Shown: positions 1 to 26,546, counted from the first letter of the stretch. The stretch: 26,546 nucleotides of DNA from Promethearchaeota archaeon (GCA_008080735.1 SHMW01000065.1:1-26546); one strand, 5' to 3'. The notes: a model not told the origin generated them from the sequence alone. Translations and numbers: made by a program.

Positions 1-132
1 GGAACACAGACCATGACCATCCCGGGACAAGGAGGTATGGGTGGCTTCAAGATTATCTTGAAGAACTGTAAAGTTCATGCGGATGCTCTGATTATCAAAA
101 AGATAGATTCGAAAAAAAAGAAAAAGAAATAA
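1..132 (+). CDS. cdhC: 3' end (partial) of probable acetyl-CoA decarbonylase/synthase beta subunit
   Basis: Frame 1 reads GTQTMTIPGQGGMGGFKIILKNCKVHADALIIKKIDSKKKKKK* (TAA 130-132). This resembles the 'GGxKIILKNAKIxAEKxIIKK' tail I recall from archaeal CdhC. Only 43 aa are visible. Confidence 0.6.
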   Translation, partial: GTQTMTIPGQGGMGGFKIILKNCKVHADALIIKKIDSKKKKKK

Positions 133-138
133 CCTAAA

Positions 139-177
139 TTTTTTTATTTTTATTTTTCCATTTTTATCTGTTTTTTA
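139..177 (+). terminator. Oligo-T archaeal-type terminator
   Basis: Several T5-T7 runs immediately after the TAA at 132. Confidence 0.5.
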
Positions 178-384
178 AATTGAATATATAATTTCTCCTC
201 AATAAGAAAAAGAGTAGATCTATTAGCATCTATAATCAATTAAAGCGTGGGAGATGAATTAATCGTAATTGATTATCGCAGTATTCCTAATATATCAATT
301 TCATTTTTAAGTTCGGAATATGGACTTATGATGTAATAAATCGAATATTTAATTTAGTAATAAAGTAGAAATAGAGAGTAAAAA

Positions 385-846
385 TTAGATATAATATCCC
401 GTTTTATCCTCGCTCACATTATCGGTATCATCATCTTTGTCATCTCCACCTTTTCCACCGAAGAACTTTTTATAGAAATATTTGATGATATCTTCTGGAT
501 TACCATCTAAATCGAGGTCCTTCAGATCTTTTGGGTTAATCTTGATGATACCCCCTTGCTTCATCGGGATAATATTATTTTTAAATTTCTCCGCCATCTC
601 TTTCTGTTTCTTATCTCTGATACTCAGTTCTTTTTTCATAAGATCTTTCAGCTCGTTTGCGACAAGTTCATCTAATTCTTCTGGACTGAGCTCTAACAAC
701 TCCTCGGTACTAAAGGTTTTACCGATATTTCGAATAGCTCGAGTTCTTTTGTATTCGGGAATCTTATCAATCGAACTGAGACCTAGTTTTTCAAGAATAT
801 TAAGCCAATCTAATTGTACCGCCCAAATTGCGTGTTCATTTGTCAT
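385..846 (-). CDS. Hypothetical protein, helical and charged with acidic tail (153 aa)
   Basis: Natural composition and charged helical segment (EELLELSPEELDELVANELKDLMKKE). No recognised family. Confidence 0.75.
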   Translation of the reverse strand: MTNEHAIWAVQLDWLNILEKLGLSSIDKIPEYKRTRAIRNIGKTFSTEELLELSPEELDELVANELKDLMKKELSIRDKKQKEMAEKFKNNIIPMKQGGIIKINPKDLKDLDLDGNPEDIIKYFYKKFFGGKGGDDKDDDTDNVSEDKTGYYI

Positions 847-1177
847 TTTCTTTTAACTGTGGTAATACATATAGTAAAATTTTGTATATATGTTAAAGTT
901 TGTGATTTTACGCTTACTGTATAAATAACACGAATCCAACAATATAAATTTATATCTTTTAGGAAATAAATAATATCGTGGGTAGGTCTTCAAAAATTCT
1001 CATAAAAGTATATTTTTGGGTTATGTACTAAATCCCATAATATTTTACTTTTATGGTATAGGCGTTTCTTATATTAGTACAAAAATCGGACTATATAATT
1101 AATATAATAAGCCTTTTCTGATTTTTTCTATAATAATGGTAGTATTTCAACCGAAAAAGTAAATTTAGATTAAAACT

Positions 1178-1414
1178 ATGAAAGAAAATATAGCTCCCGA
1201 ACCCATACCCGAGGAGATTGCGATTCAAATATGCCAACAAATACGGGAAAATAATCAACACAAACGAATTTCCTTTTCCAAAATGCAGTGTTGGGGTTGT
1301 ATGAAATTTTCCGATTTTGAAAACCGTGGAAGTTGTATCTATGGGGATCCCGAAACACTTCGTGGATGTCAATTGGTAAATAAGGTTTTTGATACCATGG
1401 AAAAAAATGAATAG
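1178..1414 (+). CDS. Small Cys-rich, putative metal-binding protein (78 aa)
   Basis: ATG start; Cys at 19, 38, 41 (CWGC), 53 and 64. Confidence 0.7.
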   Translation: MKENIAPEPIPEEIAIQICQQIRENNQHKRISFSKMQCWGCMKFSDFENRGSCIYGDPETLRGCQLVNKVFDTMEKNE

Positions 1415-1425
1415 AAAGATGGGAT

Positions 1426-1668
1426 TTATTTATTCCATCCAAAGTAGTCTGAAAGCGCATTTCCGAAATCGTTAAGCGAACGATTCTGAATTTCTCCCCA
1501 TCGAATCTCCCCGAAATGTTCTAAGATATCCGTAAAATATATTCCAAGACCTCTAAAATGCTGTTCCAAAGATTCACTATATTCTTCTATGCAATAATTA
1601 TCAATTTCCGCGCCCAGATTCTTTCCAAAATCTTGGATAAAACCAATATCAGATATAGTCATATACAA
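1426..1668 (-). CDS. Small acidic/aromatic repeat protein A (paralog of 1829-2041)
   Basis: AGGTG SD-like motif upstream; start is TTG 1668 or ATG 1662. Gapless similarity to the neighbouring ORF and an internal duplication. Confidence 0.75.
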   Translation of the reverse strand: MYMTISDIGFIQDFGKNLGAEIDNYCIEEYSESLEQHFRGLGIYFTDILEHFGEIRWGEIQNRSLNDFGNALSDYFGWNK

Positions 1669-1828
1669 ATTTACACCTTTTTTTGAATTGGATTATAATT
1701 AGTTATACATATAGTGAAACTTGACCATAAAAAAGATTCTAGCCATATCTTAAAAAAAAATTCAAGAATTAGATTTAGAAATGAAAAAGATAGGGTAAAA
1801 AGTTTTTTAAAATATTAGTTCCAGAAAC

Positions 1829-2041
1829 TCATTCCATTGAGAAATAATCTTCAAATGAATGCTCAAAATCATCTGCAACCTTGTTATCAATTTCGGCAAA
1901 ATGATATTTCCCATGGAGATGTTTCTCTTCTTTAAAAAATTCATCTAAAGAATGCTCATAATCTATTGTACATAGATTGTTTTCCTCTCCAAATCTGATA
2001 AGTCCAAATTGAGACAGGAATTCCAATTGACTTTTAGACAT
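1829..2041 (-). CDS. Small acidic/aromatic repeat protein B (paralog of 1426-1668)
   Basis: GGTGA SD-like motif upstream of the ATG; two internal copies of F[GA]Ex[ND]NxxxxD[FY]EHS[LF]xx[FY]F. Confidence 0.75.
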   Translation of the reverse strand: MSKSQLEFLSQFGLIRFGEENNLCTIDYEHSLDEFFKEEKHLHGKYHFAEIDNKVADDFEHSFEDYFSME

Positions 2042-2401
2042 TTTTCGGTTTTTTCACCATTTTTTATATTTATTCAAAAGAGTATTTAATTAAACTCTCT
2101 TTTAACAAAAAAACCATCTTGGATATTTAAATGTTTTAAGATGACTAATATTTTGATCGTTCTTGTCGGAATATATACATCTATATATTAAAAAACTACG
2201 ATTTTTACCATATTGTGCATTTATAGTGATCACTATCGGTAATTCATACTAAGCACGTAAAACGCTGCTCGAGAAGTCAAAAAGTTGCTCTAATTAATAA
2301 TTAAGATGGGCAAGTTCAAGTCTTCAAGAAGATATTAAAATATAAAATCATATCTAGATTAGAATAATTAAAGTACCAGAAAAAAATCGATATGAAATCC
2401 T

Positions 2402-3568
2402 ATGTCTTATATGATCAAATTATTGAGCAACCTCCGTGTGAAGGAATTAAAGGATATATGTAAGACCTATGATATCAGTGGGTATTCCGGTCTTAAGAAA
2501 GCGGAGCTTATTTCTCTAATAGCACGTACTTTAACGGAAAATAATATTAAAGATATTCTAGCGCAAAAAGGATTGATTGATGGGGAGATTGAAAGTATCG
2601 AAGAGATAAAACCCATCGTAAAGACTGGACGGGAAGCCGAGACACGGAAATATATCAATTATCTCTTACACTCATTAAGTGTAAAGGAACTGAAGCAGGT
2701 TTGCCGTGATTTTCAATTATCCGGGTATTCAGGGTTAAAAAAAGCGGATTTGATTGATTTTATTCTTGATTCACTCGCAGAAGAAGAATATTATAGATTC
2801 CTTCACGAGCGAGAATTAGAAATCATTGGCAATGAAATCGAAACCGCTATTGGCAAGATTCAGGGAAAGGAACGGGAAACTATTTCAGATATCAGAATTG
2901 TAAATCCAGATTTAAATGAAATCGAGATCACCTTTAAAGGATTTAACTGGGAAACCGTATCGTTTCTCTCCATAACGGAAGATAATATTTCTAATCCAGA
3001 TCGCGACTGTGATTGTAGAACGGGAGCAAATATGGGTTTTTGTAGCCATTTTTGGGTGGGATTTATTTTCTCTCTCAAGGAAGGATATTTTTCCCTCTCG
3101 GATTGGAAATTGACACGTCTTCCCGAAAATTTTGAAAGCAAAATTAACTCAATTCAGATTAAAGCGTCTCCTCAAACACAGCAAGAAGAAGAGAAGGAAC
3201 TTATCCTCATCGACAAGAGCACGGATTCTGCGAAGATAATGGAGCATTTGGATTCACGAATTACGGTATATGAAGGAGATATCGCAGAGATAGAAGAGAA
3301 AGTGTCCGAATTTCAAGATATTATGACGACCTACTATATTTTACAACTCAAAAATGTGAAATTTGGTCCACAGCTAAAGAAAAAAAGTGATTATGATGAG
3401 AGTAAGCTTAACGAGCTTGATAGACTATTCGTGAGGGTTAGTGATAATGCTTACGATAAATTGCAACCTTCAGTAGGAGATAAAATTACTCTTAATGGCA
3501 CGGTAAACAAAGATAATTTCCTTAAGATGTTTATTCTCAAGCGTGCCACAAAAATCAAAAAGCTGTAG
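2402..3568 (+). CDS. Putative nucleic-acid-binding protein: two Rho_N/HEH repeats, SWIM zinc finger, C-terminal OB-like domain
   Basis: Two copies of LxVKELKx(I/V)C(K/R)x(Y/F)x(I/L)SGYSGLKKA(E/D)LI; CxCx8CxH (CDCRTGANMGFCSH, 3008-3049); C-terminal 'LFVRV...VGDKITLNGTV' OB-like pattern. Confidence 0.75.
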   Translation: MSYMIKLLSNLRVKELKDICKTYDISGYSGLKKAELISLIARTLTENNIKDILAQKGLIDGEIESIEEIKPIVKTGREAETRKYINYLLHSLSVKELKQVCRDFQLSGYSGLKKADLIDFILDSLAEEEYYRFLHERELEIIGNEIETAIGKIQGKERETISDIRIVNPDLNEIEITFKGFNWETVSFLSITEDNISNPDRDCDCRTGANMGFCSHFWVGFIFSLKEGYFSLSDWKLTRLPENFESKINSIQIKASPQTQQEEEKELILIDKSTDSAKIMEHLDSRITVYEGDIAEIEEKVSEFQDIMTTYYILQLKNVKFGPQLKKKSDYDESKLNELDRLFVRVSDNAYDKLQPSVGDKITLNGTVNKDNFLKMFILKRATKIKKL

Positions 3569-3667
3569 GTAAATAACCTAAAAAGCATAATGTTTTAAAT
3601 TTTTCTTAATATAGATTAAAATACCTAAATCAAATTATAATTGTATCAATTTCGTTAGGAGAGCTGT

Positions 3668-5041
3668 ATGGAACCGAATAGTTGCTTTATAAATGAAGAC
3701 AATGTAATTCTTTCGACTGATTTCTACCAGATCTCGATGTGTGCGGCGTATTTTCAATACAATCTGGAGAATGGTATTGCTGACCAAAATGATATCTCTA
3801 CTTTTGAACTTTTTGTACGGAACCTGCCCGACTATCGTAATTTCCTAATTTTCGCGGGTTTAGAACAAGTTATTCATTACATCCAAAACGCGCGTTTTAC
3901 ACCGAGGGTGATTGAATATCTAAAAGGTCGGCAGATGCTAAAAAACATCGATGAGAGCTTTTTTGATGAATATCTTCCTAATTTCAAATTTAACTTAGAT
4001 GTATGGGCAATGCCCGAAGGTACAGTATTCTTTCCTAACGAGCCACTCGTGAGGGTAACGGGACCCACATTTCATGCCCAACTCTTAGAAACATATATCC
4101 TAAGCGTAGTCAATTATCAGATAATTGTGGCATCAAAAGCGGCACGAATTCGGAAAGCGGCGCAAGATAAATTAGTATTGGAATTCGGAACTCGTAGGGC
4201 TCATAGCCCACAAGCGGGGATCTACGCTGCCAGAGCTAGTTATATAGGTGGGTTTGACGGGACAAGTAATGTAGTTTCCGATTTGGAGCTGGGAATTGAA
4301 GCTTCTGGTACGATGGCACATAGTTTTATCGAGAAATTCGGAGAGATGGAAAGTTTCGAGATTTTTTATAAGTATTATGGTGAGAACACGATCAATTTAA
4401 TTGATACCTATGATATTGCTGAGGGAACCTTAAAATCTACCAAGTTTGGAAATAATATCCTCGGAGTGAGAATTGATTCTGGGGATTTGATAAAAGAGAC
4501 AAAACGCGTGAGAAAGATTTTAGACGATAATGGATGCGATGAGGTCAAAATCGTCTTAAGTTCAAATCTCGATGAATATAAAATTGAGGAGATTTTAGGA
4601 AAGGGAGCTCCCGCTGATGCGTTCGGAGTAGGTACGGAATTAGTTACCTCGAGTGATGATCCGAAATTGAGCGCAGTATATAAGCTGATGGAGCATAATG
4701 GAGAGCCAAAAATTAAAATTAGTGAAGGAAAGAAGACTTATCCAGGCAGAAAACAACTCTATCGTAGATTTGATAGAAATGGAAAATATAAAGAAGATCT
4801 ACTCATGTTGGAAGATGAGGAGCCTCCAGAAAACGTTTACCCCCTTCTGGTGCCTATTATGAAAAATGGAAAGCTAATATATGATTTGCCGAGTTTGGAT
4901 GAAATAAGAGTATATTGTAAAGAGAACATCGAAAAATTGCCCGAAAAGTATAGGCAACTAAAACAGATTAAAGTTCAAAAGGTACATATCTCTGAAAAAT
5001 TAGAGCGTCTTATGGACTCGCTTATCTCGAAATATGAATAA
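3668..5041 (+). CDS. pncB: Nicotinate phosphoribosyltransferase
   Basis: TDFYQ, EFGTRRAH, GTSNV, GTMAHS, LIDTYD, GVRIDSGD, FGVGT and VYKL motifs; AGGAG SD upstream. Confidence 0.95.
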   Translation: MEPNSCFINEDNVILSTDFYQISMCAAYFQYNLENGIADQNDISTFELFVRNLPDYRNFLIFAGLEQVIHYIQNARFTPRVIEYLKGRQMLKNIDESFFDEYLPNFKFNLDVWAMPEGTVFFPNEPLVRVTGPTFHAQLLETYILSVVNYQIIVASKAARIRKAAQDKLVLEFGTRRAHSPQAGIYAARASYIGGFDGTSNVVSDLELGIEASGTMAHSFIEKFGEMESFEIFYKYYGENTINLIDTYDIAEGTLKSTKFGNNILGVRIDSGDLIKETKRVRKILDDNGCDEVKIVLSSNLDEYKIEEILGKGAPADAFGVGTELVTSSDDPKLSAVYKLMEHNGEPKIKISEGKKTYPGRKQLYRRFDRNGKYKEDLLMLEDEEPPENVYPLLVPIMKNGKLIYDLPSLDEIRVYCKENIEKLPEKYRQLKQIKVQKVHISEKLERLMDSLISKYE

Positions 5042-5323
5042 TCCTTCTTTAGCTTATTAAATATATTAGAAAAAGGAATAATTGCTTTTTTATATTTTTT
5101 TATAGGAATATCTAATAATCTAATATCAAAACTTATTTATGAGCCTGTAGAATAAGATTGATTTTTACAGGAATCTTGGAGATCCTTAAATCTCATTAAA
5201 AATAGTCTCTGAAATCTATTAAAATCCAATTCTTAAAATTTATATATTTTTAAACATATTTTCTTATTGAATAGCTATTCAAATAAGTATTCATAAAACT
5301 ACTTTCAATATGGTGGGAAAAAA

Positions 5324-5515
5324 TTGTTGAGTTATACGGAAATTATTAAGGAGGATCATTTCGATAAGGAAAATACGTGGAGGACCGATACAGAAGTGTC
5401 CAAGTTATGTTGGGGCTGTGAAAAGCCAAATGTATCGGGATATATGGCTTGGGACATAAATAAAGCCCGCATGATCTTTTTATGCGAAGATTGTTATAAA
5501 AAATTAGTAAAGTGA
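5324..5515 (+). CDS. Small CxxC...CxxC zinc-ribbon-like protein (63 aa)
   Basis: CWGC (29-32) and CEDC (54-57); GGTGG SD-like motif before the TTG start. Confidence 0.65.
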   Translation: MLSYTEIIKEDHFDKENTWRTDTEVSKLCWGCEKPNVSGYMAWDINKARMIFLCEDCYKKLVK

Positions 5516-5786
5516 AATTTATATCCAAATTAGCTATTACTAAATTTTTTCTTCTTTTTATTCTCATCTCTCAATTAGTATATAATTCCGAATTTTAATC
5601 TGATATTTTCTAATGGAGATAGGAAAGTAAAATGAATAGATTTGAATCGAGAGTCTAGATTATAATTATTTGCAATTAATAAAAAACAATAGCTTATCAT
5701 AATATTTTGGTTTTTCTAGGAAAAATCAAAATAGTAATTTTAATAGAATTTAGATTTAAAATAAGTTTTCCTTCTTAAAATGATAC

Positions 5787-6551
5787 TTAAGATGTTTCTT
5801 TAAAAAGTTCTGAAGCTTGCCTTAGACATTTATATTCTTGCCGTCTTTTCTTAGCATATTTACCTAAAACGGTATTCGGTAGGAATTTTTCGGGGATTTC
5901 CATTTCTATGGCTTCAAGCAAGTTGATTACATGCAAAGACGCAGAAGAATCGGCGATATCATCATGCGTAAGCATCACTGAAATAGGTTCTCGGCATTCA
6001 TGCCGAATATTTACACCATACGCTGTAATGGTTTCGGGTATTAATTTTTTTCCAATCAGATTATCCAAGGCTTCCTCAGAAGCTCCACAAGGACTTTCCA
6101 CGAGTAATTCTACGTTCTTTATAATAGGTGTTCCTCCTTGAGACATTTCTAATTCGATACTATAGGTGGGAAAGCCATAATTGCTAAAATAAGTATCTAC
6201 TTCTGGTATTCCTGTATTTGGGTGGACATTACACATCGCTTTGGGCATTACGATGCTTGGGTTTATCGATTCAACTTGTCGTAGAAAACCCTCTCCAAAA
6301 TCAACAGCAATAATGCTAGGTTTTTTAAATTCACAGATTCGCATTACCACATCAGGATGTCTCACATAGACAATAATTAGCTCTGCCCAGCTGATTTTCT
6401 CGATCAATTCAGTGCTAAGATTAACCTCGTCAATGAATAAACTGGGATTTCTCTTCCTGATAACTATAAAATGTGTTCTGGGAAATTTTTTGCGAATTGT
6501 TTTTGCTGCTCTATCTCCATATTTTCCATCGCTAATAACTAAGATTTTCAT
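5787..6551 (-). CDS. DUF166-family-like protein
   Basis: N-terminal ISDGKYGDRA, HPD, PxxMC, YGFP and SPCGAS, followed by a downstream C and H, as in archaeal DUF166 proteins. Confidence 0.75.
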   Translation of the reverse strand: MKILVISDGKYGDRAAKTIRKKFPRTHFIVIRKRNPSLFIDEVNLSTELIEKISWAELIIVYVRHPDVVMRICEFKKPSIIAVDFGEGFLRQVESINPSIVMPKAMCNVHPNTGIPEVDTYFSNYGFPTYSIELEMSQGGTPIIKNVELLVESPCGASEEALDNLIGKKLIPETITAYGVNIRHECREPISVMLTHDDIADSSASLHVINLLEAIEMEIPEKFLPNTVLGKYAKKRRQEYKCLRQASELFKETS

Positions 6552-6667
6552 AGAGTCTTTTATGAGTTTAGACAGATCCTAATCTATGTAGGTAAATTAA
6601 TTCAATTACTTAACTTTAATGAGTGGTAATCAAAAATAGGAAAAAAAAGAGCTCCTACATCTGAAGA

Positions 6668-7276
6668 TTATTCCGTTTTATATTTCATCGTGGTATAAAA
6701 TCCGAATAAGACTTTCGTGATTAAATCAAGTACTAAGTAAAATATTGCAGTCCAGAATGCATCTAAAATCATGAAGCCGGCAGGAGATAATAGCCAGAAA
6801 ACGGGAAATCCCGTCCAAAAAATCGCAACGAATAATACAATGAGTTTCTCATCAGAAGGCTTCTTGCTGATTAAAGCTAACACATATAAATACGCAAAGG
6901 AACTTAGAGAAAAGAATAACCATTTAGTTAGTTCTACAGTAATACTTGCAAATAATCCGGTTATCATCACCATCGAATTAAATACCAAAATCTCCAACAG
7001 AGTTTCTTTATCTAATCTTTTAATCTGAGATATCTCAACCATTAAGAAGGAACAACTCACTGCATAGAACCCCCATCGAGTCCAATAGATCAACTCACCA
7101 TTCGACGCAGGAAATACTAATAGTCCACTCGCCATAAGAATGTAGGAAGCAATGGTTACGAAGTTCACAATCATATTCAGCGATGCCACTCTTGCATTTC
7201 TTTTCTTTAGAATAAGAAACAACATTGTGGTGAGACTGAATATAATAATTCCGAGATAAAAAATAATTCGCTCCAT
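6668..7276 (-). CDS. Schizorhodopsin (microbial rhodopsin, predicted light-driven inward H+ pump)
   Basis: 202 aa with 7 hydrophobic segments. Helix C YWTRWGFYAVSCSFLMVE gives R67, F70, C75, E81; helix G LDLITK gives D184 and retinal-binding K188. These match the SzR signature residues. Confidence 0.93.
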   Translation of the reverse strand: MERIIFYLGIIIFSLTTMLFLILKKRNARVASLNMIVNFVTIASYILMASGLLVFPASNGELIYWTRWGFYAVSCSFLMVEISQIKRLDKETLLEILVFNSMVMITGLFASITVELTKWLFFSLSSFAYLYVLALISKKPSDEKLIVLFVAIFWTGFPVFWLLSPAGFMILDAFWTAIFYLVLDLITKVLFGFYTTMKYKTE

Positions 7277-7301
7277 TAATGCTTACAAGAATGTCCACAT
7301 A

Positions 7302-7309
7302 AATATAGT
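7302..7309 (-). promoter_or_regulatory. Putative TATA box of the schizorhodopsin gene (leaderless spacing)
   Basis: TATATTTA on the minus strand 26-33 nt upstream of ATG 7276; no SD motif seen. Confidence 0.4.
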
Positions 7310-7611
7310 TTTAGTTTTTGTCTAATAAAATGACAAGAGGAAATATTTTCGCAATATAATAATCTAAAGCATTGGATTTATGAAAAAAAAAAGTGGAAAA
7401 GAGAGACATTTTAAAGCGAACAGTAAAGTTCTAAATATCTATGATCATTTTTTGAAGAATTTATTCTTTTTTTTTACGGAATCCTCCAAGTAAACCGTAT
7501 GTTGCTTCAAAATGAATATCACTCTGACACATACCTCGTCTAAAACGCTGTTGGTTATTATTTATGGTATCTTACTATTAGATTTAAATATGTTTACCCC
7601 TATTCATTTAT

Positions 7612-8346
7612 ATGGTTGAGGAACAAATATTTCTAAATTTTATTGGAATGATTTTTGAAACGATTATAATCATTCTCTCCCTCATAATTTTAGTCCTTAT
7701 CTTGCTAAAATATCGTTCAAAACGACACAAATTAACGCTCCTTCTGTTCGCCATCTTTTTACTTTACTTTTTTGCGATTGTCTTTTCTTGGATCTCGAAA
7801 ATATTGGTAGTGATCGATTTTAATTATTCTCTCTTGGATCCCTTTAGTTTATGGTTTCTCTATAGACTTTCTGATTTTCGCCTGAGCGAATTTCTGGTAA
7901 CTATCGCGATTGCCTTATCATATATGCTAAAAGTGAGATTATTTCATGATGATTATAATCTAAGGCATAAATACGTGGTAATAGGTTATGGGGCATTTAC
8001 CGCTTTTTATACGCTGATACTTTATGAGAGAGGAAATACCTTCTTGGATATCATCGCGTTTTTTGCAGTCTTTGCCTATATGTTAATGATATATCTCCCC
8101 TTTTTGTTGCGATCTATAGAATTTTATAGAAATGTCGGACAAAAAGAATTTAAAATGGGTTTTTTGGGATTAGCAGTGATGTCTCTGGGATTCATTTTGA
8201 TTTTCCTCGGTTTTGCGATTGATAGAATTTTTATATTACTTGGAAGCTTGGGATTCACCTTCTTTTATTTTATGGCGTGGTCCTCGGGGATCATCGGAAT
8301 TTTCGGAGCCTATATGGGCTATATTCGACCTAAAACTTCAAAATAA
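7612..8346 (+). CDS. Polytopic membrane protein (about 7 TM), function unknown
   Basis: About seven hydrophobic segments separated by short basic loops; TTTAAATA at 7583-7590 upstream; no rhodopsin helix-G DxxxK motif. Confidence 0.75.
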   Translation: MVEEQIFLNFIGMIFETIIIILSLIILVLILLKYRSKRHKLTLLLFAIFLLYFFAIVFSWISKILVVIDFNYSLLDPFSLWFLYRLSDFRLSEFLVTIAIALSYMLKVRLFHDDYNLRHKYVVIGYGAFTAFYTLILYERGNTFLDIIAFFAVFAYMLMIYLPFLLRSIEFYRNVGQKEFKMGFLGLAVMSLGFILIFLGFAIDRIFILLGSLGFTFFYFMAWSSGIIGIFGAYMGYIRPKTSK

Positions 8347-9204
8347 TCTTTTCTTTTCATTTTTGAATTCTTCTAAAAAAGGTTATATTAAAAAATCTTC
8401 ATCATAAAAGTTAATTTTGTACCTCAACAATAACAAACTAGACGAAGTTACCTCCGAATTGTCTGATATCAATCTCGCTTGCGAATTTCATCTGAAATTT
8501 AATCCGCTTGGCAAAAAAAAAACTAATAGCACAGTTGAATTGATCTTATATTCTATATACTCATTTTTCTTTGATAAAAAGTCTTTAGGAATGGTTCTTT
8601 TCCCCAAATTTGGTTTTCTCTGAATTCTTCCAATTGCTCTCTATTTTCTATTATGTTTTCAATATTGCACCCAAGAAAAATGCTAGTAAACGAGATGGAA
8701 ATATCTCAAATATTTTGATATATTTCATATATCCAAATTGATATGTTTTGCATTCTACTAAAAAATTTAAACCTCTCTGTATATGGCCCACCTCAAAAAA
8801 AAGATAGAATCTAATGCAGATTCTGAAAGTTTCGAATACCATCCGACATATTCATAGAACCCATAGTTTACATTGTTTTCATTCCGCCCGATAAGTCACC
8901 CATGTGTTTAACAATCCCGAATTTCATTTAAATCCGTTCAGCGTGTGCCGTCTCAGCTATATAGAGTTCAATATTATATGAAGAATATAGTCAATAGAAC
9001 CCACATTTCAAGAATATGATTTGTTTGAAAGGTTTTTAAAGGAACCTATACAAAGTAATATTAAAAAAGTATTTTGATTTATAAACAAATTAACATATTG
9101 TTTATATTATTATTTGTCACAAATTCTTTTATTAGCATAAAAAATAAATTAATTAAACAAACATTTTACTAAACAACTATTTTACCAAGATTAGGTGAAT
9201 TAAT

Positions 9205-10956
9205 TTGTATCATTTAGACGGAACGGATATCTTAAAGGAAAAATACTATCATAAAACGAAGAGTGTATGTCCCGAATGTTTGGACAAAATCGACGCTGAA
9301 GTGTACGAAGAGGATGACGAAATTTGGATGAAAAAAGAATGTCCGAAACACGGTGAATTTAAGGACAAAATTAGTTCTTCTGCAAAATATTATAAATGGA
9401 CACATTATGCCCAAAAAGATGATAATGGGAACATAGAGTGGCAATTTCTAAAGAATGGAGAGGCTAACCCTCCCGATTGTAAAATGGAAGACCCTCGAGG
9501 GTGTCCGTATAATTGCGGATTATGTGATGAACATTTATCAACATGTTCTTTAGCGCTTATTGATCTTACAAATCGATGTAATTTTAACTGTAATTTCTGC
9601 TATGCGAACGTGAGAAAGGCAGGATATCTTATTGAGCCCTCAATGGAAGAGTTAGAAAGAGTTATGAGGCATTTCCGAGAAAAACCTATTCCCGCACCAG
9701 CAATTATGTTTACTGGTGGAGAACCATCCGTACGAGCAGACTTTCCCGATATTTGTAAAATGGCGAAAGACCTCGGATTTAAAGAGGTAATTTGTGCCAC
9801 GAATGGATATGGCTTCCAGAGGAAGAAAGGCGGACTCGATTTCACAAAAGAGTGTTTTGAAAAAGGATTGGATACCTTATATTTACAATTTGACGGCATA
9901 AATGATGCCACTTTAGAAAAAACTCGTGGAATTAAAAATCTATTTGCCTATAAGGAGCGAGTAATCGAGAATTGCCGAAAAGCAGGGTTAACTTCTGTCG
10001 TATTGGTTCAGACAGTAGTAAAAGGCATAACTGATATAGAGATCGGAAACGTGATTCAATATGCGATTGATAACATTGATGTGGTGAGAGGTATTGTATA
10101 TCAGCCAGTATCTTTATGCGGGAGAATCACCGCCGAGGATATGGAAGATATCAGAATTACGAACGCGGATGTCATTAAAGAAGTCGATAAACAGACAGGC
10201 GGTAAAATTGGTATTGAGAATGCATGGTATCCACTAACTACTATTGTAGAGTTTGGCAGAATCATTGCATATCTCGCGGACGTTGAGCCTGTGGAGTTTA
10301 CATGCCATCCCGATTGTGGATTTGCCACATATCTAGCCATCGACCCAGAAACTAACGAGATGGTACCGATTATGGATTTCTTTGACCCATTAAAGATTGT
10401 AGATTTCTCAAATAAATTTTGGGAAAAGATTAAACACAAAGAAAAAGAACAGATTCAATTCTTTGAGAACTTTTTAGGAGATATCGGTAAAACATTAGAT
10501 AAAGGCGTTAACTGGCTCGATAAGCAACAGTTAAAAGCGAGATTTTTAGCCGGAATGCTCCAATACACTAAAAAACCGGGTAAATTAATGGAAATGTTTT
10601 CCAGAATATTAATAAACGGTGAATGGGAGAGTATCAGTGCGTTTACCCATGGAACCTTATTAATTAGTTCGATGCATTTTCAGGATGCCTATAACATGAA
10701 TATTGAACGAACCAAGCGATGTATTGTACACTTCGGTGTGGCAATGCCCGATGGGAGTGTATATGAAGCACCATTCTGTACCATGAACACCTTACATAGA
10801 CCACATATTGAAAAGCAAGTAGCGAAGAAACTAACTGCCAAGGTGGAAAATGAGTTTGACACCAGCAAAGGTGAGAGAGTATTAGATGTCTCTCAACATG
10901 ATTTAACCCAACAACAAGAAGTTGCCCATAATGGTGGCACTAAAAAGAAGGAGTAG
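9205..10956 (+). CDS. tes: Tetraether lipid synthase (GDGT/macrocyclic archaeol synthase, radical SAM, MJ0619 family)
   Basis: N-terminal SVCPEC...KECPKHG, CPYNCGLCDEH, radical SAM CNFNCNFC, TGGEP, YLQFDG, FTCHPDCG, MHFQDAYN and RCIVH...PFC; AGGTGA SD before the TTG start. Confidence 0.9.
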   Translation: MYHLDGTDILKEKYYHKTKSVCPECLDKIDAEVYEEDDEIWMKKECPKHGEFKDKISSSAKYYKWTHYAQKDDNGNIEWQFLKNGEANPPDCKMEDPRGCPYNCGLCDEHLSTCSLALIDLTNRCNFNCNFCYANVRKAGYLIEPSMEELERVMRHFREKPIPAPAIMFTGGEPSVRADFPDICKMAKDLGFKEVICATNGYGFQRKKGGLDFTKECFEKGLDTLYLQFDGINDATLEKTRGIKNLFAYKERVIENCRKAGLTSVVLVQTVVKGITDIEIGNVIQYAIDNIDVVRGIVYQPVSLCGRITAEDMEDIRITNADVIKEVDKQTGGKIGIENAWYPLTTIVEFGRIIAYLADVEPVEFTCHPDCGFATYLAIDPETNEMVPIMDFFDPLKIVDFSNKFWEKIKHKEKEQIQFFENFLGDIGKTLDKGVNWLDKQQLKARFLAGMLQYTKKPGKLMEMFSRILINGEWESISAFTHGTLLISSMHFQDAYNMNIERTKRCIVHFGVAMPDGSVYEAPFCTMNTLHRPHIEKQVAKKLTAKVENEFDTSKGERVLDVSQHDLTQQQEVAHNGGTKKKE

Positions 10957-10967
10957 GTGAGAAAAAA

Positions 10968-11246
10968 ATGTCTCAAGAAGAAATTATAACAGAAGATGGG
11001 TTAAAAATAAGAAAGTTAATAGATTTAACGCCTTCTACAGCAGAAGAATATAAGGAAGCAATGCTCCACAGAGTTGAACACTTCTCAAAACGGAAAGATT
11101 CGGTTTTTAATGATTTTATGGAAAACACTATTGTCCAAACTTTAAAAATTGGATTAAACGCAAAAGTCCAATTAGACAAGATGTTAGGGGAAAACAAAGA
11201 GAAGGTTCATGATATGCTTGAGAAAGTTCTTATGCTCGGGCTATAA
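10968..11246 (+). CDS. Hypothetical helical protein, probably co-transcribed with tes (92 aa)
   Basis: 11-nt gap after tes; SD AGGTGAG overlaps the tes TAG; T-rich tract follows this ORF. Confidence 0.8.
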   Translation: MSQEEIITEDGLKIRKLIDLTPSTAEEYKEAMLHRVEHFSKRKDSVFNDFMENTIVQTLKIGLNAKVQLDKMLGENKEKVHDMLEKVLMLGL

Positions 11247-11263
11247 ACGAATAAATTTATACT

Positions 11264-11299
11264 ATTTTTATCTATATATTTTATTTCTATTCTTTTTTT
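11264..11299 (+). terminator. Oligo-T terminator after the tes operon
   Basis: Repeated T runs (up to T7) downstream of the stop at 11246. Confidence 0.4.
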
Positions 11300-11475
11300 A
11301 TGTGGAATTTCATTAATTTGATTTTTGTATCAGATGATCATCTGAATTAAGGATAGAATTTTATTTAATCAAATAAAAGTATTCTGGAAGGTTTTTGTCC
11401 TAACTAGTTTTATGAGGTGATTGTAGGGAAATTTCCGAATTTTTTTTTGAAATAAAATATTTCTAAGATGTAATA

Positions 11476-12564
11476 ATGGCGTGGAATTTTATCCTTATAT
11501 CTGTCAGTATCGTATTTATTGCCAATGCGTTCGGTCAGCTCTATTATGCTCTCCAATTAAGAAAAAAATTCTCAGAAGAGCATAATTTCAACAACAGTGT
11601 TGGGACATTCATATTATGGTTTGTGGCCGGCGTGTTATACCCCTATTATTTCTGGCCATATACGGAACCACAGACTTTTTTTGAAGGGCTTTCAGTCTTT
11701 TTTATATGTATATTCACTCCAGTATTGATTTCTGTGATCCTATTGTATCAATATTTATTCGTTATTAAAAAAACACCCAAAATTAAGGAACAGCGTACGA
11801 TTAATTTGTTCCTCAGTCGTTTTGACAATAAAAATGAGAGGCATAAACCGAAAAGTGTGTTTCACACGCTTAAGATAGATATTTACAGAAAAGGTTTACA
11901 TCTATTTCCCGCCATCGTAATTATCTTTTTATGGATTTTTGCTGTGTATGTGTGGGATGATTTATGGGAGGCGGATCAATTTTGGGGGATTTCAGGGGAG
12001 CAATTTGGACGTTTTCTAATAATTACAGCGGGGTATTCTGGTATTCTCATATTTGGTGCGCTCGATTACGTGAGATTGTCCTATATTTTTCCCAAAAAAA
12101 ATCTCTTTCATTTCTTACCAAATAATGTACTAGATTTACTCACAAAATCGATGAAACGCCAAGAAATCTTCGAGTTTACCAAACCAGCCACCTTAGTGTT
12201 GGCGTTTACGCCAATTTTCTTTTTCCCGTTTGGTATATTTGCATCTGCTGCCTTAATTGCGACCATAGGAGACGGGGCTGCTTCGATAATGGGTCTGAAA
12301 TTTGGAAAAATTCGCTATCCAAAAACCAGTAATAAAACGATTATCGGATATGTATCGGGTGCTATTGTTTCATTTTTGGTGAGTTTTATTTCACTATATA
12401 TATTTCAGCCAATAATAAGCATTACAGAGATTCTTATCCTCTCTGCAGTTGGTGGTATCGCATTTCTTCTAGTTGATTTATCCAATCTCAATATTGATGA
12501 TAATATATTAAATCCAATCGTATGCGGATTGGTAATGGGATTTGGGTATTATCTATTTTTCTAA
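11476..12564 (+). CDS. CTP-dependent polyprenol kinase family (dolichol/phytol/diacylglycerol kinase-like) membrane protein
   Basis: RKGLH, GDGAASIMGLKFGK, KTIIG and IDDN motifs; about three extra N-terminal TM segments. Confidence 0.8.
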   Translation: MAWNFILISVSIVFIANAFGQLYYALQLRKKFSEEHNFNNSVGTFILWFVAGVLYPYYFWPYTEPQTFFEGLSVFFICIFTPVLISVILLYQYLFVIKKTPKIKEQRTINLFLSRFDNKNERHKPKSVFHTLKIDIYRKGLHLFPAIVIIFLWIFAVYVWDDLWEADQFWGISGEQFGRFLIITAGYSGILIFGALDYVRLSYIFPKKNLFHFLPNNVLDLLTKSMKRQEIFEFTKPATLVLAFTPIFFFPFGIFASAALIATIGDGAASIMGLKFGKIRYPKTSNKTIIGYVSGAIVSFLVSFISLYIFQPIISITEILILSAVGGIAFLLVDLSNLNIDDNILNPIVCGLVMGFGYYLFF

Positions 12565-12628
12565 AAAGAGAATAGATTGGTAAATTGATGTGGGAATAAT
12601 CATAGTGAACTAATAAATGATGGAAAGA

Positions 12629-15600
12629 TTAGAAGAATGCGTCCATCTTTTTGATCCCTTTTATCTCTTGCCAGGTGACTCCTAAGGCGTCCAGAACCTG
12701 TTCCAAGGCAGATTTTAATAATTCTCTATATTTTTTAACATCAATTTCTTGTAATTTCGCAATTTCAGTTGCTCTTGCTCCGTTTGAGGTTTTGGTCTTT
12801 ACATACGACATAACTTCTCCTTTTTGATATTCTTTTCCGGTTAATTTTTTCAACTCTAATGCCGCTGAGATGTGCTGTGGGGTAACTTTATATTTATCTA
12901 ATGCTTTCGTAATTGCCGTATTAATCGCATAATCTTCTAAATCGAACGCACCTTCTTTTCCTATTTTTCTTAAGTTGTCTTTTACTATTGAAACGATCTT
13001 ATCCTTAGACTCCTTATATTCCTCATCATTTGTGATATGTTTCAAAATCTCGATGAGTTCGCCGAAAATTTTTTTTATAAATTCAGGGGTATTACGCTTC
13101 TTAGCCAGAAGTCCTTTCATATCAACATATTTAGAGTCTTTATGAATTCCGATATAATTTTTCTTTCGCTCTGAAAGGGCTAAGAATTGATAGGTTTTTT
13201 CTTCTTCGAGATCTAAATCGAGTTCTTTTTTACTCCATTCGGAAATATTTTTCATCTGTTCTTCAGATGGATTATCTAAAAATATTGAGTCAGTATCTCC
13301 ATACAAGATATCCACGCCCATGCTCTCGGCTTTTTCTATACTCTTTTTGATAGAATACTGTCCAATTGCTGTCGTGCTTTCTGCCACAGGTAAACAGAAG
13401 AGCGGAAAATTTTTGCTTCCAAACACACCATATGAATTATGCACAACTATACCATTAGTGGCAATGAACCATCCATTTGCAGTCTCAATATCATAAACAT
13501 TAATCTTTTTTGCAATTTTCTTAATATCTTTAATCCTAACTGGTGTTGTTCCGTTAAAATTAACTACCCCATGAGTTTTTCTTCGATATTCTCTTCCTTC
13601 TGTTTGAATTATCCTGTATATATCTGTAGGTTTTTTAGGATTAACGACTGAGCAATACCCATCTAATGCCCCAATTAAGTAAACTAGATCATTTTTAAGT
13701 TGTTTACTCTTAGTAGAATACCGTATCCATTTCCCTTTTTTTAAATTGCCATCACCGAGGTAATAATTTTTAAGCAAGAATTTTGCTCTTTTATAATCCA
13801 ATAATTCTAATGGTATTTTTTTATGAGCTGCTCCTTTAGAACAAAATCTAATGAATAATTGCTTAAGTATTTTTGAATTAATCCTTATCTGCTTCTTATT
13901 ATCATAACTAAATGGATATTTTAGAGATTTTAATAAAGAGATTATATGATTATATCGTTTAGGATGCAATTTCTTTTTTTGAGTTATTGAGATTCGGTTT
14001 TTATCAATGCTCCCTTCCGCGATATACCAACCAAGTAACCCAAAAAATTCAAGCGGAAGATCTAAAAAACAAAATATCCACTTACCAGATTCTTCTCCAT
14101 ATTTTACAGAAAAATGTAAATCATGATTTAGAGATACTTTCTCAATTAAAAATTTTTCAGAGGTTTCTAATTCATCCCATAAACATTTGTAAATTTTACT
14201 TACTTTTGAATATTTGAACTTTGAATTTATCAAATTGATAATTGGATTTTCTTTTGATTCATTTGTTCTGTATGAATATTTCTTATATTCCTTTCTTTCC
14301 AGAGAGACCCATAAATTATTAGTTGGAATATAATTTGGAATAAAAATTTTTTTAGGAGGGTGTGTATTTAATGGGTTTTTATGATATACTAATATTTCAT
14401 CCCCAATTTTTAAATTTCTTGCTTCAATCTCTTTAATCTTAGTTAAATTCTCAATTTTAGGTATGATATGATTGGAAGTACATTGAAATTTTCTACCATC
14501 AGATAAGGTGATTTCAAGGTAATCCTCAGCTTTTCGAGTATTGACTCCAACAATATTCACAAATTTTCCTTGTCCAAATTTACCTGAATTCCTTTCTATT
14601 GATAAAATATCTTTTCCCTTCCAATTTCTTTCTAAATCTCCTATTTTGATTTTTGAGACTTTGTTATCTTTTTTCTTTATAATGACTTCTTCATTATAAG
14701 GAAGACACCCGTTTATGAATACTTTAATCGCTTGTTGGATGGTGGTATAATAATCACGTCGTTTCTCAGAAAGGTTCGTGTCTTTCGATTTTGGTTTAAA
14801 ATATTTGACCCTAATGTCGCGTAGAAAGCCAACGACATAAGCAAATATACCCATTTTATGAGAGCACACATGGTATGGGATTCCTTTCAAGAGATTATCC
14901 CGACAATCTTCATGGGGACATTGGATTGTTTCATAGGAGAGATTATATTCTTTGATAATGGTAGGATAGAGAGAGGAGAAATCCATCACCACGACATCAT
15001 AATGGATCCCTGGAGTTGGGGGTATCACATATGCGCCCTTGAACCCTTTTCCATCGATGGTGGATTTAGAATATCCGCCTGGTTTGAGTTCGGAAATTTC
15101 CTCCTTTCGGGGGATTAAATACTTTTTCTGCCGATGTTCATAATAGAAAATATTTTGAATCCATGAGGAGATTTGATATCTGACCATATCGTGGATGGGC
15201 ATTTTAGTTATTCTGCACAACAGGATAATGAGATTCCATACAAGGGAATTGTTAAATTTAGAGAGTTCCAAGGTGAGAATCGAATCCTTAAGATTATACC
15301 ATGAAAGAATGTTGTATTCCATTTCATGAATTTCTTCTTCATGCTGATATTTTTCTTCCCCCAATAACGCGGCGCTTATAGCATTTAAGGAATTATTTTT
15401 GTATGCACCTCCAAACGCATAACCCGAGATACTCCTGTTGAAAAAAAAATTGAATAAATCAATATGAATTCCTTTACGGAGATCGCATTCTGCTTTTGAC
15501 ATAAATCCGTATCCCCGTTTCACGATAATAGGATTTAAATCTTTTTCTATTTTGAGTCGATTAGCCCTGTGAAAAAGATAATTCAAATCGAAATTATCTC

Positions 15601-16801
15601 CGTTAAATGTGAGGATTACCGGATATTTCCACATAAGCCGAAAAGTTTCTGCCAATAATTCTTTTTCCGATGTAAAATACAGAACTTCTGCGTCTTCTGG
15701 AAAGTGTTGATGAGGGTCGCCATAGACATAACCGTCTCGTTCGAGCATATACACGATTTTCACGCCATCAGTTGCAACAAAAGATATACTAATTACTTCT
15801 TGTTTGGCTTGTCTGGGATCGGGAATGAGATAATCTTTAGGCCCCATATTCACTTCAATATCCATCGCCATCCGTTGCACGTCGGGGATTTCAGATAAGA
15901 ATAATTCAATATTATTTTTAGCAAAATTTTGGATTGCAGTATTCTCATCCTTAAATAATTCTTGTAATTCCCGTGCCACTTGTTCATATTCTTCTGGGTC
16001 TCCTTGATATTCAATTTTATGAATTTTTCCATCCTTAATTCGATAAATTAATCCCGGTATCAAAGCCCTATCATAAATGTAATTAAGATGATAACGTATT
16101 TTCGCCTCCCATGCGTCTCCCAGGATGCTTCGAATATTTGTGCCCGAGCCCCCAATATCTGTCGGGGTTTTACCATATATTTTGGTGACTTTAATTTTCT
16201 TATCGCGGAGGAGATCAAATCTTTTTATCTCCTCAAATCGTAAGAAACCTTCATAATTGGTCAGATTCACATTATTCTCTAATTGCTGGATTGACTGTTT
16301 ACTGATACAGTATGGTTCATGATCGGTAGTATCGATCCAAATTTTAATCTCATGGGAATTTAAATCGTAAAACTTACAGTATGCCTTATTTTGTCCGCCG
16401 TCGTAATCAACATCAAGTAAAAAACCCCGTTCGAGATTTTGAACAATTTCACCCTTTTTAATGAGATAGCGAAGATACCGCGGCTCAAATCCTTCACGTT
16501 TAATTTTCTCAAGCTCAATATCCCCTGCTTTTAATCCAAAAGGCTTCTGATTTCCCTTAAAGAATAATTCCTCAGGAATTTTTGTTAATTCTTGTTTCTG
16601 TTTTTTCAATTCCTGCTGTTGCTTAGCTAACCGTGCAGTTTTTAACTCATCTGAAGATTCTGTGAGTATTTCTTCTTTTACTATCTTGCTTGGTTCCTTT
16701 TTTTCTTTGGATTTTTTGGGATCTTTCGCTGCTCCAAAAGAAACTAATGAGGTCTGTTTCTTATCTTCTTCCTTCTCATTTTTGGATTTCTTTTTTGCCA
16801 T
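12629..16801 (-). CDS. polB1: Family B DNA polymerase, PolB1 type, intein-containing
   Basis: Exonuclease motifs DIEV, TFNGDNFD and YNLKD; motif A DFSSLYPTII; motif B KVFING/SYG split by the intein; motif C YGDTDS; KKNY. N-terminal LLDVDYDG...HEPY resembles Sulfolobales Dpo1. Confidence 0.93.
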   Translation of the reverse strand: MAKKKSKNEKEEDKKQTSLVSFGAAKDPKKSKEKKEPSKIVKEEILTESSDELKTARLAKQQQELKKQKQELTKIPEELFFKGNQKPFGLKAGDIELEKIKREGFEPRYLRYLIKKGEIVQNLERGFLLDVDYDGGQNKAYCKFYDLNSHEIKIWIDTTDHEPYCISKQSIQQLENNVNLTNYEGFLRFEEIKRFDLLRDKKIKVTKIYGKTPTDIGGSGTNIRSILGDAWEAKIRYHLNYIYDRALIPGLIYRIKDGKIHKIEYQGDPEEYEQVARELQELFKDENTAIQNFAKNNIELFLSEIPDVQRMAMDIEVNMGPKDYLIPDPRQAKQEVISISFVATDGVKIVYMLERDGYVYGDPHQHFPEDAEVLYFTSEKELLAETFRLMWKYPVILTFNGDNFDLNYLFHRANRLKIEKDLNPIIVKRGYGFMSKAECDLRKGIHIDLFNFFFNRSISGYAFGGAYKNNSLNAISAALLGEEKYQHEEEIHEMEYNILSWYNLKDSILTLELSKFNNSLVWNLIILLCRITKMPIHDMVRYQISSWIQNIFYYEHRQKKYLIPRKEEISELKPGGYSKSTIDGKGFKGAYVIPPTPGIHYDVVVMDFSSLYPTIIKEYNLSYETIQCPHEDCRDNLLKGIPYHVCSHKMGIFAYVVGFLRDIRVKYFKPKSKDTNLSEKRRDYYTTIQQAIKVFINGCLPYNEEVIIKKKDNKVSKIKIGDLERNWKGKDILSIERNSGKFGQGKFVNIVGVNTRKAEDYLEITLSDGRKFQCTSNHIIPKIENLTKIKEIEARNLKIGDEILVYHKNPLNTHPPKKIFIPNYIPTNNLWVSLERKEYKKYSYRTNESKENPIINLINSKFKYSKVSKIYKCLWDELETSEKFLIEKVSLNHDLHFSVKYGEESGKWIFCFLDLPLEFFGLLGWYIAEGSIDKNRISITQKKKLHPKRYNHIISLLKSLKYPFSYDNKKQIRINSKILKQLFIRFCSKGAAHKKIPLELLDYKRAKFLLKNYYLGDGNLKKGKWIRYSTKSKQLKNDLVYLIGALDGYCSVVNPKKPTDIYRIIQTEGREYRRKTHGVVNFNGTTPVRIKDIKKIAKKINVYDIETANGWFIATNGIVVHNSYGVFGSKNFPLFCLPVAESTTAIGQYSIKKSIEKAESMGVDILYGDTDSIFLDNPSEEQMKNISEWSKKELDLDLEEEKTYQFLALSERKKNYIGIHKDSKYVDMKGLLAKKRNTPEFIKKIFGELIEILKHITNDEEYKESKDKIVSIVKDNLRKIGKEGAFDLEDYAINTAITKALDKYKVTPQHISAALELKKLTGKEYQKGEVMSYVKTKTSNGARATEIAKLQEIDVKKYRELLKSALEQVLDALGVTWQEIKGIKKMDAFF
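13436..14707 (-). mobile_element. Intein (424 aa) with LAGLIDADG homing endonuclease in PolB motif B
   Basis: Starts CLPYNEEV (residue 699); block B CTSNH; LLGWYIAEG and LLKNYYLGDG motifs; ends VYDIETANGWFIATNGIVVHN, followed by Ser+1. Visibly more AT-rich than the exteins. Confidence 0.95.
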
Positions 16802-16964
16802 TTTTCTATACGAACCGATTCTATTTATTCTTAATATATCTGACTAATAAATAATATTATGGATTGGATTATAAAAATCATATTTAGCTCTTGATATAAT
16901 ATAATAATGGAAAATAAAAAAAAATAAGAGGTATGTAATTTATCTATTTGTCATTCGATATTTT

Positions 16965-18359
16965 TTACTTAGTGCCCGTGGTCATTTTGATATCTTTTAT
17001 AAGCATATAAGGCGCAAACACAGTGTTGTTGCTGGTACTCAGCCAAGTTGCGACTTGTTTATTATTTTTTCCCAATGCGATCGTGTTTTCTAATATTTCA
17101 TACTGATTAGAATTGATGCGAAGTTCTCGAACTGGTGTTAATCGCTTTCCGCGATCCTCAACTAAAAACATACCATCTTTGGGAAGCGAGGAAAATACTC
17201 CCGGTGGTGCATAACTTTGATATCGAGTGTACCATGTAGAAGTAATTAGAAGCGTTGGACCTTCCGAGATTTCCATTAATTCTTCTAGAGTGTGATCTCC
17301 TGGTTTGAAAACTGTATTGGTCGGTTTAGGAATGATAATTCCAGCATTTGCAGTCGATTCTTCGCCTTTTTCGGAGAGTGAAGTATTAGTAAAGAATTTT
17401 TGAATAACACCGTCTTTAATCAAGACTGTACGGGTTCTGGGTACTCCTTCTTCATCAAATGGAGAAGTTGCTAAGCCATATTCCTTTGTCCCATCATCCC
17501 ATATGGTAATTTTCTCATTCCCAAATTCATCTCCCGGCTTTTTTCCCACCAACCATGAGAGTCCCATCTTCATTATGTATTTATTCATCGCAAGCGCAGC
17601 GGTGGGTGCTTGGATTTCCGTGCTAACTTTTGGATATATTATAATGTTATATTTTCCCGGCTCTCCTTTCTTTCCTCCTATTGCTTGTTTACAAATTTGA
17701 CCCGCTTCCTCACCCGCGGATATAGGGTCGAACCCGTGGTTAAGGTGGGTAGAAACTGTTAAAGCCTCGCCTGTTGCGTACATATCTTCGGCAAACGCCC
17801 GGATTCTAAAATTTAAATTGGTCTTTTTGAAGCTGGCTGCTATCCCCTCACTTGTCTCCAATATATTCAAAATATCACCATAAAAAAAAGAACCCGCTGC
17901 TCGAGTGGCACCCTGTTGTAAGCACGCTTCGATGGATTTCTCTACTAAATCCGTGGCATTTTCATGTAATTCCACCACCTTTTCATCAAATATCTGCGTT
18001 TGAATCGAATTATCATAAGTAAATGGACCCATTGGTAGTTTTTTGAAATTAGTATTACGTTTTGAGGAATCCAATAATTTTTTACAATATTCAAGCGTCT
18101 TATCAATCGATAATTTTCGCAGATCGCTTATCGTTATTTCGGAGGTTCTTCTTTTTTTTGATAAAAAAAGATTAAATCGAATCTCATCCCAATTTTTATG
18201 AATATCAATCTTTTTTTCTGAGAATCTTATATGATTTTGATTGCTATAGATTCCGCTTATCGCCCATTCGGTGCAAAATCCCTCTAATTTACCCTTGATA
18301 TAAGTAATAAGATCGTTTAGATTCGCATGCTTCTTTTTTTTTTCAGTCTTTGCATCCAT
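16965..18359 (-). CDS. tldE: TldE/PmbA family protein (non-catalytic subunit)
   Basis: EPGKY, 'ITIWDDG...PFDEEGVP...LIKDGV' and STANA motifs; no HExxxH; directly downstream of tldD. Confidence 0.85.
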   Translation of the reverse strand: MDAKTEKKKKHANLNDLITYIKGKLEGFCTEWAISGIYSNQNHIRFSEKKIDIHKNWDEIRFNLFLSKKRRTSEITISDLRKLSIDKTLEYCKKLLDSSKRNTNFKKLPMGPFTYDNSIQTQIFDEKVVELHENATDLVEKSIEACLQQGATRAAGSFFYGDILNILETSEGIAASFKKTNLNFRIRAFAEDMYATGEALTVSTHLNHGFDPISAGEEAGQICKQAIGGKKGEPGKYNIIIYPKVSTEIQAPTAALAMNKYIMKMGLSWLVGKKPGDEFGNEKITIWDDGTKEYGLATSPFDEEGVPRTRTVLIKDGVIQKFFTNTSLSEKGEESTANAGIIIPKPTNTVFKPGDHTLEELMEISEGPTLLITSTWYTRYQSYAPPGVFSSLPKDGMFLVEDRGKRLTPVRELRINSNQYEILENTIALGKNNKQVATWLSTSNNTVFAPYMLIKDIKMTTGTK

Positions 18360-18361
18360 CC

Positions 18362-19828
18362 TTACATCCCTCCTCCCAATTGTACGTCTCTAAGTCGAAT
18401 GTTAGGACCACCGGTCCACACTGGAAGTCCTTGTCCTGGTTCTGATTTCCCGCAAAATGCACCTTCCCATTTAAATGATTTTCCATCACCTTGGGCGTCA
18501 ATACTTCCGAAAAGCCCAAGAGAAGATATTTCTAAAATAGGTTTCGATACTAAACCTTTTATCTCCCCGTTCTCGATTAAATATGCCTCTTGTCCCACAT
18601 ATTTCGCTTGGAGTCGTTTATCATCGATATTCCATTCCGTAAACGATTTCATATATATTCCTAATTTAATATCTTCAACCATCTCTTCAAATGAGTAATC
18701 GCCTTCTGCAAAATATGTGTTTGCCATCCTAACAATGGGTTCCCTATCATATGCTACTGCTCGTGCCGCAGCGTTGCTCTGTGTATTAAATGAGGCAGCA
18801 GTCTCTCTATTCTGAAGCATCTCATTAAATATTCCATCCTTTATTAACTCTCTTCTTCGAGCTTTCACTCCTTCATCATCATATAAATAAAATCCATAAG
18901 AACCTTGTATAGTGGGGTCATCATATACATTAACGCATTCATTTCCAATTTTAAATCCTAGCTCATGCTCTCTTAGATACGATTCTCCCGCTTGCGCGCC
19001 TTCTCGGCCTAATATTCTATCTGCCTCATGTGGATGTCCACAATTTTCATGTGCGATGATTCCCGATACATCAGGCCCTAAAATGAGGTCAATCTCACCC
19101 TCTGGAGGTTTTTTTGCCTTGGTAACAATATCGGCTAAGATTTGAATATTATTTTCGACCTCTTCTACGATATTCCAAGATGTCAGTTCATCCCAACCCG
19201 ATGAGGTCGCATAAGTTCTCATCATTTGCTCATTTTTGCCACCCGATTGAACTCCAATTATCACGGGAATAAAGGCAACTCGTGGCACATGACCCGTAAT
19301 TCGGGTTCCCTCAGAAGTAAGAAAATATGTATCTCTTTGTTCCGTGATTAGTACAAATACATGAATAAATGCGATTGGATATTTTTCATCAAAAAATGGG
19401 AAAAATTGCTTGATAAAAGCAATACGCTCCTCCAGAGAGACATCGATTGGATTGATTTTATAAGAACTCTGCCAAGAAGCTTCATAAATTTTCTCTTCAC
19501 TGATACGGATGGGCTCTTTTCTCTGTTCTGAATTACGCTTTGCGGTCTTATTAGCATAACTTACTGCTTCCAGTATTGATTGCTTTGTTAATGTATTAGT
19601 AGTTGCCATTCCCATTCCTCCATTTACAATCATCCGTATATTAAGACCTAATTTTCTTGTGAACGCATCATCGGTAAGATCAATAGGAAGATTACCAATA
19701 TGCATCTTCCCGTTGATAAATGATACAGTATCTCGTTGATCTTGTTCAAGACGCACTTCCGCATAGTCAGGATGTTTTTCTTGGCATTCTTTTAACGCAT
19801 ATTCCGCCAAATCCTTGAATTGTTCCAT
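18362..19828 (-). CDS. tldD: TldD metalloprotease
   Basis: YAEVR, HENCGHPHEADR (HExxxH), DDPT...YDDEGV, PIVRMANT and CGKSEPGQ. Confidence 0.92.
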   Translation of the reverse strand: MEQFKDLAEYALKECQEKHPDYAEVRLEQDQRDTVSFINGKMHIGNLPIDLTDDAFTRKLGLNIRMIVNGGMGMATTNTLTKQSILEAVSYANKTAKRNSEQRKEPIRISEEKIYEASWQSSYKINPIDVSLEERIAFIKQFFPFFDEKYPIAFIHVFVLITEQRDTYFLTSEGTRITGHVPRVAFIPVIIGVQSGGKNEQMMRTYATSSGWDELTSWNIVEEVENNIQILADIVTKAKKPPEGEIDLILGPDVSGIIAHENCGHPHEADRILGREGAQAGESYLREHELGFKIGNECVNVYDDPTIQGSYGFYLYDDEGVKARRRELIKDGIFNEMLQNRETAASFNTQSNAAARAVAYDREPIVRMANTYFAEGDYSFEEMVEDIKLGIYMKSFTEWNIDDKRLQAKYVGQEAYLIENGEIKGLVSKPILEISSLGLFGSIDAQGDGKSFKWEGAFCGKSEPGQGLPVWTGGPNIRLRDVQLGGGM

Positions 19829-19953
19829 AAATAAAACTTAAAAATGTTTTTTATATATATAGGATTAGATAAAGAAAAGTTATATCTAAACTTACAGATT
19901 TTGAGTAAAAGGCACTGTTAGATATTTATCTAATTGGATGTCCTTTCAATGGA

Positions 19954-20295
19954 TTAATTTCTACTAGAATTGAGAATTTCTTCTATTTCTTTAAGAAGTA
20001 AAATTTTTTCTGCGATGAACCAATGAAGTTTACTTTTTTCTGGATGCTCGTGATAAATTTGTTCTGCGAGCTGTTTAACTTCCGTCTCATCGGGTTCCAA
20101 TAAAGACCCATTGATATTTTCATTCAAAAGGAGAATAAGATTATCAGTTTCAAGTGGTTGTATAGCTCCACCATTTTTTATGTTTTTGTTTATTTTTAAT
20201 GTATAATAGGCTAAATACCAAACGCTCTTTTCATATGTTTCGCCACTCTTATATCTTCTAAAGGCTAATTCCGTTATCTTCTCTTTGTCGGGCAT
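19954..20295 (-). CDS. Hypothetical protein with two DUF2934-like helical repeats
   Basis: EKITELAFRRY...SVWYLAYYTL and TEVKQLAEQIY...LHWFIAEKIL resemble the DUF2934 pattern IxxxAYxxY...DWxxAExEL. Confidence 0.6.
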   Translation of the reverse strand: MPDKEKITELAFRRYKSGETYEKSVWYLAYYTLKINKNIKNGGAIQPLETDNLILLLNENINGSLLEPDETEVKQLAEQIYHEHPEKSKLHWFIAEKILLLKEIEEILNSSRN

Positions 20296-20454
20296 TTCAT
20301 ATCACTTATGAAGATTCAAATTTAAGGAAATGTCAAAAATCAATCAATATTATTCAGTTGTTTCTTGATTAATAAAGAAGTAAATTTGCTTTTTAATTGT
20401 TTCTATTATGATTATGACCACAAAAACCACAAAATTAAAAATTAATCGGATGTT

Positions 20455-20462
20455 TTTATAAA
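20455..20462 (+). promoter_or_regulatory. TATA box of the tRNA gene
   Basis: TTTATAAA ending 27 nt before the tRNA 5' end. Confidence 0.6.
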
Positions 20463-20488
20463 GTAACTGTTATTATTAGTGCTACCTT

Positions 20489-20591
20489 GCCTCTGTAACT
20501 CAGCGGTAGAGTGTCTGACTTGTAATCGATGCATATTTAAGTGTCTCGAACAGCTATCAGGTTGTCGAGGGTTCAAATCCCTCCAGAGGCT
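20489..20591 (+). tRNA. tRNA-Thr(UGU) with a 31-nt intron (20525-20555) at position 37/38
   Basis: Acceptor GCCTCTG/CAGAGGC with discriminator T; D arm ACTC-AGCGGTA-GAGT; anticodon stem TCTGA/TCAGG with CT-TGT-A; T arm GAGGG-TTCAAAT-CCCTC. Mature length 72 nt; CCA not encoded. Confidence 0.93.
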
Positions 20592-20770
20592 TTTATCTTC
20601 TCAGAAATTCATTATTGCAGTTTATATCTAATCAATAGAATAATGTAGATCTGAATTCAAAATTTCTACTTTTAAGCAAAAAAAGACTTTTTTTACGATT
20701 ATTAACTATCAAAAAAAATTCCTAAGTAAATTATATATTTCTCATTTATCGAATTTTAATCTAGATTTTA

Positions 20771-22351
20771 ATGAATCGTATTAATAGGGCTATTTTAGTG
20801 ATAATTGATGATGTGCGATCCGATCAATTCTTCGATATGATTGATCAAGGATTACTCCCTAATTTTAAAGGCTTAATGGAAAACGGAATTTACTCTAAAA
20901 ATTGTGTCACAGACTTTCCTTCCATCACTTATCCCACGCAAGTTTCAACTATAACTGGAACTTACACAGGAGATTACAGACACGAATTATGCCATGGTAT
21001 CCCAAATTTCAATTGGATGGGGAGAGATTTCACACCACCTCTACTAAGAAATTACGGTTCAAATAAATTAGAGATCTACAAATTAAACCAGGATCTGGGA
21101 GAGAATTGTAGAACTATTTTCGAGATGGTTGAAGAGGGAAATAAATCAAGCATAACCCAATTCATCAACCGAGGAGTGGATTATTTTTTCCCCAAAAATA
21201 GACGACAACTAATAATTTTTTATCTAATTATTAACTATTGGCGTAATATTAAACGTCTTATTGAATATGCGAATAGCATTGTTGTTCATAAGCTTCTCGA
21301 CAATTTCAAAAATCCTGACAAATATTTTGAAATGAAAGAGCCACCAATCCTTTCTCTACTCTGGTTTATGAGTTCCGATGTATTAATGCACCAGTTTGGA
21401 AGTCAGAGTACGTTATACCGCCTTAACTTAATGCATATAGATAAAGTTATTGGTGAATTAGTAGACGGTTTGAAATCATTGGACTATTTAGATGAGACTG
21501 CCATCGCGATAACTTCAGATCACGGGAACTATACCGCGAAAAAATTAGGAAATCTCGAAGGGTTTTTCGGGTCAAAAGGTTTAAGGAACTATTTTCCAAG
21601 CAGAAATAACCAAGGGAATGTAAACCTTGCTGAATTCGGGGGGCTTGGATTCTTTAATTTTAATGGTACTATTGGAAATAGAGCTAAGAACCAATGGGGG
21701 TATCCCTCAATACAAGAATTAGCATCATATGGCCCTAACGAAATAAATATATTAGATGAGCTTTTCAAGATTAATGGAACAAAATTGATCTATTATAGGA
21801 ATAATCAGAATTCACATAATAAAGGAGAAATATTCTTGAAGAAAAAATTGGACAATTCTGATACCTATCTAACCGGAAGGATCGAATACCAGGGCACTGG
21901 AAAATCTATGAAAACCCGCTATATATGTATTGGAGATGATATTGATGTGTTTGGATATCATACCGACGAGGTCGCTTCTAAATTAATAGATGGAAAATAT
22001 CATTCTATTGATGAATGGTTGGAAGGAACATATCATTTGGATTATCCATCATATCCCGATTTACTGGTGCGAAATTTTAAAAATCCGAGAAGTGCTGATG
22101 TTATTGTCAGCACGAAAGGAGAGGTCGTCTATAATATTGTTCATGGGAAAGCAAAAACCAAAAGGTTTTATAACCACGATATCGGATTACGCAAGAGTTC
22201 TATTATTCCCTTAATAATTTCTGGAACAAATGAAATTCCTAGAAGGAGTGTAGAATTCTGTAAAATCACTGACATTGTACCGACGTTGTTGTATATGATG
22301 CATCAAAAAGTAGATAAAAGCGTAATTGGAAATAATCTAATCACTATATAG
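20771..22351 (+). CDS. Alkaline phosphatase superfamily / nucleotide pyrophosphatase-phosphodiesterase
   Basis: IIDDVR, FPSITYP (Thr nucleophile), ITG, HGIP, DVLMH, TSDHG, NH and DIVPTL motifs; no obvious signal peptide. Confidence 0.88.
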   Translation: MNRINRAILVIIDDVRSDQFFDMIDQGLLPNFKGLMENGIYSKNCVTDFPSITYPTQVSTITGTYTGDYRHELCHGIPNFNWMGRDFTPPLLRNYGSNKLEIYKLNQDLGENCRTIFEMVEEGNKSSITQFINRGVDYFFPKNRRQLIIFYLIINYWRNIKRLIEYANSIVVHKLLDNFKNPDKYFEMKEPPILSLLWFMSSDVLMHQFGSQSTLYRLNLMHIDKVIGELVDGLKSLDYLDETAIAITSDHGNYTAKKLGNLEGFFGSKGLRNYFPSRNNQGNVNLAEFGGLGFFNFNGTIGNRAKNQWGYPSIQELASYGPNEINILDELFKINGTKLIYYRNNQNSHNKGEIFLKKKLDNSDTYLTGRIEYQGTGKSMKTRYICIGDDIDVFGYHTDEVASKLIDGKYHSIDEWLEGTYHLDYPSYPDLLVRNFKNPRSADVIVSTKGEVVYNIVHGKAKTKRFYNHDIGLRKSSIIPLIISGTNEIPRRSVEFCKITDIVPTLLYMMHQKVDKSVIGNNLITI

Positions 22352-22422
22352 GTTTGAAAAAGATTAAAACCAGAATAATTTTGCTTAAAGTTAAAAAAAA
22401 ACAGGTAAAAAAAAATAGTTAT

Positions 22423-23073
22423 TTATGAGATTTCAATATGATTTCCAGTGACCATGTAATGAACTTTTTCTGCGATTTTACAGGCGTGATCTCCACAACG
22501 TTCAAGGTATCGAGCAATCATGATTATATGGGCACTTATATTGATATTTTTAGGGTCTTCAATCATATATGAAACAGATTCTCGGAAAATACTCCACCTC
22601 ATCTGGTCAACCTCGTCGTCCCTTTCCACAAAATCGTTCAGTTTCTCGATTTCGGATTGATCAAACGCATCTATTGCATCCCGTATCATCGGCTCTACAT
22701 GTTCCCACATGTGTTTGATTCCGAGCATCTCTGAAATAGGATATTTTCCTTGTAATTCTGAGACAACTCCCGCAATATCTTTTCCGTACCGACCAATTCT
22801 ATAGAGATATGTAATGATCTTAAGAATCGCGCCTAAGCGTCTCAGATCAATAGCCATCGGTTGAAAAAGACCGATTGTTTTTAAAGCCTCCGCTTCTATC
22901 TCATCATCATATTCTCGGAGGTTATGCTTTTTTTCCTCCACCGATTTCGCCAGCTCCAGATTATTATTTGTCAAAGCCTCGATGGCATCATCGAGCATAC
23001 CTGTTGCTAAGTCTGCCATATCTAATACTTTTCCTTTCAATTCCACTATATCTTTTCGCATTTCTCTTGCCAT
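22423..23073 (-). CDS. phoU: Phosphate signalling protein PhoU
   Basis: QPMAIDLR, RIGRY, RDDEVD and RYLERCGDHACKIAE motifs; last gene of the pst operon. Confidence 0.95.
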   Translation of the reverse strand: MAREMRKDIVELKGKVLDMADLATGMLDDAIEALTNNNLELAKSVEEKKHNLREYDDEIEAEALKTIGLFQPMAIDLRRLGAILKIITYLYRIGRYGKDIAGVVSELQGKYPISEMLGIKHMWEHVEPMIRDAIDAFDQSEIEKLNDFVERDDEVDQMRWSIFRESVSYMIEDPKNINISAHIIMIARYLERCGDHACKIAEKVHYMVTGNHIEIS

Positions 23074-23111
23074 TTCTAATTCCCTTTAAGCTAATAATTT
23101 AATATTTGAAT

Positions 23112-23615
23112 TCATAGAAAATTATAATAATCTAATAATTTTAAGAGAACACCAGAAACAATCATCCAGCTGCCTGAGATAAATAGTAATACCATCGCGC
23201 CACTAAATTGATAAGAATCCCAGAAATCCCATTTAAAATCGAATCTATCCCAAAAGTCGAATGAGATATAAAAATAAATTAACAGAATGGAAAATATTCC
23301 TATTAAGATCCAAGCTAACCAATATTTAATTATTTTTAATTCTTCCTTTCTTTGATAAATTAAATAAGCATTTTTAAAAAGTCCATAAGAAAAAACAATT
23401 ATAATAAAGGAGGTGATAAAAGAAAAAAGCAATAGGAATTCATTTGAGATCATTTTTAGCCCATCAATATTTGATGATTTAAATCCTAAAATCCAAAAAA
23501 CTTCTCTAGAAGTTAAATCATAAAAAATAGGTATTATTAACGATAAAATATTTAATATGATACCTAGTACTGGTAAAATCCATAGATATTGTTTAAAATT
23601 CCTCAAATTTTTCAC
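23112..23615 (-). CDS. Hypothetical membrane protein (about 4 TM) inside the pst operon
   Basis: Four hydrophobic segments; fills the pstB-phoU gap. Start uncertain (GTG 23615, or TTG 23606 after AGGTGA). Confidence 0.65.
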   Translation of the reverse strand: MKNLRNFKQYLWILPVLGIILNILSLIIPIFYDLTSREVFWILGFKSSNIDGLKMISNEFLLLFSFITSFIIIVFSYGLFKNAYLIYQRKEELKIIKYWLAWILIGIFSILLIYFYISFDFWDRFDFKWDFWDSYQFSGAMVLLFISGSWMIVSGVLLKLLDYYNFL

Positions 23616-23618
23616 CTT

Positions 23619-24395
23619 TTATCCAAATCTTCCTGTAATATAATTTTCCGTTAACTCTTTTTGAGGATTCTCAAAAATTTGTTCTGTCCTTCCGAATTCA
23701 ATTAATTCCCCAAGATACATGAAACCCGTGTAATCACTGATTCTCGCAGCTTGTTGCATATTATGAGTCACAATTATTACTGTATATTTCCTTTTAAGCT
23801 CACGACATAAATCTTCAATCTTTGCTGTCGCAATCGGGTCTAGTGAAGAAGTAGGCTCATCCATCAGTAGTACTTCGGGTTCTATTGATAATGCTCGTGC
23901 GATACAGAGTCTCTGTTGTTGACCACCCGATAAACTCAATGCAGAATGTGACAATCTGTCTTTTACTTCATCCCATAAGGCGGATCTCTTTAAGCATTCA
24001 TCAACAGTCTCATCTAAAATCTCTTTATCATAGATACCATGTACTTTTGGTCCATAAGTTATATTATCATAAATGGACATTGGAAATGGATTAGGTTTTT
24101 GAAAGATCATTCCAATTCTACTTCTTACCGTCCTAACATTAGCACTCTTTCGATAAATATTATTTCCTTCAAAGATTATATCTCCTTTAATTTTACAACC
24201 TTCTATTACATCATTCATTCGGTTAAATGATCTTATCAGAGTAGATTTTCCACAACCAGATGGTCCAATAATCGCGGTTATCTCATTTTTAATGATATCC
24301 ATATTTATATCTTTCAGGGCATGATTATCATCATACCATAGATTTAAGTCCTTACACATCAATACATAGTTATTTTTAGAAATTCTTATCACCAT
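23619..24395 (-). CDS. pstB: Phosphate ABC transporter ATP-binding protein
   Basis: [51 protein letters not shown] and YITGRFG. Confidence 0.97.
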
Positions 24396-26410
24396 AGTTT
24401 CTTTTTATTGTAATGTCTTCTAATAATAAATGCTATTCCATAAAAAAATAGTACGATAAGCAATAGGGTTAATGCTGTTCCTCCAGCATAAAATTCAGCT
24501 ACTTTGCCATAAGTTAGCCATAGAATCCATAAATGAAATGTCAACGCAGTCACAGGCCTTAATATTGTTCTCGGATCTAAAAGAAGGTCAGGTCGAAATT
24601 GTTGTGAAAAGACACAAGCAGTAAATATTAGAGGAGCAGTCTCTCCAGCAACACGTCCCATCCCTAAAATAATTCCAGTAATAATTGCCGGCATGGCAGC
24701 TGGTAAAGCAATTTTTGTTACACTTTGCCATTTTGAAGATCCTAAAGCAAGGCTTCCTTCTCTAAAGGATTGAGGTACCGCTTTTAAACCCTCTTCTGTG
24801 GTTCTAATAATAACAGGTAGAATCATAAAGGCTAAGGTTATTCCACCAGCTAAAAGGGATAAATTCCCTACTGCTCTTACAAGCAAGGCATAACCAAATA
24901 GTCCAAAGACTATAGAAGGAGTACCATTCAAGCTATCTATGGCTAAACGAATCGTTTTAGTGATTTTCCCCTCATTAGCATATTCAGAAAGATAAACTCC
25001 TGCAAAAACACCTAGAGGAATCGCCACTATCATTGATAAACCAATCAATTGAAAAGTTCCTATGATAGCATGCAATACACCTCCAGCATACGCTGTTTCT
25101 TCTGGAGCTGTTGTAAACCACCCTGGGCTTAAAACTGCGGGTAGACCTATCTGAAAGATATAAAAGATTACTAGACCGAGAAAAATTAATACAAATAAAG
25201 TTGATATTGTTAAAATCGTAAATGCGGTAATCTGTTGGATATGAGGTTTGATTGTTTTAAAACCAAAAAAAACCAAAAATATAACCACACTTATTATTAT
25301 TGCTGGAAGGATGCCGAACCACTGTGTTAAAATCCATATGATAAAGATCAAAATAAAGATTCTAAAAATGAAACCTTTACGTTTCTTTAAAACTTTTTTT
25401 ATATATTGAACACCTTGATCTCTATTCATTTGCTTTATTATTTTTTTTTCTTTTAGTCTGCTCTCCTGATCTTTCCCAGTGAACTTTTTTTTAATTCTAG
25501 ATAGAATCAACGATGAAATTATGTTTATAATTAGCGACATGAAAAATAGTATTACCGCCAGCCCAAATAAGGCATTTTTATGGAATGGTCCCGCGTGTGA
25601 ATAATCTAGTGCTAATGTGGCAGTTATTGTTTGTATTCCCGAAAAAATATTTGTTATTGGATTTGGGAGTACAGATTGGTTTCCGGCAACCATAACAACT
25701 GCCATCGTTTCTCCTATTGCTCTGCCCATTCCCAAGATAATTCCAGCAGTAATCCCAGACATGGCCGCAGGAAGCATGACTTTACTTATTGTTTGCCATC
25801 TAGTTGCCCCCAATGCGTAAGAAGCTTTTTTATATGATTCTGGTACGGCGCTTAGAGCATCTTCGCATACACTTACAATAGTCGGTAATGCCATTATTCC
25901 TAGAATAAAAGATCCATTTAGCCAACAATTACCTTGTGGTATCCCAAATAAATCCTCAATGAATTTTGAGATAATTAAGCTTCCAAAATACCCATAGATA
26001 ATTGATGGGATACCTGCGAGAATTTCAACGGTTCCTTTTAAAACGGATTTTATTCTTTTTGGAGCAATTTCAGAGATATATATGGCCGTTCCAATACCAA
26101 GAGGGATAGCAATCACTAAAGCACCGACAGATACCAGAATGGTGCCCATAATAATATTAAAAGCACCGTAGTCATTTCCAGGTGGGTACCAATTTGCATC
26201 AAATAAAAAATCTATTAAGGGAATTTGAAGGAAAAAATCCTCAGTAAGAGTGAACAGAAATATTATTATCAAAAATACAATAATGATTGCGATTGACGCA
26301 ATTATGAAAAGTATTCCCTTTGCTGCCTTATCAGCTGTGACTGTAGGTTCTTCCGTTTCAAGTTTTATTTCCTCAAGGTAATCAGTTTTAGTCTTAACTT
26401 CAGTTGCCAT
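24389..26410 (-). CDS. pstC-pstA: Fused phosphate ABC transporter permease PstC-PstA
   Basis: Two permease domains in one ORF: [10 protein letters not shown]...ALGATRWQT...[10 protein letters not shown] (PstC) and [13 protein letters not shown]...ALGSSKWQ...GRVAGETAP (PstA). Confidence 0.93.
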
Positions 26411-26546
26411 TTTAATTCAGATTATGTTCTATTATTAGAATCTTTAGTTTTTTAATTATTAAATAGACATTAGCCACTTAGCGATATTTCTATTTAATTA
26501 TATAGAAAATGATAAGATACCTTATATTGAATTTCGCAATAAAATA

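Follow-up and report, generated by a model that had tools for sequence, protein, structure and literature searches.

Two small genes that lie in tandem on the minus strand of a 26,546-nucleotide stretch of DNA from a Promethearchaeota archaeon (hereafter the window; GCA_008080735.1, SHMW01000065.1) encode paralogous microproteins, each with two copies of an internal repeat, and almost certainly belong to a real, conserved, lineage-restricted and unnamed protein family. The family is under purifying selection, is narrowly distributed and has no known relatives in the collections searched, and several of its paralogs lie beside genes for acyl-CoA-type enzymes. Our preferred explanation as a whole, which we consider plausible if somewhat short of probable, is that these are expressed, lineage-restricted, two-unit helical proteins that act as non-catalytic partners of acyl-CoA-type enzymes. 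The functional assignment to such enzymes derives from gene neighbourhoods and is more tentative still.

The gene pair and its family

ORF A (1426-1662, minus strand, with its TAA stop at 1426-1428) encodes 78 amino acids and is a long-linker, or A-type, member of the family. ORF B (1829-2041, minus strand), separated from it by 166 nt, encodes 70 amino acids with a short basic linker and represents the widespread ortholog, here termed B-type, an assignment supported by synteny at 29 loci. The start of ORF A was placed at ATG 1662 and not at the in-frame TTG 1668, since orthologs in the alignment begin with MTIS or MSIS. Both proteins are acidic (pI 4.3-4.6) and rich in aromatic residues (17% F/W/Y). 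At NCBI the counterpart of ORF A is a 92%-identical hypothetical protein, GF311_10600, from a 'Candidatus Lokiarchaeota archaeon' MAG, in agreement with the Asgard origin guessed in the preliminary description; it adjoins GF311_10595, a hypothetical protein that is a member of the ORF B cluster, in this related Lokiarchaeota MAG.

The preliminary description took this tandem pair to be paralogs, and full-length comparison of ORF A with ORF B confirms that they are (BLASTP E 8e-9; shuffle z 11.2). It had also counted 12 identities over 36 ungapped residues at the N-termini. The count was correct. The ungapped alignment, with its 12 identities in 36-37 aa, has a score of 58; shuffled sequences average 20.7 (z 8.4), and 0 of 5000 reach 58. 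In a tree built from a short alignment, and therefore weakly resolved, ORF B falls in the widespread short-linker clade, and ORF A belongs to a distinct clade of long-linker proteins whose unit 2 has kept its own N-terminal short helix. Because the two fall in separate clades, their sequences point to old paralogs of different subfamilies that are merely tandem in the window's genus, and not to a recent or simple local duplication. The pair is also found in two other genomes of the same genus (G002 and G015).

Each gene is preceded by a Shine-Dalgarno-like motif, as had been noted earlier: AGGTG at 1674-1678 (minus), 11 nt 5' of the ORF A ATG, and GGTGA, read from the sequence at 2054-2058 (minus), 12 nt 5' of the ORF B ATG. 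Further 5' of the ORF B motif lies a TATA-like A/T-rich stretch (about 2061-2094, minus) that may serve as a promoter. Archaeal RNA polymerase terminates at T-tracts, and two T5 tracts (1784-1801, minus), 28-45 nt past the ORF B stop, constitute a candidate archaeal terminator, with a T9 tract (1752-1760, minus) beyond them; a T7 tract (1401-1407, minus), 19 nt past the ORF A stop, is a candidate terminator for that gene. Similar signals recur among the orthologs, most of which have (A)GGTG 8-12 nt 5' of the start (about 14 of the 20 loci shown), and a TTTATATAAA-like A/T box upstream and T-tracts downstream are also common to most of them. With its own Shine-Dalgarno-like motif, upstream box and T-tracts, the B-type gene is probably a monocistronic unit with a short leader, and in the window's genome ORF A and ORF B each appear to stand alone as monocistronic genes. 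A sigma-70 promoter scan was set aside because the host is an archaeon.

A conserved A/T element, ATATTTTAAAA-N-CTTTTTA, to which the T5 tracts belong, occurs at ~1796-1816 (minus) in the window, after the first T-tract of ORF B, and 25-45 nt past B-type stops across genera (L008, L009, L011, L013, L024, L028 and L030). It is kept in the window despite the different downstream gene there, and could either contribute to a terminator or serve as a regulatory site.

Profile searches delimit the family closely. In the GTDB family to which the window belongs, a first profile, built from ORF A, ORF B and the 92%-identical database protein, gave matches in 85 of 101 genomes, which represent 12 of 13 genera, and almost all of the matching open frames are 70-90 aa long. 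A second profile of 31 sequences, run against a phylum-wide genome sample, matched 57 of the 68 genomes inside that GTDB family and a single one of the 232 other genomes of the phylum; the exception (G273, on a short contig, with 7% contamination) is probably a binning artefact. Among 1.84 billion cluster representatives, HMMER found 59 clusters of 40-91 aa, and neither fusions nor long forms turned up at that depth. One 2395-aa match (P0045) was rejected as a long form, as it sums 11 identical weak partial matches in a protein of 100-aa repeats. ORF A and ORF B themselves match the family profile with E 3.7e-24 and 1.5e-28, respectively. Both are family members as we define them, namely proteins of 40-91 aa that match the A2/A3 profile and carry once or twice the motif [FY]-G-x-I-x-F-[GA]-E-x-[ND]-[NS] then [DE]-[FY]-x-x-[SA]-[LF]-x-x-[YF]-[FL]. 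Further subfamilies exist, and the number of copies per genome reaches 3-4.

A word-index protein search with ORF A returned only the 92%-identical protein, the index being too coarse for the family. Weak profile matches (E 0.01-0.1) in ~788-aa proteins, in ~370-aa AAA ATPases and at the C-terminus of an alpha/beta hydrolase were judged to reflect chance or composition over short stretches.

For the 119 ortholog pairs in which dS was not saturated, dN/dS has a median of 0.22, so the small-protein family first proposed from two sequences has both homologs and purifying selection behind it. Short open reading frames in AT-rich DNA (31% GC) might be suspected of being spurious or non-coding, but the chance of this is negligible here: the protein-level conservation across genera and the low dN/dS refute it, as do the genome counts and library clusters given above, and the region has no Rfam match and both ORFs are called as genes by NCBI.

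The preliminary description had recognised no known domain in either protein, and database searches bear this out. Neither ORF A nor ORF B matches any Pfam or NCBIfam family at E<=10, and 31 members scanned singly against Pfam gave only scattered and inconsistent matches, with at most three members per family. No PDB sequence matched below E 0.3, no ESM Atlas cluster scored above 0.81, which is noise level, and the searchable literature yielded no account of the family. The family is new at the protein-family level, in that no described family, solved structure or searchable paper matches it.

The repeat unit and its predicted fold

The four repeat copies reported in the preliminary description are well founded. 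In ORF A the unit 1 core spans 1555-1629 (residues 12-36) and the unit 2 core 1441-1515 (residues 50-74), and in ORF B the corresponding cores span 1934-2008 (residues 12-36) and 1841-1915 (residues 43-67), all on the minus strand. Shuffle tests and hhalign identify all four, and AlphaFold2 helices coincide with unit 2 of ORF A and with both units of ORF B (helices 25-37 and 54-68). When each protein was split in two and the halves were compared in six combinations with 5000 shuffles each, the weakest comparison (A1/A2) gave z 4.9 and was reached by 7 of 5000 shuffles; the other five gave z 6.4-9.3 and were reached by none. Across 110-115 members, the profile of repeat 1 aligns with that of repeat 2 over 26 columns with a probability of 98.7% and E 2.2e-16 (hhalign).

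Some details of the unit needed revision. Its length, put earlier at ~25 aa, is about 30-35 aa once a short N-terminal helix is included; this helix is retained before the unit 2 core of ORF A (residues ~43-49), so that the second unit there is complete, and is lost from unit 2 of ORF B. The G, E, N and final F described as invariant are so among the four copies of the window, but over 85 diverse members only the unit-1 Gly and the Glu of both units are conserved at 90% or more. The Cys reported as conserved in the first repeat did not survive wider comparison, as the family has S, P, A and other residues at that position. In the widespread form, the unit 1 consensus reads M-S-x3-P-E-Y-L-K-x-F-G-E-I-K-F-A-E-E-N-S-x4-D-F-E-x-S-L-K-K-H-F and is followed by a basic linker and the unit 2 consensus G-R-Y-K-F-A-E-I-N-N-x4-D-F-E-x-S-F-x-x-Y-F-E. 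Across the family the linker between units varies in both length and sequence.

Proteins with just one unit, 40-59 aa long, are known from genus g8, from genome G025 and from the library representatives. Because they occur, the unit can be regarded as an autonomous module, and their existence suggests that a single unit can function without duplication, perhaps as a dimer. Loci with single-unit genes of about 46-53 aa (L050:1039-1197, L051:936-1118 and L079:1871-2029 in genus g8; L076:3019-3192) are unrelated to the SAP/SWIM gene block described below.

Structure prediction gives a tentative picture of this unit. For ORF B (31 sequences) the AlphaFold2 model has pLDDT 58.5 and pTM 0.31, with helices at 25-37 and 54-68 only; for ORF A (85 sequences) it has pLDDT 68.4 and pTM 0.33, with helices at 7-10, 23-39, 46-52, 56-59 and 61-74. 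At this low confidence, the models suggest a helix-loop-helix that occurs twice, with an uncertain mutual arrangement. Searches with a low-confidence model (pTM 0.33) returned no Foldseek match in the PDB at E<=10, and a best VIA-align 2 score against 48,161 chains of Z 3.1, which is below noise level. A predicted complex of two ORF B copies scored 0.00, the fold of the partners being itself uncertain, and this score speaks neither for nor against a dimer.

Low AlphaFold2 confidence, together with conserved G/E loops modelled without regular structure, could also indicate a bivalent short-linear-motif protein, mostly disordered when alone, whose units fold on a partner and bridge two copies of a target that need not be an acyl-CoA enzyme. 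The single-unit versions and the variability of the inter-unit linker are consistent with such a protein. However, disordered proteins do not usually have an F/W/Y content this high or so regular an amphipathic pattern, the conserved region extends over the whole unit and is not limited to a short core, and low pLDDT is expected anyway from a shallow, lineage-restricted alignment. We give this alternative an appreciable but clearly minor share of the probability.

A folded two-unit protein has possible structural parallels. Small four-helix bundles built from helical hairpins include ROP-type dimers and duplicated single-chain forms, and the family resembles these in size and in its predicted helix-loop-helix repeated twice; the coexistence of one-unit and two-unit versions is also what would be expected if two hairpins form one bundle. 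It differs from ROP-type proteins in that it gave no sequence match or model-based structural match, its tertiary arrangement being predicted at low confidence (pTM 0.33), and in its long loop of about 10-12 residues, which is the best-conserved part of the unit (G, E, N). EF-hand pairs of the calbindin-D9k kind likewise place two helix-loop-helix units in ~70 aa, and the family loop G-x-I-x-x-x-E resembles positions 6, 8 and 12 of the EF loop. In the 12-residue EF loop, however, positions 1, 3 and 5 carry Asp/Asn/Ser ligands and the Glu at position 12 begins the exiting helix, whereas the family loop has the hydrophobic or basic residues Y/L, K and F at positions 1, 3 and 5 and its Glu is not where the helix starts; no EF-hand family matched in Pfam at E<=10, and none appeared among the VIA or Foldseek results.

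Genomic neighbourhoods of the B-type genes and their paralogs

The neighbourhood of the B-type gene was read at 30 loci. In 23 of these, spread over many genera, it adjoins a divergent gene for a SAP/Rho_N and SWIM-like protein (window 2402-3568, plus), and a gene for a 153-aa protein (window 385-846, minus) closes the block at 24. An Abhydrolase_1 gene lies 170-220 bp 3' of the B-type gene on the same strand at 22 loci, and a TetR-family gene is divergently upstream of it at 7. Given this gap and the promoter- and terminator-like signals of the B-type gene itself, co-transcription with the hydrolase is not indicated. In the window's genus the hydrolase is gone from the locus, its ortholog lying on another contig (G000:C10:68178-69026), and its place is taken by ORF A and a convergent 78-aa CxxC ORF. 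Two genomes of the same genus (G037 and G043) have no small genes at the locus, where the SAP/SWIM gene directly adjoins the 153-aa gene, which indicates that the small genes are dispensable.

The linkage of the B-type gene to this block in so many genera raises an alternative in which its function is tied to the SAP/SWIM protein or the 153-aa neighbour, for example as a small acidic protein that modulates one that binds nucleic acids, with the enzyme neighbours of other family members being incidental insertions at a permissive locus. Yet the SAP/SWIM gene stays beside the 153-aa gene in G037 and G043, where the small gene is absent, and is present in genera g3 and g4, where the family was not found; moreover, paralogs of the small gene occupy other loci that have no SAP/SWIM neighbour. 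A functional tie of this kind seems unlikely to us, and the linkage is probably just inherited gene order.

Several features of this block are worth recording in their own right. The SAP/SWIM protein of the window has two Rho_N/SAP repeats and a SWIM-like CxC...CxH, and its gene is found in all of the 13 genera sampled. Most orthologs begin without the ~75 N-terminal residues and have one SAP repeat fewer, and in several genomes (for example G016:C15, G007:C104 and G023:C29) the module also lies inside frames of 1200-1600 aa. The 153-aa protein belongs to no Pfam family and has an acidic tail followed by E-D-(K/N/R)-T-G-(Y/I)-Y-I, with the T-G-(Y/I)-Y-I C-terminus the same in all eight complete orthologs read. 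This hydrophobic-Tyr-X end presumably resembles the HbYX motif, through which proteasome activators attach to the 20S alpha ring. The 78-aa CxxC...C...C ORF convergent with ORF A (window 1178-1414, plus) has no Pfam match and has relatives at the same position in L018, L028 and L029. At another locus an intact B-type gene is followed, 150 nt downstream, by a chimeric frame (L067:910-1149, G078:C53) that joins the N-terminus of the alpha/beta hydrolase (to its HGFP...W motif) to unit 2 of the microprotein; this frame was probably left behind by a deletion or a recombination. Elsewhere in the window, an Rfam tRNA match at 20489-20591 (plus) spans 103 nt although the model has 71 positions, and so may mark a tRNA gene with an intron.

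Paralogs at other loci have a different setting. Members of a C-type subfamily lie about 30-35 nt downstream of a ~350-aa gene, or overlap it, at 14 of 14 loci in two genera (L052-L056, L058, L060, L062-L065, L073, L075 and L077; genera g2 and g11). At all five of these 14 loci that were scanned with Pfam, the ~350-aa gene belongs to the NMO family (PF03060), that of the FabK enoyl reductase, and the C-type locus with its upstream NMO gene looks like an operon. C-type loci also have a divergent enoyl-CoA hydratase gene and, close by, genes for 2-oxoacid:ferredoxin oxidoreductase; the gene after the microprotein, which in this subfamily is diverged, encodes a DUF166 or TIR-domain protein. Other members of the family follow a pair of MaoC and FAS1-type hot-dog dehydratase genes (L057), lie between NMO and thiolase genes (L061) or follow an SDR gene (L078). 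Several locus types have unrelated neighbours, including genes for ribosomal proteins, MFS transporters and a methyltransferase.

The background frequency of such enzyme genes was estimated by tblastn with one query for each of six enzyme families, in the window's genome only, which contains 43 of them, with 1.9% of positions within 500 bp of one. Acyl-CoA enzyme neighbours occur at about 5 of about 11 locus types (rough binomial P about 1e-4 to 1e-3), so the placement appears far above chance, although this is a rough estimate for which the background was undercounted and the locus types are not fully independent. The link to acyl-CoA-type enzymes, which the preliminary description did not make, derives from these related loci only: neither ORF A nor ORF B adjoins an acyl-CoA enzyme gene in the window, and the NMO paralogs of the window's genome have no family member downstream. 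One of these three paralogs (G000:C47:10324-11370, minus), whose search alignment reads through a single in-frame TGA, immediately follows a gene resembling those for AMP-dependent acyl-CoA synthetases.

FabK-type NMO enzymes use ACP substrates in bacteria, and one subfamily of these ~70-80-aa, acidic, predicted helical proteins lies directly downstream of an NMO/FabK-family gene. The small size, the repeated units and the mostly conserved Ser in D-F-E-x-S-L would suit either a phosphopantetheinylated ACP analogue or, as the preliminary description had suggested, a multi-core, RiPP-like peptide precursor. Both readings are very unlikely. ACP (PF00550) has no internal repeat and is marked by an invariant Ser in D-S-L at the start of helix II and a cognate transferase, whereas the Ser of the family lies inside a predicted helix and not at its N-terminus, can be A, G, C, W or Y instead, and is missing from both units in some members. 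The proteins gave no match to the PP-binding domain, and the window's own genome (93% completeness) gave no match to this domain or to the ACPS-family transferases (PF01648). The carrier is disfavoured because its Ser is not invariant and neither of these domains was found in the genome. A RiPP precursor is disfavoured because no radical-SAM, YcaO, lanthipeptide-type or other modification gene and no export gene is present in the conserved neighbourhood, which consists of the SAP/SWIM protein, the alpha/beta hydrolase, the 153-aa protein and TetR, and because conservation is uniform over the full length, with no split between leader and core.

The neighbourhood of acyl-CoA-type enzyme genes would fit a helical bundle that binds lipid or acyl-CoA ligands, similar in action to acyl-CoA-binding protein (ACBP, PF00887) and unrelated to it by descent. 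At about 8-9 kDa, the family proteins are similar in size and predicted helical content to ACBP, a ~10-kDa helical protein, and share its aromatics and its acyl-CoA metabolic context; in addition, the window's own genome was searched for an ACBP domain and yielded none. However, ACBP binds CoA phosphates via Lys/Tyr (PMC7057175), whereas the conserved polar residues of the family are Glu, Asn and Asp and the charged ones among them are acidic. The proteins have no PF00887 match, their repeat architecture is absent from ACBP, and their low-confidence model gave no structural match to ACBP or to any other solved fold. We consider a ligand-binding role quite unlikely, less so than a carrier or precursor.

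Proposed role and significance

In our preferred reading, ORF A and ORF B would be expressed genes, and each protein represents a tandem duplication of a unit of ~30-35 residues that is predicted to run from a short helix through a Gly/Glu-containing loop to an amphipathic helix. The two units may pack their aromatic faces together into a small helical bundle, and single-unit relatives could reach an equal arrangement by dimerising. Because the family proteins have no catalytic or cofactor-binding signature, and because paralogs at different places lie repeatedly beside acyl-CoA/fatty-acid-type genes, we infer a non-catalytic role in which the protein works as an accessory subunit, adaptor or modulator of acyl-CoA/fatty-acid-type enzymes. 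Its two equivalent acidic/aromatic modules would then provide two equivalent binding surfaces.

There is a precedent for such a role in archaea. DUF35, a ~130-aa zinc-ribbon and OB-fold protein, is a small non-catalytic scaffold of the archaeal thiolase/HMG-CoA synthase complex and is encoded beside acyl-CoA enzymes, so that it shows how a small non-catalytic archaeal protein can hold together acyl-CoA enzymes encoded next to it. The likeness does not extend to homology: the microproteins lack any Cys/His pattern, and their predicted structure is helical.

A bolder form of this proposal, to which we assign a low probability, is that the family is an Asgard-lineage bivalent helical adaptor, with a fold unseen among solved structures, that assembles or regulates enzymes of a beta-oxidation-like or ACP-independent fatty-acid pathway (NMO-type enoyl reductase, MaoC/ECH hydratases, thiolase, SDR and hydrolase). 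If true, it would be comparable to a scaffold or an acyl-handling protein in an organism whose genome yielded neither ACP nor ACP synthase nor ACBP.

The practical importance of the family is moderate until a partner is shown, because its function is a matter of inference, it is dispensable in close relatives of the window's organism, and orphan microproteins are common. Its biological interest lies in being conserved, under selection, multi-paralogous and confined almost wholly to one family of Lokiarchaeia (Asgard archaea). It offers a natural example of a fold derived from a duplicated ~30-residue unit in which one-unit and two-unit forms coexist, which makes it attractive for structural and fold-evolution studies. 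If the link to acyl-CoA metabolism is true, the family would represent a lineage-specific accessory layer on Asgard fatty-acid-type metabolism, and Asgard lipid and fatty-acid biochemistry is relevant to eukaryogenesis.
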